A stretch of 64,000 bases of DNA from IMG/VR virus record IMGVR_UViG_3300042397_001782, positions 1-64,000 of that record. One strand, 5' to 3'. The translations under genes and the position numbers were made by a program. Numbering within the stretch: the stretch's first letter is position 1; each line of letters begins with the position of its first letter. Of this stretch, positions 1 through 64,000 are shown in pieces. The notes beneath the pieces are model-generated. The model did not search any database. It saw only the letters and a program-made list of their open reading frames with translations, and had not been told where the DNA came from. The stretch comes from a virus.

Positions 1-2580
1 GGATTATTAAACCATAAAAATCCAAATTTATATGAAGATTTTTTTGCATATTATGCTACTATACCTAAAGAAATAAAATATAAACATTCTATAAAAGAAT
101 TGTATGATAGTTTTAAAAATATACTACTAGGTAATAAATCTACAAAAGCTATAGAGTATTTAAATGGAGGAGAAATAAATCAATATGAAGATGGAGGAAT
201 TATTGATACCATAAAAGAGTTTTTTACAGAAAAAACTAATAAACCAGCACCTAAATCTGCTCCTGCAAAAAGCAGTCCTAAAACATTTAAAATTGAAGAT
301 AAAAGAAAAGTTTTAGCTACAAGTGGGCAGCCAATAAGACCAAATGTTGACATAACGTCTGGAGAATATGATTTAGATGTTTTAAAAGGAATAATAGAGT
401 CTGCTAAAAGAAAAAAATTACCAATAGAAGATGTTAAAAATTTAGCAGCAATAGCTTTTCAAGAAACTAAGTTTGGAAAAACAGATGAAAATCTTGGTCA
501 TGTATCAGAGAACTTTGAATCCAGAAGTGATTTAGAAGCATTAACTAATGCTTATATAACTAAAATGAAGGAAGCAGATAGGTTAGGTATAAAAGATGAA
601 GCAAAGAGATTGCAAGTATACAATGGTCTAAAGCTAATAACTCCAGACACAGAAAAAGATTATCATGGATTTAAAATGAAAAAAATTTATGGGGTTCCTG
701 TACCAAAGGAAGGAATAAATATGAAAAAAAATCCTTTGTATGGAAAACAAATAATGGATTTAAGGGATAATGTATTAAATCAAAATCCAGAGTATGTAAA
801 TTATTTAAATACTATGTATAACTCTAAAGACCCTGTACCTGTTTATAGTGATGTAGAGTTAAAATCTTTGGGACCACCTCCACTTTTGGGAAAATTTGCT
901 TATGGCGGAAAAATAAATAATGATATGAAGAAAAAACTTAAAAAGTATCCTGCTGGAGGCTACCTTGACTATCAAGAAGGGTATAAAGGCTTTGGAGTAG
1001 GTCCTCAACTATATCAAGATAATAGTTATTTTAGATCTATTATGCCTGATACTATTGAAAACATGGAAGAGCAGATTAACCAGCCAAGTGTATTCTCTGG
1101 TATTAACGATATATTAGGCGGTATAGACCAAATAGCTAGTAAAGGTATTGGATTAGCGGGTAATTTTATGAAATCTAAAATGCCTGGAGGAAATAATGTA
1201 ATGCCTGATATAAGTAATTGGCAATCACCTCTTAGTGGGGGAAAAACAGATGAACAATTAAATTTTGAAAATGACCAAGCTTTAAAAAATGCAGGATTAT
1301 TTAATTCTTTCTATCCACAAAAACTTCCTACTATGGGACCGTCAATGGATTCTTCTATGTGGAAAGGAGTTCCTTTTAAGAAAAATGGAGGCTATTTAAG
1401 ACAATACCAAAATGGAGGTAATATGGATATGTTACCTGTAGGGTCTCCTGAATATATTCATAAAAGTAATGTATTTCACGAAAACTATAATCCAGTTCCT
1501 AGAGTACATTTTACTGACGATACTACTCCTTATGATATGGGAGTTAATCTAAATGATTTAGTGAACATGAATGGGGGTAGAATAAATAAATATCAGAATG
1601 GAGGAAGTATGGATTTGCAGGGTTATTTTAATTATTTAACAAACCAAAATCAAAATAGGGTGCCTTCAAGAGCATTTAACGCTAATACTAACAGAGCTTC
1701 TTTAGGTGCATTAGAGGCTGCAAATGCAAATGATTTCTTAAATACAAAGGTAAGAAACGATAGACAAGCTTTTGAAGATGATAAAGTAGATTGGGGTTTT
1801 ATGGATTGGTCTAAAGATATAGTTGCAGGAGGATTAGGTTTATTAAGTTCAGTGCCAGTTTTGGGAGATACTGTAAAAGATGTTGTAGGAGATTCATTCT
1901 TAACTAGAAGAGATGGTTATTCAGTAGGTAAAGGTGTTGGAAATGTAGGAATGGGTGCTGCAAAATTAGTTGCAGGTATACCTAAAGGAGATGTAAGTAT
2001 GATAATGGGAGGAATAGGAGACATAGGAGAAGGAGTTGGTAGTACAGTTGGTAATTTAAATGCTAAATCTGCTATGAGAGATTATAATAAATCAGGATAT
2101 GTTTCTGGGAAAAGATTAGCAAATGCGGCCACAGACTTTAATACAACTATGGGATTATCTAGTAAATTATACGGTATTGGATCATCCGCAGTAGGTTTAG
2201 CAAAAAACCCTAGTAATAAATCCTTAAATACTTTTTTAAGTAATCAAACCCCATTCAACCGTGCAAATAAAGGACAAAATGATTTGAACTTTTTATTGGG
2301 ACAATTTATGCCAGGTTTAAACGGAGGTGGAGGAGATGATGGTGGAGAAATGGCAATGGGAGGGTATTTAAATGATTACCAAGAAGGTGGAATGGTTTCA
2401 ATGCCAGAAGATTTCGAGATACCTAAATTCAAAAAAGGAGGCCTAACTCCAAAAAAAGCTAGAGAAATTTTACATGACAAATCAGTTCATGGAAACCCTT
2501 TAACTGATAAACAAAGAAAATATTTTGGTTACATATCATCACAAAAAAAATCTAGCGGTGGATGGCTAGATGAACTATAA
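1..2580 (+). CDS. Virion cargo-like protein (5' partial) with lysozyme/transglycosylase-like module and repeated xxGG motifs
   Basis: Frame is open from base 1, so the TTG at 100 is probably not the true start. LAAIAFQETKFG...VYNG resembles a lysozyme-fold catalytic Glu and YNG motif. Recurrent YxxGG/MAMGG motifs; Gly-rich hydrophobic segment. Confidence 0.55.
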   Translation, partial: GLLNHKNPNLYEDFFAYYATIPKEIKYKHSIKELYDSFKNILLGNKSTKAIEYLNGGEINQYEDGGIIDTIKEFFTEKTNKPAPKSAPAKSSPKTFKIEDKRKVLATSGQPIRPNVDITSGEYDLDVLKGIIESAKRKKLPIEDVKNLAAIAFQETKFGKTDENLGHVSENFESRSDLEALTNAYITKMKEADRLGIKDEAKRLQVYNGLKLITPDTEKDYHGFKMKKIYGVPVPKEGINMKKNPLYGKQIMDLRDNVLNQNPEYVNYLNTMYNSKDPVPVYSDVELKSLGPPPLLGKFAYGGKINNDMKKKLKKYPAGGYLDYQEGYKGFGVGPQLYQDNSYFRSIMPDTIENMEEQINQPSVFSGINDILGGIDQIASKGIGLAGNFMKSKMPGGNNVMPDISNWQSPLSGGKTDEQLNFENDQALKNAGLFNSFYPQKLPTMGPSMDSSMWKGVPFKKNGGYLRQYQNGGNMDMLPVGSPEYIHKSNVFHENYNPVPRVHFTDDTTPYDMGVNLNDLVNMNGGRINKYQNGGSMDLQGYFNYLTNQNQNRVPSRAFNANTNRASLGALEAANANDFLNTKVRNDRQAFEDDKVDWGFMDWSKDIVAGGLGLLSSVPVLGDTVKDVVGDSFLTRRDGYSVGKGVGNVGMGAAKLVAGIPKGDVSMIMGGIGDIGEGVGSTVGNLNAKSAMRDYNKSGYVSGKRLANAATDFNTTMGLSSKLYGIGSSAVGLAKNPSNKSLNTFLSNQTPFNRANKGQNDLNFLLGQFMPGLNGGGGDDGGEMAMGGYLNDYQEGGMVSMPEDFEIPKFKKGGLTPKKAREILHDKSVHGNPLTDKQRKYFGYISSQKKSSGGWLDEL

Positions 2581-5311
2581 AAAAATTAATATGAAAGAAT
2601 TACTTTTAAAAATAGCAGGAGTTAAAACGGAAGAGGCCTTTTACAAGAAGTTTCCTGACCAAAAAAGCTTTTTCAAGGCTCACCCTGAAGCAAAAGAAAT
2701 TATTGCTCAATACCAACAACAAGAAATGATGGACAATGCTCCAGAAAATTCTCAAGAGCAAATGATGGGTACCGAAGAAGAAATGGTAGAACAAATGGCA
2801 ATGGGAGGAATGATTAAGAGAAAAGATGGCTCTTACTCTAAACCAGGACTTTGGGACAACATCCGTAAGAACAAAGGTTCTGGTAAAAACCCTACAAAAC
2901 AAATGTTAGAGCAAGCTAAAAAAATCCAAGCAGAAGAAATGATGTATGGAGGAATGGTTGACTCCTACTATAATGGAGGAGGAATAAACAACCCAGGATT
3001 TAAAGCTCTTCCTAAATCTGTGCAAAATAACATAATAGCTAATATGGCTATGGGCGGTGAAGTAGAGGAGTATGGAAATGGAGGATACACTGTAAGAAAA
3101 AGTAATGATAGAAAAGGTAAGACACACGTTGTTACTGGTCCTGATGGTACCAAAAAATACTTTGGTGACCCTAAACTTGGAGAAAGAAGCAAATCTAAGT
3201 ACGGTAAAGAAGCCTTTTATGCAAGACATAAGACTAACCTAAAAAACAATCCTTTCTTTAGAGCTTATGCTAGGTCTACTTGGGCTGATGGGGGAATCCT
3301 TCCTGAAGTAGAACAATTAATGTTAGCAGGTCAAAACCCTTATAATATGGGAGGATATGTAGAATATCCAACGTATTATCCTGGGGGAGGTATGGTAGCA
3401 GGACCTATGATGGGTTATGAAGAAGATGATTTTATGTATGCTATGGGAGGTAGAATGTACCAAGAAGGGGGTATGTTAAATAGCATGACACAGGGTATTC
3501 CTGTACAGACAGAAACTTTTGAAGGACAGGCAGAACAAGTCGCTCTTCCTGATGGAACAATTAAGTCAGTAGAAGCTACTACTGCACATGAAAATATGGG
3601 AGATGATACTGTTACAGATTTATTGCCTGGAGGTTCACATATTCAAAGTGCTCGTAATAAACTTACTCCTGACCAGTATGTACAATTGATGCAGATGTTT
3701 AAACCTGAAAGTGCAGAGCAAGATATTAAAAAACTAGCACAAGTATATCAGAGTAAATACGGAAAGAAAAACGGTAAAAAATTATCTCCTGCAGATATTT
3801 CTGAGTATGCTAAAAATAAATATCAAAATAAATCTACTCCTAACTCATTTGATACAGATAAATTAAAAGAAGGAAACAAAAAATCCTACTTAGACTTGAG
3901 TATACAAATGAATGATTTAATTAAATCAGGAAAAGAATTAGCAGAAGGAGCTATTATGGAAGAACAGATGATGGCTTATGGTGGAATGATTCCTAAGTAT
4001 CAGGGTGGTACAGGGTTTACAGGAGTAAATCCGATTGCGGATGAATACAAGGAATTAATAAAAGCAGGGTACTTAAAGTACGACCCTACTATTGGTAAGA
4101 TAAGAGCAAACTTGCCAAAAAATATGCCTTATAAAGAAAAAATTCGTTTAGGCCAGGCTATAGAGCAAATGGGTTTACAAAATATGAGACAAAGCAAAAC
4201 TCCTGGATATGATAATTTTTATGGGGGAAACACTCCTTATGATTATGCACGTTTTTTTGTAGAAAATACGAAAGAAACCCCTTATAATGATAATGTTACT
4301 GAAAAACAGGTAGTAAAAGATTATTTTGAGTTATTGGGAATCACTCCTTCAGAAGAAGATTTAAAAAATCCTGCTTCTTTGTTTAAAATACCAGGATTTG
4401 ACAAAGCTTACCAAGCGTATGTTAATCAAACCCCTGGTATGAGAGAATCTTATGGAGTACCAACTTTAGGGGATACTCCTAGTATATTAGGGATTCAACA
4501 ATGGAAAGCAAGACCGCTAAAAGCACAGGCAACACCTGTAGTTGAAGAAACTCCTGCACAAAAAGCAGAAAAACAGATGTTAAGTGCAAATACTCCAATA
4601 AGCCCTGCGGCAAGAGTTCCTATGCAGAATAGATTTAACTTTGGTTTACTTGAAGGTCAATTGGGCAGAGGACTAAGTGCTAACCAAGCTGCACTTGAAG
4701 CAGGTCTTTCACTAGACCCATTATATATAATGGAAACTCCTGATACTTATATCAGAAGCAGAAAGAATGAAATACCTGTAGGAAATATATTATATAATAT
4801 CGAAAGAGCTCAAAGAAACACTGCAAATGCTTTAGCAGGACAAACAGGAGATTGGAGTACATTAGCTAGTAATATTTCAAATGCAGGGGCTCAAGCTATG
4901 AATCAAGTGGGAGACACTTTGAGTAAGCTAAATCAGACAAATGTAGATCTATATAATGAAACCCAAGGACTTCAACAAGACTTATTAGGTAGTAATATGG
5001 GTGTAAGAAATCAGAATCTAACAAATATGCAAAATATGTTGAACTTTAAAAGGAACTTATTGGGGCAAAAAGCTGTTAAAGATTCAGAGATTTACTCAGA
5101 ATACGCTAAAAGTATGGGTGAAAACGCTCAGAAAGAGCAAAATCAAAAATTGGAAATGTTAAATATTATGGCCTCTAAACCAGATATGTTTAAAGGAGAA
5201 CAAGGACAAATGTTTGTAAATCAAATTTTAGGAAATACAGGAACTTATAATAATCCTCTTGCAGGAACTTTATTAGATAATATTTTATCGTTTAACAGAT
5301 ATAACAGATAA
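2570..5311 (+). CDS. Virion cargo-like protein with xxGG-delimited micro-modules and Q/N-rich helical C-terminus
   Basis: 913 aa ORF; about 12 xxGG motifs in the N-terminal half; no Cys. Confidence 0.55.
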   Translation: MNYKKINMKELLLKIAGVKTEEAFYKKFPDQKSFFKAHPEAKEIIAQYQQQEMMDNAPENSQEQMMGTEEEMVEQMAMGGMIKRKDGSYSKPGLWDNIRKNKGSGKNPTKQMLEQAKKIQAEEMMYGGMVDSYYNGGGINNPGFKALPKSVQNNIIANMAMGGEVEEYGNGGYTVRKSNDRKGKTHVVTGPDGTKKYFGDPKLGERSKSKYGKEAFYARHKTNLKNNPFFRAYARSTWADGGILPEVEQLMLAGQNPYNMGGYVEYPTYYPGGGMVAGPMMGYEEDDFMYAMGGRMYQEGGMLNSMTQGIPVQTETFEGQAEQVALPDGTIKSVEATTAHENMGDDTVTDLLPGGSHIQSARNKLTPDQYVQLMQMFKPESAEQDIKKLAQVYQSKYGKKNGKKLSPADISEYAKNKYQNKSTPNSFDTDKLKEGNKKSYLDLSIQMNDLIKSGKELAEGAIMEEQMMAYGGMIPKYQGGTGFTGVNPIADEYKELIKAGYLKYDPTIGKIRANLPKNMPYKEKIRLGQAIEQMGLQNMRQSKTPGYDNFYGGNTPYDYARFFVENTKETPYNDNVTEKQVVKDYFELLGITPSEEDLKNPASLFKIPGFDKAYQAYVNQTPGMRESYGVPTLGDTPSILGIQQWKARPLKAQATPVVEETPAQKAEKQMLSANTPISPAARVPMQNRFNFGLLEGQLGRGLSANQAALEAGLSLDPLYIMETPDTYIRSRKNEIPVGNILYNIERAQRNTANALAGQTGDWSTLASNISNAGAQAMNQVGDTLSKLNQTNVDLYNETQGLQQDLLGSNMGVRNQNLTNMQNMLNFKRNLLGQKAVKDSEIYSEYAKSMGENAQKEQNQKLEMLNIMASKPDMFKGEQGQMFVNQILGNTGTYNNPLAGTLLDNILSFNRYNR

Positions 5312-5313
5312 TT

Positions 5314-6723
5314 ATGGCTAGACAAAGAAATCCATCAGGTGCATATTCCCCCTCTTCTGCGGGCATAGGACAGCAAATAATGTACACCCCCGAATGGGCG
5401 GATATAGATTTTGCTGATTTCCAAGGATTAAATATGAATCTTATAAATCAAAATGCTCAGTTTGCTCAAGAAGTGGCTAACAAGCGTTTAGACGAAGTGT
5501 TAAAACAAAGAAATGCAATTTTAGAAAAAGTAAAGTTACATAAAAGGTTTGATGATTTACAAGGTCAGTTGGACAATAAATTAGGCTCTATTATAGATAA
5601 TATGGGACAGCTTCAGCTATCTGATTCTGCAAACTTTACTTCATTAAACACTAGCTTAATAAAGGCTCAGAATGACCCTGTTTTACAATCAGCGGTTAAC
5701 GCATCCACAGACGCAATAGCTTACGAAAAAATGAAATTTGAAAAACCTGAGATTGCAGACCAACCTTGGAACAATGCAAATGAAGGAAATTATCAAAAAT
5801 TTTTAAGAGGGGAAACTAACGATTTTAGTTTTACCCCTATTTACAAAGAATACGATTTACAAACAAAAGCAGATGAGTTTGCTAAGGCGGTTCCCGCTGA
5901 CGTGCAAAATGCTATTGTTAAATATGGGGTTTATGGATTACAAGAGAAAGCTATAGAGGATAAATCAGCAGGAAGATTGTTAAAAGCTTTTAATGATTAT
6001 AAACAAGGATTAATGCAAGACCCTGAATTTATGTCTTGGGCTAAGAGAAGAGGGGCTTTCGAGGTAACAAGAGGAAGCTCTATTGATAATGTTATTAACA
6101 ATATTTTTAAATCTTCTGCTGCTAAATACGGTACAACTACTCCTACAGTAAAAGTGAGTATGCCTTCAGCGAACCCTGATATTAATGTAGGTATTAATCT
6201 TTCAGAGAATGCTAGAGCACAAGCTAGATTCGATGCTGAAAAAGATGCAGGATTCCCAAGTTTAACAGGTAAGAGTAAAGCTGAAAAAGAACCCGATAAT
6301 TTTATTGATTATGGGGATAATATTATTCAAAAAAGAGGAAAACCCCTAAAGGAAGAGCAAATCAAAGCAGCTTTGAGTAGTGCTACAAAAATATTTAAGG
6401 GATCTACAAATAAAAATGGAGAATTTGTACCTTATGATGCGGTAAATAACCCCATAAAATATTATGTAAAAGATAATGCGGGTAAACTCGTAGCTGCTCC
6501 TCCAGAAATTGTAGGTCCTCCAGGTACGAACGTAAATCCATTTTTACCTACGGGTAAATTTGAGGAATCTGATAAGGGAGTACTTATTGAATATGGCAAT
6601 GGTTCTATAAAAAAATGGAGACAAGTATCTAAACCAGATTTTGAAAAAGCTATAGGTGCTTCTGAGTATTCAGCGGATGGTACTACAACTAATGATACAC
6701 AAAAAATAAATATAGGTTTATAA
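5314..6723 (+). CDS. Putative virion/ejection protein
   Basis: 469 aa helical ORF, no Cys, tightly packed between cargo genes. Confidence 0.5.
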   Translation: MARQRNPSGAYSPSSAGIGQQIMYTPEWADIDFADFQGLNMNLINQNAQFAQEVANKRLDEVLKQRNAILEKVKLHKRFDDLQGQLDNKLGSIIDNMGQLQLSDSANFTSLNTSLIKAQNDPVLQSAVNASTDAIAYEKMKFEKPEIADQPWNNANEGNYQKFLRGETNDFSFTPIYKEYDLQTKADEFAKAVPADVQNAIVKYGVYGLQEKAIEDKSAGRLLKAFNDYKQGLMQDPEFMSWAKRRGAFEVTRGSSIDNVINNIFKSSAAKYGTTTPTVKVSMPSANPDINVGINLSENARAQARFDAEKDAGFPSLTGKSKAEKEPDNFIDYGDNIIQKRGKPLKEEQIKAALSSATKIFKGSTNKNGEFVPYDAVNNPIKYYVKDNAGKLVAAPPEIVGPPGTNVNPFLPTGKFEESDKGVLIEYGNGSIKKWRQVSKPDFEKAIGASEYSADGTTTNDTQKINIGL

Positions 6724-6724
6724 A

Positions 6725-9700
6725 ATGGGAAATTTAAAATTATTATATGATAAATTAAACAAAGCAAATGTTCAAGTACCAGATTATAATACTTTTGAAC
6801 AAAAGTATGGTAATGATAAGGGACTTGAAATATTACATTCAAAATTAAATAATGCCAATATATTGGTACCAAATATTGCGGAATTTAAATCTAAATACTC
6901 TAATACTTTAACAAATCAACAAACTCCTATACAACAAACCACGGTAACTCCTAAGAAAGAAGAGCCAGGTTTTTTTGAAGGAGTTAAAACTTTCTTGTTT
7001 GGAGATGAGGAAAAAAAACCTAAAGTAGAACTTATTAGTGAAAAGTTTGAAGAGCCGAATTTAAACCCTGAAACTCCCTATCCTTTCACTAAAACAACTC
7101 CTATAACTGTACTAGATAAAGAATATGCCCAAAAAATAAAAGCAGTAGAGGATAAGTATAATAAGTTACAGGAAGACCCTAGTAATTACGCTGCCTATAT
7201 TCCGAGTAGATTTGCTATTTTTGGGGCGGAACCATTAGTAAAAACATATAAAGTGGATTATACTAGACAAAAAGAACAAGAGATTTTAAATTTAAATGCA
7301 GAAAAACTTAGAAGAGAGGGTAGGAATTTAACTCCTATAGAACAAGAGCAAGATATTATAAATTATAAAAATAAAATTCAAGCAAATAAAACAACGATTG
7401 AAACCAGAGCTAAGGAGAAAAAGAGTTATTTAGCTGAATTAAGTAAAGAAGATAAAACTGATAGTCCTAATTTTATTTCAAGCTGGAAGAAAGTAATAAA
7501 CACAGTTAAAAATACATGGGATTATAATACAAAAGTAGATGACGATATTTCAAAAGCAGAGACCCTTAAAAATGTGAATCAAAAGTTTTTGGATTATGTA
7601 GAAAAAGGAGTTAATCCTTTTAAAAATGCACCTTATAATGACGCAGAAGCAATGAAAAAAGCGGGTTCATATATTGACCCATCTATAGAATCTGGGTCTA
7701 AAAAAGCCAGAGAAAAAATAGGGGAAATTACCACAAAATGGTTCCCGACAGCGGAAATAAAAGAAGATGATAAAAAATGGGGTACGCTTGATTATTTGAC
7801 GGTTATATGGAATCCTTTGATAGCTTTAGCCGCAAAAAAGATAAAGACAGAAAAGTTTACAAACCTAACTGCAGAACAATTAGAAAGAGAAGCTATAGAG
7901 AAAGCATATAACCTGGCTGCTAACAACTTAGATAATAGTCTAACTCCGTTATATGATAAAATACAGTCTGAAATTGGTATACCTAAGTCGGAAGTAATCG
8001 GAAAAATAGACACATATTTGACTGCAAAAAAGCAGGTGGAAGAAGGTGCCTACCCAAATATAGGTAAGTTATCAGAAAATGATATAAAACTATTTAATAA
8101 TCCTGATTTTCAGAATATAGCAGATACTTATAGTAAATCTGCTATTACTCCAATACGGGAGGGTAAATGGAGATTGTTATCTTTGGCTAACGTAGATCTT
8201 TATAATCAAGAAAAAGCCAATGCTTTTGGGACCCTAAATAAAGTAGAAAATATAGGAAGAAAAGAAGCAATCCGCACAGCTATATTAGATAAAAATGTAG
8301 AAGAACAGGGTGTTTTATCTAAAGCAGGGTTTGATAAAGCGTTGTATAATACTGCTTGGACTGCATTAAAAGCGGGGGATTTTACCGCAAACCAAACAGC
8401 GGCTGCCGCTCAAATAGCTACTCAATTAGCCACAGCCCCTTTTAGAGGAGGGGAGGCTTATACTCCTGAGTGGACTGAAAATATTATAAATAATACTGAT
8501 TTATTTGATAATTTAACTCAGCAAGATAGTCACTTTAAACTATCTATATTTAAAGACGATAAATATATTGACAGAACATTGCCTACGGGAGATATAGTAA
8601 AGGTTCAATATACTCCTGAAGGTGATATATTAAATGCTTTTGGTGGGGGTATGGAATATACAATCAATAATCCAGAAGTAATGAAATGGCTTGCAAATGA
8701 TTTTGAGACAAACAAAGACGAAATATTGGCAAACGGTAAATCTTTGTGGGAAACTGATGGTGGAAAAGCAGTATTTTTAGAGAATGTTTGGAATAGTATG
8801 GCTCCAGAAATAGTGGAGGAAATGCCATCTTTGTTAGTAGGAGCAGGAGCAGGTAAAATTGCAGGAGCATTAATAAAAGGAGCGTCTAAGGAGAGAAGAT
8901 TAAGGTTAGCTAAAGGAGCTGAGTTTATGATTAATGTTGGCACTAACATGACAGAGCAATATCCTTCCATATACAAGAAATATCAAGAAGCTGCACAGGA
9001 CAAAGACAATCCTTTTCCTGCATTAGCTACTTCTGGTGCTTTGGCATTAGGAACATTGCTCACATCTACCTTACAAAGTAAAGCAATAGGATTAACAGGG
9101 AATGATATAAATAAGGTGATAATGCCTGAAGCTATCGAAGCTACTGCTGAAGCAGTGAAAATCATTAACAAAGAATTTGCTAAAATTCCTAATATAACTT
9201 TAAGAGAAAAGTTAACTAATGCCGCTATTAACAAAGTAATGTTTCAGAATATTATGTCTTCATCGGGAAGATTCTTAAAAAGAACTGGAAGAGTGGGAGC
9301 AGAAGAAGCTACAGAAGAAGTTGTATTAGAGCCTCTTATTAATGTTGCAGCTAATTTTATTAATGAAAAAATAACAGGAGATAAAGCATATAACCAAGAA
9401 ACTTTAAAGGATTTGAATTTTTTAAATCCAGATGTGGCAATAACTTCTTTTTTAACAGGTGGTACATTATCTACAGGAATGGATTTAGTTAAATCTATGT
9501 CAACTAAAGGTCCTTTTTCCAAAGAAGATTATTTAAAAACAGCTTTTGAAAATGAAGCTACTTTTACTTCTATGGTGGATATTATGACTCAGAGTGGTAA
9601 TAATAAATTTTCTGAAGCAGACCAAGCAAAAATGATGACTGATTATAACGCATTAAAAGCCTCTTATAATGCAAGAAAATCAGAACTTGGAGTTAATGAT

Positions 9701-12700
9701 GAAGCTTTAGCTACCTTAAACTTTGCAAATCCTGTAATAAAAGGATTTGTAAAGTCTATTGGAGAGACAGAACAAAGTTTAGACAAAATTAATAGCGGGA
9801 GAACTTTTGATAATGCTATTATCAGACAAAGTTTAAATGAAAGAGAATTAGCTGAAAAGAAAATTGCTTTAGATGAAGAAGCTGCTAAAGGAAATATCTC
9901 TGTTTCCCCTGAAGGTACTTATAAAATAGTTGGTAGCAATCCTCTCTCCCAAGAATTAGGTAAACAAATTAGTGAGTATGAGCAACTTCAATTAAGTAAT
10001 AACAATTTAACTTCCTTTATAGATACTTTTAACAAAGAAACTAAGCCTGTACAAAAGCAATATATACAAGAGTTAAATCAAGTTACTTCTGAAGCTCCTG
10101 ACCTTATAAGAGCAAGAAATAGTAAGGAAGGTAGTTATGCGTATAAAGCAGTAAGCAGTGCCATTATGGATAAACAAATGGCTATGAGCCAATTGGAACA
10201 AGTAAACGCTGAGATAGAAACCGCTAAGATAGATGGGACAGATACCCAAGAATTACAAGTAAAAAAGCAAAATTTAGAGAAAGCTATTAAGACTAGTGAT
10301 GAAACTATCAATACTTTAAAGAAGCAATATAAAGCAGGTAGGTTTGATACGCAAAACGAGACCATAGATAGGTTTAATGAGTTTAGAACTGCTAGTTTTG
10401 TATTACAAGAGAAAATACAATCTATGGCAGGAGTAGATGCCACTGATGAAGAGATTGAGCAAAGTGAAATCAATGATGCTTATGCTGATTATTTAGATGC
10501 ATATAACGCTTTGGAAAAATCAAACTCTACCTTGAAAAAAGAATATGGAGTGGAAGTATTCGACTCTAAAGAAGCTCCTATTAGTTTGGAACAATTCCAA
10601 GCTTTTAAAAGTAATATTAAAGAAAAAAACGCACTTTCTAAAAAATTAGCAGAAAATAAAGGTACTTTAGGTGATGTAGGAAGATTGATAGGTCTTGAAT
10701 ATACTACAGGTACAAAACAACCTAAAGACAGAGTACAAGTTACTGCTCCTAAAAATAAGGAAGATATAAAAGCTATTTTAGATGATAAGGAACAAGTGTA
10801 TGAGTATGCAAAAAGATTAGGATTTAATAAGAAAAAGTCTTATGCTCAAACCAAAAAAGCAGTGAGAACTTATTTAAATAAACAACTGTCTACTCAAGAT
10901 GAAACACGTTTAGAGGGAGTTTCTGCTGTTTTTGTTGAAAAAACCCCTAGACAAGTGAATGGTAATCCTATGTTTGAGGTTGAAGGTGCTTTATACAAAC
11001 CTGCTGGATATAGTGTTTCTCCAACTATGATGACTCAAGAAGAAAGAAATACGGTATTGACAAATGCAGTTATTAGTGAAATAGCTAAACAAGTATTTAA
11101 CAATTCATTATTACTAACGCCTTATAATGTATCTCAGATAATAAACAAAGTTATTATTGAATCTGGGTTTGATACAGAAGTAGGTATTGATAATAGAAGT
11201 TTACAATTTATAGCAGAAACAATATTAGCATTAAAAGCAGATTTAGATGCAAAAGGATTTGCTTATAAGTTTAATGATGATGTAGTTATTTCAAAGCTTT
11301 CTGAAGATGAAGTAAGAGGCTATGATGGCATAGCTACCACTCCTATATTGACAGTGGTTGATAATGAAGGAAATGTACACTTAATTGATTTTAAATCTTT
11401 TTCAGCAGGTAACTATGCTGCGTCAGCTTCAGGGTGGTCTAATAGCCTCACTGAAATACAAGCTATTTTCCAAGATAATGGAATAACAGTGGCTTCTATA
11501 AATGTTTTGCCTATTAGAGTGGATAATACTTCTACAACTCAAAATGGATTAACTAATTTAAGTATTGGTAAAAATAGTTTTAATACAATTCCTAATAATG
11601 ATAATGCTATTAGTAGAACATTATTGCAGCTTGCAACTAGCACTCCAATATTAACTACTTTGAAAGAAGAAGGGCTGTTAACCCAAGAAGAGGTAGAGTC
11701 ATTTGATGAAATTCCTTTAGATGAGGCAGATGCCCCTATAACCCCTGCGGATAAATTGAAAGAAGATTCTTTGGTAGTACTTGAACCAGAAACTCCTACA
11801 ACAACAGAGGTTCCTGTTACTGTTACGGAAAAAAACATGAAAGCAGAAGATAAAAATAAAGCCACTAAAGATACTCCTAAAGAGGTAATAGAGGAAGAAA
11901 CCCCTGAAGGAGTATTTGCTGGTTTAGGAAAAGGTGTCTATATCCAAGTTAAAGAAACTAGTGGAGGCTTCTATATGATAACAATATTTGGGGATACTGA
12001 TCTTGCGAATAAGTACGGAAAGAAAAGAAAGTCTTTAGAAGACGTGAGAGCTATATACAAGGCTAACAATTGGTTTGCTCCAAAAACTTTTGAAGGTACA
12101 GGCGTATATCAATTAAGATACGCTGATACACTAACCCCTGTACTATCTAAAAATTATGTTGAATTTGTGCAACCTAATGGATTCAGCGAAGTAATTAATG
12201 ATGTTGCAGTGGCTGCGGATATTATTGGTACAGAAGTAGAAATAGTGGAGAATAATGAAAATGGGAATAATGATAAGGATGAGGTACAAAAAGACTTTAA
12301 AAACAAAGCTTCTTTATCTATTGTAAATGCAAATGGTGAAAAAATTGCAATGGTTCCGCCTAATTCTCCTTTAAGAGAAAATCTAAAAATCTCTAATAAA
12401 AAAGGACTTAATAGACTAGAGCCTACAATTGCTACAATAAAAGATATAAAATTTAACAACTTTAATAGAAAACCTTATGAATTGTTCTCTGAATGGGAGA
12501 AAAAGGCACTAGCCTCTGGAGTATTAGTTCCAGGAGAGTATGAAATGGTTTATATTGGGGTGGAAAACGGGACACCTGTATTTAAAAATCAAAATGGAGT
12601 AGTAGTGCCTGGCAGAGTTCCTAAGAACCCAAAATTAGGTTCTGCTTATCTTCTTATAACTAATTTCCCCACTAAGAATATCATGATACCAATGGGTACT

Positions 12701-13243
12701 CCTAAACTAGCTGAATTAGGATATACCATACAAGACTTAAAAACATTACTTGCTTTAATTGATATAAATGAACTTACTAAAAATGAGGCTAATGCTGAAA
12801 GTATTTATACTAATTTTATAGGACAGTTAGATGCACTTGTTAGAGATGGCAAATTAAAAGACCCTAAATTAAAAGATTTACAATTTTTACTTTCTAGTGA
12901 ATTAGGTGGACAAGAATTGACTTTAAGAGCATCTTCAACTCAATTGAACATAGATAAATTAGATGCAATTGACATTTATAAAGATAAAGAAGATAAGGAA
13001 GGTGTTTTAATAAGCTTTCTTTTAGATAGAATTATCACTATGAATGATGAGACTTTAGGGAGTCATAAAATAGATGTAAATCCTGAGATACTTTTTGCTG
13101 ATAATGCTTTAGTATTAGACAATATAAAAGCTAAACCCACTCCTAAAAATAAAAGAGTTAAATTACAGGCATTATCTGATGAAGACTTCTTAAATTTAGC
13201 AACCTCAAAAGGAATGGTGCAAATAAATCCTGAATGTCTATAA
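6725..13243 (+). CDS. Giant putative ejected virion protein with hydrophobic segments and a degenerate PD-(D/E)XK-like domain
   Basis: 2172 aa; GAEEATEE motif among Gly/Ala-rich hydrophobic helices; VVDNEGNVHLIDFKS; the only Cys is penultimate. Confidence 0.65.
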   Translation: MGNLKLLYDKLNKANVQVPDYNTFEQKYGNDKGLEILHSKLNNANILVPNIAEFKSKYSNTLTNQQTPIQQTTVTPKKEEPGFFEGVKTFLFGDEEKKPKVELISEKFEEPNLNPETPYPFTKTTPITVLDKEYAQKIKAVEDKYNKLQEDPSNYAAYIPSRFAIFGAEPLVKTYKVDYTRQKEQEILNLNAEKLRREGRNLTPIEQEQDIINYKNKIQANKTTIETRAKEKKSYLAELSKEDKTDSPNFISSWKKVINTVKNTWDYNTKVDDDISKAETLKNVNQKFLDYVEKGVNPFKNAPYNDAEAMKKAGSYIDPSIESGSKKAREKIGEITTKWFPTAEIKEDDKKWGTLDYLTVIWNPLIALAAKKIKTEKFTNLTAEQLEREAIEKAYNLAANNLDNSLTPLYDKIQSEIGIPKSEVIGKIDTYLTAKKQVEEGAYPNIGKLSENDIKLFNNPDFQNIADTYSKSAITPIREGKWRLLSLANVDLYNQEKANAFGTLNKVENIGRKEAIRTAILDKNVEEQGVLSKAGFDKALYNTAWTALKAGDFTANQTAAAAQIATQLATAPFRGGEAYTPEWTENIINNTDLFDNLTQQDSHFKLSIFKDDKYIDRTLPTGDIVKVQYTPEGDILNAFGGGMEYTINNPEVMKWLANDFETNKDEILANGKSLWETDGGKAVFLENVWNSMAPEIVEEMPSLLVGAGAGKIAGALIKGASKERRLRLAKGAEFMINVGTNMTEQYPSIYKKYQEAAQDKDNPFPALATSGALALGTLLTSTLQSKAIGLTGNDINKVIMPEAIEATAEAVKIINKEFAKIPNITLREKLTNAAINKVMFQNIMSSSGRFLKRTGRVGAEEATEEVVLEPLINVAANFINEKITGDKAYNQETLKDLNFLNPDVAITSFLTGGTLSTGMDLVKSMSTKGPFSKEDYLKTAFENEATFTSMVDIMTQSGNNKFSEADQAKMMTDYNALKASYNARKSELGVNDEALATLNFANPVIKGFVKSIGETEQSLDKINSGRTFDNAIIRQSLNERELAEKKIALDEEAAKGNISVSPEGTYKIVGSNPLSQELGKQISEYEQLQLSNNNLTSFIDTFNKETKPVQKQYIQELNQVTSEAPDLIRARNSKEGSYAYKAVSSAIMDKQMAMSQLEQVNAEIETAKIDGTDTQELQVKKQNLEKAIKTSDETINTLKKQYKAGRFDTQNETIDRFNEFRTASFVLQEKIQSMAGVDATDEEIEQSEINDAYADYLDAYNALEKSNSTLKKEYGVEVFDSKEAPISLEQFQAFKSNIKEKNALSKKLAENKGTLGDVGRLIGLEYTTGTKQPKDRVQVTAPKNKEDIKAILDDKEQVYEYAKRLGFNKKKSYAQTKKAVRTYLNKQLSTQDETRLEGVSAVFVEKTPRQVNGNPMFEVEGALYKPAGYSVSPTMMTQEERNTVLTNAVISEIAKQVFNNSLLLTPYNVSQIINKVIIESGFDTEVGIDNRSLQFIAETILALKADLDAKGFAYKFNDDVVISKLSEDEVRGYDGIATTPILTVVDNEGNVHLIDFKSFSAGNYAASASGWSNSLTEIQAIFQDNGITVASINVLPIRVDNTSTTQNGLTNLSIGKNSFNTIPNNDNAISRTLLQLATSTPILTTLKEEGLLTQEEVESFDEIPLDEADAPITPADKLKEDSLVVLEPETPTTTEVPVTVTEKNMKAEDKNKATKDTPKEVIEEETPEGVFAGLGKGVYIQVKETSGGFYMITIFGDTDLANKYGKKRKSLEDVRAIYKANNWFAPKTFEGTGVYQLRYADTLTPVLSKNYVEFVQPNGFSEVINDVAVAADIIGTEVEIVENNENGNNDKDEVQKDFKNKASLSIVNANGEKIAMVPPNSPLRENLKISNKKGLNRLEPTIATIKDIKFNNFNRKPYELFSEWEKKALASGVLVPGEYEMVYIGVENGTPVFKNQNGVVVPGRVPKNPKLGSAYLLITNFPTKNIMIPMGTPKLAELGYTIQDLKTLLALIDINELTKNEANAESIYTNFIGQLDALVRDGKLKDPKLKDLQFLLSSELGGQELTLRASSTQLNIDKLDAIDIYKDKEDKEGVLISFLLDRIITMNDETLGSHKIDVNPEILFADNALVLDNIKAKPTPKNKRVKLQALSDEDFLNLATSKGMVQINPECL

Positions 13244-13279
13244 AAAATTTATTATTTTTACAATTTAAAACACACAAGA

Positions 13280-14533
13280 ATGGCTTGTTATATATATAAA
13301 GGAAACACATATACAAAAGAAGAATTATTAGCAATTAAAAATCAAATTATTGCTGAGAATGAAGCTGTATTTAATCAAATGGGTTCAGAGGCTTTAAATG
13401 ATATAAATGTCCTTGTAGACCAATTAGTTAAAGGAGGATTGGCAGAAGAAGTTATAGTGGGAAATACACAAACTCTTTTAGATGTATTAGATGAGGAAGG
13501 AGCTTCTGAAGGATTAAAGCAACAAGTCCAACAAGGTCCTGAAAGACAAATAATTCTTAATGGTCAAGGAGTAACAGTGAGAACTTTCCCTGAAGATGTA
13601 TCTGTAATAAACGGATTTTATTCTCCAATAGAAAAAAGACTAGCAGAAACTAAGATTGATAAACAATCAGCAAATAAATGGGTGTCAGTTATAGGCAAAG
13701 GAGATGAAGCAACTTGGACAGGAGTAAAAGCGTGGCTTGAAGAAAAGAACCCACAAGAGCAAGTAACCAAATCTGAAATTCAGCAATGGATGAAAGATAA
13801 TAGGATTAGTGTTGTGGAAGTGGTGAAAGGGAAAACAGAATGGAGCGAGGTAAAAAAAGGCAGATGGGAAAGACCTATTGATAAAGAAAACTTACAAGGA
13901 AGAAAAACGGCAGGTAAAGTTGTTATTCAATTAATTGATGGCAAGTATTACGGTGAGCCAAGCACAACAAAATATACAAGAGTATTTAATAGCTTAGAAG
14001 AAGCACAATCTTATTATGACGGAGTTGATGGGTTTAGCACAGACACCAAATTCTCTAAGTGGCAACTAGAAGGAGAAAAAGAAAACTACAAAGAGGTGTT
14101 GGTTACGATGCCGAATGTAACAAAGCAAAGAATGCCCGAAGGTTTTTCAGTAGTTTCAAAAAGCGAGTATAAAGGAGCAAGTGAATGGACACCTAACTTT
14201 GTTGTCATAGATAAAGACGGAGTGAGTATTGTTGGTGGGAAAACCAAAGAAGCAGCATTAGATACGTTTTTTAAAACTTACGCACCTGTTTCCGAAAGTA
14301 GAGTAAACTTTAAATCAGGGCATTGGGATGAACCCAACATACTTGTTCATTTAAGAATGAATACTCGAACAGATGCAGAAGGAAATAAAGTATTGTTTTT
14401 GGAAGAGGTGCAATCAGATTTTTCTGCTGCATATCGTAAATCACAAGAAGAGGTTATGAATTTTATTAGTAAAAATGAAGGGGATGTTATTGAATTATAC
14501 AAAAAAAGCGGTAAATTAGAGGTAGAATGTTAG
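13280..14533 (+). CDS. Large polyvalent protein, N-terminal part of a split gene
   Basis: GFYSPIE...HWDEPNILVHLRMNTR...LFLEEVQSD looks like the first half of a domain that continues at 15218; starts MAC and ends EC. Confidence 0.7.
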   Translation: MACYIYKGNTYTKEELLAIKNQIIAENEAVFNQMGSEALNDINVLVDQLVKGGLAEEVIVGNTQTLLDVLDEEGASEGLKQQVQQGPERQIILNGQGVTVRTFPEDVSVINGFYSPIEKRLAETKIDKQSANKWVSVIGKGDEATWTGVKAWLEEKNPQEQVTKSEIQQWMKDNRISVVEVVKGKTEWSEVKKGRWERPIDKENLQGRKTAGKVVIQLIDGKYYGEPSTTKYTRVFNSLEEAQSYYDGVDGFSTDTKFSKWQLEGEKENYKEVLVTMPNVTKQRMPEGFSVVSKSEYKGASEWTPNFVVIDKDGVSIVGGKTKEAALDTFFKTYAPVSESRVNFKSGHWDEPNILVHLRMNTRTDAEGNKVLFLEEVQSDFSAAYRKSQEEVMNFISKNEGDVIELYKKSGKLEVEC

Positions 14534-15331
14534 AAAGTAAATTTTACATATATCGTCACATACGCCCTGATACCAATGAAGTATTTTACATCGGTAAAGG
14601 GAATAATATTAATCCAAAAAAAACTTTATACGAAAGAATGAATATTGTCAAAAAAAGAAATAAAATATGGCAGTCAATTGTATTAAAGAACAATGGCGTT
14701 TTTAAATCAGAAATACTTTTTGAATGTGAAACGGAAGAAAAATGTAATGCAAAAGAAATTGAGTTTATAGAATTGTATGGAAGAAAAGATTTGAATAACG
14801 GAACTTTGGCTAATTTAACAAGCGGTGGAGATGGAAGTTTGGGCATAATAACAAAGCAAGAAAAGAGGGATAAGTTAAGTTTAAAATTTAAAGGAGAAGC
14901 ACATCCTAATTTCGGCAAAAAACTTTCAAAAGAAACTTGTATGAAAAAGTCTGAATCAATGAAAAATTCAGATAAAAATTTAAAAGGGAAAAAATTACCT
15001 GAATGGTGGAAAGACAAAATAAGACAAACAAAATTTGGGGCTAACAATCCAATGTTTGGTAAAAAATCACATTTAGCGAAAGCGGTTATAGATATAGTGA
15101 CAGGAATTGAATACCACTCTATAATGGAAGCAGCAAAATCAACGCCTTATAAATTTCAATACGTTTCGGCAATGTTAAAAGGAACAAAAACTAATAAAAC
15201 TAATTTAAGATATAAAGATGGCTTGTAAATATAAAATAAACGGACTAGAATTAACAAAAGACGAGTTTTTAAACTATGTTAAAAAACAGCCATTAGAAGA
15301 ATCGGCTAAAATATTAGGTATTTCAACAACA
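14423..15331 (+). mobile_element. Homing-endonuclease cassette splitting the polyvalent gene (approximate bounds)
   Basis: Lies between EEVQSDF and PAAPF; flanking ORFs share a frame; endonuclease ORF overlaps both neighbours. Confidence 0.6.
14527..15228 (+). CDS. GIY-YIG homing endonuclease with NUMOD3 repeats and a C-terminal NUMOD1-like HTH
   Basis: YIYRH...FYIGKG...R...E...NLTSGGDG; HPNFGKKLSKET and NPMFGKK repeats; EYHSIMEAAK. Confidence 0.88.
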   Translation: MLESKFYIYRHIRPDTNEVFYIGKGNNINPKKTLYERMNIVKKRNKIWQSIVLKNNGVFKSEILFECETEEKCNAKEIEFIELYGRKDLNNGTLANLTSGGDGSLGIITKQEKRDKLSLKFKGEAHPNFGKKLSKETCMKKSESMKNSDKNLKGKKLPEWWKDKIRQTKFGANNPMFGKKSHLAKAVIDIVTGIEYHSIMEAAKSTPYKFQYVSAMLKGTKTNKTNLRYKDGL

Positions 15332-17467
15332 CCTGCGGCACCTTTTATTACCGATACTAATAATTATGTGAAGCTCGGATTGCGTGTAGCCCTTAAAGAA
15401 TCAGTAAAACAAGGTGCTGATAAAATTGCATGGGCTACTGGGGAGCAACAGAATGATAGGTATTCTCTTGAAAAACAAGTTGATGAGCTTAAAGTAAAAA
15501 AACAAACCGATGGGGCTTATTCAATTTATGGATATAAAGACGGTAATAGTGTTATCGAGCATAACGATGTTCCCGAAAATAAAATAGAAGCATATATTGG
15601 TAAAGAAATAGCATCTAAAGTTATTAATGAAGGACAAACAAGTTTTGAAGGAGATGACCTTAAACTTGGAGGTAAAGGCATGAAAGGCTTTTACGGCTCA
15701 CCAACAGAAGGAAGTTTAGGGATAGTAGGAAATGTAGCAAAGAGTTTGTTTAAGCAAGAGGTTGGAACGGTGGAGATAAAATTATCAGATTCAGCTCCAT
15801 CAAATGAAGTTTATTTTAATGATTGGAAAGTTGTTGGTTATATTGGGAAATTCCCACAATGGATAGCCGAATTAGATGACATAACTTATGAGATAGGCAC
15901 AAGTGATGGCATTAAATATACACTATGGCGTGGCGAAGAAAAGGTTGGGGTATTTAATAGTGTAAAACAAGCACAAGATGCGGCAAGTGGCACAGAAACG
16001 GGCATAACTTCCGCCCAACACTCCATAGACATAACACCTGAACTAAAATCACAAGTAGAAGAAGGATTACCTTTATTCCAAAAAGAACCTGTTAAACTAA
16101 TCCCAACAGGATTTGTAAAAGGAAAAAAAGTATATATAAATTCAGATGTAGCTACAATAGAAACTCCTATACACGAATTTGCTCATTTATATAATGCTTG
16201 GTTAAAAGAAAACAAAGTTGAATTATATAACAGAGGTTTGGAATTAGTGAGAGCAGAGTTAGATAAGAAAAACTCTCCAATACAATCTGTAATAGATTAT
16301 GTAAAATCAACACAACCTAATCTACAAGGAGAAGCTTTACAAGAAGAAATTCTTACACAATTAACAGGTAAAAAAGGACTAGAACTATTACAGTCTAAAA
16401 AGAAAGGCGGAATTATTAATTGGATAAAAGAAGCATTAGCAGAAATAGCTAATATGTTAGGATTGTCAAATTATTCTGTTGAACAAGCAATGAATATGAC
16501 AATAGATGAATTTGCTAAGGCTATTGCTGTTGATTTGTTACAAGGACAAAAACCAATAGGAATAACAGTAGAAGAAGCTATTAAACGTAATAACGGAAAT
16601 CCTTTAAATCTGGCACCAAATGGAAACCCTTCTATTTTATACCAATCATATAAAGATTTAGGATATTTTGATAATGAAGCAGAGAGATTTACGGCACAAA
16701 CGTTTAGTAATGAGTTTAAAACATGGTTTGGAGATTGGCAAAATGATGCTGAAAATGCTAGTAAAGTGATGGATGAAAATGGTCAGCCAAAACTAATGTA
16801 TCACGAAACAGCAGCGGATTGGTTTATATACGACAAAACAAAAATAGAGGCGGGTAAACTTGATTCAGTTACACCTACTGGTATATTTTTAAAATCTTCT
16901 AATAAAAATATTGGCTTAGGAAACAGACAAATGAATTTGTTTTCGAGTATAAAAAATCCGATTTATGCAAAAGATAGAAAAGAATTAGAAAATTTCTTTA
17001 GTTTAAATATTAAAGGGTACTCTGAAATTAAAGAAAAATCATCTCAAGTTGAAAAAGAATACGATAAAATACTAGAAAAAGAAGGTCCAAGACTTAAAGA
17101 AGCTTTTAAAAAAGAAATAGAAGATTTTAAAGGAGAACTTACAAGTGAAGATAGGATTAAATTAGTAGAAAAAGTTTATAAAAATTCTGACACAGAATTA
17201 AACGATTTGGAAGTAGAATTTGAAAATTTAGCCATAGAGGCAAAAGCATTGATTGATTCATTTATGAAAGATTCAAACTATGATGGGATATTCTTAACTT
17301 CAGATGTTGGAAGTAAAGGAAGAGAAACAGATGCTACAATAGCTATGAATCCTGAACAAATAAAATCAGCTACAGGAAACATAGGAACATTTAGCCCTAC
17401 AAATGCTGACATTAGATTTCAAACAATACCAACAGAAGAAACCACTACAATTCCTGACTGTGTCTAG
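15218..17467 (+). CDS. Large polyvalent protein, C-terminal part: zincin metallopeptidase (MPTase) plus ADP-ribosyltransferase-like (ART-PolyVal) domain
   Basis: VYINSD...TPIHEFAH (HExxH); FKTWFGDW...SKVMDENGQPKLMYH...YDGI...PEQIKSATGNIGTF...DIRFQ; starts MAC and ends DCV. Confidence 0.75.
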   Translation: MACKYKINGLELTKDEFLNYVKKQPLEESAKILGISTTPAAPFITDTNNYVKLGLRVALKESVKQGADKIAWATGEQQNDRYSLEKQVDELKVKKQTDGAYSIYGYKDGNSVIEHNDVPENKIEAYIGKEIASKVINEGQTSFEGDDLKLGGKGMKGFYGSPTEGSLGIVGNVAKSLFKQEVGTVEIKLSDSAPSNEVYFNDWKVVGYIGKFPQWIAELDDITYEIGTSDGIKYTLWRGEEKVGVFNSVKQAQDAASGTETGITSAQHSIDITPELKSQVEEGLPLFQKEPVKLIPTGFVKGKKVYINSDVATIETPIHEFAHLYNAWLKENKVELYNRGLELVRAELDKKNSPIQSVIDYVKSTQPNLQGEALQEEILTQLTGKKGLELLQSKKKGGIINWIKEALAEIANMLGLSNYSVEQAMNMTIDEFAKAIAVDLLQGQKPIGITVEEAIKRNNGNPLNLAPNGNPSILYQSYKDLGYFDNEAERFTAQTFSNEFKTWFGDWQNDAENASKVMDENGQPKLMYHETAADWFIYDKTKIEAGKLDSVTPTGIFLKSSNKNIGLGNRQMNLFSSIKNPIYAKDRKELENFFSLNIKGYSEIKEKSSQVEKEYDKILEKEGPRLKEAFKKEIEDFKGELTSEDRIKLVEKVYKNSDTELNDLEVEFENLAIEAKALIDSFMKDSNYDGIFLTSDVGSKGRETDATIAMNPEQIKSATGNIGTFSPTNADIRFQTIPTEETTTIPDCV

Positions 17468-17519
17468 GAACTAAATACCCAAAATAATTGTTAAAAAAGG
17501 GAAATTAAAAATTATTACT

Positions 17520-17527
17520 TACTTTTG
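17520..17527 (+). promoter_or_regulatory. Bacteroidota -7 promoter element
   Basis: TACTTTTG matches TAnnTTTG, upstream of 17583. Confidence 0.45.
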
Positions 17528-17530
17528 TAT

Positions 17531-17564
17531 TGTTTCCCCTCCTTTTGGTAGGGAAACATTTTTT
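17531..17564 (+). terminator. Hairpin with U-tract
   Basis: tgtttccc...gggaaaca followed by tttttt. Confidence 0.5.
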
Positions 17565-17582
17565 ATAAAATAAATATAATAT

Positions 17583-20500
17583 ATGGCTAAGTGCTCATTA
17601 CCTTATGTAGAAAAAAGATTTAGAGAAAGTAACCCTCAATTAGCGGATAAGCTTAATGATATTGGCTTAAAGGTATTTGAAGATATTTCTAATTCAACCC
17701 TATTTGACAGAAAAGAGGGTAATTTTGTATTTAACGAAGAAGGCACTGAAGAAAGAAACTCTCAGAATGACTTTGTCACTAAATTAAATACAGATTTAGG
17801 GGCAGAAGTAGTAAGAGAAGTAGAAAAAAAAGTAAGTGTAAATGTATTGCCTTTAGTTACAGAAGAAGATTTGAGGACTGGTTCTCAAATTGCAAGCCAA
17901 GTTAACCCTGCATTAAGAGATGTAGAGAGTACGGCTAAAGATATTGAATCAAAAAGAATAGCAACTGACGCTAAGATTAAGCGTAAAGATTTATTTGATG
18001 GTGTAGGTGAATTTTCAACTCAATTGGGAGGTAGCGATAAAGCTGCTGTTCCTATATCTCATAAAGAAAAAAACGGAATTGAGATTGTTGAGTATGCTCA
18101 TCCCGAAACAGGCAGTGTAGATGTTATAGTTACAGGGAAATCAGATAATGACTTTGTTGGATTTTATCGTATTTACGAAAATGGAAAGCCTACAAATAAG
18201 TGGAGTTCAAAGTTTGAAAATCAATCAAGAAATAAAGATGATTTTAAAACAATGATAAGTGGTATTCAGGAAATGCTACCAGCAGGACACGAATACACCG
18301 AGAAAACATCTATATCTACTGATGGATTAAGAATATGGAATCAACAATTAAATCGTGGGTATGAATTACAATATGATGAAAATGGAAAATTAAAGACAAA
18401 TAGAGTTTTTATAAACGGAGATGCTATTGTTAATGAGTTAGGGATACCTGTTGAAAAAGGAGATTTTGAAAAAATAAAGGTAAAAACAAGAGAAGATTTT
18501 GAAAAGGTGAAAGCAAAACTTTTGCCTTACTTAGAAAAATTTGGATTAGACGAAAGTAGTATAAAATGGATTTCAGGGAATGTTGAAATTACTCCACAAA
18601 ACGAAAAGGCGTTTGCATCAACAGCATCAGTAAAAATAGATTTACCTGTATTAAAGAAATCAGAATCCCTACTATCTAAAGAACAATTACCTGCATTGGA
18701 AGATGTAGAAGAATTTAAATCTTCAGAAGAGCTACCCGACTCTTTTTTAACATTATCGGATTTTGAAGAACCTGCATACACTCCTACAACTCCAGAGACA
18801 CACCCTGAAAGAGTAGCACCATTAGCACCCGAGCCAATGAAGTCTATCCCTCAACAGTGGGAAGAATATACTAACTTAAAAGATAGAACAGATTTAACCC
18901 CTGATGAAGAATTAGATTTAGCTGTTTATAGAGCTAAGTTTGATATGTTTGATAGCCCTTCTCAGTATGAGAAAGTTATGTCAGACCCTACACCTAAAGC
19001 TTTTGTTTCTTTTAGAGAAAAGAATTTAGAAAAATTATTACTTAGCTTTGCTGACAAATTTGGTATCACAATTGCCAATATTGAAGATTTTCAAAAACAA
19101 TACTTTGAAAAGACAGGTAAATTTATACCTGCTAATGGTGTAGCTAATTTGTTTGAAAAAGTTATCTATGTTTCTGAAGGAAATACAGATGCTCTTACCG
19201 AAGAGGTGGCCCACTTTATTATAGCTATGTTGCCTAAAGATGGGGAGCTTTACCAAAACTTAAAGCAATACATCTCAAGAACAAGAGAATATGAGTTGTT
19301 TTATGACAAGTATTTAGCTCAATATGACGGAGATGTAGATAAAACCGAAGAAGAGATAATGGGTAAAGTATTTAAAAATGCTTTACAAGATAAAGAAGAA
19401 ACGGTGCCGTTATCAGTTAGATCTGTAGTAAAAAGAATTATAAACTATATTTCTGATTTATTTTCAGATGATAAAATGGAATACTTAAATTCCTTAAATC
19501 AGTTGAAGAAAATGTTTTTCAGTGAAAATTTAGCAGAAGGATTGGATGCTGCTAATATAAATTATGACGAACTATACCAATTAAATTTCGAGATTACAGG
19601 AAAGGAAACCGATGCTGTTTTAAAGGAAAGATCTGATAAATTTAATTTAGGTGCAAATCTCCTTATAGAGAACCTAGAGGATACTCTTTCTAATATTAGA
19701 CAACAAGCTATAGAGTCTAACCAGACTGAAGCTTTAAGGTCTTCTAATTATTTGTTAAGTATATTAGGTAAAAAAACTGAGCAAGATGCAGATAAAGCAA
19801 AGATTTTATCTAGTATGGTGTTTTCTTCCGTTGCTACTATAAGACGTTTACAAGGTTCTTTCAATGAATTTGATAAGTTAAATATACCTAAAACATTAGA
19901 AACAGATTTTAATAGAGATAATTTAATTAAGTTAAGCTATGATGACTATAATAAATCATTGTCAAAATTAGCGAGTTATATAAATTATTTACAATCTTTA
20001 TACTCTCTTTCAAAATCAATAGAAAGCACTTCCAAATTAATGAAGTTAGAGTCTAATGATATGATTGCATTTAAAAAAATTATTTATGATTTAGACCCAT
20101 CAATAACAGAGAACGATGAAATCATAAAAGCTTTCGATTTATTAGATGGGGAGGGAGTTAAGGTTATGGCTGCAAAGATAGAAAGCATTTATCTTAAAAA
20201 TGTAAAACAAATTTTAGATATTTATATGTCTGCTTTGAATACAGAAGACCAAAAAAGATTTTTAAATTATCAAAATGAAGTTGATTTTGCTAATACAGAT
20301 GCAAAAACTATTGCAGATAAAAATAATAATATAATAGACTATTCTAAAGGAATATTTAGCAATATAAAAAGTTTATTTAGCAAAGGAATTACTCCTGTAA
20401 CCATGCAAAATGATACATTTATACAGAGTGTAGATAGATTTGTATCGGCTATGGAGCAAATGGGAAAAGAAAGAGCTTCTAAGGAAGTTGCGGAAGTTCA

Positions 20501-23500
20501 AAAAATTGAAAATAGATTATATCAAAATGGGGCTAACGCTCAGAATCAAGATTGGCTTTCAGAAAAAGATGATAAAGGGAGGTCTACGGGCAACTTAATA
20601 ACTAAGTTAAATTTCTCTAAATACGCCAATTTAGCTGCAAAAAATCTAAAAGATAAATTGCGTAATTTACCTTTTGCTAGTAATGCCCAAATCCAAGGCT
20701 TACAAAAAATAGCATTTAACTCTCCTAAACAAGTATTTGATTCTCTTGGAGAATTATTAAAAGATAATAAAATAACTCAAGAAGAATTTGACCATGCAAA
20801 AAATTATTTAATGGCTGAAAAAGCTTTATATGATTTAGAGCATACAAATCCAAATTATACTTCCACTACACTAAGTAACAATAGTTTAGATGCGTTAAGA
20901 AACTATATTGACAGAAATATAGTAAATGTTAGAGAAGCATTAAATGATCCAAACTTTGATTGGACAAATGATGAAATAGAACTTATTTCTGATGACTTTG
21001 GGGATTTGGAATCTGCTCTGGAAGAGTTAATAGCCGAAAAAAGAGCATTATTAGAAGAAAAATATTTTACTGTAGATGAAGATAAAAGAGTTCTGCTAAA
21101 AGCAGATGGTACTCCTGACTTAGACAAAAATGGTAATGAAAAATTAAACCCTATTTATAAAACTGAACTTGATTTTGTAGAAGGACTTCTAAATAAATAT
21201 AAGTATAAAATAGGGTATGCTACAGATACTGATGGAAATTTTTATCCTGATAAGATAAACATAGATGTATGGGGGGATGAATTTTTGTTTGAATTATCCG
21301 ACTCTCACCCTGATGCTAAAGAATACGCCAACAAAGAGTACTTAGACATAGAAGAGAAGGCTGCAAAAGGAGATGCTCTAGCTGTGGCAAAGATGGACAT
21401 GGTTAACTACATTAAAAAATGGAATAAACAAAATAACCTTCCTTCTAATTTCTTACCTAAAGGATCTAAAAAAGACTCTGAATATTTACAAATGTTCGGT
21501 AACAAAAGATTTATAAATATCTTTGGAGTAAATTTTGATGTAGCTAAAATAATTACTCAAGTAGTAATTCCTTTTGCAGGAGTGGCAAACACTCCTATGT
21601 TATTTGGAATAGCGGCAGGACTAGTCAATCCTTTGACACTAGCAGTATCTTCTACGGTTTTTTCATATTTCTTCTGGAATAGAATATCCAATCAAGCTGT
21701 TAAATTTGCATCAATATATGTAGATACTTATGGAAGAATAAATGATACTAAAGGGTTAAAGAGATTTGCAGTTGCTTTAGCTAAGTCACTAGGGGTATAT
21801 AACAAGGCTTTACAGTTTGAATTAAATAAAGACGATAATATTATTAGTACAGGAGACCCTGAAAAGTCAGAATCTGTGATAAGTAAAAGGGTAGACCTTT
21901 GGCTAAAGAATATGTTTCATAAGATTTTTCGTGCTGTAGATGCAAAACAAGCTAATAAGAAAAACAAAATAGATGTTATTCCTAGAAAATATACAGAATA
22001 TATTGAACCAGCTTTACGTTCCACCCAATACTTAGATAATTTTAAATCTTTCATATACGCCAATAAAGAGTATGAAAATAAATCTATGTATGAAGGAGCT
22101 ATAAGAGCTATGAATGATTTATATAGAAAAAGAGAGGATAAAGAAGGAAATATTATTGGAGACGATTATTTAGAGGCTATTTACATTGATAGATATTGGT
22201 ATAATAAAATATATCCAAATTCTTTTGCAATGAAATTTATTAGAGTGCTGGCAGCTCAAACAGGTTTCAACCAATTGACTGGTAATCTTAATACGGGTGT
22301 AAAGAATATTCTTACAGGTATTAGTATGATTTCAGCCAATGGTGGGTTATTAGCTACTATGCCTGCTATAAAAGATGCTACAATATACTCTCTTAATATG
22401 CTTTTATTAGCAAAAGGGAATAATTCAAGGGTAGCTCTTGAGCAAAATAAAATTCAAATGATTAAAAAACATTTGAGATCAAGTAGTTTTGGTGGCATTG
22501 TTGATTTTGATTATTCTGATTCTTCATTGGTACAAAAATTAAGGCTGAATGACGGAAAAATAGTAAGTGAGTTAGGAGAGTCTTTTATTAGTAGTGTTCT
22601 TGTATATAAATTTTTAAGAGACACAAAACTAATAGATGAGAATGGTAAAAAAATTGACATTATTAAGCATCTAATCATAAAAGATGGAAGGCTTTCTTTT
22701 GATGACAAGGTTGCTAAAAAAATATATTTCAATAATATTAATGAAATACAAAACGCAGAAGACCTACAACTAGATCCTGGATATGTAAAAGATATTAATC
22801 TAAGGGCAATTGTACCTAAAAATCTACAGAAAGAGGCTTTAGTGCCTTTAGAAATAGATTTCTACCTTAATAGAACATTGCTACAAAATATAGATTATTT
22901 TAGACAAAGGTCTCAGGGTGTTTATAATATATTGTTAAAACCTAGAGTATCCACTACTGCCATTGGTACCGCTTTATTTATGTATCAGCACTATGTATTA
23001 CCTGGAGTATATACAGCATTCGGGAGAAAGAAAAATAATCCAAACTTAGAAGGTAGTGAAGAAGGATTTATAATTACACTGGCTAAAGCATTAAAAAGAG
23101 GAGTTATTACAAATAGATTTAAAGATAAACTATCCCCTGATAGTGTCAATAATATTATGAGACTAAATAATATTAAAACAAAAGGATTGTTAGAAGACTT
23201 GGGAGTATTATCAAATGTATTTTTATATTTCTCAAAAAATAAAAATATAGTTACACAATCTTTATTAGAAGCTGCAGAATCACAAGAAAAAGCAATAAAA
23301 TTTGCAGAAGAACAAGATGCAATTGTAGCTCAAGGGGGAGAGAGAAAAGAAGGCCCAGCTTATTATGCAGGATTTAAGGGTAAAACTAAAGAAGAAATCT
23401 TTAAAGAATTATTGATAGAAGCCAATAAGCAACAGAGATTGAATCAATATGAAGCAGATAACTATAAAAAAGTGGCGAGCATTTTAGCTATGTATCTTCT

Positions 23501-24113
23501 TTTAAAGGCTGCATTGAAATTTGTCTACCCGCCTCTAGAGGAGGAAGAAGTTGCTACATACATGGCTTCTGTAACTGAAGTTGTATCAAGTGAACTTTTG
23601 AGAACTTGGGTTCCTTTTTTAGAAGGAAGACTTGGATTTTCTTGGAATTTAAACCCAGTGGGAATAAAAGCCAACGAAGGCTCAATTGGCTTTGATTTAA
23701 GAAAAATCTCCCCTATTGCAGGTACTGTAGATGATTTAGCTAAAAATATGTACTGGTCTGGATCTGTTGGCTTATATAAATTAACAGGGGTAGTGCCATT
23801 TTCACAAGAGTATGGTAAAAAATTAATGGATGTAACAGGGGGAGAAATTCCTTTGATGAAAACAAAATACTACTATGATAAAGAGGGGTATGTTACGAGG
23901 GAAGTTAATGTATTGGATGAAACCGTAAAAGACTTCTTGATAGGAAATAGACTTAGAGACGCTATGCAAAGTAGCGAATTAAGAAGAGATAAATATAATG
24001 AATTAGGTATACCTCAAGGTGAACTAGCAAATATGATTTACAAGTTGAGAAATGGTTACTACAAAGCTTATGGTAGAAACTTAGAAGAAGAAATAAAAGT
24101 TTCTCAAGAATAA
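17583..24113 (+). CDS. Giant putative ejected virion protein with a GNAT-like insert, an inactive MPTase-like domain and hydrophobic segments
   Basis: 2176 aa; EEVAH in place of HExxH; the C-terminal QGVY...GTALFMYQHY...FG...EG region resembles giant proteins of crAss-like phages (from memory); the only Cys is at position 4. Confidence 0.65.
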   Translation: MAKCSLPYVEKRFRESNPQLADKLNDIGLKVFEDISNSTLFDRKEGNFVFNEEGTEERNSQNDFVTKLNTDLGAEVVREVEKKVSVNVLPLVTEEDLRTGSQIASQVNPALRDVESTAKDIESKRIATDAKIKRKDLFDGVGEFSTQLGGSDKAAVPISHKEKNGIEIVEYAHPETGSVDVIVTGKSDNDFVGFYRIYENGKPTNKWSSKFENQSRNKDDFKTMISGIQEMLPAGHEYTEKTSISTDGLRIWNQQLNRGYELQYDENGKLKTNRVFINGDAIVNELGIPVEKGDFEKIKVKTREDFEKVKAKLLPYLEKFGLDESSIKWISGNVEITPQNEKAFASTASVKIDLPVLKKSESLLSKEQLPALEDVEEFKSSEELPDSFLTLSDFEEPAYTPTTPETHPERVAPLAPEPMKSIPQQWEEYTNLKDRTDLTPDEELDLAVYRAKFDMFDSPSQYEKVMSDPTPKAFVSFREKNLEKLLLSFADKFGITIANIEDFQKQYFEKTGKFIPANGVANLFEKVIYVSEGNTDALTEEVAHFIIAMLPKDGELYQNLKQYISRTREYELFYDKYLAQYDGDVDKTEEEIMGKVFKNALQDKEETVPLSVRSVVKRIINYISDLFSDDKMEYLNSLNQLKKMFFSENLAEGLDAANINYDELYQLNFEITGKETDAVLKERSDKFNLGANLLIENLEDTLSNIRQQAIESNQTEALRSSNYLLSILGKKTEQDADKAKILSSMVFSSVATIRRLQGSFNEFDKLNIPKTLETDFNRDNLIKLSYDDYNKSLSKLASYINYLQSLYSLSKSIESTSKLMKLESNDMIAFKKIIYDLDPSITENDEIIKAFDLLDGEGVKVMAAKIESIYLKNVKQILDIYMSALNTEDQKRFLNYQNEVDFANTDAKTIADKNNNIIDYSKGIFSNIKSLFSKGITPVTMQNDTFIQSVDRFVSAMEQMGKERASKEVAEVQKIENRLYQNGANAQNQDWLSEKDDKGRSTGNLITKLNFSKYANLAAKNLKDKLRNLPFASNAQIQGLQKIAFNSPKQVFDSLGELLKDNKITQEEFDHAKNYLMAEKALYDLEHTNPNYTSTTLSNNSLDALRNYIDRNIVNVREALNDPNFDWTNDEIELISDDFGDLESALEELIAEKRALLEEKYFTVDEDKRVLLKADGTPDLDKNGNEKLNPIYKTELDFVEGLLNKYKYKIGYATDTDGNFYPDKINIDVWGDEFLFELSDSHPDAKEYANKEYLDIEEKAAKGDALAVAKMDMVNYIKKWNKQNNLPSNFLPKGSKKDSEYLQMFGNKRFINIFGVNFDVAKIITQVVIPFAGVANTPMLFGIAAGLVNPLTLAVSSTVFSYFFWNRISNQAVKFASIYVDTYGRINDTKGLKRFAVALAKSLGVYNKALQFELNKDDNIISTGDPEKSESVISKRVDLWLKNMFHKIFRAVDAKQANKKNKIDVIPRKYTEYIEPALRSTQYLDNFKSFIYANKEYENKSMYEGAIRAMNDLYRKREDKEGNIIGDDYLEAIYIDRYWYNKIYPNSFAMKFIRVLAAQTGFNQLTGNLNTGVKNILTGISMISANGGLLATMPAIKDATIYSLNMLLLAKGNNSRVALEQNKIQMIKKHLRSSSFGGIVDFDYSDSSLVQKLRLNDGKIVSELGESFISSVLVYKFLRDTKLIDENGKKIDIIKHLIIKDGRLSFDDKVAKKIYFNNINEIQNAEDLQLDPGYVKDINLRAIVPKNLQKEALVPLEIDFYLNRTLLQNIDYFRQRSQGVYNILLKPRVSTTAIGTALFMYQHYVLPGVYTAFGRKKNNPNLEGSEEGFIITLAKALKRGVITNRFKDKLSPDSVNNIMRLNNIKTKGLLEDLGVLSNVFLYFSKNKNIVTQSLLEAAESQEKAIKFAEEQDAIVAQGGERKEGPAYYAGFKGKTKEEIFKELLIEANKQQRLNQYEADNYKKVASILAMYLLLKAALKFVYPPLEEEEVATYMASVTEVVSSELLRTWVPFLEGRLGFSWNLNPVGIKANEGSIGFDLRKISPIAGTVDDLAKNMYWSGSVGLYKLTGVVPFSQEYGKKLMDVTGGEIPLMKTKYYYDKEGYVTREVNVLDETVKDFLIGNRLRDAMQSSELRRDKYNELGIPQGELANMIYKLRNGYYKAYGRNLEEEIKVSQE
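17907..18709 (+). repeat. Imperfect 20 bp direct repeats flanking an in-frame 783 bp module
   Basis: cctgcattaagagatgtaga (17907) and cctgcattggaagatgtaga (18690), 17/20 identical; PALRDVE and PALEDVE. Confidence 0.6.
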
Positions 24114-24116
24114 TAT

Positions 24117-24147
24117 AAAAAGCCTCTCCGTTAAGAGAGGCTTTTTT
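24117..24147. terminator. Bidirectional intrinsic terminator between convergent modules
   Basis: aaaaagcctctc-cgttaa-gagaggcttttt. Confidence 0.9.
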
Positions 24148-24191
24148 ATTTACCATAATTCATCTTCTATTAGAAGATTCGTATAAAAAAA

Positions 24192-24545
24192 TTAATCTTC
24201 TTGGAAGGTTCTATCTCTATATTCATCTCCCTCCGATGAATCATTTAAAGAACTTTCTATATAATTTTCATCATATTTATTCTTTTCTAATTCATCAATA
24301 AAATTCCATACTTCAAAGCAAAATTCATTAAAGTCTTGAATATCAATAAAATCTTTACTCATTTCTACTTCTTCATTAGTATCAATATTATAGCCACTAT
24401 TCCAATATAGGGTAACATCAATTGTTTTTGATAAGTTATTATAATAAGCAAAGGCTTTTACATTTAATTTAGGGTCTAATCCTTTATGTAGATTTATAAT
24501 TGCTTCTGCAGCACCTTCTAATTTAAATTTTAAATAATCTTTCAT
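24192..24545 (-). CDS. Hypothetical acidic protein
   Basis: 117 aa ORF in the - strand gene run. Confidence 0.6.
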   Translation of the reverse strand: MKDYLKFKLEGAAEAIINLHKGLDPKLNVKAFAYYNNLSKTIDVTLYWNSGYNIDTNEEVEMSKDFIDIQDFNEFCFEVWNFIDELEKNKYDENYIESSLNDSSEGDEYRDRTFQED

Positions 24546-24565
24546 TTGTTTAATTTTTTGTTAAG

Positions 24566-24961
24566 TTAATATGAATATTCTCTAAACCCATTTGGGTAAA
24601 ACAATCTCATTACTGTTTTTTCAGCAAATATAATTTGAAGATATAACCCAGTAAATGTTGTATAATTTAACATTTCATGCACATCATACTTATGCCCTGC
24701 GTCAGTATTTGACGTAAATATTGGTTCAACCTGGGTTAAATAAAGGGTCTCTGTTTGGCCATCTGTGTATATTATCATTAATCCATTATCATTCTCATTA
24801 TATGACAACTTTGATACTCTTGAAAAATATATTGGCTTTTCCCCATATTCTTTAAATAAGTATGATTTTGAATAATAATTCCAACCATGGGTTGTTTTAA
24901 CCATTTGAGAATTTAGTTGCATGGCTATAATAATCATGCATAATGTAATTAATTTTTTCAT
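24566..24961 (-). CDS. Hypothetical secreted protein
   Basis: MKKLITLCMIIIAMQLNSQ signal peptide followed by Gln, typical of Bacteroidota. Confidence 0.6.
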   Translation of the reverse strand: MKKLITLCMIIIAMQLNSQMVKTTHGWNYYSKSYLFKEYGEKPIYFSRVSKLSYNENDNGLMIIYTDGQTETLYLTQVEPIFTSNTDAGHKYDVHEMLNYTTFTGLYLQIIFAEKTVMRLFYPNGFREYSY

Positions 24962-24989
24962 GTTTTTTTGTTACTTTTATATTTAATAG

Positions 24990-25190
24990 TTACTTTAAAA
25001 ACTTATTCTTTTCCTGTCTTATCTGCCAATAGAGCTGAGTAAATAAGGTCATTATACGTCTATTAGAGTTTGCTAATTTTTTTGTTTCAGGATGTAAATC
25101 TTGTTCATCTATTACATTATTAACTTTATAAAAATCACTTTCATCAAGTAATTTTATTTGCTCAATTATTTCTTTTATTTTTAAGTCCAT
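24990..25190 (-). CDS. Hypothetical protein
   Basis: 66 aa ORF, tightly packed. Confidence 0.55.
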   Translation of the reverse strand: MDLKIKEIIEQIKLLDESDFYKVNNVIDEQDLHPETKKLANSNRRIMTLFTQLYWQIRQEKNKFLK

Positions 25191-25435
25191 TATTTAGTTT
25201 TTATTAGTTCTTTAATATCTCCAATTGTATAAACTCCCTGCTGAGTGTTATCTAATGCATATACTTTTGTTTCATTAGGCAAAGATTTAGCTAAATCATT
25301 TAGCCACCTACTATTACCTAAACTTCTAAACCATACTTTCTCAAATATATCTGGATTTATGTAGTAGTATATTCCATCTGCATCTCCTAGCTCTATATCA
25401 ATAGGCTCTTTTGGTATTCCGAATGTTGTACTCAT
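25190..25435 (-). CDS. Hypothetical protein
   Basis: 81 aa; stop overlaps the next start. Confidence 0.6.
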   Translation of the reverse strand: MSTTFGIPKEPIDIELGDADGIYYYINPDIFEKVWFRSLGNSRWLNDLAKSLPNETKVYALDNTQQGVYTIGDIKELIKTK

Positions 25436-25439
25436 ATTA

Positions 25440-25610
25440 TTATTTTTCTATGTGATTATAAATTAATTGCATCACCCAAGCATTTTCAAACTCATACATT
25501 CCGCAGGTTTCACGAGCCTCTTCCTCTGTGTCGTAGTGTATTATATGCCCCCAATAATCTTTCATAAATTCCATGTTTCGTAGGTCTATTATTACATATT
25601 GTCCTTTCAT
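25440..25610 (-). CDS. Small hypothetical protein (not in ORF track)
   Basis: MKGQYVIIDLRNMEFMKDYWGH...NHIEK, 56 aa, fills the gap. Confidence 0.6.
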   Translation of the reverse strand: MKGQYVIIDLRNMEFMKDYWGHIIHYDTEEEARETCGMYEFENAWVMQLIYNHIEK

Positions 25611-25612
25611 GA

Positions 25613-25825
25613 TTATTCTGATTTATAAGTTTCGTTGTAGTATTGTTCTGCTGTTTCATTCTTTTTATTTGCACCGTCTATATATCCACAATCGTGAGCA
25701 TCTATAATCTGTTGCTTTTGCATTTCTTTGGCTAGTTCAAATAGCTTATAGTTCTCGCCTTTCAACGTAACTTCATTTTCAGTTATAAGTTGATGAATTA
25801 ACCATTGTACTGCTGTTTGTTTCAT
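25613..25825 (-). CDS. KQTAVxW-family small phage protein
   Basis: MKQTAVQWL...AKEMQKQQIIDA; paralog of the adjacent gene; start moved to MKQT. Confidence 0.65.
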   Translation of the reverse strand: MKQTAVQWLIHQLITENEVTLKGENYKLFELAKEMQKQQIIDAHDCGYIDGANKKNETAEQYYNETYKSE

Positions 25826-25826
25826 A

Positions 25827-26054
25827 TTAGTCTTGTTTGTAATATTCATTTAACATATCACTATTTGTAAAGTGAAAGTACTTCTCTGCATTTTGTTCTG
25901 TATCGTTTTCTAACATCCATTTATGGAATTTTATCATCTGCTCTTTTTCCATTTCTTTGGCTTGTTTTAATGCTTGTAACATATCATTACCAATAAAGTA
26001 TTGCATTCTTTCAAGTTCACTAAAGAACCATTCTACTGCTGTGACTTGTTTCAT
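25827..26054 (-). CDS. KQTAVxW-family small phage protein
   Basis: MKQVTAVEWF...QAKEMEKEQM. Confidence 0.65.
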   Translation of the reverse strand: MKQVTAVEWFFSELERMQYFIGNDMLQALKQAKEMEKEQMIKFHKWMLENDTEQNAEKYFHFTNSDMLNEYYKQD

Positions 26055-26230
26055 TTTTCGATTTCTTTTTTAACTTCTAAATAATATGATGATAAATAGA
26101 TTTTGCAAACATCTAATATTTCAATAACTGTTATCAAAGCACATTGTTTGGCAGTGTATTCGTCAATGTGACCCTGATAACAATTTAACATTTTATCTAC
26201 TAAATCTTTCGCTTTGTCTTTTGGGTCCAT
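26051..26230 (-). CDS. Small hypothetical protein (not in ORF track)
   Basis: MDPKDKAKDLVDKM...AKQCALITV...YYLEVKKEIEK, 59 aa, ATGA overlap with the next gene. Confidence 0.65.
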   Translation of the reverse strand: MDPKDKAKDLVDKMLNCYQGHIDEYTAKQCALITVIEILDVCKIYLSSYYLEVKKEIEK

Positions 26231-26246
26231 TATGATTAATTTTTTG

Positions 26247-26254
26247 CAAAGTTA
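26247..26254 (-). promoter_or_regulatory. Bacteroidota -7 promoter element
   Basis: TAACTTTG(CA) on - strand just upstream of 26230. Confidence 0.6.
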
Positions 26255-26341
26255 GTGTTTATCTCTCTAAATAAATGTTAAAAATTCTAAATAGGTTCGT
26301 TTATTTGTCAATATTTTTAAATTTATAAATATTTTACTGAA

Positions 26342-26422
26342 TTAATAATACTCATCTTTATAGTCATCAAAGCAATCATCAAACTCAGCATAGTTTGTAA
26401 AGAGCTCTTCACCTGGTTCATA
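26342..26422 (-). pseudogene. Possible SET-domain C-terminal remnant
   Basis: Start-less frame YEPGEELFTNYAEFDDCFDDYKDEYY*. Confidence 0.35.
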
Positions 26423-26423
26423 A

Positions 26424-26768
26424 TTAATTAGCTTTAATATACTTACTGTTATTGTTTTCTACTTCACAGCAATATGCTAGTTTAAGATAGTTTATAGCGT
26501 CTTCGTAAGAATCTAATAGAGATTCATTCATAATATTTTTTCCTTCTTTTTTTAGATTCCAAATTCTAACAAACTTTAATACCACCATTAGTGTAGCGTA
26601 ACCTTCTGGGGCTGAAATATCTACACCCATAGTTTTAACAACATTACTCACTATTTTAAAGTTAGAGAGTACGTCTTCTGATGCATAGTCGTTTGCTTTC
26701 AACTTAATTATATTCAAAGTTTTAGCGTCTAATTTTTCTAATAATTCTAATTGTTCTTGTGATGTCAT
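26424..26768 (-). CDS. MazG-like / nucleotide-modification-associated domain protein
   Basis: KANDY...NF...K..R...ESLLDSYEDAINY pattern. Confidence 0.55.
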   Translation of the reverse strand: MTSQEQLELLEKLDAKTLNIIKLKANDYASEDVLSNFKIVSNVVKTMGVDISAPEGYATLMVVLKFVRIWNLKKEGKNIMNESLLDSYEDAINYLKLAYCCEVENNNSKYIKAN

Positions 26769-26778
26769 ATTGTTTAAT

Positions 26779-27195
26779 TTATTTAATTTTTAAATTCATT
26801 ATTGGGTGTATTTCTGTAATACCATGAGTTTTATCAAAAACATAAGGTCCTTCTATTTCAATACTATCACCTTCTTTAGGTATAGTTATTTTATTTTTAT
26901 AAAACCAACAGATTGGAAATACTGATGGCACAGCACATACAATTTCCCCAACCATACATCCATTTTCATCTTTATAGTTGTTTTTTACCAATAATGAGCC
27001 ATCCCCTATCTTTAATCTTATATGTATGTCACCATCAATATCAGACTCGACTTTTTCAACTCTACCTTGTAATGTTTTAGATGATTCTAATACTACCAGT
27101 CTTTTGGGGTGATGCACTCTATTACAAGGACAATCTTCCTTTGAGATTAAACTTAATAATAATAAAACAACTATAGCTAATAATGTTAATTTCAT
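26779..27195 (-). CDS. Secreted OB-fold-like protein
   Basis: Signal peptide; DGDIHIRL...EIVC...G..V.D..HG..EIHP. Confidence 0.5.
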   Translation of the reverse strand: MKLTLLAIVVLLLLSLISKEDCPCNRVHHPKRLVVLESSKTLQGRVEKVESDIDGDIHIRLKIGDGSLLVKNNYKDENGCMVGEIVCAVPSVFPICWFYKNKITIPKEGDSIEIEGPYVFDKTHGITEIHPIMNLKIK

Positions 27196-27217
27196 ATTAC
27201 AATTTCTTAATTTAATG

Positions 27218-27225
27218 CAAAGATA
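27218..27225 (-). promoter_or_regulatory. Bacteroidota -7 promoter element
   Basis: TATCTTTG(CA) on - strand. Confidence 0.65.
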
Positions 27226-27248
27226 TATATATTTTATTTTAAAAGCAT

Positions 27249-27278
27249 AAAAAAAATCCTCACAATGTAGTGAGGATT
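27249..27278 (-). terminator. Intrinsic terminator after nrdA
   Basis: aatcctcac/gtgaggatt stem with a U-tract on the - strand. Confidence 0.8.
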
Positions 27279-27317
27279 ATTTTATATAAAAAGTTTAGCC
27301 TAGGGCTTACTCCCTAA

Positions 27318-28943
27318 TTACCCACTGCAAGAAGCACATTCTAGAATATTTCTTACAAAACTTTGAGCACTACTTTGACTAAACTGATAATACAGAGTTT
27401 TAATACCCTCTTCCCAAGCATATAAATATAGTTGATTAATATCTTTTACTGGTATAGAAGGATGAATAGTTATATTTAGAGATTGAGCCTGGTCTATAAA
27501 CTTCTGTCTTTGAGCTGCTTGTAAAATAATTTCTTTAGGAGATATTTCTAAAAATGTTTTAAAAACTTCTTTTGACGGGAAATTTAAGTGTTGAACTGAT
27601 CCATTGTTTTTGAGAATACTTTCCCAAACCTCAGTAGTGTTAAGTTCATACTTCTCTAACTCTTCAATTAAGAAAGGGTTTTTATATACAGTTTTAATTT
27701 TAGCTAAATCTTTAATGAAATAGTTAGATTTAATTGGTTCTATTCCCATACTTACTTGCCCTAAAATAAAAGAAGAAGATTTTGTAGGAGCAATAGCTAT
27801 CAATGTAGTGTTAGCAAATCCTTCTCTAATAGAGAATACTCCCTTTGTTTTACACAACTCTTGAGAAGCTTTTTCTGTTCTTTCTTTTAATATTTTAAAA
27901 ATACTATGATTATAGAGTTTTGCTTCTAATGATTCAAAATCAATTAGTTTTGATTGCAACAAAGAATGGTAGCCCAATACTCCTACTCCAATAGCTCTAT
28001 GATTTTTGGCAAATCTATAAGCTCTTTTCATACCAGGTAAATTCTCAGATTTTTGAATGAATTCATCTAAAACAGCATTTAAAAAAAGCGTATATATTTC
28101 AATAGCATCTGTATTTACAATCTCATCCCAATGTAAAAGATTAATACTACCTATACAACAAACAAAAGATTCAAATTCATTATTAGGTAATTGTATTTCA
28201 CTACAAAGATTACTATGATTAATTGTTAAACCCAAATCTTTATAAGGAGTGTTATTATTAGTGTTGTCTTTAAACATCAAATAAGGGAATCCAAATTCAG
28301 TTCTTTTTTCAATTACTTTTGCCCAAATCTTTCTCTTAGAGGAATCCCCCTCTTTCATTGAGATTAACCACTCGTCTGTAATAGTAATACCAAATTGTAA
28401 ATTCTGTATCGGATTACCATCACTTCCTATCTCCAAAAATTCATTTATGTCTTCATGCTCAATAGGAAGCCATATTGCACAAGCTCCTCTCCTAGATTCA
28501 CCTTGTTTACATGTGTCTATAACAGTGTCATATATTTTAGCATAGTGAGTAGGACCGTCAGCTAAACCTCCTGTAGAAATTTTAGTACCCCTAGATCTAA
28601 TGTTCCCTAAATAAGCAGAAGTCCCTCCACCATATTTAGACATTAAGCCTATTTCTCTTGCAGCATTTAAAATGCTATCCAAAGAATCATCTACATTTGA
28701 ACCATAGCAACTAATAGGTAATCCTTTATTTTTACCAAAGTTACTCCAAACAGGAGTGGATAAAGAATAAAAACCTCTCTGCATATAGTTTTCAAACTTA
28801 TCAGCAAATCCTTCAATTTTTAAGATTTTCTCTGCTGTGTAAGCAATATGCTTAATACGCTCTTCAGGAGTTTCTGTAATGTACCCTCTACTTAGGAAAG
28901 TTCTGCTTTCCTCATTTAACCAGTAATTTTTAAAATAAGTCAT
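27318..28943 (-). CDS. nrdA: Ribonucleotide reductase class I alpha subunit (short, no ATP cone)
   Basis: PISC, GGG, SNLCSEI, IAPTKSSS, KTLYY, C-terminal CASC. Confidence 0.95.
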   Translation of the reverse strand: MTYFKNYWLNEESRTFLSRGYITETPEERIKHIAYTAEKILKIEGFADKFENYMQRGFYSLSTPVWSNFGKNKGLPISCYGSNVDDSLDSILNAAREIGLMSKYGGGTSAYLGNIRSRGTKISTGGLADGPTHYAKIYDTVIDTCKQGESRRGACAIWLPIEHEDINEFLEIGSDGNPIQNLQFGITITDEWLISMKEGDSSKRKIWAKVIEKRTEFGFPYLMFKDNTNNNTPYKDLGLTINHSNLCSEIQLPNNEFESFVCCIGSINLLHWDEIVNTDAIEIYTLFLNAVLDEFIQKSENLPGMKRAYRFAKNHRAIGVGVLGYHSLLQSKLIDFESLEAKLYNHSIFKILKERTEKASQELCKTKGVFSIREGFANTTLIAIAPTKSSSFILGQVSMGIEPIKSNYFIKDLAKIKTVYKNPFLIEELEKYELNTTEVWESILKNNGSVQHLNFPSKEVFKTFLEISPKEIILQAAQRQKFIDQAQSLNITIHPSIPVKDINQLYLYAWEEGIKTLYYQFSQSSAQSFVRNILECASCSG

Positions 28944-29931
28944 CTTCTGTAATTGATTTAGTTTTTTTTGAATAATCTATTTGCTTTTTATAAAAAAAGT
29001 CCCCCTCTTTTGTTGAAGTTATTTCTACTTCAAACCACATTGTTTTCTCAAGTAAAGTAATATCAGGACTAAACACAGGTTTCATACCTATTTTTATAAG
29101 TGAGTTGTTAAACCTATTCATGATAAAATGCTGAATAACTTCTTTAGATAAAAAGTCTAATTCTCCTTTTTCAAATATCCAATCTATTACTCCACATTCA
29201 GCTATATATGCTTTTTTACACGCAGAATAAACTAAATTTTCAAATTCTTCATCAAACCATTCTGGGTTTTCTCTTTTAATAATATTAATTATTTCCACCC
29301 CAAAATTACCGTGAACATCTTCTTCTTTACTTGTAGCTTCCACTACATTAGATATACCTTTAAAAAGATTTTTTTCTTTATTAAAAGACATCATAATTAA
29401 GAACTGACTGAACAAAGAAACGTGTTCTATAAATAGAGAGAATAATAATACGCTTTTTGTATACATCTTGTTGTCCTTGCTTCTAGTACCATCTAAATAT
29501 TTCATTAAATAGTTTATTCTATTCTTAATAGCAGGAACTTCTATTAAAGTTTCAAACTCTTTCTGCAAACCCAATACATTTAATAATTCAGCATAAGCAT
29601 CTTTATGTCTAACTTCACTTTCTGCGAAGGTCATACCTACATCTCCAATTTCAGTTTTAGGCATTCTTTTATACATATCTGCCCAAAAAGTTTTTACTTT
29701 AACTTCTATTTGAGCGATAGCTAACATTGTTCTTTTTATTGCCTCTCTCTCAGAATCATTTACTTTTATCTTAAAGTCATTTATATCTGAAGTAAAGTTA
29801 AATTCAGATTCTAGCCAATAAGAATGTCTTATAGCTTTTTTATACTCCAATAGCTCAGGATACTCATAAGGCAGTATATTTTCTCTAAATTGAAAAATAT
29901 TTTTACCTAATTCTTTGTCATTTTGTGTCAT
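28930..29931 (-). CDS. nrdB: Ribonucleotide reductase class I beta subunit
   Basis: ESEVRHKDAY, EEDVH, DFF; start set at MTQND because the longer start lies within the promoter. Confidence 0.95.
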   Translation of the reverse strand: MTQNDKELGKNIFQFRENILPYEYPELLEYKKAIRHSYWLESEFNFTSDINDFKIKVNDSEREAIKRTMLAIAQIEVKVKTFWADMYKRMPKTEIGDVGMTFAESEVRHKDAYAELLNVLGLQKEFETLIEVPAIKNRINYLMKYLDGTRSKDNKMYTKSVLLFSLFIEHVSLFSQFLIMMSFNKEKNLFKGISNVVEATSKEEDVHGNFGVEIINIIKRENPEWFDEEFENLVYSACKKAYIAECGVIDWIFEKGELDFLSKEVIQHFIMNRFNNSLIKIGMKPVFSPDITLLEKTMWFEVEITSTKEGDFFYKKQIDYSKKTKSITEDDLF

Positions 29932-29991
29932 TTTTTTTGATAATTTTTTAAAAGTTAATAATAATTTTTTTACAGGGTAAAAAAGGGGTTG

Positions 29992-29999
29992 CAAAAGTA
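29992..29999 (-). promoter_or_regulatory. Bacteroidota -7 promoter element for nrdBA
   Basis: TACTTTTG(CA). Confidence 0.6.
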
Positions 30000-30011
30000 T
30001 AAATAAATTAT

Positions 30012-30449
30012 TTAATTGGTAAATATATTTTTATAAGCATTGTTGATTAAATACTTTTCACAATTAGGGATTTTAAGCAAAAAATCCAACTCATATCTAT
30101 AACAAATTCTCTCTTCTTCGGATGCAGTAGAAAAGAAATTAGAGTTGTAGAAAAATAAATGTGCTGATTCGTGAACAATAGCTGATGCTATATTATTTAA
30201 GCTACCTCCGCTTACATCATAAGTGGAAAGTATAATAGTGTTATCTCCCTCTATGGAGGAGAATTTTAGATTTGAAAATCCAATGTTTTTACAGTGCTTT
30301 AATAAAAGATTGTATTTATGGGAATCGTATTTCTTAATTAAGATTAAGGCAGAATCCACTCTGTTTTTCCAATTAGGACCAACATCAGCAATTTTTATTT
30401 GACCAAAAGAAGATGTAGTAAAAATTAATAGGAAAATAAATAATTTCAT
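30012..30449 (-). CDS. Secreted zincin-like metallopeptidase
   Basis: Signal peptide MKLFIFLLIFTTSSFGQ; IVHESAH...EE. Confidence 0.6.
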   Translation of the reverse strand: MKLFIFLLIFTTSSFGQIKIADVGPNWKNRVDSALILIKKYDSHKYNLLLKHCKNIGFSNLKFSSIEGDNTIILSTYDVSGGSLNNIASAIVHESAHLFFYNSNFFSTASEEERICYRYELDFLLKIPNCEKYLINNAYKNIFTN

Positions 30450-30453
30450 GTTG

Positions 30454-30461
30454 CAAAAATA
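30454..30461 (-). promoter_or_regulatory. Bacteroidota -7 promoter element
   Basis: TATTTTTG(CA). Confidence 0.45.
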
Positions 30462-30475
30462 CAACAATTTTTTTA

Positions 30476-30916
30476 TTAAGGCATCTTTTTTATAATTTTT
30501 TCTAGAGCTTTTTTTATAGAAGTTGAGACAGTCATTTTAGAAAAAGGAATTCCATCTGTAAGTTCTAACATAACTGCATGAATCTCAGACTCTGACTCTC
30601 CATATTCTTCATATTTCTTTCCTTTATATTTTAATTGAATGCCAATTTCTGTCGTTTGAACAGATTCTTCTATACCCATAATCCTTAAACTTTTTTTAGG
30701 AAGACCAAAATAAAATATATCAATGAATATTTGTTCTCCACTATCTGACAGACAAAACTTAGAAGAAAGCATATCTTCTGCCATTTGTTTCACCCCAAAT
30801 TTTACATCTCTATTTCCTAATTCTTTTATCTCAACAGAGGACTTAATCTCTTGAATTTTTACACATTGTGAGTAGGAAAGAAAAGGAATTGCTAATAGTA
30901 ATAATAAAAATCTCAT
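30476..30916 (-). CDS. Secreted protein, possibly a distant CsgG/TolB_N-like fold
   Basis: Signal peptide; FGVKQMAEDML and the C-terminal FSK..VSTSIKKALE parallel the CsgG-like gene. Confidence 0.45.
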   Translation of the reverse strand: MRFLLLLLAIPFLSYSQCVKIQEIKSSVEIKELGNRDVKFGVKQMAEDMLSSKFCLSDSGEQIFIDIFYFGLPKKSLRIMGIEESVQTTEIGIQLKYKGKKYEEYGESESEIHAVMLELTDGIPFSKMTVSTSIKKALEKIIKKMP

Positions 30917-30918
30917 AG

Positions 30919-31908
30919 TTAATAAGTTATTTGCCCTCTATATCCAGGGGCTATTAAATAATAGTTTGCATTTGTAGTCCCTGATATAGGAGAATTAATT
31001 GTAATAGAATTTAATCCAGGAATAGTGGCTCTTAAATCTGTAGTTCCTGTATTTAAAGAAGAATATTGTGTTGTGGTAAATAACCTAGAAGCAGTCATTG
31101 TAACCCAATTATTAACCCTTCCTGTTCTTCTTAAATTAATATAGTATTGGTCAGATATAGTTATCCTACCATCTCCATTTACATCATACATATTCCAATG
31201 TAAACTTCTTCTAGCGGTTCTACCTAATATAACATTTGAGACATTTTGCATATCTGTTAAAGATAAAGTTGTTACAGGAGTGGGGGCATTTATTTGAATA
31301 TACCATTCTGTAGCAGGGTTACTTGTCTCATTAATAGTGTATCTACCTGTTGCATCTGTGTATATTGTTTTATGTAATACCCAAGAAGTAAAAGTTACAA
31401 TATAATCAAATTCAATTACATAAGGAAGAGCTATACCATTAGGTAAGTCGTTCCATCTACCTCCTCCAACGAATTGAACATAATCTTCATTCCCTGCGTT
31501 ATTAGGTTCTCCAGGATTCCAAGAAGAATATGAGTAGGGTTCTCCTGTAACCCATCTCCATTGTCCCTCTACTACTTCATCTGTTAATCCTATCCATCCT
31601 GAAGGCCATAATCCAAATAGAAAGTTATTTTCAGCAGCACTTGTCACTGTTACTAAATATCCTCCCATATTTGCACAAGCTTGTCTAGCATCTGTCCAAA
31701 ACGCATTTCCTGTAGATCTATAATAAGAATGTCCATTATAGTTTTGTTGAGATGTAAATCCTGTTAATGTAGGAGTGGTTCTTTTATATATTTGTATTGG
31801 AACATTAATTGCTCCTGTACCATTAGCATTATAAATAAATCCTGAATAGGTAAAGTTTTGCCCTATAGCTATATTACAAATAAAAAATAATATAATTATA
31901 ATTCTCAT
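30919..31908 (-). CDS. Secreted C-type lectin plus dockerin-like protein
   Basis: W..A...C...GGYL...EN...WIGL.D...EG.W.W...W.PGEPNN...WND; YDVNGDGRITISD. Confidence 0.85.
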   Translation of the reverse strand: MRIIIILFFICNIAIGQNFTYSGFIYNANGTGAINVPIQIYKRTTPTLTGFTSQQNYNGHSYYRSTGNAFWTDARQACANMGGYLVTVTSAAENNFLFGLWPSGWIGLTDEVVEGQWRWVTGEPYSYSSWNPGEPNNAGNEDYVQFVGGGRWNDLPNGIALPYVIEFDYIVTFTSWVLHKTIYTDATGRYTINETSNPATEWYIQINAPTPVTTLSLTDMQNVSNVILGRTARRSLHWNMYDVNGDGRITISDQYYINLRRTGRVNNWVTMTASRLFTTTQYSSLNTGTTDLRATIPGLNSITINSPISGTTNANYYLIAPGYRGQITY

Positions 31909-33179
31909 AATAATAATCTTGTGCCGAAAGTTATAGTGTTATTTAATGCACTTTGCCCCACTTGCCAAGCCCCTCCAATATTTATGTTTACTTTAAATCT
32001 TTTTGTCACTCCCACATTTACCCCCACACTAGGAAGCATTACAAAGGGAGATTTCATAAGTACATCGTTATAATAACTTACATAAGGAGAATATACAATT
32101 AAGTTTGTAAACTTAACATCTAGTCTTTTATGTAGTTTTAAATCATACATTCCCCCTGTTATAATAGCTGTACCTATAAAACCCTCTTTAAACACTTTCC
32201 CCATAGATAATGTTCCTAAATAGATAAGTTTTAACTTCTTAATCTTTTTAAATGTTTTCATTTGGCCAAAAGCTACAGTGGAATAGGCACTTCCTCCTCC
32301 CTCTAAAGAGAATGTTACAGTGCCAGAAGCTATTGTTATATTAGAAGGATTTATCCAAGCATAGAACCCTGTTATATTTGGCCCCGCCTGTGCAGATGTG
32401 TAATCAAATAATATTCCTGATGAGCACGCCCCATCCCATCTCATAGAAGTGTAACCTCCTGTCCCTTTAACTCCTAAAGGTTTCTCAGAATCTTTAAAGC
32501 TAAATCCTACAAAATCAGATGAAGCTACAATAGCGGGTTTCCCCCCTTCTTTACTTCCAGGTTTATTGGCTTTGCCTCCTCCACCACTAGACCCTCCTGC
32601 TCCTCTCACAGAGTTGGTACCTCCTGCTGAAATATTTGTGCTACCTCCAGAAGCTTCTTCAGATGAAGATCCTCCACTAGGTGCACCACTACTTGTAGAA
32701 CCTACACCCCCTAAGTTACCCCCTGACTCTGTAGATACAGAAGGTCCTTCTCCCATTGAACTTGAGCTTGGCATTATAGAAGATGCTATATTTGCTGACA
32801 TACTAGATGTAGCTGAACCAACAGTTTCTGCAATGTTTGATATAGAGTTTATAATTCCTACAGTGTTAAGCACTTGTCCTTGTCCAATATTCATAACTGT
32901 GGGAGTACCAATAGCCTCTCCACAAGGTGAACTGTTTTTAAATTTATTGAATAAATTATCTGACCATGTTTGAAACGCACCTGAAACAAAATCATAGTAT
33001 GTGAAATTTTCTGTGTTTCCATAATAGGAAACTTTTGTACTCCCATTAATGGGGACACTAATAGTTTTAGCTACTTGTGTACAAGGGTCAGTATATTGAT
33101 AGGAATAGGTTTGAGAGTAAACAAAAGTGTTTACATTTAATAAGAGTAATAAAGCTATTAGTTTATTTATTAAAGACAC
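31905..33179 (-). CDS. Secreted protein with Gly/Ser linker and C-terminal outer-membrane beta-barrel-like domain
   Basis: Signal peptide; low-complexity GS stretch; alternating beta strands ending ITFGTRLLL. Confidence 0.6.
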   Translation of the reverse strand: MSLINKLIALLLLLNVNTFVYSQTYSYQYTDPCTQVAKTISVPINGSTKVSYYGNTENFTYYDFVSGAFQTWSDNLFNKFKNSSPCGEAIGTPTVMNIGQGQVLNTVGIINSISNIAETVGSATSSMSANIASSIMPSSSSMGEGPSVSTESGGNLGGVGSTSSGAPSGGSSSEEASGGSTNISAGGTNSVRGAGGSSGGGGKANKPGSKEGGKPAIVASSDFVGFSFKDSEKPLGVKGTGGYTSMRWDGACSSGILFDYTSAQAGPNITGFYAWINPSNITIASGTVTFSLEGGGSAYSTVAFGQMKTFKKIKKLKLIYLGTLSMGKVFKEGFIGTAIITGGMYDLKLHKRLDVKFTNLIVYSPYVSYYNDVLMKSPFVMLPSVGVNVGVTKRFKVNINIGGAWQVGQSALNNTITFGTRLLL

Positions 33180-33867
33180 CTTTTTTAATTAATCTCGTTA
33201 TAACCCTAGATGCTGCGGTTTCAAGAGATTTCTTGGTGGTGATTCCTATAGTGGATTGATTAAATTTAATATCATCAACATCTGCAAGGATGGAAGATTT
33301 TTTAACAGTATTAGCTTCTCCTAATCCTGAACCCACTATGATTTCTCCTGTAGTAGCATCTACAAATTTACATTGCAATCCCAACCTAGTTGTTTGAGTT
33401 GCCTCTGCTTTGCCATTCATTTTTACCACTTCATCTTCTGATACAGAAAAATCATATACTTCAATATAAACAAAGTAGTTAGCTAATAATACATTACCAA
33501 ACACTTCCATCTTATTTGAAGAGATTCCTTTTCTAGATGCTTTATCCTGAGAAATCATTTTATTTTTAATCTCTGCTTTATCTTCAGTGATTACAAAACG
33601 GTTTGTATTTAAGAAATATTCAGTGACAATGTTGGTTACACCAAGCCCCACTTTCTTTTCTTTAAGTTCAGGATAAGATTCGTATAATTCTTCATTAAAC
33701 CCTATTTTAAGAATAGAAATAGGAATTTGCAATGTATCATCATAATCTGATACAACTGCCAAACTCTGTTTCTTTTCAAAATCAGCTACATAAGCTTCTG
33801 TTTTAATAGAACCTATTTGAGAGAAAGCAAAAAGAGGTAAAAAGATTAGACTACCAAGGACTTTCAT
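33163..33867 (-). CDS. CsgG/HfaB-family protein
   Basis: GLGV..IV.E......RFV.TE...A.Y.V...V.DF...KFVDATTGEI..GSG.GE. Confidence 0.7.
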   Translation of the reverse strand: MKVLGSLIFLPLFAFSQIGSIKTEAYVADFEKKQSLAVVSDYDDTLQIPISILKIGFNEELYESYPELKEKKVGLGVTNIVTEYFLNTNRFVITEDKAEIKNKMISQDKASRKGISSNKMEVFGNVLLANYFVYIEVYDFSVSEDEVVKMNGKAEATQTTRLGLQCKFVDATTGEIIVGSGLGEANTVKKSSILADVDDIKFNQSTIGITTKKSLETAASRVITRLIKKGVFNK

Positions 33868-34150
33868 CTTCAGCTTTTTCTTTTTTAGCGGGCTTCTCTA
33901 CAACTCTTTCTTTAATGATTGTAGTAGGAGCTGCACTTTGCTTTTGTTGATTAGTGTTTTCAATATTCACTACAATTGGCGCCACAGGAGATGCTGTTTC
34001 AGTTTTAGCTTCTTCCTTGTGCTCAGTTTCTCCCCCAAACAAATGTGTAGAAGCCCACACACCTGCTGCTGTAACTAATGTACCTATTGCTCCAATAATA
34101 GTTTTTTTCAAACTATCCATAGAACCATCATTTTGAATTTCTTCTGACAT
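33851..34150 (-). CDS. Small single-TM protein
   Basis: TIIGAIGTLVTAAGVWA hydrophobic helix and a disordered tail. Confidence 0.6.
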   Translation of the reverse strand: MSEEIQNDGSMDSLKKTIIGAIGTLVTAAGVWASTHLFGGETEHKEEAKTETASPVAPIVVNIENTNQQKQSAAPTTIIKERVVEKPAKKEKAEDESPW

Positions 34151-34161
34151 AATATTTATTT

Positions 34162-36081
34162 TTATTGCTTAATAATTTTTGATACTAATACTCCTTTATT
34201 ATTTAGGAGTAATTTTGCTGTATAAACTCCTGCTGATAAGTTTCCTAAATCTGCTCTATAAGTGAATTGCCCTTTAGCAACAAGTTCGTCTAACACTTTA
34301 ATACGCAAACTTCCCAACATATCATATACCGCCAATGTGGCATTTGTGCTTTCTTCTACATTAAAAACAATATCTATAATTCCAGTTGTAGGATTTGGAT
34401 AAACTTCCATAGTGTTAGCATCTATAATTCTACCAATATTAGTGGGAGACATTTTTCTAACTTGTATAATATTATGACTAGGAGTTATAGATAAATCTTT
34501 TGAGGTAAAGTTTCCTGCAAATTTATTAGAGGTGAATAGAGGACTCACACCCCAATCTGCTTGTGGTTTCAAAGCTATAAATTGGAAAGTGATTATTTCA
34601 TCTCCATTTTTTAAAGCATTGTTATTAGTGGTAGGATCATAGCCTCCCCAAGATATTTCTCCTTCATTAGGGTTCACATAAGTAATCCATTTTTGAGCAT
34701 TTGCACTTGAATAGATTCCTTTGAAAGATAATAAGCTACTATCATATTTCAATCCAAATTGCAAAGCTAATACACTAACACTATCTGACTTTAAACTTAC
34801 AGGAATGCTAACCATATTTCCTTCGTTAACATTTAACTTAGGAATAGTTAATTCAATATTATTTGTTGGGAAGTCATATTCCACTCTAGTGTCAATAACT
34901 CTATGAGTTTGTGGGTCTAAGTCTTGCGGACCATTTATAAGGATTTCCATTGGAGTTGTTCTAGCCATATTGTATCCCGTAGAGTTGGCATCTCCAGGAA
35001 CCACTACATAATATGTAACCGAGTCAGGTTGTCCTGGTAATATATCAAAGTAAAAATTAGTTACACCTGAAATAGTTGATGTATAGTTTGTTGTAGGCGT
35101 TCCTGTAATTGTAGCATATTCTGCTGCTGTAAAGAATTTAATATCTTTTACATTATTAGACCAACTTGTTATTCTTCCTGCCACTCTTCCAAATACTCCA
35201 AAAGCATCCGCCACTGTAATATTAGAGTTTCCATTTACATCCGCTGTATAGAAATCAAAATCTTTCGGAGTACCAACTCCTAACACCCATTGGTTAATCA
35301 ATTGAGCGTCTGTTGTAGATACTACATTACCTACACCCATTGTATCTCCTTTAACAGCCAATCTAACATCCCAGAATGTTGTATCTAATATTTCTGAGAA
35401 TGAGAATTTACCTGATGTATTAGTTTTATAAGAGTTTACTTGAGTCCAAGATGACCCTGCTTTAGGCTTCTTTTCTAAAGATAAAGTTAAATTTTTAGCT
35501 CCAGTTCCATTCACATTTGCGAATGTACCTTTGAAGCTAAGTTTCGGTCTTTTGAATTCTCCATTATAACTGTATAGTCCTAAAGTTGTGTCCATCCCTG
35601 CTTGTGTAGAAGCATATTGTGGAAAGGTAGATACTCCTGAAAATTTCAAAGAGTCTATAAAAGTTAAATTATTAAAAATAGATGGAGCAGCATGTGTAAG
35701 AGTAAGTTCAAAAGTCTCTCCATTAGCAAGGGAATAAGCACTACTATTACCTGTATAAATTAATGTTATAGTTGAAAATCCATTTATAGAATCCGTTACA
35801 TATTGTAAATCAAGATTGGTTGTACTTCCCACTAAGCTAACCACTGAGTTTTTAAAAGCAACTTTGTCATAAAAAACTCTGAATTGCACACCTGTTACTT
35901 TTGTAGTGGTGGTATTTTTTAATGTAACTCTTGCTTTTGTAAATCCTTGTGTAGTTGTTCCTACATTATAAGCGGTGTCAATTAATGCCCATATTCCGCT
36001 GGAAGGTGCTGCTGGACCTGTCTGTCCATAAATGTTCATACAAGCTAACAAGCTTATAATCAATAATTTAAGTGTTTTCAT
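34162..36081 (-). CDS. Cohesin-dockerin-cohesin protein with a T9SS type A C-terminal sorting domain
   Basis: Signal peptide; GVQFRVFYD and ALQFGLKYDSSLL (cohesin-like); ADVNGNSNITVADA (dockerin); VYPNPT...VYDMLG...LSAGVY...KIIKQ (CTD). Confidence 0.85.
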   Translation of the reverse strand: MKTLKLLIISLLACMNIYGQTGPAAPSSGIWALIDTAYNVGTTTQGFTKARVTLKNTTTTKVTGVQFRVFYDKVAFKNSVVSLVGSTTNLDLQYVTDSINGFSTITLIYTGNSSAYSLANGETFELTLTHAAPSIFNNLTFIDSLKFSGVSTFPQYASTQAGMDTTLGLYSYNGEFKRPKLSFKGTFANVNGTGAKNLTLSLEKKPKAGSSWTQVNSYKTNTSGKFSFSEILDTTFWDVRLAVKGDTMGVGNVVSTTDAQLINQWVLGVGTPKDFDFYTADVNGNSNITVADAFGVFGRVAGRITSWSNNVKDIKFFTAAEYATITGTPTTNYTSTISGVTNFYFDILPGQPDSVTYYVVVPGDANSTGYNMARTTPMEILINGPQDLDPQTHRVIDTRVEYDFPTNNIELTIPKLNVNEGNMVSIPVSLKSDSVSVLALQFGLKYDSSLLSFKGIYSSANAQKWITYVNPNEGEISWGGYDPTTNNNALKNGDEIITFQFIALKPQADWGVSPLFTSNKFAGNFTSKDLSITPSHNIIQVRKMSPTNIGRIIDANTMEVYPNPTTGIIDIVFNVEESTNATLAVYDMLGSLRIKVLDELVAKGQFTYRADLGNLSAGVYTAKLLLNNKGVLVSKIIKQ

Positions 36082-36107
36082 TTTATAGATTTGTAATTTA
36101 GTAACTA

Positions 36108-36115
36108 CAAAAATA
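36108..36115 (-). promoter_or_regulatory. Bacteroidota -7 promoter element heading the secreted-protein operon
   Basis: TATTTTTG(TA). Confidence 0.5.
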
Positions 36116-36146
36116 TAAAAAAATTTTAATTTTATTTGAGATTATT

Positions 36147-36395
36147 TTAATCAAATAGTTCTTCTGTGTTAATATTATGTTTAGATAAAATATATTGTAT
36201 TTTTTCAAAAACAATCTCTAAAGCACCATATTTATCAATATCTTCTTTACTATCAAGTTCAAACTCTAATTTTTTTTTAGTGTTATATATTAATTCAAAC
36301 AAAGCAGATGCCATAGCAGAACTTGCAACAGCTTGTTTAAAATCCCTATAATCATCAGGATCACTTAAATCGTAATCTATTCTTGCTTTTGCCAT
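36147..36395 (-). CDS. Hypothetical protein
   Basis: 82 aa ORF. Confidence 0.6.
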   Translation of the reverse strand: MAKARIDYDLSDPDDYRDFKQAVASSAMASALFELIYNTKKKLEFELDSKEDIDKYGALEIVFEKIQYILSKHNINTEELFD

Positions 36396-36401
36396 AATTT
36401 T

Positions 36402-36971
36402 TTATTTAATATTAGTATATAAAATTGTACTACTGTCTTTATTCACTTTGCATTTATAAAATATATCTTGGTGGGTTATGAATTGGTTAGTATTAAAGGG
36501 CCTTGTAATAATATGTGCCCCATTAGGTGTAGGTATCTCTGCTATAATATTTTTACCTCCAGGTTCACAATCATTAATTGCCTTTTGAATTTTAATAATA
36601 TCATTATCAGATACATCTTTAAAATCTATATCTATTATCCAATGCTCAAAATTAGATTTTAAGTTGTCGATAGATTCCTCAATTAATAAAGAGTAGTTTA
36701 ATTCTTGCTTCTCTAATTTTTTAGACAAGGTTTCTATTATTTTATATCCTAGTTTTTCTTTAGAATAAGAGCCTAGTTTAATATATACACTAGCATCTAA
36801 ATAATCCGCAATACGTTTCATTTCATCGTAATTAGCCATTAAATTTTGCAAACTATCTACCATGTAATGCTTAATTACTTTATTATTAGAGTTTTGTATG
36901 ACAAGTATTTCATAAAAACTACTATTTTGAAATACTAATAAAGGAATTATTTTTTTTAAATTGTCTTTCAT
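36402..36971 (-). CDS. Hypothetical protein with AEP-like motifs
   Basis: WIIDID and IPTPNGAHII. Confidence 0.45.
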   Translation of the reverse strand: MKDNLKKIIPLLVFQNSSFYEILVIQNSNNKVIKHYMVDSLQNLMANYDEMKRIADYLDASVYIKLGSYSKEKLGYKIIETLSKKLEKQELNYSLLIEESIDNLKSNFEHWIIDIDFKDVSDNDIIKIQKAINDCEPGGKNIIAEIPTPNGAHIITRPFNTNQFITHQDIFYKCKVNKDSSTILYTNIK

Positions 36972-36972
36972 G

Positions 36973-37284
36973 TTAAATAAGAGTTAAAATGTATGAAGAT
37001 ATTTTATATCCTGTAAAGGCACCTAATGCTGAAGGATAGGGGAATACCACTAATTTGCCTAAATCTGTAACGTATTTTGGCCTATTAATAATTTTGCTTA
37101 AAAATGTATAATAAACTATATAAGACCCCAAGACAGCAATATCAGATTTAGTAGAGACAAATACTATTATTATAGACCCTAGAAAGCCCCAAATAAAGTT
37201 ATCTCTGACTCCTTCCCATATTTCCTGTCTTGTAGCGTCTTTGTATTCTTTTACAATCCTATTTAGTGATTGTTTTTTTCTCAT
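36973..37284 (-). CDS. Small membrane protein
   Basis: Three hydrophobic segments; start at MRKKQ. Confidence 0.6.
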   Translation of the reverse strand: MRKKQSLNRIVKEYKDATRQEIWEGVRDNFIWGFLGSIIIVFVSTKSDIAVLGSYIVYYTFLSKIINRPKYVTDLGKLVVFPYPSALGAFTGYKISSYILTLI

Positions 37285-37504
37285 TTTTAGGAGTTTTTGG
37301 TTTAACCACTGGTTTTGTTTTAACCTCATCTAAAGCGGTCTGAAGTTTATCCAAATCTTTTAAGGTGTCTTCAAAAAATGTAACTGATTCTAGTAGATAT
37401 TCTTTGTATTCTTTGTTAATCCTTTTATATTCTTTTTGTAGAATGTAAATTGTCACCATCCCTAGTATGTTAGCGGCCAATAATATGTATTCAAGTGTGG
37501 TCAT
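37259..37504 (-). CDS. N-terminal TM plus coiled-coil protein
   Basis: YILLAANILGMVTIYIL followed by heptads. Confidence 0.55.
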   Translation of the reverse strand: MTTLEYILLAANILGMVTIYILQKEYKRINKEYKEYLLESVTFFEDTLKDLDKLQTALDEVKTKPVVKPKTPKNEKKTITK

Positions 37505-37526
37505 AATAAATAATTTTAATTTTATG

Positions 37527-37534
37527 CAAATATA
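37527..37534 (-). promoter_or_regulatory. Bacteroidota -7 promoter element
   Basis: TATATTTG(CA). Confidence 0.6.
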
Positions 37535-37594
37535 CTGGTTTTTTAATAAACAATGGTGATTAATTTTTTTAGCTTTGAAATTTTATTTAGTTTA

Positions 37595-38038
37595 TTAAAA
37601 TCCTGTGCTGCCAAATCCCCCATCTCCTCTTTCAGTTGTAGGTAATTCATCCACTTCTTCAAATTCTATTTTAGGGTAAGGCATGATTATCAATTGCCCT
37701 ATTCTTTCTCCCACCTCATACATTGATTTTGCTTTTTCGTTTCCATTAGGCATTTTCATAGTAGGCTTGAACTTGAATTTTATTTCTCCAACGTATTGCG
37801 AATCTATAACTCCTACGGAATTTGTCAATGATTGTGTCACCTTGCAAATACTACTTCTTGGGAATATAAGCCCAACGTGCCCTTCTGGGATTTTTATAGC
37901 TAAGTCTGTTCCATACTCGTAATTTCCGAACTCATCAATAGTTAAGCTTGTAGCGGTTAAATCCATTCCTGCGTCTCCTGGCTTTCCGTAAGCTGGTATC
38001 ACCGCAAGTTCACTCAATTTTTTTATTTTTACTATCAT
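37595..38038 (-). CDS. dut: Trimeric dUTPase
   Basis: AGMDL, PRSS, GVIDS.Y.GE, RIGQL, RGDGGFGSTG. Confidence 0.97.
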   Translation of the reverse strand: MIVKIKKLSELAVIPAYGKPGDAGMDLTATSLTIDEFGNYEYGTDLAIKIPEGHVGLIFPRSSICKVTQSLTNSVGVIDSQYVGEIKFKFKPTMKMPNGNEKAKSMYEVGERIGQLIIMPYPKIEFEEVDELPTTERGDGGFGSTGF

Positions 38039-38043
38039 TTTTA

Positions 38044-39048
38044 TTAATTTTTATTTGTTAAAATAACCTTGTCTCTTGAAAATTTTTCTTTTATAACTTC
38101 CTTTAAAGAATCTACTCCTAAATCTTTGATAACATCAGAAGGATCTGTTTGTGCCCAATAAGAAGGGTTGTTGATATATTTCAATCTATTATCAATCTCT
38201 AGGGTTAATAGTCTTGAAAATCTCTTGCCCGCTTCGTCATTGTTGAGGTATACGAAAACATGGTCAAACTTGCTGAATAGTTCTTCAATTATAGGAAGTA
38301 GTATTTTGTAGCTATTTTCACTTGGAAGATTAAATGCATCATATCCTAAAGAATCTAAGCACATAGTGTCCTTTAAAGAAGAAGTGATAAAGCATACATT
38401 TGTTTTGTATTCAAGTTGTGGGTAGCCCTCTAGCACTGCTTTAATTGTTCTCCACTTTTGCATAGGAATACCTAGTGGATTATATACTTTAAAAAGCTGA
38501 TTATTTTGGTAGTATCCGAATATAGGATTATATTCACTACTAGAATAGTTTAGTACTCCGTTTCGTAAAACAAACTTTACAGGGCATACATCATATTTTT
38601 TTAATGTAGCTTCTGTAATACCAAATTTTTTCCAGTAATCAATATCTTCCTTTGCAAAGAAGTTTTTCTTTATTACAGAATAATTTATCTTCTCGGCTAC
38701 TTGTTGAGTGTATTTATCTTTATTTACAGAAGAAGAAAGGGGTGTTACTGCCACCCCTTTGTTTTCTCCTGAAAAACCTCCCTTCACTCTATCCGTGTAC
38801 TTTAAATCATAATTTATTTTTGTAATAGCTTCTTTATTTGTTAAGTTATACTTTTGCGATACAAAAGAAATACAGTCAGAATGTGTAGGATGATGTGCCC
38901 AATCTATAAATAAAATCTTATCATTGATAACTTTAAAATAGCATTTAGGGCTTTTATCATGCCTTAGCGGATTACTATAAGTACCCTTACTTTCCCAACT
39001 TCCAAAGTAATTTCTCCATATATCGCTCTGTTGATCTAAAGTGAACAT
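38044..39048 (-). CDS. DNA primase (Toprim), crAss-like type
   Basis: NPLR.D..P.C...F.D N-terminal domain; ITSSLKD, SE, NNDEAG, DPSD. Confidence 0.85.
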   Translation of the reverse strand: MFTLDQQSDIWRNYFGSWESKGTYSNPLRHDKSPKCYFKVINDKILFIDWAHHPTHSDCISFVSQKYNLTNKEAITKINYDLKYTDRVKGGFSGENKGVAVTPLSSSVNKDKYTQQVAEKINYSVIKKNFFAKEDIDYWKKFGITEATLKKYDVCPVKFVLRNGVLNYSSSEYNPIFGYYQNNQLFKVYNPLGIPMQKWRTIKAVLEGYPQLEYKTNVCFITSSLKDTMCLDSLGYDAFNLPSENSYKILLPIIEELFSKFDHVFVYLNNDEAGKRFSRLLTLEIDNRLKYINNPSYWAQTDPSDVIKDLGVDSLKEVIKEKFSRDKVILTNKN

Positions 39049-39057
39049 AATTATTGA

Positions 39058-39906
39058 TTAAAAAGGAAGTGCATCATCAAATGCCATATTATTTGACGAG
39101 GAAGCCATTGTTTCTTCAGTGCCTTCTGCCATCAATTCATTTGGGTCAAATTCTTGGAAGTTAGATGTGATTGGGGCAATATTCTTTTTAAATGCAGAAT
39201 ACTCTCCTTTTAGAGCATTGATAATTTTATCAAAGCTTTTAATCCCAGGATAGTCTTTTATGAAAGCTTTGGTATAAATATCCATATCATAATATGTCTT
39301 GCCATTACTTTCACTTGAACGAATACCTACATAAACTTTGATTCCTCTTCCTTCTTCAAATAACGGATTTATGTCAGAATAATCTTGCTTAAACAATTTC
39401 TCTAATGGAAGAAAAATACTTGGAACATCTCCATCTTTCAGAGTGTATTTTGACAACTCAGTTTCCCAGTTTTTCAAGGTTATGAAAAAGTCCACTAAAG
39501 CATCTTCTCCCACCATTGCTTTTCTTTGGTTGTCTCCATAATACCACACTTTGTTTTTATTCATAACAGCAGGGTCTTCATTATAAGAAGTAAGCCCTTG
39601 TCCATTAATGTATTTTTGCTTTCCACTTCTTGAAATATCGGGTCTAGCTTCAAGCCAAAATGTAACCTTTGTTTTTGTGTTTTCAGCTTCAGGAAGAGTT
39701 CCCCAAATATCAATCTTTAATATTCTCACTTGCTTACCATCTATATCTTTTGTAGATAGATATTCAGGGTCTTTTTCCAAATCTTTTCCTAAGAATGAGG
39801 CTAGGGCAGCTTTGTTAGGGTTAATCATACTAGGAATAAAAGTAGATACTCCGTAGAATAGTTTTCTGGTTCCTGAACCAGATGACGTTTTGACATTGTT
39901 GTTCAT
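39058..39906 (-). CDS. Putative single-stranded DNA-binding protein
   Basis: Between the AAA ATPase and primase; acidic tail ending DDALPF. Confidence 0.6.
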   Translation of the reverse strand: MNNNVKTSSGSGTRKLFYGVSTFIPSMINPNKAALASFLGKDLEKDPEYLSTKDIDGKQVRILKIDIWGTLPEAENTKTKVTFWLEARPDISRSGKQKYINGQGLTSYNEDPAVMNKNKVWYYGDNQRKAMVGEDALVDFFITLKNWETELSKYTLKDGDVPSIFLPLEKLFKQDYSDINPLFEEGRGIKVYVGIRSSESNGKTYYDMDIYTKAFIKDYPGIKSFDKIINALKGEYSAFKKNIAPITSNFQEFDPNELMAEGTEETMASSSNNMAFDDALPF

Positions 39907-39948
39907 GTTTAAAAAAATTAAAAATTAAAAAATATTGTTTGTGTGTTA

Positions 39949-40680
39949 TTAAATAAAAATCTTGTCCCAATGAGTCTCTAGCTTATCATCATTTATAAGT
40001 TCTGAGATTTCAAACTCCTTGTTTCTAAGGTGCTTACATCTTGTGCCCCCTACAATTTCTTCAGAGTGGATAAATGAAAGCATATTTACATTTGGTTTTT
40101 CTGTATTTCTATACATATACCCAATTGCATCTACTCTTAGAGCAAGTAAATCTTTCAACTTACCTTCAAGATTCAGCTCTTTAATTGTTTGTCCTGAAGT
40201 AGAAATACTTTTATCCGAAACGTGTCCTACAATAATCAACGTATCACAGAATCTTGTAAAGAATTCCATAATTTTGAATAAGGCTTCTCGTTTATAGACT
40301 TGACCTTTTCCATACTCTAGTCTATCAATATCAAAGTCAGCAGCTTCTGATTTACCTGTATCTTTGTTATAGGTTCTCACTGCTAATTGATTCAATAGTT
40401 TCTCTTTCAAAGAAGTCACCGTATCAAGGGTAATAAACTTGTAATGAGGGGTTTCTTTGTGGAAAAGTTTAGCTAATTCATCAAACTGTTGCAGGGAATC
40501 TATGTTAATCCTCATGGATTCATAGAAATCTGCTCCGTGCTCGAAGTTAATAATCAGGTTATCCTCCAACTCACTGAGTGCGTGGGTTTTCCCTGTCTTT
40601 TTCTGGCTAAAAATAACCATAGTTCTTGGATTGACTACTGAAGGGGCAATCTTCCCTGTTGGCAATGTTAAATTACTCAT
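39949..40680 (-). CDS. AAA_24/Sak4-like ATPase
   Basis: Walker A SQKKTGKT; ITLDTVT; IIVGH. Confidence 0.8.
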   Translation of the reverse strand: MSNLTLPTGKIAPSVVNPRTMVIFSQKKTGKTHALSELEDNLIINFEHGADFYESMRINIDSLQQFDELAKLFHKETPHYKFITLDTVTSLKEKLLNQLAVRTYNKDTGKSEAADFDIDRLEYGKGQVYKREALFKIMEFFTRFCDTLIIVGHVSDKSISTSGQTIKELNLEGKLKDLLALRVDAIGYMYRNTEKPNVNMLSFIHSEEIVGGTRCKHLRNKEFEISELINDDKLETHWDKIFI

Positions 40681-41797
40681 CTTTTAAAATTTTTTGTTTA
40701 TAGGTTAATAATTGGTTTAAATTTTGGGTGTCATCATTTTTTGGCATACTGAAAAAACTAAAGCCTTTAGGGTTGAAAAACAAAGGTTCTGCAACTCCTG
40801 TTCTACCGAATCGGTTTTTACAAATATGAATAGTTCTAAAGCATTCTTCAAAGCCATCTACTCTATCAGAAGCTAAAATCGGATACTTATAGTAATTTGT
40901 CATTTTGTGCTTATAAGGAGAAAATAATCCTAAGATAACTTGGTAAGATCTTGCTACCTTTATATTATCTCCTAATTTCTGAGGCTCAGGCTCAAGCTTA
41001 CCTGCTTTATAGTGGTTTAGGTCCCCTGCTGCCATTTGTTGCTGTTGTACACAACATACATGCCATTTCCAATGCTTTGTAACTTGCTTTCTCATATAAG
41101 TATTCACAAGTCTATCTATACATCCTGACAAATCAAGCGACATTCCTAATTCATTTTTTTCTAATTCCAAAATGTTTACGTTATCTATAACTACTGCCAC
41201 TATTTCATTAGGGTCGTTTTGAGTGTAATGACTGTAAATATTAATCACTTTCCCCCCACCCAATTGTTTTTCTTTATAATGGTGCTCACCAATTTCTTTT
41301 GAATACTCTTGACAAGTTTTATAAATACCTGTAGCATGGCCAGTTTGATCGTCAAATTTGGTGAAAGATTTTACAGTGTCGAAATACCTTTGAACAGGAT
41401 CTGATTTTATCATAGCAATTACTTCTTCCGAAATAGGCTCTATCCTGCTTAATAATTCATCTTGTGTACAATGTTTATTGAAATATTTAGAGATGGCATA
41501 TTGTAGTACACTAATATCAAATTCTTCCTCAGACTCTTCTAATCCAAACCATATACATTTATATTTAAAAGACTTAAACGCAGGGTCATCTAAAATATAA
41601 TCAGCAACACTAAATAAATATAAGTACTTGGCCAAAGAAGTTTTACCTACAGAGGTTTCAGCAGTAACACACACAAGTGCCCCTGGAAATATACCACTAA
41701 AGGATTTTCTTGTTCCGTTGAATGGCATAGGAATACTATTAATATGTCCTAGTATTAATGAATCCCTGCTCTCTTCTATTACTTTTAAAATATCCAT
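40673..41797 (-). CDS. DnaB-like replicative helicase
   Basis: AETSVGKT, FGLEE, VVIDN, QQ, KNRFG. Confidence 0.85.
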   Translation of the reverse strand: MDILKVIEESRDSLILGHINSIPMPFNGTRKSFSGIFPGALVCVTAETSVGKTSLAKYLYLFSVADYILDDPAFKSFKYKCIWFGLEESEEEFDISVLQYAISKYFNKHCTQDELLSRIEPISEEVIAMIKSDPVQRYFDTVKSFTKFDDQTGHATGIYKTCQEYSKEIGEHHYKEKQLGGGKVINIYSHYTQNDPNEIVAVVIDNVNILELEKNELGMSLDLSGCIDRLVNTYMRKQVTKHWKWHVCCVQQQQMAAGDLNHYKAGKLEPEPQKLGDNIKVARSYQVILGLFSPYKHKMTNYYKYPILASDRVDGFEECFRTIHICKNRFGRTGVAEPLFFNPKGFSFFSMPKNDDTQNLNQLLTYKQKILKDE

Positions 41798-42291
41798 TAA
41801 AATACGAGTTTATCTTGGTCACTAAATATTCCTTCTTTCATTTCATTAATAGTATCTAACAATAAGCTGCCTCCCTCTTTCTCAATAAAATATTGAGCAT
41901 CCAATGTATAACGAATATCGTCAGCATTTTGATGGTAATAGTTAACAGCGTCTAGAATTTCTTCACTAGAAACTTTATACTTTTTCATAAATGATTCTAA
42001 CTTAGTTATAACTTTATTTTTAGGACTAAATGCTTTTTTATTTATTCCTTGTAAATTTTGTTTACTAAATAATATCATATATTCATCTAAGAATTGTTCA
42101 GAAACAAGAGGTTGATATTTTTCTCCATTAAGAATAGCTTGACCAAACTCTGTTATTTCAAAATCTAAAGGATTATTAGTATTTATTTTTGTAAGATGTA
42201 TATTTCTAATAAACCCTTTCTTTATTAAGTATTGGATAATGTTTAATTGGGGAAGATTAATAGCTAATTTTCCCATTTCTTCGTAACTCAT
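41797..42291 (-). CDS. Hypothetical replication-module protein
   Basis: 164 aa, coupled to the helicase; wHTH-like N-terminus. Confidence 0.55.
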   Translation of the reverse strand: MSYEEMGKLAINLPQLNIIQYLIKKGFIRNIHLTKINTNNPLDFEITEFGQAILNGEKYQPLVSEQFLDEYMILFSKQNLQGINKKAFSPKNKVITKLESFMKKYKVSSEEILDAVNYYHQNADDIRYTLDAQYFIEKEGGSLLLDTINEMKEGIFSDQDKLVF

Positions 42292-42317
42292 ATTCCCTTT
42301 GTTTTAAAAAACTTCTG

Positions 42318-42325
42318 CAAAATTA
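42318..42325 (-). promoter_or_regulatory. Bacteroidota -7 promoter element
   Basis: TAATTTTG(CA). Confidence 0.55.
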
Positions 42326-42336
42326 ATATATTTTTT

Positions 42337-42759
42337 TCAAATGTCAAGCGTTATTTTACTTTTTTCTGTAAATTTTTTGTGACAATCTTTACAAAGCACC
42401 TCTAGCTTGCTTATATCCTCTACAAATAGCCTGTCGTGGAATGGTTTTATTTCGGAGTAATCCCTTAAACTACCACAGGGCTCAATGTGATTTACTTCTA
42501 CATCTTTTTTTAAGAACATTTTTTTACAATGATTGCATTGCCATTTTTTTAACAAGGCAGAATAAGCCCTTTTAAGTATCTCTTTTCTAAAAGGACAAGA
42601 GTATAACCACCTCTGTCTTAAAAAAGCTCTAATGGCACCAAAAAAAGCTGATTTGGTCATTGTACCTCCACAATATTCTCTCACTACTCTAGGATTAACT
42701 ACCTTTTTCTTTTTTCTAGGAGTTGTGGTGTTGGATTTTTTTACTGTCTTTCTTCTCAT
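42337..42759 (-). CDS. HNH endonuclease
   Basis: CNHC...VEVNHIEP...LEVLCKDCH. Confidence 0.85.
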   Translation of the reverse strand: MRRKTVKKSNTTTPRKKKKVVNPRVVREYCGGTMTKSAFFGAIRAFLRQRWLYSCPFRKEILKRAYSALLKKWQCNHCKKMFLKKDVEVNHIEPCGSLRDYSEIKPFHDRLFVEDISKLEVLCKDCHKKFTEKSKITLDI

Positions 42760-42774
42760 AACTTTAAATTTAAT

Positions 42775-44805
42775 TTATTTGGCTTCATACCATGATTTTC
42801 CAATATTACTTTCAGCACTCATAAATAGTGTAGGGTTGGTGAGAAATATATTACCCCCCTCTATCATACTCTTTTCCAGTATTCTAGCATATTTTTCTGA
42901 TAGGTGAGTCTCAGTCTCCAAAACTATCTCATCATGGATTACATTAGCTATTCTCGCTTTCCAATAGTCATTGTTTTTTTCAATTTCATTGAATAACAAC
43001 ACTGAAGCCATTTTAGTTTGATGGGCAGCAGTGCCTTGTGTGGGAGCATTTAAGCATAGTCTCATATATTGAGATTTTAAACTGAAATAGTCTTTCATCA
43101 TTAGTTTATTAGCATTAAAGCAATTGTAAGCCCCCATATCTGATATTACATACGAACTCCCTTTATCTTTAGCTTTCTCAAATTTCAGATTTTCTTGCTT
43201 ACCCACTCTATATTTATTCCAAAAATCTCTACCCATATTTGAAATCTTCTCATCAAGGTCTTTGAAAATATCAAACATTGGTAGCTTTAATTTAAATCCC
43301 ATTGCATATTGAATATACCCAAATTCTAAAGCTTCCTTTAGCTTATTTTCCCCATAAGAGTACACTCCATTATGTAATTCTTTGAATAATTTTTCAATAC
43401 GTTCTCCTTCCTCTATAGATAATCCTTCATTCTCTGCTAAAGTAAACCCAGTGCCTCCAAATTGGAAACAAAACCTAGGTGCTTTAGAAGCATTTCGCTT
43501 GGCTTTATGGGTTTTAATAATTTCTTCGTCAGAAAGATCTAATAATTCAGGGTAGAGAACTCTAGCAAAGGCACAGTGTAAGTCCTTTCCTTCCACTATA
43601 GAAGAAATCATGGCTTGGTCTCCAGTAATATCAGCCCCTACAACTGTTTCTTGCCCTGCGTAGTCAGCTACGATAATGTCAAACCCTTCATTTGCCACGA
43701 AACATTCTCTTGTTTCTTTGTTAGAGGGAAAATTTAAAAAGTTTATCTCTCCCTTTCTTGAAGATAGTCTAGCAGTGTCTACTATCGGTTTGAAGTGGGT
43801 GTATATTCTTCCATCCCTTATTTTAGAATAAATACCCTCTCCAAAAGTAGTTACATTATGCTCCACTTCTTTATATTTAAGCCACATTTTTACAAACTCA
43901 TGATTTGACTTAGCTATAACTCCTTTTTCTAAACTTTCTTTTATCTCTCCTTTTTCTTTATAAGTGACATTTATACCTAAATCTTTAAACACTTCTATCA
44001 TTTGTTTAGGAGAACTTAATAGGCAATTTACTTTCCTTTCGTTGCTAAACATATCCATCTGTAAAACTCTATATTTAGGCAGGGTGTCAAAAATATAATC
44101 AATTATTTCTCTCTCACATTTTTTGTATTGGGAATAATCTTTATCCATTTTTGCTTTCCACCTATCCTTTGATATTGGAAGTCCGCATAACTCCATATAT
44201 GTAAGTGCCCTGATATGTCTACAATGCAATTTATAAGAATCTATTGCTTCATAATCTTTTAATTTAATCACTAAATCATTGTGTAACTCTAATAGTCTAT
44301 CAACATCATTAAAGCAATATTGAATTGTGGATGGCTGCGATAACTGAACTCTAGCAATATTAGCTTGTTCTGTTTTGTCGTATATAACCCCAAGCTCTCT
44401 TTGCATACAATTCTTAAAAGAATGTGATACTCCGAATTCTCCATTGTGTAGAATCATAGATGCCAACATCGTATCTCCCACTTTTTTAGGGAAGTAATTC
44501 TTGATAAAGAAGAAACTCAAATCGAAGGCACTATTATGAAATATCATAACCTTATCCAATATAAAAGGCATAACTTCCTCTAAATTAATTATATTCTCTT
44601 TATGTGTCTGCAAATCAATTAGATAATTATTTGTCCCTGTTCCTATTTGAATGGCAAAAATTTCTCCTTCAAAAGCAGAGAGGGAAGTAGTCTCTGTATC
44701 TACCGCTATTATTTCAGGAAGCACCATGTCTTCAAGATTACAGTAACTATACTCCCCTATTTTTTGGAAAAAGGATTTGTTTTTTGTGATTATGTGGTTT
44801 GTCAT
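42775..44805 (-). CDS. polA: Family A DNA polymerase with 3'-5' exonuclease
   Basis: DTET, HNSAFD, YCFND; TARLSS; ADYAGQE; R...K...F motif B; NAPTQG; IHDE. Confidence 0.95.
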   Translation of the reverse strand: MTNHIITKNKSFFQKIGEYSYCNLEDMVLPEIIAVDTETTSLSAFEGEIFAIQIGTGTNNYLIDLQTHKENIINLEEVMPFILDKVMIFHNSAFDLSFFFIKNYFPKKVGDTMLASMILHNGEFGVSHSFKNCMQRELGVIYDKTEQANIARVQLSQPSTIQYCFNDVDRLLELHNDLVIKLKDYEAIDSYKLHCRHIRALTYMELCGLPISKDRWKAKMDKDYSQYKKCEREIIDYIFDTLPKYRVLQMDMFSNERKVNCLLSSPKQMIEVFKDLGINVTYKEKGEIKESLEKGVIAKSNHEFVKMWLKYKEVEHNVTTFGEGIYSKIRDGRIYTHFKPIVDTARLSSRKGEINFLNFPSNKETRECFVANEGFDIIVADYAGQETVVGADITGDQAMISSIVEGKDLHCAFARVLYPELLDLSDEEIIKTHKAKRNASKAPRFCFQFGGTGFTLAENEGLSIEEGERIEKLFKELHNGVYSYGENKLKEALEFGYIQYAMGFKLKLPMFDIFKDLDEKISNMGRDFWNKYRVGKQENLKFEKAKDKGSSYVISDMGAYNCFNANKLMMKDYFSLKSQYMRLCLNAPTQGTAAHQTKMASVLLFNEIEKNNDYWKARIANVIHDEIVLETETHLSEKYARILEKSMIEGGNIFLTNPTLFMSAESNIGKSWYEAK

Positions 44806-45681
44806 TTAGAAAAAAGTTAAGCTATCTTCTTCAGGGATTTCTTGCCAATCATTTTCAATGTACTTGTCAATCTTATCCAAAGTTTCTTCTAAAATACGTT
44901 TACCTTCCATCTCGTCTTTATAAGATAGGGGGTATACCAGCACACTATCTACTTTGGTAGAATTGCATACCACCCAATGAAAAGTTTTTAGCACATAATG
45001 GTTCAAATCATTTTTCTCCATCCAGTCTTCCACCCCTTTTGTATACAAAGCCCCCTGTAAGTGATACAAATATTTTTGCACACTATCAGGAAATTTCGGA
45101 GGGTAGCTGCTGGATTTCAAATCAGTGATAATAATCTCTTGTCTATCATGATCCACTTTTAAATAATCTGTCTTTATAAAAAAGTTATATCCTCTGTATT
45201 GAAAACTCCACTCAAACTGAGCCTTACCATTACTGAATAAATAGGTGGCTTCTCTATCTTTTAGCACATTATTGGCAATAGAGGTTCCTAATTCAAAATT
45301 AGGTTTTAGAAACTTACCTTTTGGATTTTTTGCATATTCAATATATTCAGGAAACTCCAGAACGGATTCTTTTATTTTCTCAAAATTCTTAGATTTCACA
45401 TCTAATATACCACAAACCTTTTCTAAGTTTTCCGCAGAGAGGTCGTAGTTATACTCCTCTGTAAAAATATTTTCAATAATAGCCTTAATTTGAGGCTTTG
45501 GGATAGGAATATCTATAATAGTTTCAGTGATAGGCTCATCAAAAACTATCTTATCTATAATAGACCCTTTCTCTAAAGCATTGTTTCTTTTGTATACAGG
45601 GTTTAAAAATCCTTGTACTCCTTCTTTTATAAGTCTAGTGAGAGAACTATAACTTAATCTGTCTTTTTCTTTATTAAACAT
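44806..45681 (-). CDS. PD-(D/E)XK exonuclease
   Basis: LSYSSL; KTD...ITDLKS...YHLQGALY. Confidence 0.8.
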   Translation of the reverse strand: MFNKEKDRLSYSSLTRLIKEGVQGFLNPVYKRNNALEKGSIIDKIVFDEPITETIIDIPIPKPQIKAIIENIFTEEYNYDLSAENLEKVCGILDVKSKNFEKIKESVLEFPEYIEYAKNPKGKFLKPNFELGTSIANNVLKDREATYLFSNGKAQFEWSFQYRGYNFFIKTDYLKVDHDRQEIIITDLKSSSYPPKFPDSVQKYLYHLQGALYTKGVEDWMEKNDLNHYVLKTFHWVVCNSTKVDSVLVYPLSYKDEMEGKRILEETLDKIDKYIENDWQEIPEEDSLTFF

Positions 45682-45701
45682 AATTATTATTTTTTTAGGT
45701 G

Positions 45702-45709
45702 CAAATGTA
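45702..45709 (-). promoter_or_regulatory. Bacteroidota -7 promoter element
   Basis: TACATTTG(CA). Confidence 0.6.
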
Positions 45710-45720
45710 TTATTTTTTTT

Positions 45721-45903
45721 TCAAAATGGGCAATATTCTTTTTTGCTTTTTTCTTTAAGGTCATCATAATCACGCTCTATTTTTTCTTTGATTGCATTCC
45801 TAACAAACTGCGAAACATTTACGTTATATCCTTTTAATTTATCTAAGGTTTGCTTTTGCTCTTTTGATATTCTTATGTTTAATATTTCGGTATTTATTGG
45901 CAT
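45721..45903 (-). CDS. Ribbon-helix-helix DNA-binding protein
   Basis: LNIRISKEQKQTL...NVSQFVRNAIKEKI. Confidence 0.7.
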   Translation of the reverse strand: MPINTEILNIRISKEQKQTLDKLKGYNVNVSQFVRNAIKEKIERDYDDLKEKSKKEYCPF

Positions 45904-45945
45904 TTAAGTTTAATTTGTGTTACAAAAATTTCGTAAAGCATCGAG

Positions 45946-46179
45946 TTAGTGATAATATTTCTTTAAGTAGTCAAAAAGTTGTTGTCCTTCTTCAATGTAT
46001 ATCGTATTGAAAGTTCCATTACTTTTTGTTGTTTTTATACTTATATTAGTTTCACCAACTTTTACCCTAACTTTTTCGTAATCCTTCGTTTCAAAAGAAA
46101 TACTATCACTAACATCAGATATATGTAATTTTTCATTACTCTTATCTAAGTTTTGTTCTAAATTTTTACTTTCTCCCAT
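45946..46179 (-). CDS. Cassette 1 hypothetical protein
   Basis: 77 aa; stop is the TTA of the core site; LHISDVSDS is the translated hairpin arm. Confidence 0.65.
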   Translation of the reverse strand: MGESKNLEQNLDKSNEKLHISDVSDSISFETKDYEKVRVKVGETNISIKTTKSNGTFNTIYIEEGQQLFDYLKKYYH

Positions 46180-46226
46180 TTTATTAAATTTTGTGTTAAA
46201 ACTACATATATCTGTGACCGTTAGCG
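46107..46226 (+). repeat. attC-like site A (120 bp)
   Basis: cactaac..cagatatatgta / tacatatatctg..gttagcg. Confidence 0.8.
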
Positions 46227-46922
46227 GTTATTCTGAAAGAACGCCTCTGCAAATCCTGCAGAACACATTGAACGAATATCCGCATCACATTTTATTTTAT
46301 CTTTTGCCCATTGCATTTCGGGAATCAAATCCACCGCTGACTTATGTAAAAATGCAAGTGCAGGTTTTGGTCTTCCTGGTCTTATATAAAGTTTATCGTT
46401 TTTAGGCACTTTATTCCAATCAGTATATTTCTTTTCAGGTATATTAAATTCTCCCCATAAAGCCGTTTTTTTAGTCCAAGGGCTTCCGTATTCCCAAGGT
46501 TGATAAACAAGTTTAGGTTTACCTAAAAACTCTTTTAATCTACCATTTGCTGGATTTTCAATTACCCACCATTTAGGTTTTGCTTCTTTAATAATTCGTA
46601 AACAATGATTTACTAAAAACATTCCTTTTTCTAAATCGTTTTGTTTATGAAATCCATTTGCGGTTGAAAATTCAGTACACACAGGATTTGCAATTATACC
46701 ATAAACATTTGGCGGTGGGTTATAATTTTCTACACCTATTTCTTCGCCTATCATTATAACTTCGTATTCATCAGATAATTGGTAAAATAAACTATCACTA
46801 CCTAAATCAGCACATAAGTGAAGTATAATTTTAGGAGAAGAACAACCGCTAACACTGCATATACGCAATGTGGGGTTTAGTGCTTCAACAACGTTTTCGT
46901 TTTCAAATAAACTTTTCTGCAT
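46221..46922 (-). CDS. Cassette 2: divergent DNA cytosine-5 methyltransferase-like protein
   Basis: ILHLCADLGS (motif I variant), ANPVCTEFS (motif IV variant), IENP, KKT.LWG. Confidence 0.7.
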   Translation of the reverse strand: MQKSLFENENVVEALNPTLRICSVSGCSSPKIILHLCADLGSDSLFYQLSDEYEVIMIGEEIGVENYNPPPNVYGIIANPVCTEFSTANGFHKQNDLEKGMFLVNHCLRIIKEAKPKWWVIENPANGRLKEFLGKPKLVYQPWEYGSPWTKKTALWGEFNIPEKKYTDWNKVPKNDKLYIRPGRPKPALAFLHKSAVDLIPEMQWAKDKIKCDADIRSMCSAGFAEAFFQNNR

Positions 46923-46977
46923 AATTTAAAATTTAGTTTTCATAATCCCACACTGCGTATATGCTTTTACGTTATAG
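46847..46977 (+). repeat. attC-like site B (131 bp)
   Basis: cgctaac..gcatatacgca-a-tgtggg / cccaca-c-tgcgtatatgc..gttatag. Confidence 0.85.
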
Positions 46978-47010
46978 GTAAGTGCTACAACCATTCTTCG
47001 ATTAAACATT

Positions 47011-48120
47011 TTAGTTAGAAAAATCATTAAAAATTTCCCCTCCTTTTAAAAAAGAAAAAATATGAGCAATCACATCTACTGTCCAGCCATCACCCAAAAG
47101 ACAAGCTGCATCGTTTCTTTTTAAAATTCTTGTATATCCTTCGGGAACGGTTTGTAATCTTTCTAATTCTGTTTGTGTAAAGTATCTCAAATCACCATCT
47201 TGAAAAACAAAGTATTGGTTATTTCTTAAAAGGCAATTTGATTTATCTTTCATTGATCTACCTCTTCTTGTTTCGCTTGTTGGATAACTCAAATCAACTG
47301 CTTCATTATTTCCAATATCTACAAATCCAATTTTAGTAGCTTCTTTTACTCTTAAAAATGTTTCTTTGTCTTTTGCCACAAGCGTAATAAATCCTTTTTC
47401 TAAAAATCTATGAGCCATTTTGTGTTGGCTTTTTAATGGTCTGCTTTCACTTTCTAAAATGCAAACACTTTTTTTCCTATCTGTATATCCACTTTCAAGT
47501 ATATCCTGCAATTTTATTTTTTTGTCTTTTGGCTGTGGTATTTTGCAATATCTAAATCCAAATAAATCAAAATCTTCCGGACCTATATTTGTCCAATAAA
47601 ATCTATTCCTCATTTGTGCTGAAACTAATTCGCTGTTTATGTTTACAGGATATGTTCCTAAATATTGGCTTATTAATTCCATATCCTTATCAGTCATTGA
47701 TACATTTTCAAGTAAAAAATATTTTGGTTTGCATTCTTTTAGCAATCTCAAGTATTCAAAAAATAAACCGCTTTTTGCACCTTCAAGTCCTTTACGTTCT
47801 TTATTTGCAAGACTAAAATCTTGACAAGGACTTCCACCTATCAATAAATCAATTTGTGGTAAATCACTTGCTTTTACATCTAATACGCTACCTAATTGTA
47901 TTGTATTTGGAAAATTGTGTTGAGTTACTTTTATTGCGTGTGGTTTTATTTCACTTGCAAAGTATTGATTAACTTTTATTCCTGCCTTTTGTAAAGCTAA
48001 TTGACCACAAGACATACCATCGAAAAGAGATAGTACATTTAAACCCGTACTGCCTGTAACAGGTGTTTGGCAAAAGCTGGGCTTCTGTGCTAAATCAAAG
48101 TTTGTACTTTCTATAATCAT
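47011..48120 (-). CDS. Cassette 3: DNA cytosine-5 methyltransferase
   Basis: LSLFDGMSCG, GGSPCQD, LLENV, Q.R.R.YW, ERLQT, LGDGW. Confidence 0.92.
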   Translation of the reverse strand: MIIESTNFDLAQKPSFCQTPVTGSTGLNVLSLFDGMSCGQLALQKAGIKVNQYFASEIKPHAIKVTQHNFPNTIQLGSVLDVKASDLPQIDLLIGGSPCQDFSLANKERKGLEGAKSGLFFEYLRLLKECKPKYFLLENVSMTDKDMELISQYLGTYPVNINSELVSAQMRNRFYWTNIGPEDFDLFGFRYCKIPQPKDKKIKLQDILESGYTDRKKSVCILESESRPLKSQHKMAHRFLEKGFITLVAKDKETFLRVKEATKIGFVDIGNNEAVDLSYPTSETRRGRSMKDKSNCLLRNNQYFVFQDGDLRYFTQTELERLQTVPEGYTRILKRNDAACLLGDGWTVDVIAHIFSFLKGGEIFNDFSN

Positions 48121-48199
48121 TTGTTTTAAATTTAAAGTTTAGTTCTTTGGTTAAGCATTTGTAGTAGCCACGCCTTCGCCAAGCCCGAAACCGTTATGC
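48054..48199 (+). repeat. attC-like site C (146 bp)
   Basis: ctgtaac..ttggcaaaagc..ggct / agcc..gccttcgccaa..gttatgc (imperfect arms). Confidence 0.7.
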
Positions 48200-48460
48200 A
48201 CTAGCTTTATTCAATGACTTTAAATTGTACTGCTCTGGCATTTTTTTTGCCTTTACTAACTTATAATACCATATCGCAACGCCATCTTTGTACCCCTCTA
48301 AAATAGTGTCTATTTTCCATTCAAATGAACGTCTTAGTGCCATTACCCTCGCTCCTACGTTGTTTGCTTTACATTTTTTTTTCATGTCATGAATGTAGCT
48401 TTTTTTGTTTTCCTTTAGATACGCTGCTACTAAGTAAGTAGAATTTAATTGCTTTTTCAT
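48194..48460 (-). CDS. Small wHTH-like protein
   Basis: NVGARVMALRR...I.T...Y.L; stop coincides with the last GTTA core. Confidence 0.55.
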   Translation of the reverse strand: MKKQLNSTYLVAAYLKENKKSYIHDMKKKCKANNVGARVMALRRSFEWKIDTILEGYKDGVAIWYYKLVKAKKMPEQYNLKSLNKASA

Positions 48461-48494
48461 TCTTTTAGTTTTTAGTTGGTTAATTTATTGGAAA

Positions 48495-48776
48495 TTAATT
48501 TTTAAATAATTCATTTATATTTTTTGCAGATTCAAAATCATTCATTGAATTAGCAAATTCCTCAAGAACTCCTTTTGGTGTGAAACATATAGTTACATCG
48601 TATACTTTATTATTGCACCCTACTTCTGCTAAATATGCAGTTAATCCATTTTCAGGAAGTTCAGTTTCTTTTGCAATATCCATAAAAACATTCATTGTTT
48701 TTATTGTCAATACTTTACTCATGTCTTCTTGACTATTTATTTTTTTATTACCTGTGAATTTTTCCATTTTACTCAT
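48495..48776 (-). CDS. Hypothetical protein
   Basis: 93 aa ORF. Confidence 0.55.
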   Translation of the reverse strand: MSKMEKFTGNKKINSQEDMSKVLTIKTMNVFMDIAKETELPENGLTAYLAEVGCNNKVYDVTICFTPKGVLEEFANSMNDFESAKNINELFKN

Positions 48777-48777
48777 A

Positions 48778-49839
48778 TTAATTTTTATTTTTACTAAGGT
48801 TAACTACTGCTATCTTATCTTTAAATTTATCCATACCATTCAACACCCACTTTTCTTCTAAAGTTCCCTCAGCTACTAAGAAATATATAAAACTTTTCTC
48901 ATGTACTGCTATCCTGCAAAATCTTCCGATAAGTTGTTCTTTTGATGAAGGAGAACTATCTATTCCTAGCACAAATCCATACTTTAAATTTGGTATACTA
49001 ACGGATTCTTTTAGGATTCCTACATTTACTAGTCTACCTGATTCAGAGTGATAGAACTCATCATAGTTTTTCTTCTTAGTTTTATTATCCATAGAAGAAT
49101 TAAATTGAGAAAACCCAAAACTAGCACCTTGCTCAATACTTCCTGCATATATTAATAACTTTTTATCCGAAAATTTCTCATTAATTAGTCTATTAGCTAG
49201 AGCCACTTTGCTAGGCAATGTATTTAAGAACTGCTTCAGTTTGCCTAATTCAGGAGGGTAGGATTCATTATATGGAGATGTTAAATAATTTTTGTGATGA
49301 TAATCATAAACACTTTTTTCTTCAGGAGTCATCTTATACTTAACCACAACCATTTGAAAATTATTCAATAAATTATTATCAATAGCATTATTGATAAGGT
49401 AGGAATAACAAATAGGAAAGTATTTGTGAATTTCATGAGTATTGCTTGGAGTACCTGTAAGTCCTAGAATAGATACCGCAGGGTTTATTCTCATAAGTCT
49501 CAAACAATTTTCCAATATAAGATCTTTTTCCTTGTGCATTTCATCTATAATAATCAAATCGTACTTTTCGTTGTAATTTTTCAAAGATTTATTGCATATA
49601 AAGGTAATGTTAGTTTCCAAACAACCCCATTTAGTTAATTCATCTTTAAAGTTTTTAATATAAATTTGTCTTGCACCACTAAATAAAATTTTACAATAAG
49701 GGTTAGTACTTCTATAGTGTTTAATAATATCAATAGCACACTTTGTCTTTCCCATTCCTACCGCTAGAGCAATAGTGGATCTTCTATCTTTAGAGGATAG
49801 GAAAGCGTTTACTGCTTTTTCCTGGACTTCTGCTTTCAT
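48778..49839 (-). CDS. Superfamily 2 helicase
   Basis: AVGMGKT, IIDEMH, GLTGTP, QLIGRFCR. Confidence 0.9.
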   Translation of the reverse strand: MKAEVQEKAVNAFLSSKDRRSTIALAVGMGKTKCAIDIIKHYRSTNPYCKILFSGARQIYIKNFKDELTKWGCLETNITFICNKSLKNYNEKYDLIIIDEMHKEKDLILENCLRLMRINPAVSILGLTGTPSNTHEIHKYFPICYSYLINNAIDNNLLNNFQMVVVKYKMTPEEKSVYDYHHKNYLTSPYNESYPPELGKLKQFLNTLPSKVALANRLINEKFSDKKLLIYAGSIEQGASFGFSQFNSSMDNKTKKKNYDEFYHSESGRLVNVGILKESVSIPNLKYGFVLGIDSSPSSKEQLIGRFCRIAVHEKSFIYFLVAEGTLEEKWVLNGMDKFKDKIAVVNLSKNKN

Positions 49840-50075
49840 AGGTAAAATTCACAATCTTCTTTTACCTCTATTTTTTTGTCTTGACTAAAATCAGACATTA
49901 ATATAAGCTCTTCACTTTGCCTATCATAAAGATAGTTTTGTAGCCTAGCACAATCTCTAGCAGGGCAATCTACAGAAATACATCTTGAATAGTCTTTTGG
50001 AAGCAAGTAGGAGGGCTTGGGTATAATTACTATGCCGTCTCCGCCCTCTGGGCAATTATCTATTTTTTTTGTCAT
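49836..50075 (-). CDS. Small Cys-rich protein
   Basis: C.S.DCP...C.R...C. Confidence 0.55.
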   Translation of the reverse strand: MTKKIDNCPEGGDGIVIIPKPSYLLPKDYSRCISVDCPARDCARLQNYLYDRQSEELILMSDFSQDKKIEVKEDCEFYL

Positions 50076-50105
50076 TTTAATTTAATTTTAAGGGTGATAA
50101 TTTAT

Positions 50106-50750
50106 TTATTTGTAATAAGGTAGTTTATAATGTATAACTCCGCCTGTGTATTCTTTATGTACTAATTGCCAATTTTTATATTTTTCGAATAAAAAATCAA
50201 GATAAATGCACATTACCTTCACTTGTTTAGCTTCATTAAACCTACCAGATATATCCATTCCTCCTTTCTTACACATAGCATTCCAGGTACCATTTATAAA
50301 TTGAAACATGCCCTGAGCTGAAGAACTAGAATTTTTAGCGTTTAAGTTTAATCTTGATTCTTTAAATGCAATATACCATAATAAGTTATGAGGACAATGA
50401 TGCTTATCTATTAAACTTTTATAGGTAAAGTACAAATGATTCAATCTTTTTTCTTCTTTTAGAGTTAATTTAAGGGGCAAACTTCTTCTGAAATCAGTAT
50501 ATTCAGTAGCACTATCTTGATCTTTAACTTCCAAGTGTTGTATAATTTGGTTTTTTGTTTGTAATATTTTTATTGTAGAAATATATTTAAAGTTAATATC
50601 AAGATTATTGGTTAATAATTTACCAATAATAATTATATTAAATATAATTGAAATATATAATACATATAACCATTTACCTACTTTAAAAGTTAAAGTATCT
50701 TTATCATAATAATAAAGATTAGTTTTATTTAATAATTTGTTTAAATTCAT
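50106..50750 (-). CDS. Membrane-anchored lytic transglycosylase (SLT domain)
   Basis: TM helix; IAFKES...A.N..SSA.GMFQF...TW. Confidence 0.8.
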   Translation of the reverse strand: MNLNKLLNKTNLYYYDKDTLTFKVGKWLYVLYISIIFNIIIIGKLLTNNLDINFKYISTIKILQTKNQIIQHLEVKDQDSATEYTDFRRSLPLKLTLKEEKRLNHLYFTYKSLIDKHHCPHNLLWYIAFKESRLNLNAKNSSSSAQGMFQFINGTWNAMCKKGGMDISGRFNEAKQVKVMCIYLDFLFEKYKNWQLVHKEYTGGVIHYKLPYYK

Positions 50751-50766
50751 AAATTTTATTTAATTT

Positions 50767-51129
50767 TTAGAATTCTGCTTGAAAATTACAATAGTCTTCT
50801 TGCTCTAAGCATTCTTTTATTTTTTTGCCTAACAATAAATCTGCATATTCGCTTAACATACTATCTGTAATTTCAGCTTTATGTAAAGCCAATGAAGGCT
50901 CAATTGGCTTGTCTTTAAAAAAATCTTCTATTTTTTGAAAATTATCTCCTAAGTTTGTTTCTATTTTTTTAATTTCCTCACAAACTTTTTCATAATGATC
51001 TTTTTTAGTAAATTCATAATTGATAATTTGTGGTTCATAAGAATTACCTCCAAATCTATCTGCCGCATTGCTTGATTGAATAGCAAACCAAAACTTGCCT
51101 TCTATGTCTCCTGAATAATATCTTCCCAT
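50767..51129 (-). CDS. Hypothetical phage protein
   Basis: MGRYYSGDIEGKFWFAIQSS..ADRFG. Confidence 0.65.
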   Translation of the reverse strand: MGRYYSGDIEGKFWFAIQSSNAADRFGGNSYEPQIINYEFTKKDHYEKVCEEIKKIETNLGDNFQKIEDFFKDKPIEPSLALHKAEITDSMLSEYADLLLGKKIKECLEQEDYCNFQAEF

Positions 51130-51146
51130 AATTTTTAATTGTTTAT

Positions 51147-51338
51147 TTAAATTGTGCCAATTTTTTTAATTGTGTATACATGTCCTGAATCTGAATTAAC
51201 CTCAAATCTAGCTCTCATTTCTTCTGCTTCTTCAATTGTATGATATTCTAATACTTCTCCATGAGTGTCTAAAAGAATAACTGGTAATTCTTTATTTGTT
51301 TTTGGATCTTTAATTTTTTTAATAATTACATAGTTCAT
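51147..51338 (-). CDS. Hypothetical protein
   Basis: 63 aa ORF. Confidence 0.6.
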   Translation of the reverse strand: MNYVIIKKIKDPKTNKELPVILLDTHGEVLEYHTIEEAEEMRARFEVNSDSGHVYTIKKIGTI

Positions 51339-51455
51339 AAAATTTATTTTATTGTTTTAACTTTCTTTTTGTAGCAGTGTTTAATTTTTTTATTGCTGTA
51401 GGATTTTCTCTACAATAATAAATTGGAGGGAATTACCATAGTTAGTTTTTTATTA

Positions 51456-51605
51456 TTAATTCATACAATGAATATACAACCCCATAAATGTTGCATTGGG
51501 GTATTCTATTTCCCATTGTTGGTAAGCCTCGCAAACAGTACCTTCGTATGTTTTTCCGTTGCTAAATAAATCTTCTTTTTCAAGTTTAAATACTATATGT
51601 ATCAT
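51456..51605 (-). CDS. Small hypothetical protein (not in ORF track)
   Basis: MIHIVFKLEKEDLFSNGKTYEG...HCMN, 49 aa. Confidence 0.5.
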   Translation of the reverse strand: MIHIVFKLEKEDLFSNGKTYEGTVCEAYQQWEIEYPNATFMGLYIHCMN

Positions 51606-51639
51606 AATTTATAATTTTTTTATTTGGTTTGGTTCTATA

Positions 51640-52113
51640 TTATTGAGGTCTTTTTATTGTAGATTCGTTTGCATTTTTTACACTAACTTTTTCCGCTTCG
51701 TAATAATTCCAATAGGCTTCCACGCTATTACCTGGAACTTTGTATTTATCGGGCATACATTGTGGCATAGGGGTTAATTCTGTTTTGGTTACATTAACAG
51801 GGGGATTCCTAAGCATATCACTACATTTTAATATAGTTAAATGTTGTTTACCATAACGTCTTGTATACTCTTCCCCTAGTGCAACCATATGTTTATACAA
51901 CCACTTGTAATTAGAGATGGACTCCCTTGCCCATACCGCTGATGGGTGATTTTTATGAGTTACTTTGTAAGGAACATTAGCCTTATCTCCATCAGAAATG
52001 ATATGAGCGGTGCATAGTAATTGTGCAGACTCTAGTATCATCTTTACTACATGTTTGTTATACATGTACTCAGCGGCTTTTTTGGGATCTGTAGACAGAT
52101 AGAATATATTCAT
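51640..52113 (-). CDS. Pyrimidine-dimer DNA glycosylase/endonuclease V-like protein
   Basis: MNIFYL...KHVVKMILESAQLL...H.NHP...W...NY.WL...EY..RYGK.H. Confidence 0.8.
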   Translation of the reverse strand: MNIFYLSTDPKKAAEYMYNKHVVKMILESAQLLCTAHIISDGDKANVPYKVTHKNHPSAVWARESISNYKWLYKHMVALGEEYTRRYGKQHLTILKCSDMLRNPPVNVTKTELTPMPQCMPDKYKVPGNSVEAYWNYYEAEKVSVKNANESTIKRPQ

Positions 52114-52137
52114 ATTTTTTGATTTTATTTGCTAGGT

Positions 52138-52323
52138 TTAATAATTTCTAGTGGTATCTCTGATGGCTCTTTCTCTTTGTTTTTCTTGTTCCCAATAATA
52201 CCAATTTTTCTGCTCATCAGTAAGTACAAGGGTCTTTGCATCTTTCTCTGCCTTTAGATAGCCTTCATCAAAAATTCTAGTGTGAGTTTGTGGAAATACT
52301 TTTTTTATTATTCTTTGTAACAT
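52138..52323 (-). CDS. Hypothetical protein
   Basis: Start moved to MLQRII, downstream of the TAATTTTG promoter. Confidence 0.55.
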   Translation of the reverse strand: MLQRIIKKVFPQTHTRIFDEGYLKAEKDAKTLVLTDEQKNWYYWEQEKQRERAIRDTTRNY

Positions 52324-52343
52324 ATATCTATTAAATTTAAGTG

Positions 52344-52351
52344 CAAAATTA
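52344..52351 (-). promoter_or_regulatory. Bacteroidota -7 promoter element
   Basis: TAATTTTG(CA). Confidence 0.55.
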
Positions 52352-52393
52352 ATAATTATTTTTTTAAACAAGTTATTTTTTTTAAGACTATAA

Positions 52394-52600
52394 TTAACCA
52401 TTATAGTTTCTATCTACTTTTACTATATGAGAATAGTTATTCCCTCTACTTGTAAACGCACTTCTAGTATTGGGAGACAATGTACTCGGCCAGAGTTTAT
52501 TTAGGTCAACAGGGTTGTTATCTACGCTTTTAGCTTTTTTACGAGCCACTAAAGCAGCTAATTTAATGTCAATGGGGTTTGTTAAAATTGGATCTTTCAT
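52394..52600 (-). CDS. Hypothetical basic protein
   Basis: 68 aa with an A-rich leader. Confidence 0.5.
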   Translation of the reverse strand: MKDPILTNPIDIKLAALVARKKAKSVDNNPVDLNKLWPSTLSPNTRSAFTSRGNNYSHIVKVDRNYNG

Positions 52601-52726
52601 TTTAAAAATTTTTAATGTTAATAATTTTAATGTTAATAGTTTAAAAACTACACCTAACAGATATTATATACTATTAGGTGTAATTCAATTAAAGGGTTTA
52701 TAGTTAAGTTTAATGTCTTTATAAAT

Positions 52727-52960
52727 TTATTGTAAATAATCAGTCATTAGACTATCTAATTGTCCTTGCAATTCTACTCTTCCTACAAAGGTATTGTTGT
52801 CAAATACTTCTACAGAAGAATCTACTACATATATTCTAAAGCTACAATCAGTTGGCTCTGAATGAGAATGAATTGTAGTTTCTAAAATCATAGCTAACAT
52901 AATAGCTAAAATTATAATTAAAAATGCAGTGGTGCTTATCAAAAAAGTTGTTACTTTCAT
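52727..52960 (-). CDS. Small N-terminal TM protein
   Basis: Hydrophobic N-terminus. Confidence 0.55.
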   Translation of the reverse strand: MKVTTFLISTTAFLIIILAIMLAMILETTIHSHSEPTDCSFRIYVVDSSVEVFDNNTFVGRVELQGQLDSLMTDYLQ

Positions 52961-52990
52961 ATTTATAGTTTTAAGGTTAATAATATAAGT

Positions 52991-53182
52991 TTAATTAAGA
53001 TAATCCATTAACTTTCCATAAACAAAGTCTATATCATTATTTAATTCGTTAAGTTGATTTTCAGTCATTTCTTCTCCATTATATTCTGCTCTTACAATAT
53101 AAGCATCACAATAATCGGGATAGTCATTATGGTTGATACCATCAAATTCTATGTCTTTAATCAATTTGTAATCTAATGTCAT
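52991..53182 (-). CDS. Hypothetical phage protein
   Basis: GI...DYPDYCDAYI..A...G..MTE.QL.ELN. Confidence 0.65.
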   Translation of the reverse strand: MTLDYKLIKDIEFDGINHNDYPDYCDAYIVRAEYNGEEMTENQLNELNNDIDFVYGKLMDYLN

Positions 53183-53194
53183 AACTTTTATTTT

Positions 53195-53374
53195 TTAATT
53201 TATAGTGGAGTAATTAGGGTGAGCATTGTTATCACTTACCCTAAATGGGGTTTCTTTTTTACTACCCTCGTCTAAAAATGACATAAATGCTCCTATGTTT
53301 TCAGTTTCAAGATTACTAAATATACCTCCATTTATTATCTCGTCTAAATCTTCAAAAAATTCTTTAAAGTCCAT
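53195..53374 (-). CDS. Small hypothetical protein (not in ORF track)
   Basis: MDFKEFFEDLDEII...YSTIN, 59 aa. Confidence 0.5.
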   Translation of the reverse strand: MDFKEFFEDLDEIINGGIFSNLETENIGAFMSFLDEGSKKETPFRVSDNNAHPNYSTIN

Positions 53375-53398
53375 ATTGTTTATTTTTAATTTATAAAA

Positions 53399-53638
53399 CT
53401 AATTAGATGCTTTTATACCTTTATATGTGAAGAAGCCACACAATTCATCTACTAGAAACCAATGTTCTTCATTTTGTTCGTCTATTATTACAACTTCATC
53501 TTCATCATCATCATCTTTAGTGAGATCAATAATTTTGTATTCTTTACCTACAACGAGGGCTTCTTCGCCTGTGCTTCTCATTAAACAAGGGTTAATGGCT
53601 ACTAATTCTGTTCCGATTTGCAATTTACTTTTATCCAT
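53399..53638 (-). CDS. Hypothetical SH3-like protein
   Basis: LVVGKEYKII...IIDEQNEEHWF. Confidence 0.6.
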   Translation of the reverse strand: MDKSKLQIGTELVAINPCLMRSTGEEALVVGKEYKIIDLTKDDDDEDEVVIIDEQNEEHWFLVDELCGFFTYKGIKASN

Positions 53639-53671
53639 TTTATTTTATTTTATTTGTTATTAATTTTGGTG

Positions 53672-53679
53672 CAAAAATA
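53672..53679 (-). promoter_or_regulatory. Bacteroidota -7 promoter element
   Basis: TATTTTTG(CA). Confidence 0.55.
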
Positions 53680-53735
53680 TGCTTATTGAAAGGGTGGGTG
53701 TTATAAATTTTGTTGCAATTACTTTAATTTTTGTT

Positions 53736-53966
53736 TCAATTTACGAATAATTCATTATAAATACCCTCTTCTTGAAATTTCAATAGGTATGCTTGACACT
53801 TATTTGTAAAACTTTCTGTGTCTAGTCCTTGCACCTCTACAAATCCGTTAAAGTTAAATGTTTTGAGGGGTTCGCAATGCACCACTTGTTTTTTGCTCTG
53901 AATAAATACATAGTTACCTAGTTGTATTACATTTGTGTTTCCGTCTGTTAAGATCTTTTTTGTCAT
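53736..53966 (-). CDS. Hypothetical early protein
   Basis: 76 aa preceded by a leader-repeat variant. Confidence 0.6.
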   Translation of the reverse strand: MTKKILTDGNTNVIQLGNYVFIQSKKQVVHCEPLKTFNFNGFVEVQGLDTESFTNKCQAYLLKFQEEGIYNELFVN

Positions 53967-53977
53967 TTTTATGGCTT

Positions 53978-54322
53978 TTAATTATTTTTATAAATTTTAA
54001 TAAATTCTACTATTGCTTGATAAATTGCCTCAAACATACTTCCCTCAATAATGTCTACTAGTACTTCACTTTTTGTATTGTTCACTATTTTTACATGATT
54101 ATCATGTATCTGCACCACGTTATTAAGGTCGTTTATTCTTCCCACTACCTCCATAAGCCAACGCCAGTCGGTGTAGTAGTGTAGTTCACTAGTCATATAC
54201 CCTTGCTCGAAGTATAAGCCATCTGACTTCATTTCTTTTAAGGTTTCTAGGTATTTGCTATCATCGGTATGACGCACCCCCATAAACTCTGCTATTAACT
54301 TATTATTTTCTTGTGTGTTCAT
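53978..54322 (-). CDS. NKLIAEFMG-family protein
   Basis: NNKLIAEFMG...YYTDWRWLMEVV..I...EAIY.AIVEF. Confidence 0.7.
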   Translation of the reverse strand: MNTQENNKLIAEFMGVRHTDDSKYLETLKEMKSDGLYFEQGYMTSELHYYTDWRWLMEVVGRINDLNNVVQIHDNHVKIVNNTKSEVLVDIIEGSMFEAIYQAIVEFIKIYKNN

Positions 54323-54344
54323 TTTTTATGATTTTTAATGTTAA

Positions 54345-54737
54345 TTATTTATTTTTGTTATACCATTTTACAAATTCTACACAAGCATTGTAAACTGCTT
54401 CTATTTTTGAATAGCAATTAGTAACATCTATAAAATAGTCACAGTTTGTTAAGTTTGTTGTTAGGTGCTGAATAATACAGAAATATTCCCCCGTTAAATT
54501 TCCCGATTCATCATCTATAAATGGTGCTGAATTAAAAAAATACCCTAAACTCTCAATCTTTTCAACTACTTGCATAAGCCAATTCCAGTCTGTGTCAAAA
54601 TGCAGAAGTTCAATTCTATTTGCCCATACATCATTTGGAGTAGTAAAGTATTGCCCAAACCACCTTTCATTAGGGTCTTGTTGTAATTTAAACCCCATAA
54701 ACTCTGCTAATAATTTGTTGTTTGTTGTTGTTGTCAT
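54345..54737 (-). CDS. NKLIAEFMG-family protein (paralog)
   Basis: NNKLLAEFMG...FDTDWNWLMQVVEKI...EAVYNACVEF. Confidence 0.7.
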   Translation of the reverse strand: MTTTTNNKLLAEFMGFKLQQDPNERWFGQYFTTPNDVWANRIELLHFDTDWNWLMQVVEKIESLGYFFNSAPFIDDESGNLTGEYFCIIQHLTTNLTNCDYFIDVTNCYSKIEAVYNACVEFVKWYNKNK

Positions 54738-54740
54738 TTC

Positions 54741-54962
54741 TTATTTATTTATCTGATTAAGTAATTCTTCTTGATGATGTAGGGGCAAATCGGTACATTT
54801 AGTAACGTATTCATTACCATAGCAATCAATTTCTGCTTCTTCTTTGCTACCATAGATAACTATATCATCGTTACTACCAAAACGAACTAAATTGTCGTTG
54901 GCTTTATCCCATATTACAAAATCCGTGTCAAATAATTGTTTTTTTCTTTCTATTGTGTTCAT
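54741..54962 (-). CDS. Hypothetical early protein
   Basis: 73 aa after a leader repeat. Confidence 0.65.
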   Translation of the reverse strand: MNTIERKKQLFDTDFVIWDKANDNLVRFGSNDDIVIYGSKEEAEIDCYGNEYVTKCTDLPLHHQEELLNQINK

Positions 54963-54974
54963 TTTTTATGATTT

Positions 54975-55232
54975 TTAATTGTTTAATTCATCAAGATTTT
55001 CCTCTAATCCTTCCATTTCTCCAAACTCTCTAATACTGAACCATATTTGCTCCATTGTAGCTTCATTGGTCAATGCACTATATAGCACACTCTGAGCTTC
55101 TTCGTCAGTGCAATTAAATTTAGACTTAACGTCTTCCACCTGCCAAAGATTGTCTGTAAAATATCCAGCGTCTTTAAGTATTTGTTTTGCTTGTTCTACT
55201 TGTTCTTCTTGTTTTGTTGTAATGTTTGTCAT
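54975..55232 (-). CDS. Hypothetical early protein
   Basis: 85 aa after a leader repeat. Confidence 0.65.
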   Translation of the reverse strand: MTNITTKQEEQVEQAKQILKDAGYFTDNLWQVEDVKSKFNCTDEEAQSVLYSALTNEATMEQIWFSIREFGEMEGLEENLDELNN

Positions 55233-55244
55233 TTTTTATGATTT

Positions 55245-55838
55245 TTAATTGTTTAATAATAAGTCATTTAATCTTTCATTTAGTTGATCTATTGTTGGTA
55301 TTGTTTCACCATTTAATTTACCATCTTCTTTTAAGATTAAATATTTTAATTTATAAGGGGTGTTGACAAAGTAATCATTGTAATTTTCTATTGCATCTTT
55401 TACTTTTATTATTTTTCTTTCATTATCTGTTAATGACTCCCATAAAATAAAGTTTTCTCCAAATACATTTTTTACTATATTTGAGTTAGGAACAATAGAA
55501 AATATAGCTTTTTGTATTTCTTCAGTGCTAAAATCAAGACTATCTGAAAGTGTTTTTAAGCCACTATTTTCTAATGTAGTTCTAAGTTTAGATATACTAT
55601 CTATTTTAAGATTGCCTAACATAGTAGTATGTGTATCCCAGTCCCACTCTTCCATTGTTATATAGTTAGTGTTATTAAAATTCATTTCACTAACATTTCC
55701 CCAATATGTAAATGATTGAGAAAAATTTCCTTTTTGCAGTTTAATAGTTCCCCCTAAATTAAGAGTTAACCATTCTTTTTCTGTAATTACTTTAATGTCT
55801 CCTGTTGGTGCTTGTAAATTGTTAAATAAATTTTCCAT
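55245..55838 (-). CDS. Hypothetical early protein
   Basis: 197 aa. Confidence 0.65.
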   Translation of the reverse strand: MENLFNNLQAPTGDIKVITEKEWLTLNLGGTIKLQKGNFSQSFTYWGNVSEMNFNNTNYITMEEWDWDTHTTMLGNLKIDSISKLRTTLENSGLKTLSDSLDFSTEEIQKAIFSIVPNSNIVKNVFGENFILWESLTDNERKIIKVKDAIENYNDYFVNTPYKLKYLILKEDGKLNGETIPTIDQLNERLNDLLLNN

Positions 55839-55911
55839 TTTTTTTTAGTTTTAATTGTTAATAAAGTTAATTTTTTATGAGTTTTAATTGTTTAAATTTT
55901 TACTTGTTTAA

Positions 55912-56100
55912 TTAAGATTTTTTAAATTTGCTATATATGTACCCTTTTTTTTCTGCTAATAGATCTTTAATCTTCCACTCCTCCGATATACTACAGAATA
56001 GTTTTTTACTCGTATGAGTAGAAAATTTACAATACTCCTTTATAATAGCTTTTTTTTCTGCCTCTGTATAGGCAAATGGTTTGATTTTTCCTACTTTCAT
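55912..56100 (-). CDS. Hypothetical basic protein
   Basis: 62 aa. Confidence 0.5.
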   Translation of the reverse strand: MKVGKIKPFAYTEAEKKAIIKEYCKFSTHTSKKLFCSISEEWKIKDLLAEKKGYIYSKFKKS

Positions 56101-56108
56101 TTAATTAT

Positions 56109-56363
56109 TTATTTAGTGGCGTTATTAATTACTTTCTCAATTCTGACTAATAGCCACAACGGCATATCATTCCAGTTATCTTTTCTTTGATAATACTCCT
56201 GTATTTCCTTTAGTAGTTCTAATTTTTCATCTTCGGGATTATGTTTATCTAAATAGTCTCTTAAATCTGATTTTAAATTATACAATAATTCATCTTCATC
56301 TTTATCATTATAGGTGGATGATTGGTATATATTAAATAGTTCGCTATATTGTGTCTCTGTCAT
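56109..56363 (-). CDS. Hypothetical early protein
   Basis: 84 aa after a leader repeat. Confidence 0.65.
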   Translation of the reverse strand: MTETQYSELFNIYQSSTYNDKDEDELLYNLKSDLRDYLDKHNPEDEKLELLKEIQEYYQRKDNWNDMPLWLLVRIEKVINNATK

Positions 56364-56389
56364 TTTTTATGATTTTAAATTGTTATAAA

Positions 56390-56545
56390 TTAGTTTAATT
56401 TGCCAAATATTTTCTTATAGATAGCATTCAAACTTGTTGCACTATATTGTCTTTGATCCTTTTTGGCTATATAAGTTCCATTCATTCCTAGAGTAATTGA
56501 ATATCCGTTTTTTGATAGTTTTTTTCTTATTGATTCAGTTGTCAT
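56390..56545 (-). CDS. Small hypothetical protein (not in ORF track)
   Basis: MTTESIRKKLSKNGYSITLG...IFGKLN, 51 aa, after a leader repeat. Confidence 0.65.
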   Translation of the reverse strand: MTTESIRKKLSKNGYSITLGMNGTYIAKKDQRQYSATSLNAIYKKIFGKLN

Positions 56546-56576
56546 TTTTTATGATTTTTAAAGTGTTATAAATTTT

Positions 56577-56942
56577 TTATATAGTAGCCTCAGTCAGTTC
56601 GTGAATAGTCAAAAAGATATTATTCGCATATAATTCTAATTTGTCTTTTTTCCATAGTTCTATATCTTCTTCACTTGCTTCACTATTTTCATTGTCCACT
56701 AGTACGCTATAGTGTAAGGTATTTTTTGAAGTGTTTATTCCTTCTTCGTGGTCTATATGTGCATAATCAAAATTAAATTTGTAATATAGTTCGTATTCAA
56801 AATATTTTTGAATAGCTTCTTTTGTAGTTTCTGAATTGATTATTTTACTTTTTAAGGAATAGCCGTTTACATAGTCGGTTTCGCCCTCGTTATAGCTATC
56901 TTTGAAAATTTCGTGGGTACTTGAAATGATAAATTTTTTCAT
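56577..56942 (-). CDS. Hypothetical acidic early protein
   Basis: 121 aa. Confidence 0.65.
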   Translation of the reverse strand: MKKFIISSTHEIFKDSYNEGETDYVNGYSLKSKIINSETTKEAIQKYFEYELYYKFNFDYAHIDHEEGINTSKNTLHYSVLVDNENSEASEEDIELWKKDKLELYANNIFLTIHELTEATI

Positions 56943-56965
56943 TGGTTTACTTTTTTAAGATATTA

Positions 56966-56993
56966 ATAAAACGGGCGTTTTTAGGCACGCCCG
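56966..56993 (-). terminator. Intrinsic terminator-like hairpin
   Basis: cgggcgt/acgcccg stem with a U-rich tail on the - strand. Confidence 0.6.
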
Positions 56994-57009
56994 AAGCCTC
57001 TGTAATTAA

Positions 57010-57855
57010 TTAAAAATGTTTTTTTGCTAATTGGTTAAGGTATGCAATTTCAAACGTATGGCACCCGATTTTAATTATTTTTTTGTCTATATAGTTTATG
57101 GAGTAGTCTAGGACACTATCGCCCACCTTTAATATATTTTTTTCTAAACATTCATAAAACTTTTTAGCAATTACGAAAGGAATTTCAACTCTCTGCGTAG
57201 TTTCAAAACGATTTTTTTCTGTGTTATACCTCAAAAAGTCTCTATCCAGTCTTTTATATAGATAGTTAGTTTCGAAATTATACCACTTTGTCAACTCTTT
57301 TTTAAGTAATTTTTTGGCTTCTGCTAGTTTCTTTTTTGCTTCTGTTTTTTGTAGTTCGGATATTTTACTACTAAACTCTAAAAACTCGTTTTTATTTTGT
57401 ACGTTTAGGGCTTCTGCAAGAGTTAAAGGCGTTTCAATCTCAAAAAATTGTACATACTTATCAACTTGACTTTTGATATTATTTAATTGGTTTATATAAA
57501 TTTCGGGTTTTTTTGCCTTTAATAGGCTACGCCCTATATTTTTAGCCTCATTTAGCCACGTTTTAAAGTTTTCCTCGTGGTCTGTTAAATGATAACAATA
57601 AATTTTGTCTATATGACTACTTGCACCCCTTACAATACTAATCTGCTTAGAGGTGGTGTTGCTATAAGATCTTAAAGTGAAAAGTATTTTATTTTCCCCT
57701 CCCCGCTCTATATGTTTAGCAATTGGAAAATGACTCCCGTACGAGTATATCGTATCATTGTGGAAATAAAAATTATTTGTTGGTGTACGGGCTTCGTTTT
57801 GTAATTTATTTGCCCATAGGTGTGCTACTTGTTGTTTATTTACTACTTTTTTCAT
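57010..57855 (-). CDS. Hypothetical early phage protein
   Basis: VAHLWA...IYSYG.HFPIA...YS.TTSKQ...IGCH. Confidence 0.7.
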   Translation of the reverse strand: MKKVVNKQQVAHLWANKLQNEARTPTNNFYFHNDTIYSYGSHFPIAKHIERGGENKILFTLRSYSNTTSKQISIVRGASSHIDKIYCYHLTDHEENFKTWLNEAKNIGRSLLKAKKPEIYINQLNNIKSQVDKYVQFFEIETPLTLAEALNVQNKNEFLEFSSKISELQKTEAKKKLAEAKKLLKKELTKWYNFETNYLYKRLDRDFLRYNTEKNRFETTQRVEIPFVIAKKFYECLEKNILKVGDSVLDYSINYIDKKIIKIGCHTFEIAYLNQLAKKHF

Positions 57856-57886
57856 ATTGTTACTTTTTTAAAGATTTTAAAATAAT

Positions 57887-57918
57887 AGGGCAAAGATATA
57901 GTTTTTTAATCTTTGCCC
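57887..57918 (-). promoter_or_regulatory. Inverted repeat containing a TATCTTTG promoter element
   Basis: gggcaaagat...atctttgccc. Confidence 0.5.
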
Positions 57919-57936
57919 CTGTTAATAGTTGTTAAT

Positions 57937-58608
57937 TTAAGACTTTTTAGCTATGGTATAAACATCAAAAGTTTTTCCCGATGCTATTGTTTTGAACTCA
58001 TAGCCTAATTTTTCAAATATTCTAGGATAGCACGAAACGCCAACGCCTCCCTCAATACTCGGAGTTATTCCGTAGCCACTACCATAGCCGAAAATATCCC
58101 TATTTTCTTTGTCTAAATTATCATTCTTTATTGAATATAGGGGCTTTAATACCTCATTAATTTGATTCAGACAATTAGCCACAGACGTACTTTGTTTATC
58201 GTACCCGCACCCGCTTACACTACCCGAAAATACTTTGTTTGTTCTCGTATTGCCTTCTATATCTTTGTAGCTATAAACACACTCAGCCGATGGGTTCATT
58301 CCCCACGTTTTAGATTTTTTCCACTCTATCAATATTTGAGCCTCGATAAATTCCCCCGCCTTGCCAATGGTTAAGACTTGATTAACTTGTCTCTCTATGC
58401 TCTTAAATACTTGCTTTTCTTTACGCTTGATTAAATAGGCTTTAGCCTCCTCTAGCGTTGATTCTTTTAGGCTTTTTCCCTTTGGGAGTAGATTATTATA
58501 GTACCAAATGTCAAGGTCTTGCACCTCGTTAATTTTTTCTAGGTCTGTGATAAAATCGGTTAACCTTGTTTTTTCTTTTGCCTCTATGGCTTTTATTATA
58601 TTTCTCAT
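57937..58608 (-). CDS. Hypothetical early phage protein
   Basis: WKKS..WG.NP...SGCGYDK.S..VA..LN...EGGVGV.C. Confidence 0.7.
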   Translation of the reverse strand: MRNIIKAIEAKEKTRLTDFITDLEKINEVQDLDIWYYNNLLPKGKSLKESTLEEAKAYLIKRKEKQVFKSIERQVNQVLTIGKAGEFIEAQILIEWKKSKTWGMNPSAECVYSYKDIEGNTRTNKVFSGSVSGCGYDKQSTSVANCLNQINEVLKPLYSIKNDNLDKENRDIFGYGSGYGITPSIEGGVGVSCYPRIFEKLGYEFKTIASGKTFDVYTIAKKS

Positions 58609-58669
58609 TCTATCCCGTTTATTTATTCAGTTTTGACGGGTTACTGGGTTTTTAATTTAAAGATATTAA

Positions 58670-58834
58670 TTATTTATTATTTTGTTTTATTCCTGTTATA
58701 CACTCTATATAGTTTTTTGTTGGCTTACCCTTACAAGCCTCCATAGCGTTTCTATATTCTATTTGTTTAAATAGATACATCATCGAACATAACGCTAAAA
58801 AGAATAGTATTGTTTTTATTATGTCTTTTTTCAT
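58670..58834 (-). CDS. Small TM protein, first gene of the leftward arm
   Basis: MKKDIIKTILFFLALCSMMYLF; start placed downstream of the promoter. Confidence 0.5.
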   Translation of the reverse strand: MKKDIIKTILFFLALCSMMYLFKQIEYRNAMEACKGKPTKNYIECITGIKQNNK

Positions 58835-58868
58835 ATTGATTATATTTATTTGGTTATGAATTATAGTG

Positions 58869-58898
58869 CAAAGATAGTACATATACAGAACTTGTCAA
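58869..58898 (-). promoter_or_regulatory. Leftward (early) promoter
   Basis: TTGACA...TATCTTTGCA on the - strand. Confidence 0.7.
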
Positions 58899-58899
58899 G

Positions 58900-60056
58900 C
58901 CCCCTAGACGTTAAAGATTGTAAAAAGATATTAATAAATGTAAACTAAAAGATCGCCCCTTTCTTAACACAATTTAACGAAACCACGCATATAACATTCT
59001 AAACTAAATACCCCCAATTATCTTGTTAAACTTTGTTAATGTTTCAGAGATCTATAATAGTATTTTGCTATATCTAAGCTACTAGGATATTGATATGTAA
59101 ATAGGCTTTAATGGGTGGATAGGGGCGAGAGTGGGTATAATAGGTCACTTACCCTTACCCACCAGAAAATAATCGCTTAGAACGCCTCTAATGAGATAAT
59201 GTATAAATATATTCGGACAAATTTGTCTTTTTTTCCTACTGCTAGTTGCACTCCTCCCGTTTTCCCGCCCCTACTTTGCCCCTCCTCTGTACTTTGCACC
59301 CTGTCCGCCCTACTTTGTCCCGCCCTCAATATCCCGCCCCTGTATTGTGCGGGGATATGTAGCCACCCCACCCTATATATATTATTCTATTAGAACTCCC
59401 CTCCCCCCTCCGCCCTATGTATATACCCCGCCCTATATATACCCGCCTATGGATATTCTGTATACTAGTAGATAGACAGACAGACAGACTAGACAGACAG
59501 AGAAACCCTAGAGACTATAGACTAGAGACTAGTCCACCACCACCCGCCCCCAGTCCACAGACTAGGCACAACGCCCACGCCCTAGAGATATTCCCCAAAA
59601 CTATTTCTCGCTAATGGAAAACCGAGTTTTTGGAATTTATGGGAGGGTATTTGAAAATTGGGTCATGCATACGGGCTATGTTATTGATACACCCCACTTT
59701 TCATTCTCACATAACATACGGGGGGATAGTTTTTTTGTTCTACTGGGGGGGATATGATTTTGGGTAGGGCTAAAAAAATTTTAGGGGGGTGGGGGGTGTA
59801 TAAAAAATAAAAAATTAGGGGGAGATTTTCGGGGGTTTGGTTATAGGTAAAACTTGCATATAAATAATTAAAGAAGCGTTAAAAAAAGTACCTAGGAAAA
59901 TCAAGGGTTCCGAGAGGGTGAAAGTACATTTTTGTACTTTTCGTGTACATTTTTGTACTTTTGACCCGCTGAAACCCGCATTTCTTCGTTGAGGGGTTTT
60001 TGGAAAAGGGTGTGATAAATGTGTAAAATAAATTCTTTCTAATAGAAAAATAATTC
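58900..60056. other. Non-coding divergent region with C-rich to G-rich skew switch; candidate genome end or origin
   Basis: CCGCCC and TACTTTG repeats, AGAC tract at about 59472-59530, G-runs at 59719-59836. Confidence 0.55.
59924..59962 (+). repeat. 18 bp direct repeat, two copies, 21 bp period (iteron/operator-like)
   Basis: gtacatttttgtactttt at 59924 and 59945. Confidence 0.8.
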
Positions 60057-60078
60057 TTGCTATTTGTATAAAAGTTTG

Positions 60079-60086
60079 TATCTTTG
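60079..60086 (+). promoter_or_regulatory. Rightward Bacteroidota promoter
   Basis: TATCTTTG(CA) with TTG about 20 bp upstream. Confidence 0.7.
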
Positions 60087-60102
60087 CAGAAATATTAAAA
60101 AT

Positions 60103-60531
60103 ATGAAAAAATTAGAAATAGGAACTAGAGTATTTGATATTAGATGGGGGTGGGGAGAAGTTGTAGAATATAGGGAAGATTTTAATGAAATTTCCTATCC
60201 TATTATTGTTAGGTTTGATGGAAAGGGAATAAGTACATACACTCTAAGTGGGGTACATAGTATGGGGGATTCATCTCCTCTATTATCTCTTACAGAATAT
60301 TCTTTAGAGAACGGGGGCTTCACTGATATAAGTGAGTGGGGTAAGCCTAAGGTGGGGGATTTGGGGTATTTCTGGAATTATGAGACTAAATCTTTTGTAT
60401 TCTATTCTAAGCTAATAGGTATTGATAGTTCTTCCACATACAAATATACTATGGCAGATAGTACTGATTGGACATATTTTAGCAAAGAAGTTCCAGAATG
60501 GTTTTTAGATAAAATAAATAAACAAATATAA
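60103..60531 (+). CDS. Hypothetical phage protein with SH3-like N-terminus
   Basis: GTRVFDIRWGWGEV...YPIIVRF; start moved to the ATG after the promoter. Confidence 0.65.
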   Translation: MKKLEIGTRVFDIRWGWGEVVEYREDFNEISYPIIVRFDGKGISTYTLSGVHSMGDSSPLLSLTEYSLENGGFTDISEWGKPKVGDLGYFWNYETKSFVFYSKLIGIDSSSTYKYTMADSTDWTYFSKEVPEWFLDKINKQI

Positions 60532-60600
60532 AACAATTAGTTATGACGGTTGATATAGTGGAAATAGATGTATTAGGAGGATAGAAAATAAATATATTGT

Positions 60601-61122
60601 ATGTACGAGAAGGTAATTAAATTAAAACATAACGAAAGGGCTGCTAAGATAGACTTAGACACTGGAGAAGTGGCAGAAGTGGCAGTGCATAATAGGGAAA
60701 AAAAGCAGCCAAAGGACCCTTCTATGAATTTCTTTATCAGTACTGAGAGTTATTCTAGATTTTTTACAAAGGCTTGGCAATTATTAGAGACTCAAACCAC
60801 TGATACAGAGTTTAAAGTGGCTTATAAGATGTCTATGATGGCTCATGCCTATACAAATAGTTTAGAACCATTAAGACCAGAGAGTACAATGAAGGAATTA
60901 TCGGAGTTTTTCAATGTTGATAGGAGAAAAATACAGAATATAATTGAAAAATTATTTAAATTAGGGGTGATAGGAAAGTTTCAGGTGTATGATAGGTTTG
61001 AAAATCATCATAACTACTGGGTATTCAACCCTTATTTGTCTTTTAATGGAAAAATAATTAAAAAAGACGTACAAAGTTTATTTAATAACACGCACTATGC
61101 GGCACTATCCCCTATTTTATAA
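60601..61122 (+). CDS. RepL-like wHTH DNA-binding/replication protein
   Basis: IDLDTGEV...KELSEFFNVDRRKI..II.KL.KLGVI...VFNPYLSFNG. Confidence 0.6.
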   Translation: MYEKVIKLKHNERAAKIDLDTGEVAEVAVHNREKKQPKDPSMNFFISTESYSRFFTKAWQLLETQTTDTEFKVAYKMSMMAHAYTNSLEPLRPESTMKELSEFFNVDRRKIQNIIEKLFKLGVIGKFQVYDRFENHHNYWVFNPYLSFNGKIIKKDVQSLFNNTHYAALSPIL

Positions 61123-61138
61123 ATAAATTAACATAACA

Positions 61139-61462
61139 ATGAGTGTAAGAGTTATCTGTATTGACGAAAAGAATAAGCCAAAGGAAATCCCAGCAAGTAA
61201 ATGGGTGAAAGAACAAGAACTCTATCATATTCTAATGATATTCTATTCCATTCCCTCTAAAACAATGGCATACACTTTGGAAGAAATAGATCTTGACGAA
61301 TCCTGTGCTCCTTATGGAGTATTTGATGCTAAAAGATTTGCCATACATCAGGATGATTTAGAGGAATTTATAGAACTTGCTAAAAATTGCACAGAGTTAA
61401 ATGATATTGAGATAAAGGAATTAATTGAACAAGAAGAATTTGAAATAATAGAAAATGAATAA
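61139..61462 (+). CDS. Hypothetical phage protein
   Basis: VICID.KNKP.EIP..KW...Y...FDA.RF. Confidence 0.65.
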   Translation: MSVRVICIDEKNKPKEIPASKWVKEQELYHILMIFYSIPSKTMAYTLEEIDLDESCAPYGVFDAKRFAIHQDDLEEFIELAKNCTELNDIEIKELIEQEEFEIIENE

Positions 61463-61634
61463 CATAGCATATTGTATAGGGGGTATTCTCATTATATTGA
61501 AGGCATTAGGATATATACAAGATTTGTCTTGGTGGTGGTGTACGTTTCCTTTTTGGATAGAAATAGTTTCTATAATTGTTGTTGTGGGAGTTATTAATGT
61601 AATGGGAATATTAAAAGAATTTTTTAATTCATAA
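61455..61634 (+). CDS. Small membrane protein (not in ORF track)
   Basis: ILKALGYI.DLSWWW...PFWI, 59 aa. Confidence 0.6.
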   Translation: MNNIAYCIGGILIILKALGYIQDLSWWWCTFPFWIEIVSIIVVVGVINVMGILKEFFNS

Positions 61635-61638
61635 GGAC

Positions 61639-61866
61639 ATGGAGTTTGAGATAGATTTCAATAGACACAATAATGATAGATTTCTAATTGATAGATTAGG
61701 TGCTTGGGTGGATAGATATGATGATTTTGACGCTATTAAGATAGAAATAAAAGACTTAGAGGAATTAGAAATGCTTTTAGCAAAAGTAAATCACTGTTTA
61801 GGAGGGGAGTATTCTGCAATAGTTTCTTTCGATCCTCCCGCTATATTCTTAGATGACAAAGTTTAA
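61639..61866 (+). CDS. Hypothetical protein
   Basis: 75 aa. Confidence 0.55.
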   Translation: MEFEIDFNRHNNDRFLIDRLGAWVDRYDDFDAIKIEIKDLEELEMLLAKVNHCLGGEYSAIVSFDPPAIFLDDKV

Positions 61867-61890
61867 TCATTAAAATTAAAATATAAAAAA

Positions 61891-62079
61891 ATGGCAGAAA
61901 TAATTATTACAGACTTACAAGGAAATAAACAAACTATATCTTTTCCTGAAAAATTTAATATAGAGGTGGGGGAGTATAAAACCACAGATGTCATCTCTAG
62001 GGAAACTTTTATTAGGAAGATTCAAGATTTAGTGTCTTTTTCTAACTTTTTAAATGAAAAAACTGTTTTTAAGGAGTGA
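61891..62079 (+). CDS. Hypothetical protein
   Basis: 62 aa. Confidence 0.55.
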   Translation: MAEIIITDLQGNKQTISFPEKFNIEVGEYKTTDVISRETFIRKIQDLVSFSNFLNEKTVFKE

Positions 62080-62126
62080 TGGAACTTTTTTAAAATAATA
62101 ATTGTTAAATAAAAAACACATACAAA

Positions 62127-62543
62127 ATGGGAGTATATAAACAAAGTATAAAAAAAGGCAAGAAAGAGTGCTTTATAGAAAGGGCTAGAGTATTACTAGC
62201 CACTAGAGGGCTATTACTTTCTGACAAGACCCTAGAGGTTTTATATTGGGTATTGTATTATAAAATAGACTACCCTGCATTAGATGCTAATAATGTGGGA
62301 AAATTTAAGAATATGAATCAAATGCATGTAGTGATTGCAAAGCACATGCAAGTATTTTCTTCTTATATTGGGGCTTATATAAATGATAGAATCATTCCTT
62401 TTAAGATTTTAAAGAAGACAGTTTCAATACCAGCAGATAGATTCTCTAAACCTAGGGTATTGGATTATGAAATACCTCAATGGCTAGAAAAAATGTACAA
62501 AGATAAAGAATTTAAATTAGATATAAATTTTATATATGAATAA
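62127..62543 (+). CDS. Hypothetical wHTH-like protein
   Basis: 138 aa. Confidence 0.55.
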   Translation: MGVYKQSIKKGKKECFIERARVLLATRGLLLSDKTLEVLYWVLYYKIDYPALDANNVGKFKNMNQMHVVIAKHMQVFSSYIGAYINDRIIPFKILKKTVSIPADRFSKPRVLDYEIPQWLEKMYKDKEFKLDINFIYE

Positions 62544-62727
62544 GAGCATTGTACAGATAATAAAAGAAATGAACTCTCCATATAGAAAGCTTATGATAAT
62601 GGATAATGCCACCTATGACATGCTTAAAAGAGAGCTAGGTATGGAATACTATGAGGAGCTAGTAAAATATAAAAACCTCACAATAGCTATAAGCTTAGAC
62701 GATAACTTAAAATTAATGTTAGTATGA
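62536..62727 (+). CDS. Hypothetical protein
   Basis: 63 aa, overlaps both neighbours. Confidence 0.55.
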   Translation: MNKSIVQIIKEMNSPYRKLMIMDNATYDMLKRELGMEYYEELVKYKNLTIAISLDDNLKLMLV

Positions 62728-62918
62728 TGGTGATATTGGCTGTAAAATTACTTTTAATCTTAACTTTTCTGCTCACCATGGCAGCTTTAAATATATTTTT
62801 TAAGGTAGAAGAAGACTGTGATTTTAATATAATGATTAAAAGAATAGCCAGAGACTTTTTAATTATATTGGTGCTATTTTGTTTCATATCCACCTTAGTG
62901 ATTGCAAATGTCCAATAG
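62724..62918 (+). CDS. Small two-TM protein
   Basis: Two hydrophobic helices. Confidence 0.5.
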   Translation: MMVILAVKLLLILTFLLTMAALNIFFKVEEDCDFNIMIKRIARDFLIILVLFCFISTLVIANVQ

Positions 62919-63189
62919 TATATTTGAGGAAGTTTCTAGTAATCTTGGGGATGTTTCCCCCGAAATGGTGGAAATCATTTATAAGGATTATGTAAAAACG
63001 CTTTCAAAGGAAATGTCAAAGTCTCCAGATAGGGAGATGTATTTGCCTAAGTTTGGTAAAATAGCTCCAAGCATTATAAAGATAAAGAAAAGGCTTAGGA
63101 TGTTCTTTAAGTTGAGGCATGTAGAAAAAACACAAAAAATGATAAATACAATTAGATCATTAAGAAATAATAAAAATAAAAGAAAATAA
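62908..63189 (+). CDS. HU/IHF-like basic DNA-binding protein
   Basis: Helix-helix then MYLPKFGKI; basic tail. Confidence 0.45.
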   Translation: MSNSIFEEVSSNLGDVSPEMVEIIYKDYVKTLSKEMSKSPDREMYLPKFGKIAPSIIKIKKRLRMFFKLRHVEKTQKMINTIRSLRNNKNKRK

Positions 63190-63201
63190 AAATTATTTTC
63201 G

Positions 63202-63209
63202 TATATTTG
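63202..63209 (+). promoter_or_regulatory. Bacteroidota -7 promoter element
   Basis: TATATTTG(TA). Confidence 0.55.
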
Positions 63210-63243
63210 TAAAAATTTTAAAACACACAAAACAATCAAAATT

Positions 63244-63672
63244 ATGACAATTAAAGAATTCAAAGAACAACCAATTCCAGATTTTGGATTTGAAATCAAA
63301 AGAGAAAATCACATTTTAGTACAATGTTACGCTAAAAAAAGTGCATTGGCTTCTCAGCTAGTGGGTATGGACAACCGTAAAACCACTGAAATTAAAAATG
63401 CTTTTAAAGTATTGATGGCTAATGGTTCTAAAACCTTTAAAGAAGGAGATATTATTTCTCTTGGAGATAATATGGTGGATAAACCAATTGTAAGCTATAA
63501 GCCACCTGTAGGAGGAGATCCTGAGGGAGAAGCTAGACCAGTATTCGGCTCCTATCTACAAGGACTAATGCCATTTGCATTCTTCTGTAATAAGTTAGAA
63601 GACGCAGACGATGCTTTAGAGCTTACATTTTTAATACCAGAGGATCTTGTCACCGTAAAACATAATATATAA
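63244..63672 (+). CDS. Hypothetical protein, possibly GroES-like
   Basis: NHILV...KVL...FKEGDII. Confidence 0.4.
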   Translation: MTIKEFKEQPIPDFGFEIKRENHILVQCYAKKSALASQLVGMDNRKTTEIKNAFKVLMANGSKTFKEGDIISLGDNMVDKPIVSYKPPVGGDPEGEARPVFGSYLQGLMPFAFFCNKLEDADDALELTFLIPEDLVTVKHNI

Positions 63673-63673
63673 A

Positions 63674-63928
63674 ATGGAAAAAAATATCAATAAGAAAAAA
63701 ACACCCGCTTCTCCTAAGAAGAAATCGTCTAGAGTGACTAAAAAAGAAGAGACCTCTTTGTTAGAGAGCAATAAGATAGAGGATAGTATTATAAATGAAA
63801 CTCCAATTGTTTATAATACCCCAAAATGCACTGTTCCTTCTTCAGATATTCTTGGAATAAAGTCATTTACGGAGTCTTTACGATACAAAATTGTAAATTT
63901 TATAAAACTATTACTAACCTATAAATAA
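63674..63928 (+). CDS. Hypothetical protein
   Basis: 84 aa. Confidence 0.5.
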   Translation: MEKNINKKKTPASPKKKSSRVTKKEETSLLESNKIEDSIINETPIVYNTPKCTVPSSDILGIKSFTESLRYKIVNFIKLLLTYK

Positions 63929-63933
63929 AAAAA

Positions 63934-64000
63934 ATGAAACCAATGATGATGATGAACAACAAAAAGAAAATTCTTTCATTAACAAAAGAGACTAATTCAG
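63934..64000 (+). CDS. Hypothetical protein (3' partial)
   Basis: ATG with an open frame to the window end. Confidence 0.4.
   Translation, partial: MKPMMMMNNKKKILSLTKETNS

Follow-up and report, generated by a model that had tools for sequence, protein, structure and literature searches.

Three integron-like units arranged head to tail among the replication genes of a lake phage

Integrons are regarded as bacterial devices and are defined by the IntI integrase. In a lake phage with a genome of 120 kb, a segment resembling an integron cassette array is located between replication genes, which raises the question of whether genes are exchanged here as cassettes and, if so, which enzyme would move them. 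The segment lies in a window of 64,000 nucleotides (positions 1 to 64,000 of IMG/VR record IMGVR_UViG_3300042397_001782). A sequence-only reading of this window had described three units bounded by GTTA cores and TAAC inverse cores and had interpreted them as integron cassettes. The three head-to-tail integron-like units at 45945-48196 were confirmed as a genuine pattern, and the interpretation is supported by the evidence below. GTTA cores were re-found at 45945, 46220, 46971 and 48193 and the ends of the TAAC cores at 46113, 46853 and 48060, with cassette 1 at 45946-46220, cassette 2 at 46221-46971 and a degenerate cassette 3 at 46972-48193. On the plus strand, each cassette consists of an outer arm (G/TTA N6 AT, with the slash at the putative crossover point), an antisense gene, an inner arm (AC N6' TAAC) and a stem-loop-stem ending in CG. 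A stretch of 12-20 nt beside each TAAC is complementary to the far end of its own gene; this arm complementarity had been noticed previously, and the pairing is longer than was then given (19/20 in cassette 1 and 14/15 in cassette 2). Three features had been missed: all three cassette genes lie on the minus strand, a TAA stop codon followed by C, read in reverse complement, makes up three of the four GTTA cores, and the start codon and first ~22 codons of each gene fall inside its own hairpin.

The outer arm of cassette 1 (45945-45964, plus strand) comprises the GTTA core and 16 nt and is a 19/20 complement to the inner arm (46094-46113, plus strand), which terminates in a TAAC core. This outer arm is the left edge of the strain-variable array and contains the stop codon (45946-48) of the cassette gene, ORF77 (45946-46179, minus strand), for which no Pfam or PHROG match was found. 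At position 11 from the core, the inner arm has a conserved mismatch, A.C on the plus strand and G.T on the minus strand. Hairpin site 1 (46110-46223, plus strand) extends from TAAC to GTTA through a stem (46116-32/46198-214, 16/17 matching) and a 65-nt loop with the ORF77 start. The first ~23 codons of ORF77 are encoded by this hairpin, and the same leader is found on a different ORF in LR756500. Sites in four other large phages match hairpin 1 at 92-96% identity, among them those in the recombinase-adjoining array of G001.

Cassette 2 is similarly organized. Its outer arm (46220-46234, plus strand) holds the stop codon of ORF233 and is a 14/15 complement to the inner arm (46839-46853, plus strand), which also terminates in TAAC. 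Hairpin site 2 (46850-46974, plus strand) consists of TAAC, a stem (46857-77/46944-64, 19/21 matching), a 66-nt loop with the ORF233 start, and GTTA. ORF233 (46221-46922, minus strand), which begins with ~26 codons supplied by hairpin 2, is a divergent DNA methyltransferase: it matches the DNA methyltransferase group phrog_757 (3e-28) and scores 18.4 bits against PF00145, under the cut-off of 22. Hairpin 2 is 98.4% identical to sequences in loci L006, L008 and L013 and ~80% identical to those in 13 further loci, and its stem is fully compensated in L014. ORF233 and an unrelated 234-aa ORF in L006 have only their first ~26-30 residues in common (26/30 identical). An Rfam search with site 2 gave only a sub-threshold match to WsnRNA46 (26.3 bits, compared to a gathering score of 65.3).

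Cassette 3 is weak in both its arms and its fold. The outer arm (46971-46982, plus strand, GTTATAGGTAAG) opens with a 12-mer of a type that also opens cassettes in the hemulen and snork phages, and the inner arm (48049-48060, plus strand, ACTGCCTGTAAC) retains the C at position 11. The complement that had been proposed between 46971-80 and 48051-60 is present at 8/10 positions but is weak; at the variable positions, the inner arm pairs with its own end at 4/8 and with the facing core at 1/8. The outer arm is separated by 28 non-coding nt from the stop codon of ORF369 (47011-48120, minus strand), a DNA cytosine-5 methyltransferase (PF00145: 5.4e-38, 131.7 bits with a cut-off of 22, profile positions 2-320 of 324; phrog_116: 5e-58). 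Two of the three cargoes had been described as C5-methyltransferase-like, and this description holds, with ORF369 as a clear C5 methyltransferase and ORF233 as a divergent methyltransferase. Hairpin site 3 (48057-48196, plus strand) runs from TAAC to GTTA with the ORF369 start in its loop, and its GTTA is both the right edge of the variable array and the stop codon of ORF88. While sites 1 and 2 fold with z about -2.6 to -3.1, site 3 folds poorly (z -1.3 and -0.7). In our own structural scan, all three sites show the imperfect hairpin, inverse core (..AAC) and core (GTT..) of an attC-type site, the third weakly. No further copies of the three sites were found in the phage's own genome using BLAST.

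A pattern of this kind might be a chance product of AT-rich inverted repeats and TAA stops followed by C, as the overlap of three cores with stop codons would allow. GTTA/TAAC 14-mer pairs alone are indeed about as frequent in shuffled sequence and are not significant (2 compared to a mean of 1.12 in 50 shuffles). In contrast, the joint pattern of a hairpin site with an own-end complement was detected three times in the 120-kb genome, for 2 distinct cassettes, compared to 1 detection in 100 shuffles. Outside of the island, the genome has only two weak sites, with 0-2 detections per shuffle (20 shuffles). One arm pair matches at 19/20, other phages have the hairpins at 80-98% identity and strain breakpoints coincide with the cores. 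Cross-phage hairpins, strain breakpoints and shuffles together refute a chance origin, to which we give almost no credence.

Each inverse core had been said to complement the start of its own cassette better than the core that it faces, and this rule extends to other phages. Among 46 non-redundant cassettes, the inner arm pairs with its own start at ≥5 of 8 variable positions in 34 (7/8 in 20, 6/8 in 8 and 5/8 in 6), compared to 5/46 for the facing core, and an own-cassette complement occurs in 15/16 complete loci of two hairpin families. The arms covary from locus to locus, and conservation of the hairpin modules, whose stems covary, extends up to the cores. In other phages, counterparts of hairpins 1 and 2 (80-98% identity) are joined to unrelated genes: 13 aligned site-2 sequences show eight different continuations after CGTTA, and further comparisons give the same picture. 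As in integrons, what lies beyond the outer core is part of the next unit, and the start that the inner core fits is therefore that of its own cassette; the complements in the window (19/20, 14/15 and 8/10) agree with the classical crossover at G/TT of the distal core. The same arm-and-core layout was found in Polaribacter phage P12002L using inverted repeats and inspection by eye. In P12002L, the strict TAAC/GTTA scan gave no sites and a relaxed core gave a few weak ones; compact sites and those with a GTTG core therefore escape the scan, and the site counts given here are all lower bounds.

Exchange of units takes place exactly at the cores. The sequence-only reading had stated that it would be contradicted by relatives with indel boundaries unrelated to GTTA; these boundaries are located at the GTTA cores, which favours it. 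In strains with flanks that are 97-99% identical, homology stops directly after GTTA 45945-48 and restarts exactly at GTTA 48193. Four other contents are found between these two cores among strains of the same phage, including ~720 bp in L091, L093 and L097, ~1200 bp in L094 and ~545 bp in L095, which bear sites of their own. Some sister strains rejoin inside the site 3 loop, at 48133, instead of at 48193, and L090 is without 45716-48193, a deletion whose left end lies at no core. One metagenome contig departs from the phage sequence exactly at 48057. Similarly, the Flavobacterium phages hemulen6-1, sniff9-2, snork6-1 and snork6-2, which are 99.7-100% identical elsewhere, show two precise insertions (343 and 470 bp) and two replacements, with 8/8 breakpoints at CGTTA and insertion without target duplication. 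Because hemulen, sniff and snork are cultured phages that gain and lose cassettes, the question is testable at the bench. Neither a go-back or circle junction nor an array-spanning contig was found in the assembled contigs of runs X10, X12, X13 and X14. A joint in X13 (46133>46198) coincides with the hairpin arms and could have arisen during assembly.

No tyrosine recombinase had been seen in the window, and there is none in the whole 119,980-bp genome either. The genome also lacks a serine recombinase, a Y1 transposase and a recombinase of any other tested family, and the attI-like motif and integrase expected at a proximal end are absent from both window and genome, with the sequence left of 45945 being unlike this motif. 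As the 120-kb phage has no recombinase, the array is an orphan. It corresponds to a CALIN, with two strong sites and one weak site from the structural scan within 2.1 kb and no tyrosine recombinase in 119,980 bp. We consider it quite probable that the three integron-like cassettes at 45946-48193 form an orphan array, presumably moved at GTTA by a tyrosine recombinase acting on a folded strand; the lack of a recombinase in this phage counts against activity of the array here. Units would be excised and inserted by such an enzyme at the GTTA core. Closure of the excised circle would join the outer and inner arms and so lengthen the stem, giving a single long, imperfect hairpin whose topology would be that of an attC site with a G/TT crossover. 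The loop of each hairpin holds a ribosome-binding region, the start codon and the first ~22 codons, so each cassette supplies its own expression signals. GTT is an in-frame codon across the joint at 60/87 sites. A scan for sigma-70 promoters and terminators gave fewer matches than shuffled sequence or no more, with Bacteroidota promoters being outside its model.

At circle junctions constructed in silico, the strand complementary to TAAC..GTTA folds better in 64/65 cassettes. Because this is also the mRNA strand, a role in RNA would fit the result equally well. The hairpins might act as RNA-level expression elements (in mRNA stability, processing or translational control) that present the translation start in a loop and pair the two ends (5' and 3') of each cistron, with units shuffled only by homologous recombination between conserved intergenic modules. 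Consistent with this are the start codon and conserved leader in the loop, the conserved mismatch (a G.U-type wobble on the mRNA-sense strand), the identical hairpins attached to unrelated bodies and the recombinase-free phage. We nevertheless believe this explanation to be unlikely for four reasons. First, breakpoints fall on a 4-nt core rather than being scattered over ~120 nt of homology. Second, the arms are variable in sequence and yet complementary, as for a structural DNA site. Third, the polar arrays lie directly against a tyrosine recombinase, with a conserved junction motif. Fourth, a related phage site is described as an IntI1 substrate in the available portion of Qi et al. 2023 (PMC9892861). 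RNA and DNA roles of the hairpins could coexist.

The enzyme likely to act on the cassette array proposed here would be an Xer-like tyrosine recombinase of 267 aa, whose gene is found in other large phages, beside arrays of the same site families and an attI-like motif. Arrays of up to 18 sites lie directly upstream of this gene, after the conserved motif. In 33 phage loci with recombinase homologs (512 kb), 137/144 sites are located 0-10 kb upstream of the recombinase start, with counts that include near-identical loci and are lower bounds on sites; none was found ≤5 kb downstream. The attI-like motif (TATATA..ATAGTTA) is 45-54 nt from the recombinase start codon in 25/29 loci and is followed by the outer arm of a cassette; TATATATAATAGTTA is the junction motif of this recombinase-linked platform. 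The enzyme is a candidate by position only. It scores 157.6 bits against TIGR02249 (cut-off 265), is under both NCBIfam cut-offs and can be aligned to VchIntIA only as two blocks; its 37 residues at the place of 85 in IntI4 indicate that it lacks the IntI-specific insertion. An IntI-type tyrosine recombinase, which would have an extra domain specific to IntI, is found neither in the phage's own genome nor in the linked enzyme. The earlier suggestion that the phage uses a host or unlinked integrase is plausible in that the same site families adjoin a recombinase in other phages, but the linked enzyme is Xer-like and not IntI.

Close bacterial relatives of the recombinase have 0 sites in 11 loci. 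In a wider Bacteroidota sample, a homolog was found at E≤1e-45 in 119/401 genomes; among 30 loci examined, 4 had a strong site and 1 had a weak site, and five extended regions had 1-2 sites each with no large array. Given these sparse sites, a counterpart on host chromosomes is possible. The cultured phages Freya_10 and Ingeline_1, whose recombinases are 36-38% identical to the linked one, showed no TAAC/GTTA sites over the 7 and 12.8 kb covered.

Identical hairpins with unrelated gene bodies break at the left (TAAC) core, so a single crossover at the right core is insufficient as an explanation. Exchange may instead occur at two levels, with expression heads (hairpin, ribosome site, start codon and leader) and gene bodies being exchanged separately; the bodies would be flanked by their own complementary arms and exchanged at two inverted GTTA cores. 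Orphan arrays could be serviced in trans by recombinase-bearing phages during co-infection. We tentatively suggest, as a possibility that may well prove wrong, that Bacteroidota-type phages run their own integron analogue, with a compact Xer-like recombinase without the supposed defining domain, two-level exchange and orphans serviced in trans.

The system is integron-like and not a classical integron. Like integrons, particularly sedentary chromosomal integrons with homogeneous ~120-nt attC sites, it is a polar array of one-gene units with imperfect hairpin sites, ..CTAAC/GTTAG.. cores and precise gain and loss at G/TT(A). In related phages, the recombinase gene has a conserved junction site next to it at the proximal array end, which gives the same polarity as that of intI, attI and cassettes. 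In contrast, the linked recombinase is Xer-like, only 267 aa in length and without the IntI-specific insertion. Classical cassette genes are mostly promoterless and share the orientation of the array, with attC downstream, whereas the three genes here are antisense to TAAC>GTTA and begin inside the site, the loop of which holds the start codon and ~22 codons. The core arms pair over 12-20 bp and always have a mismatch at position 11, hairpins assort independently of gene bodies, and the arrays reside in phage genomes.

These features also bear on whether the array could be a classical integron remnant (CALIN) from a bacterial host and serviced by that host's true IntI. The topology is identical to that of attC, and the CTAAC/GTTAG cores agree with the commonest attC cores. 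However, the only recombinase found beside the arrays is the 267-aa enzyme, which lacks the IntI-specific insertion and is under both NCBIfam cut-offs; the genes run in the inverted direction from a start within the site; the arms measure 12-20 bp; and the arrays are found in phages, while the sampled bacterial loci have 0-2 sites each. Although the P12002L site is recombined by IntI1 according to the available portion of Qi et al. 2023 (PMC9892861), we find a host origin very unlikely.

An even less credible source would be IS200/IS605 elements or palindrome-associated single-strand transposons, moved by a Y1 HUH transposase cutting at a tetranucleotide beside a hairpin. A hairpin with a fixed 4-nt cut site and insertion without target duplication would suit such elements, but the phage genome encodes no Y1 transposase, the polar arrays adjoin a tyrosine recombinase rather than a Y1 enzyme and each unit has one long hairpin instead of separate left and right end hairpins.

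The array resembles two further systems. In the pdif (Xer) modules of Acinetobacter plasmids, discrete gene modules lie between sites for Xer-type tyrosine recombinases in many contexts, which is the point of likeness to the units described here. The pdif sites are 28-bp, double-stranded sequences with conserved arms in alternating orientation, while the present sites are ~80-130-nt hairpins with variable arms in a single orientation. In the promoter-early stem-loop (PeSL) cassettes of T4-type phages, small accessory genes behind a stem-loop with expression signals are likewise shuffled among phages, and this exchange is ascribed to homologous recombination. To our knowledge, PeSL cassettes have no 4-nt core, own-end complementarity or linked site-specific recombinase.

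The closest published counterparts are the CALINs of Qi et al. 2023 (Front Microbiol 14:1091391, PMC9892861), who, in the portion of the paper available, reported 17 CALINs with ≥2 sites each in 10,705 genomes and recombination of an attC-like site of Polaribacter phage P12002L by IntI1. These are likewise orphan attC-like clusters in virulent phages, with DNA methyltransferase cargo and, in the case of P12002L, a flavobacterial host. They were taken as parts of classical integrons and assayed with IntI1; that portion of the text describes neither the Xer-like platform nor the large Flavobacterium phage arrays, and neither genes that start within the site nor long complementary arms. The available portions of two other papers (PMC10013915 and PMC11054128) mention only that IntegronFinder was run, and our literature search found no description of a recombinase-linked phage platform.

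The evidence points to a parallel phage system in which accessory genes would be gathered and swapped at folded hairpin sites. Many of its cargo genes encode DNA methyltransferases, probably countering host restriction; in the present phage, the methyltransferase cargo probably shields the phage DNA. If the chemistry is confirmed, a tyrosine recombinase could recognize hairpins without need of the IntI-specific domain, and the hypervariable accessory islands of many aquatic phages would have a mechanism. The pattern of TAAC-hairpin-GTTA with self-complementary ends would then also serve as a search rule for mobile phage counter-defence genes.

The array is flanked by other accessory genes. To its left, ORF60 (45721-45903, minus strand) encodes a small ribbon-helix-helix/CcdA-like protein and is a member of the accessory island with no core on its left side. 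The region upstream of ORF60 is similar to the right half of hairpin 1, and the gene is missing from L090 and from relatives at 83-88% identity. To the right, ORF88 and ORF93 (48194-48776, minus strand) are accessory genes without hairpin sites; in L099-L103 and L106, from which both are missing, the nuclease gene abuts the helicase gene.

All genes between 42.7 and 50.1 kb of the window are carried on the minus strand. Those encoding a family-A DNA polymerase (bp 42775-44805), a PD-(D/E)XK nuclease (44806-45681) and a 60-aa ribbon-helix-helix protein (ORF60, 45721-45903) are followed by three cassettes, with ORF88 and ORF93 between the last of these and a helicase gene (48778-49839). Cassette 1 (45946-46220) carries ORF77 (45946-46179), which has no assigned function, cassette 2 (46221-46971) carries ORF233 (46221-46922) and cassette 3 (46972-48193) carries ORF369 (47011-48120). 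The sequence-only reading described two C5-methyltransferase-like cargoes: ORF369 is indeed a full-length C5 methyltransferase, while ORF233 is a divergent methyltransferase identified by PHROG only. By analogy with other orphan phage methyltransferases, this cargo would probably be anti-restriction.

Each GTTA and TAAC motif named in that reading was found in the window sequence, and three of the four GTTA cores are the reverse complement of a TAA stop codon plus C. The cores delimit sites of the form TAAC-stem-loop-stem-GTTA (site 1, 46110-46223; site 2, 46850-46974; degenerate site 3, 48057-48196), each of which holds the beginning of the gene on its left, from the start codon through about codon 22. 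The stem is paired at 16/17 positions in site 1 (46116-46132 with 46198-46214) and at 19/21 in site 2 (46857-46877 with 46944-46964). The outer and inner arms (the former beginning with GTTA, the latter ending in TAAC) pair at 19/20 positions in cassette 1 (45945-45964 with 46094-46113) and at 14/15 in cassette 2 (46220-46234 with 46839-46853). Folding is good for sites 1 and 2 (z between -2.6 and -3.1) and poor for site 3. GTTA/TAAC-tipped 14-mers alone are no rarer in the genome than in shuffles (2 vs. a mean of 1.12). Hairpin sites were detected at four places in the 120 kb genome, two of them strong, and 20 shuffles gave 0-2 detections; a site with a matching own end was found for two distinct cassettes (three detections) vs. 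one detection in 100 shuffles.

Partial hairpins also occur. Upstream of ORF60, 45901-45944 is similar to the right half of hairpin 1 (76% over 25 nt), stopping at the first GTTA with the left arm absent; among other loci with hairpin family 1, L019 has the right half only and L020 the left half only. In Rfam, site 2 (46841-46982, minus strand) matches the Wolbachia small RNA WsnRNA46 end to end and below threshold (26.3 bits vs. a gathering score of 65.3, E-value: 0.026), a match that any long AT-rich hairpin may be enough to explain.

In all but one of the 16 complete loci from the two hairpin families of sites 1 and 2 (five ORFs running off their locus, and L019 as a half module, are left out of this count), 12-20 nt ending in TAAC pair with the far end of the same gene, as the reverse complement at its stop or just beyond; the sole exception is L002. 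The arm sequences vary by locus with complementarity kept, save for one constant mismatch at position 11, counting from the G of GTTA (A.C on the plus strand, G.T on the other), present in all three window cassettes including the weak third. When the variable positions were scored for 46 non-redundant neighbouring sites from 10 loci, the own end matched at 7/8 in 20 sites, 6/8 in eight, 5/8 in six and fewer in 12. The proposal that each inverse core fits the start of its own cassette better than the core it now faces is thus borne out, with at least 5/8 matches in 34/46 sites vs. 5/46 for the facing core.

The hairpins are modules common to other phages. Four large uncultured phages have sites that are 92-96% identical to site 1. 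A site of L006, L008 and L013 shares 98.4% identity with site 2, and sites ~80% identical to site 2 occur in 13 further loci, including hemulen-group Flavobacterium phages. The stem of site 2 is fully compensated in L014. The three gene bodies had no credible DNA match in 1.19 Mb of compared loci; their sole match, 52 nt of ORF369 with a bacterial locus, appears spurious. Alignments are conserved from about the TAAC core through CGTTA and then diverge abruptly, with eight different continuations among 13 aligned site-2 sequences. ORF233 resembles a 234-aa ORF of L006 only in its first ~26-30 residues (26/30 identical), the stretch encoded by hairpin 2. Hairpins and gene bodies assort independently, which a simple integron model leaves unexplained, and breaks occur at the left core too. 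As a slight hint that both cores serve in exchange, the core GTT is in frame as a codon in 60 of 87 unique sites with a gene start in the loop (18 and nine in the remaining frames), although these sites are relatives rather than independent counts and kinship inflates the 60. In all three window cassettes the in-frame core reads Val-Ser or Val-Thr.

A simple scan for TAAC next to a stem that leads to GTTA revealed about eight sites within 3 kb in LR756500, 6-9 in each of several IMG/VR phages and nine in an unbroken row in Flavobacterium phage hemulen6-1 (39 kb), which encodes five methyltransferases and no annotated integrase. Phages hemulen6-1, sniff9-2, snork6-1 and snork6-2 are 99.7-100% identical where aligned and differ by a 343-bp insertion, a 470-bp insertion and two replacements. 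All eight breakpoints are at CGTTA, so that presence or absence in related phages is precise at the cores.

Strains of the window's phage vary at the same place. Eight contigs encode a polymerase 99-100% identical (protein) to that of the window. L091, L093 and L097 match the window through 45948 and again from 48192 (~720 bp of other content between), L094 through 45949 and from 48133 (~1200 bp) and L095 through 45948 and from 48188 (~545 bp); the replacement content carries its own sites. L090 lacks 45716-48193, while L092, ending soon after 45948, and L096, cut off before the island, are uninformative between the two cores. Because homology breaks near both outer cores, the limits of 45945 and 48199 originally set for the array bound a strain-variable cassette island. 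L099-L103 and L106 (polymerase 83-88% identical, protein) lack 45695-48774, comprising ORF60, the three cassettes, ORF88 and ORF93, which leaves the nuclease gene directly next to the helicase gene and marks the interval between these two replication genes as an insertion hotspot. In four lake-water runs, contigs assembled at low depth have loose ends at 45946, 45949, 46093, 48057 and 48188-48190 that coincide with cores or arm ends, and no circle junction was seen in them. In two contigs of run X13 the arms of hairpin 1 are joined without its 64-nt loop (46133-46198), either because the inverted repeat affected assembly or because a loop-less variant really exists.

The lack of a tyrosine recombinase noted for the window extends to the whole 119,980-bp genome (CheckV 100% complete), in which no tyrosine recombinase, serine recombinase or Y1 transposase was found. 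A recombinase adjoins such arrays elsewhere. G001, a 266 kb phage with 97-bp terminal repeats and hairpin family 1, encodes a 267-aa tyrosine recombinase, to which nothing in the window's genome is similar; its first site is 1.4 kb from the recombinase start, in an array that extends across the terminal repeat. Homologs (62-100% identity) were identified in 41 IMG/VR loci. Of the 144 sites in the 33 full-length loci (512 kb), 137 are placed upstream of the recombinase start at a distance of at most 10 kb, 39 of these at under 1 kb. On the downstream side the nearest 5 kb holds none, and the remaining seven are further downstream. These counts include some near-identical loci and a few double-counted sites; the largest array has 18 sites. 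In 25 of 29 loci a conserved TATATA..ATAGTTA motif lies 45-54 nt from the recombinase start codon (L033 has a GTTG variant), directly followed by a cassette outer arm, and 14 of these 25 arms have a 7/8 matching inner arm within 3.5 kb. The enzyme is Xer-like. Among solved structures its best relative is 4a8e, a XerC-like/XerA protein. The enzyme falls under the cut-offs of the XerA and integron-integrase NCBIfam models, and it aligns with VchIntIA in two blocks, having 37 residues in place of the 85 of IntI4.

In the bacterial genomes sampled, no more than 1-2 sites were seen close to a related recombinase. Four Bacteroidota genomes carry single or paired strong sites 0.5-1.9 kb from Xer-like recombinase genes (L161, 8109-8232 and 9420-9502, with a 7/8 own-end match; L160, 12938-13061; L162, 95-219; L163, 10033-10158), and no large arrays were seen in these loci. 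The integrases of Polaribacter phage Freya_10 and Cellulophaga phage Ingeline_1 share 36-38% identity with the array-linked recombinase, and in both phages the motif TTGTTGCTAACACCC precedes the integrase start by some 50-60 nt (L128 4037-4146 and L129 5891-6000); the same structural scan found no TAAC/GTTA hairpin sites in either. The integrase position ranges from 50 to 4147 in the Freya_1 to Freya_10 records, which may merely reflect different record starts.

The original observation is confirmed and its interpretation as integron cassettes is supported as integron-like, while classical membership fails on integrase and gene layout. Recombinase-linked phage arrays have the same polarity relative to the recombinase as intI-attI-cassettes, but gene direction within the cassettes is opposite. 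Across 10,705 phage genomes, Qi et al. 2023 (PMC9892861) report 17 attC clusters that lack an integrase. One of these clusters, in Polaribacter phage P12002L, comes with two methyltransferases, and they showed that IntI1 recombines one of the P12002L sites. We found P12002L to have the same arm-and-core layout as the window cassettes. Literature searches gave no account of an Xer-like recombinase platform, a gene start inside the site or long self-complementary arms. The evidence supports the window feature as an orphan array that belongs to an integron-like cassette system of phages; the chemistry of recombination, and which enzyme acts on the window's phage, are what we infer.

When the circle junctions of 65 cassettes were closed in silico and both strands folded, the strand complementary to TAAC..GTTA folded better in 64 (mean -24.3 vs. 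-19.2 kcal/mol), with part of this difference supplied by the position-11 rule used to set orientation. This strand is the counterpart of the recombinogenic bottom strand of attC sites. As it is also the mRNA strand, the hairpins may have an added RNA role.
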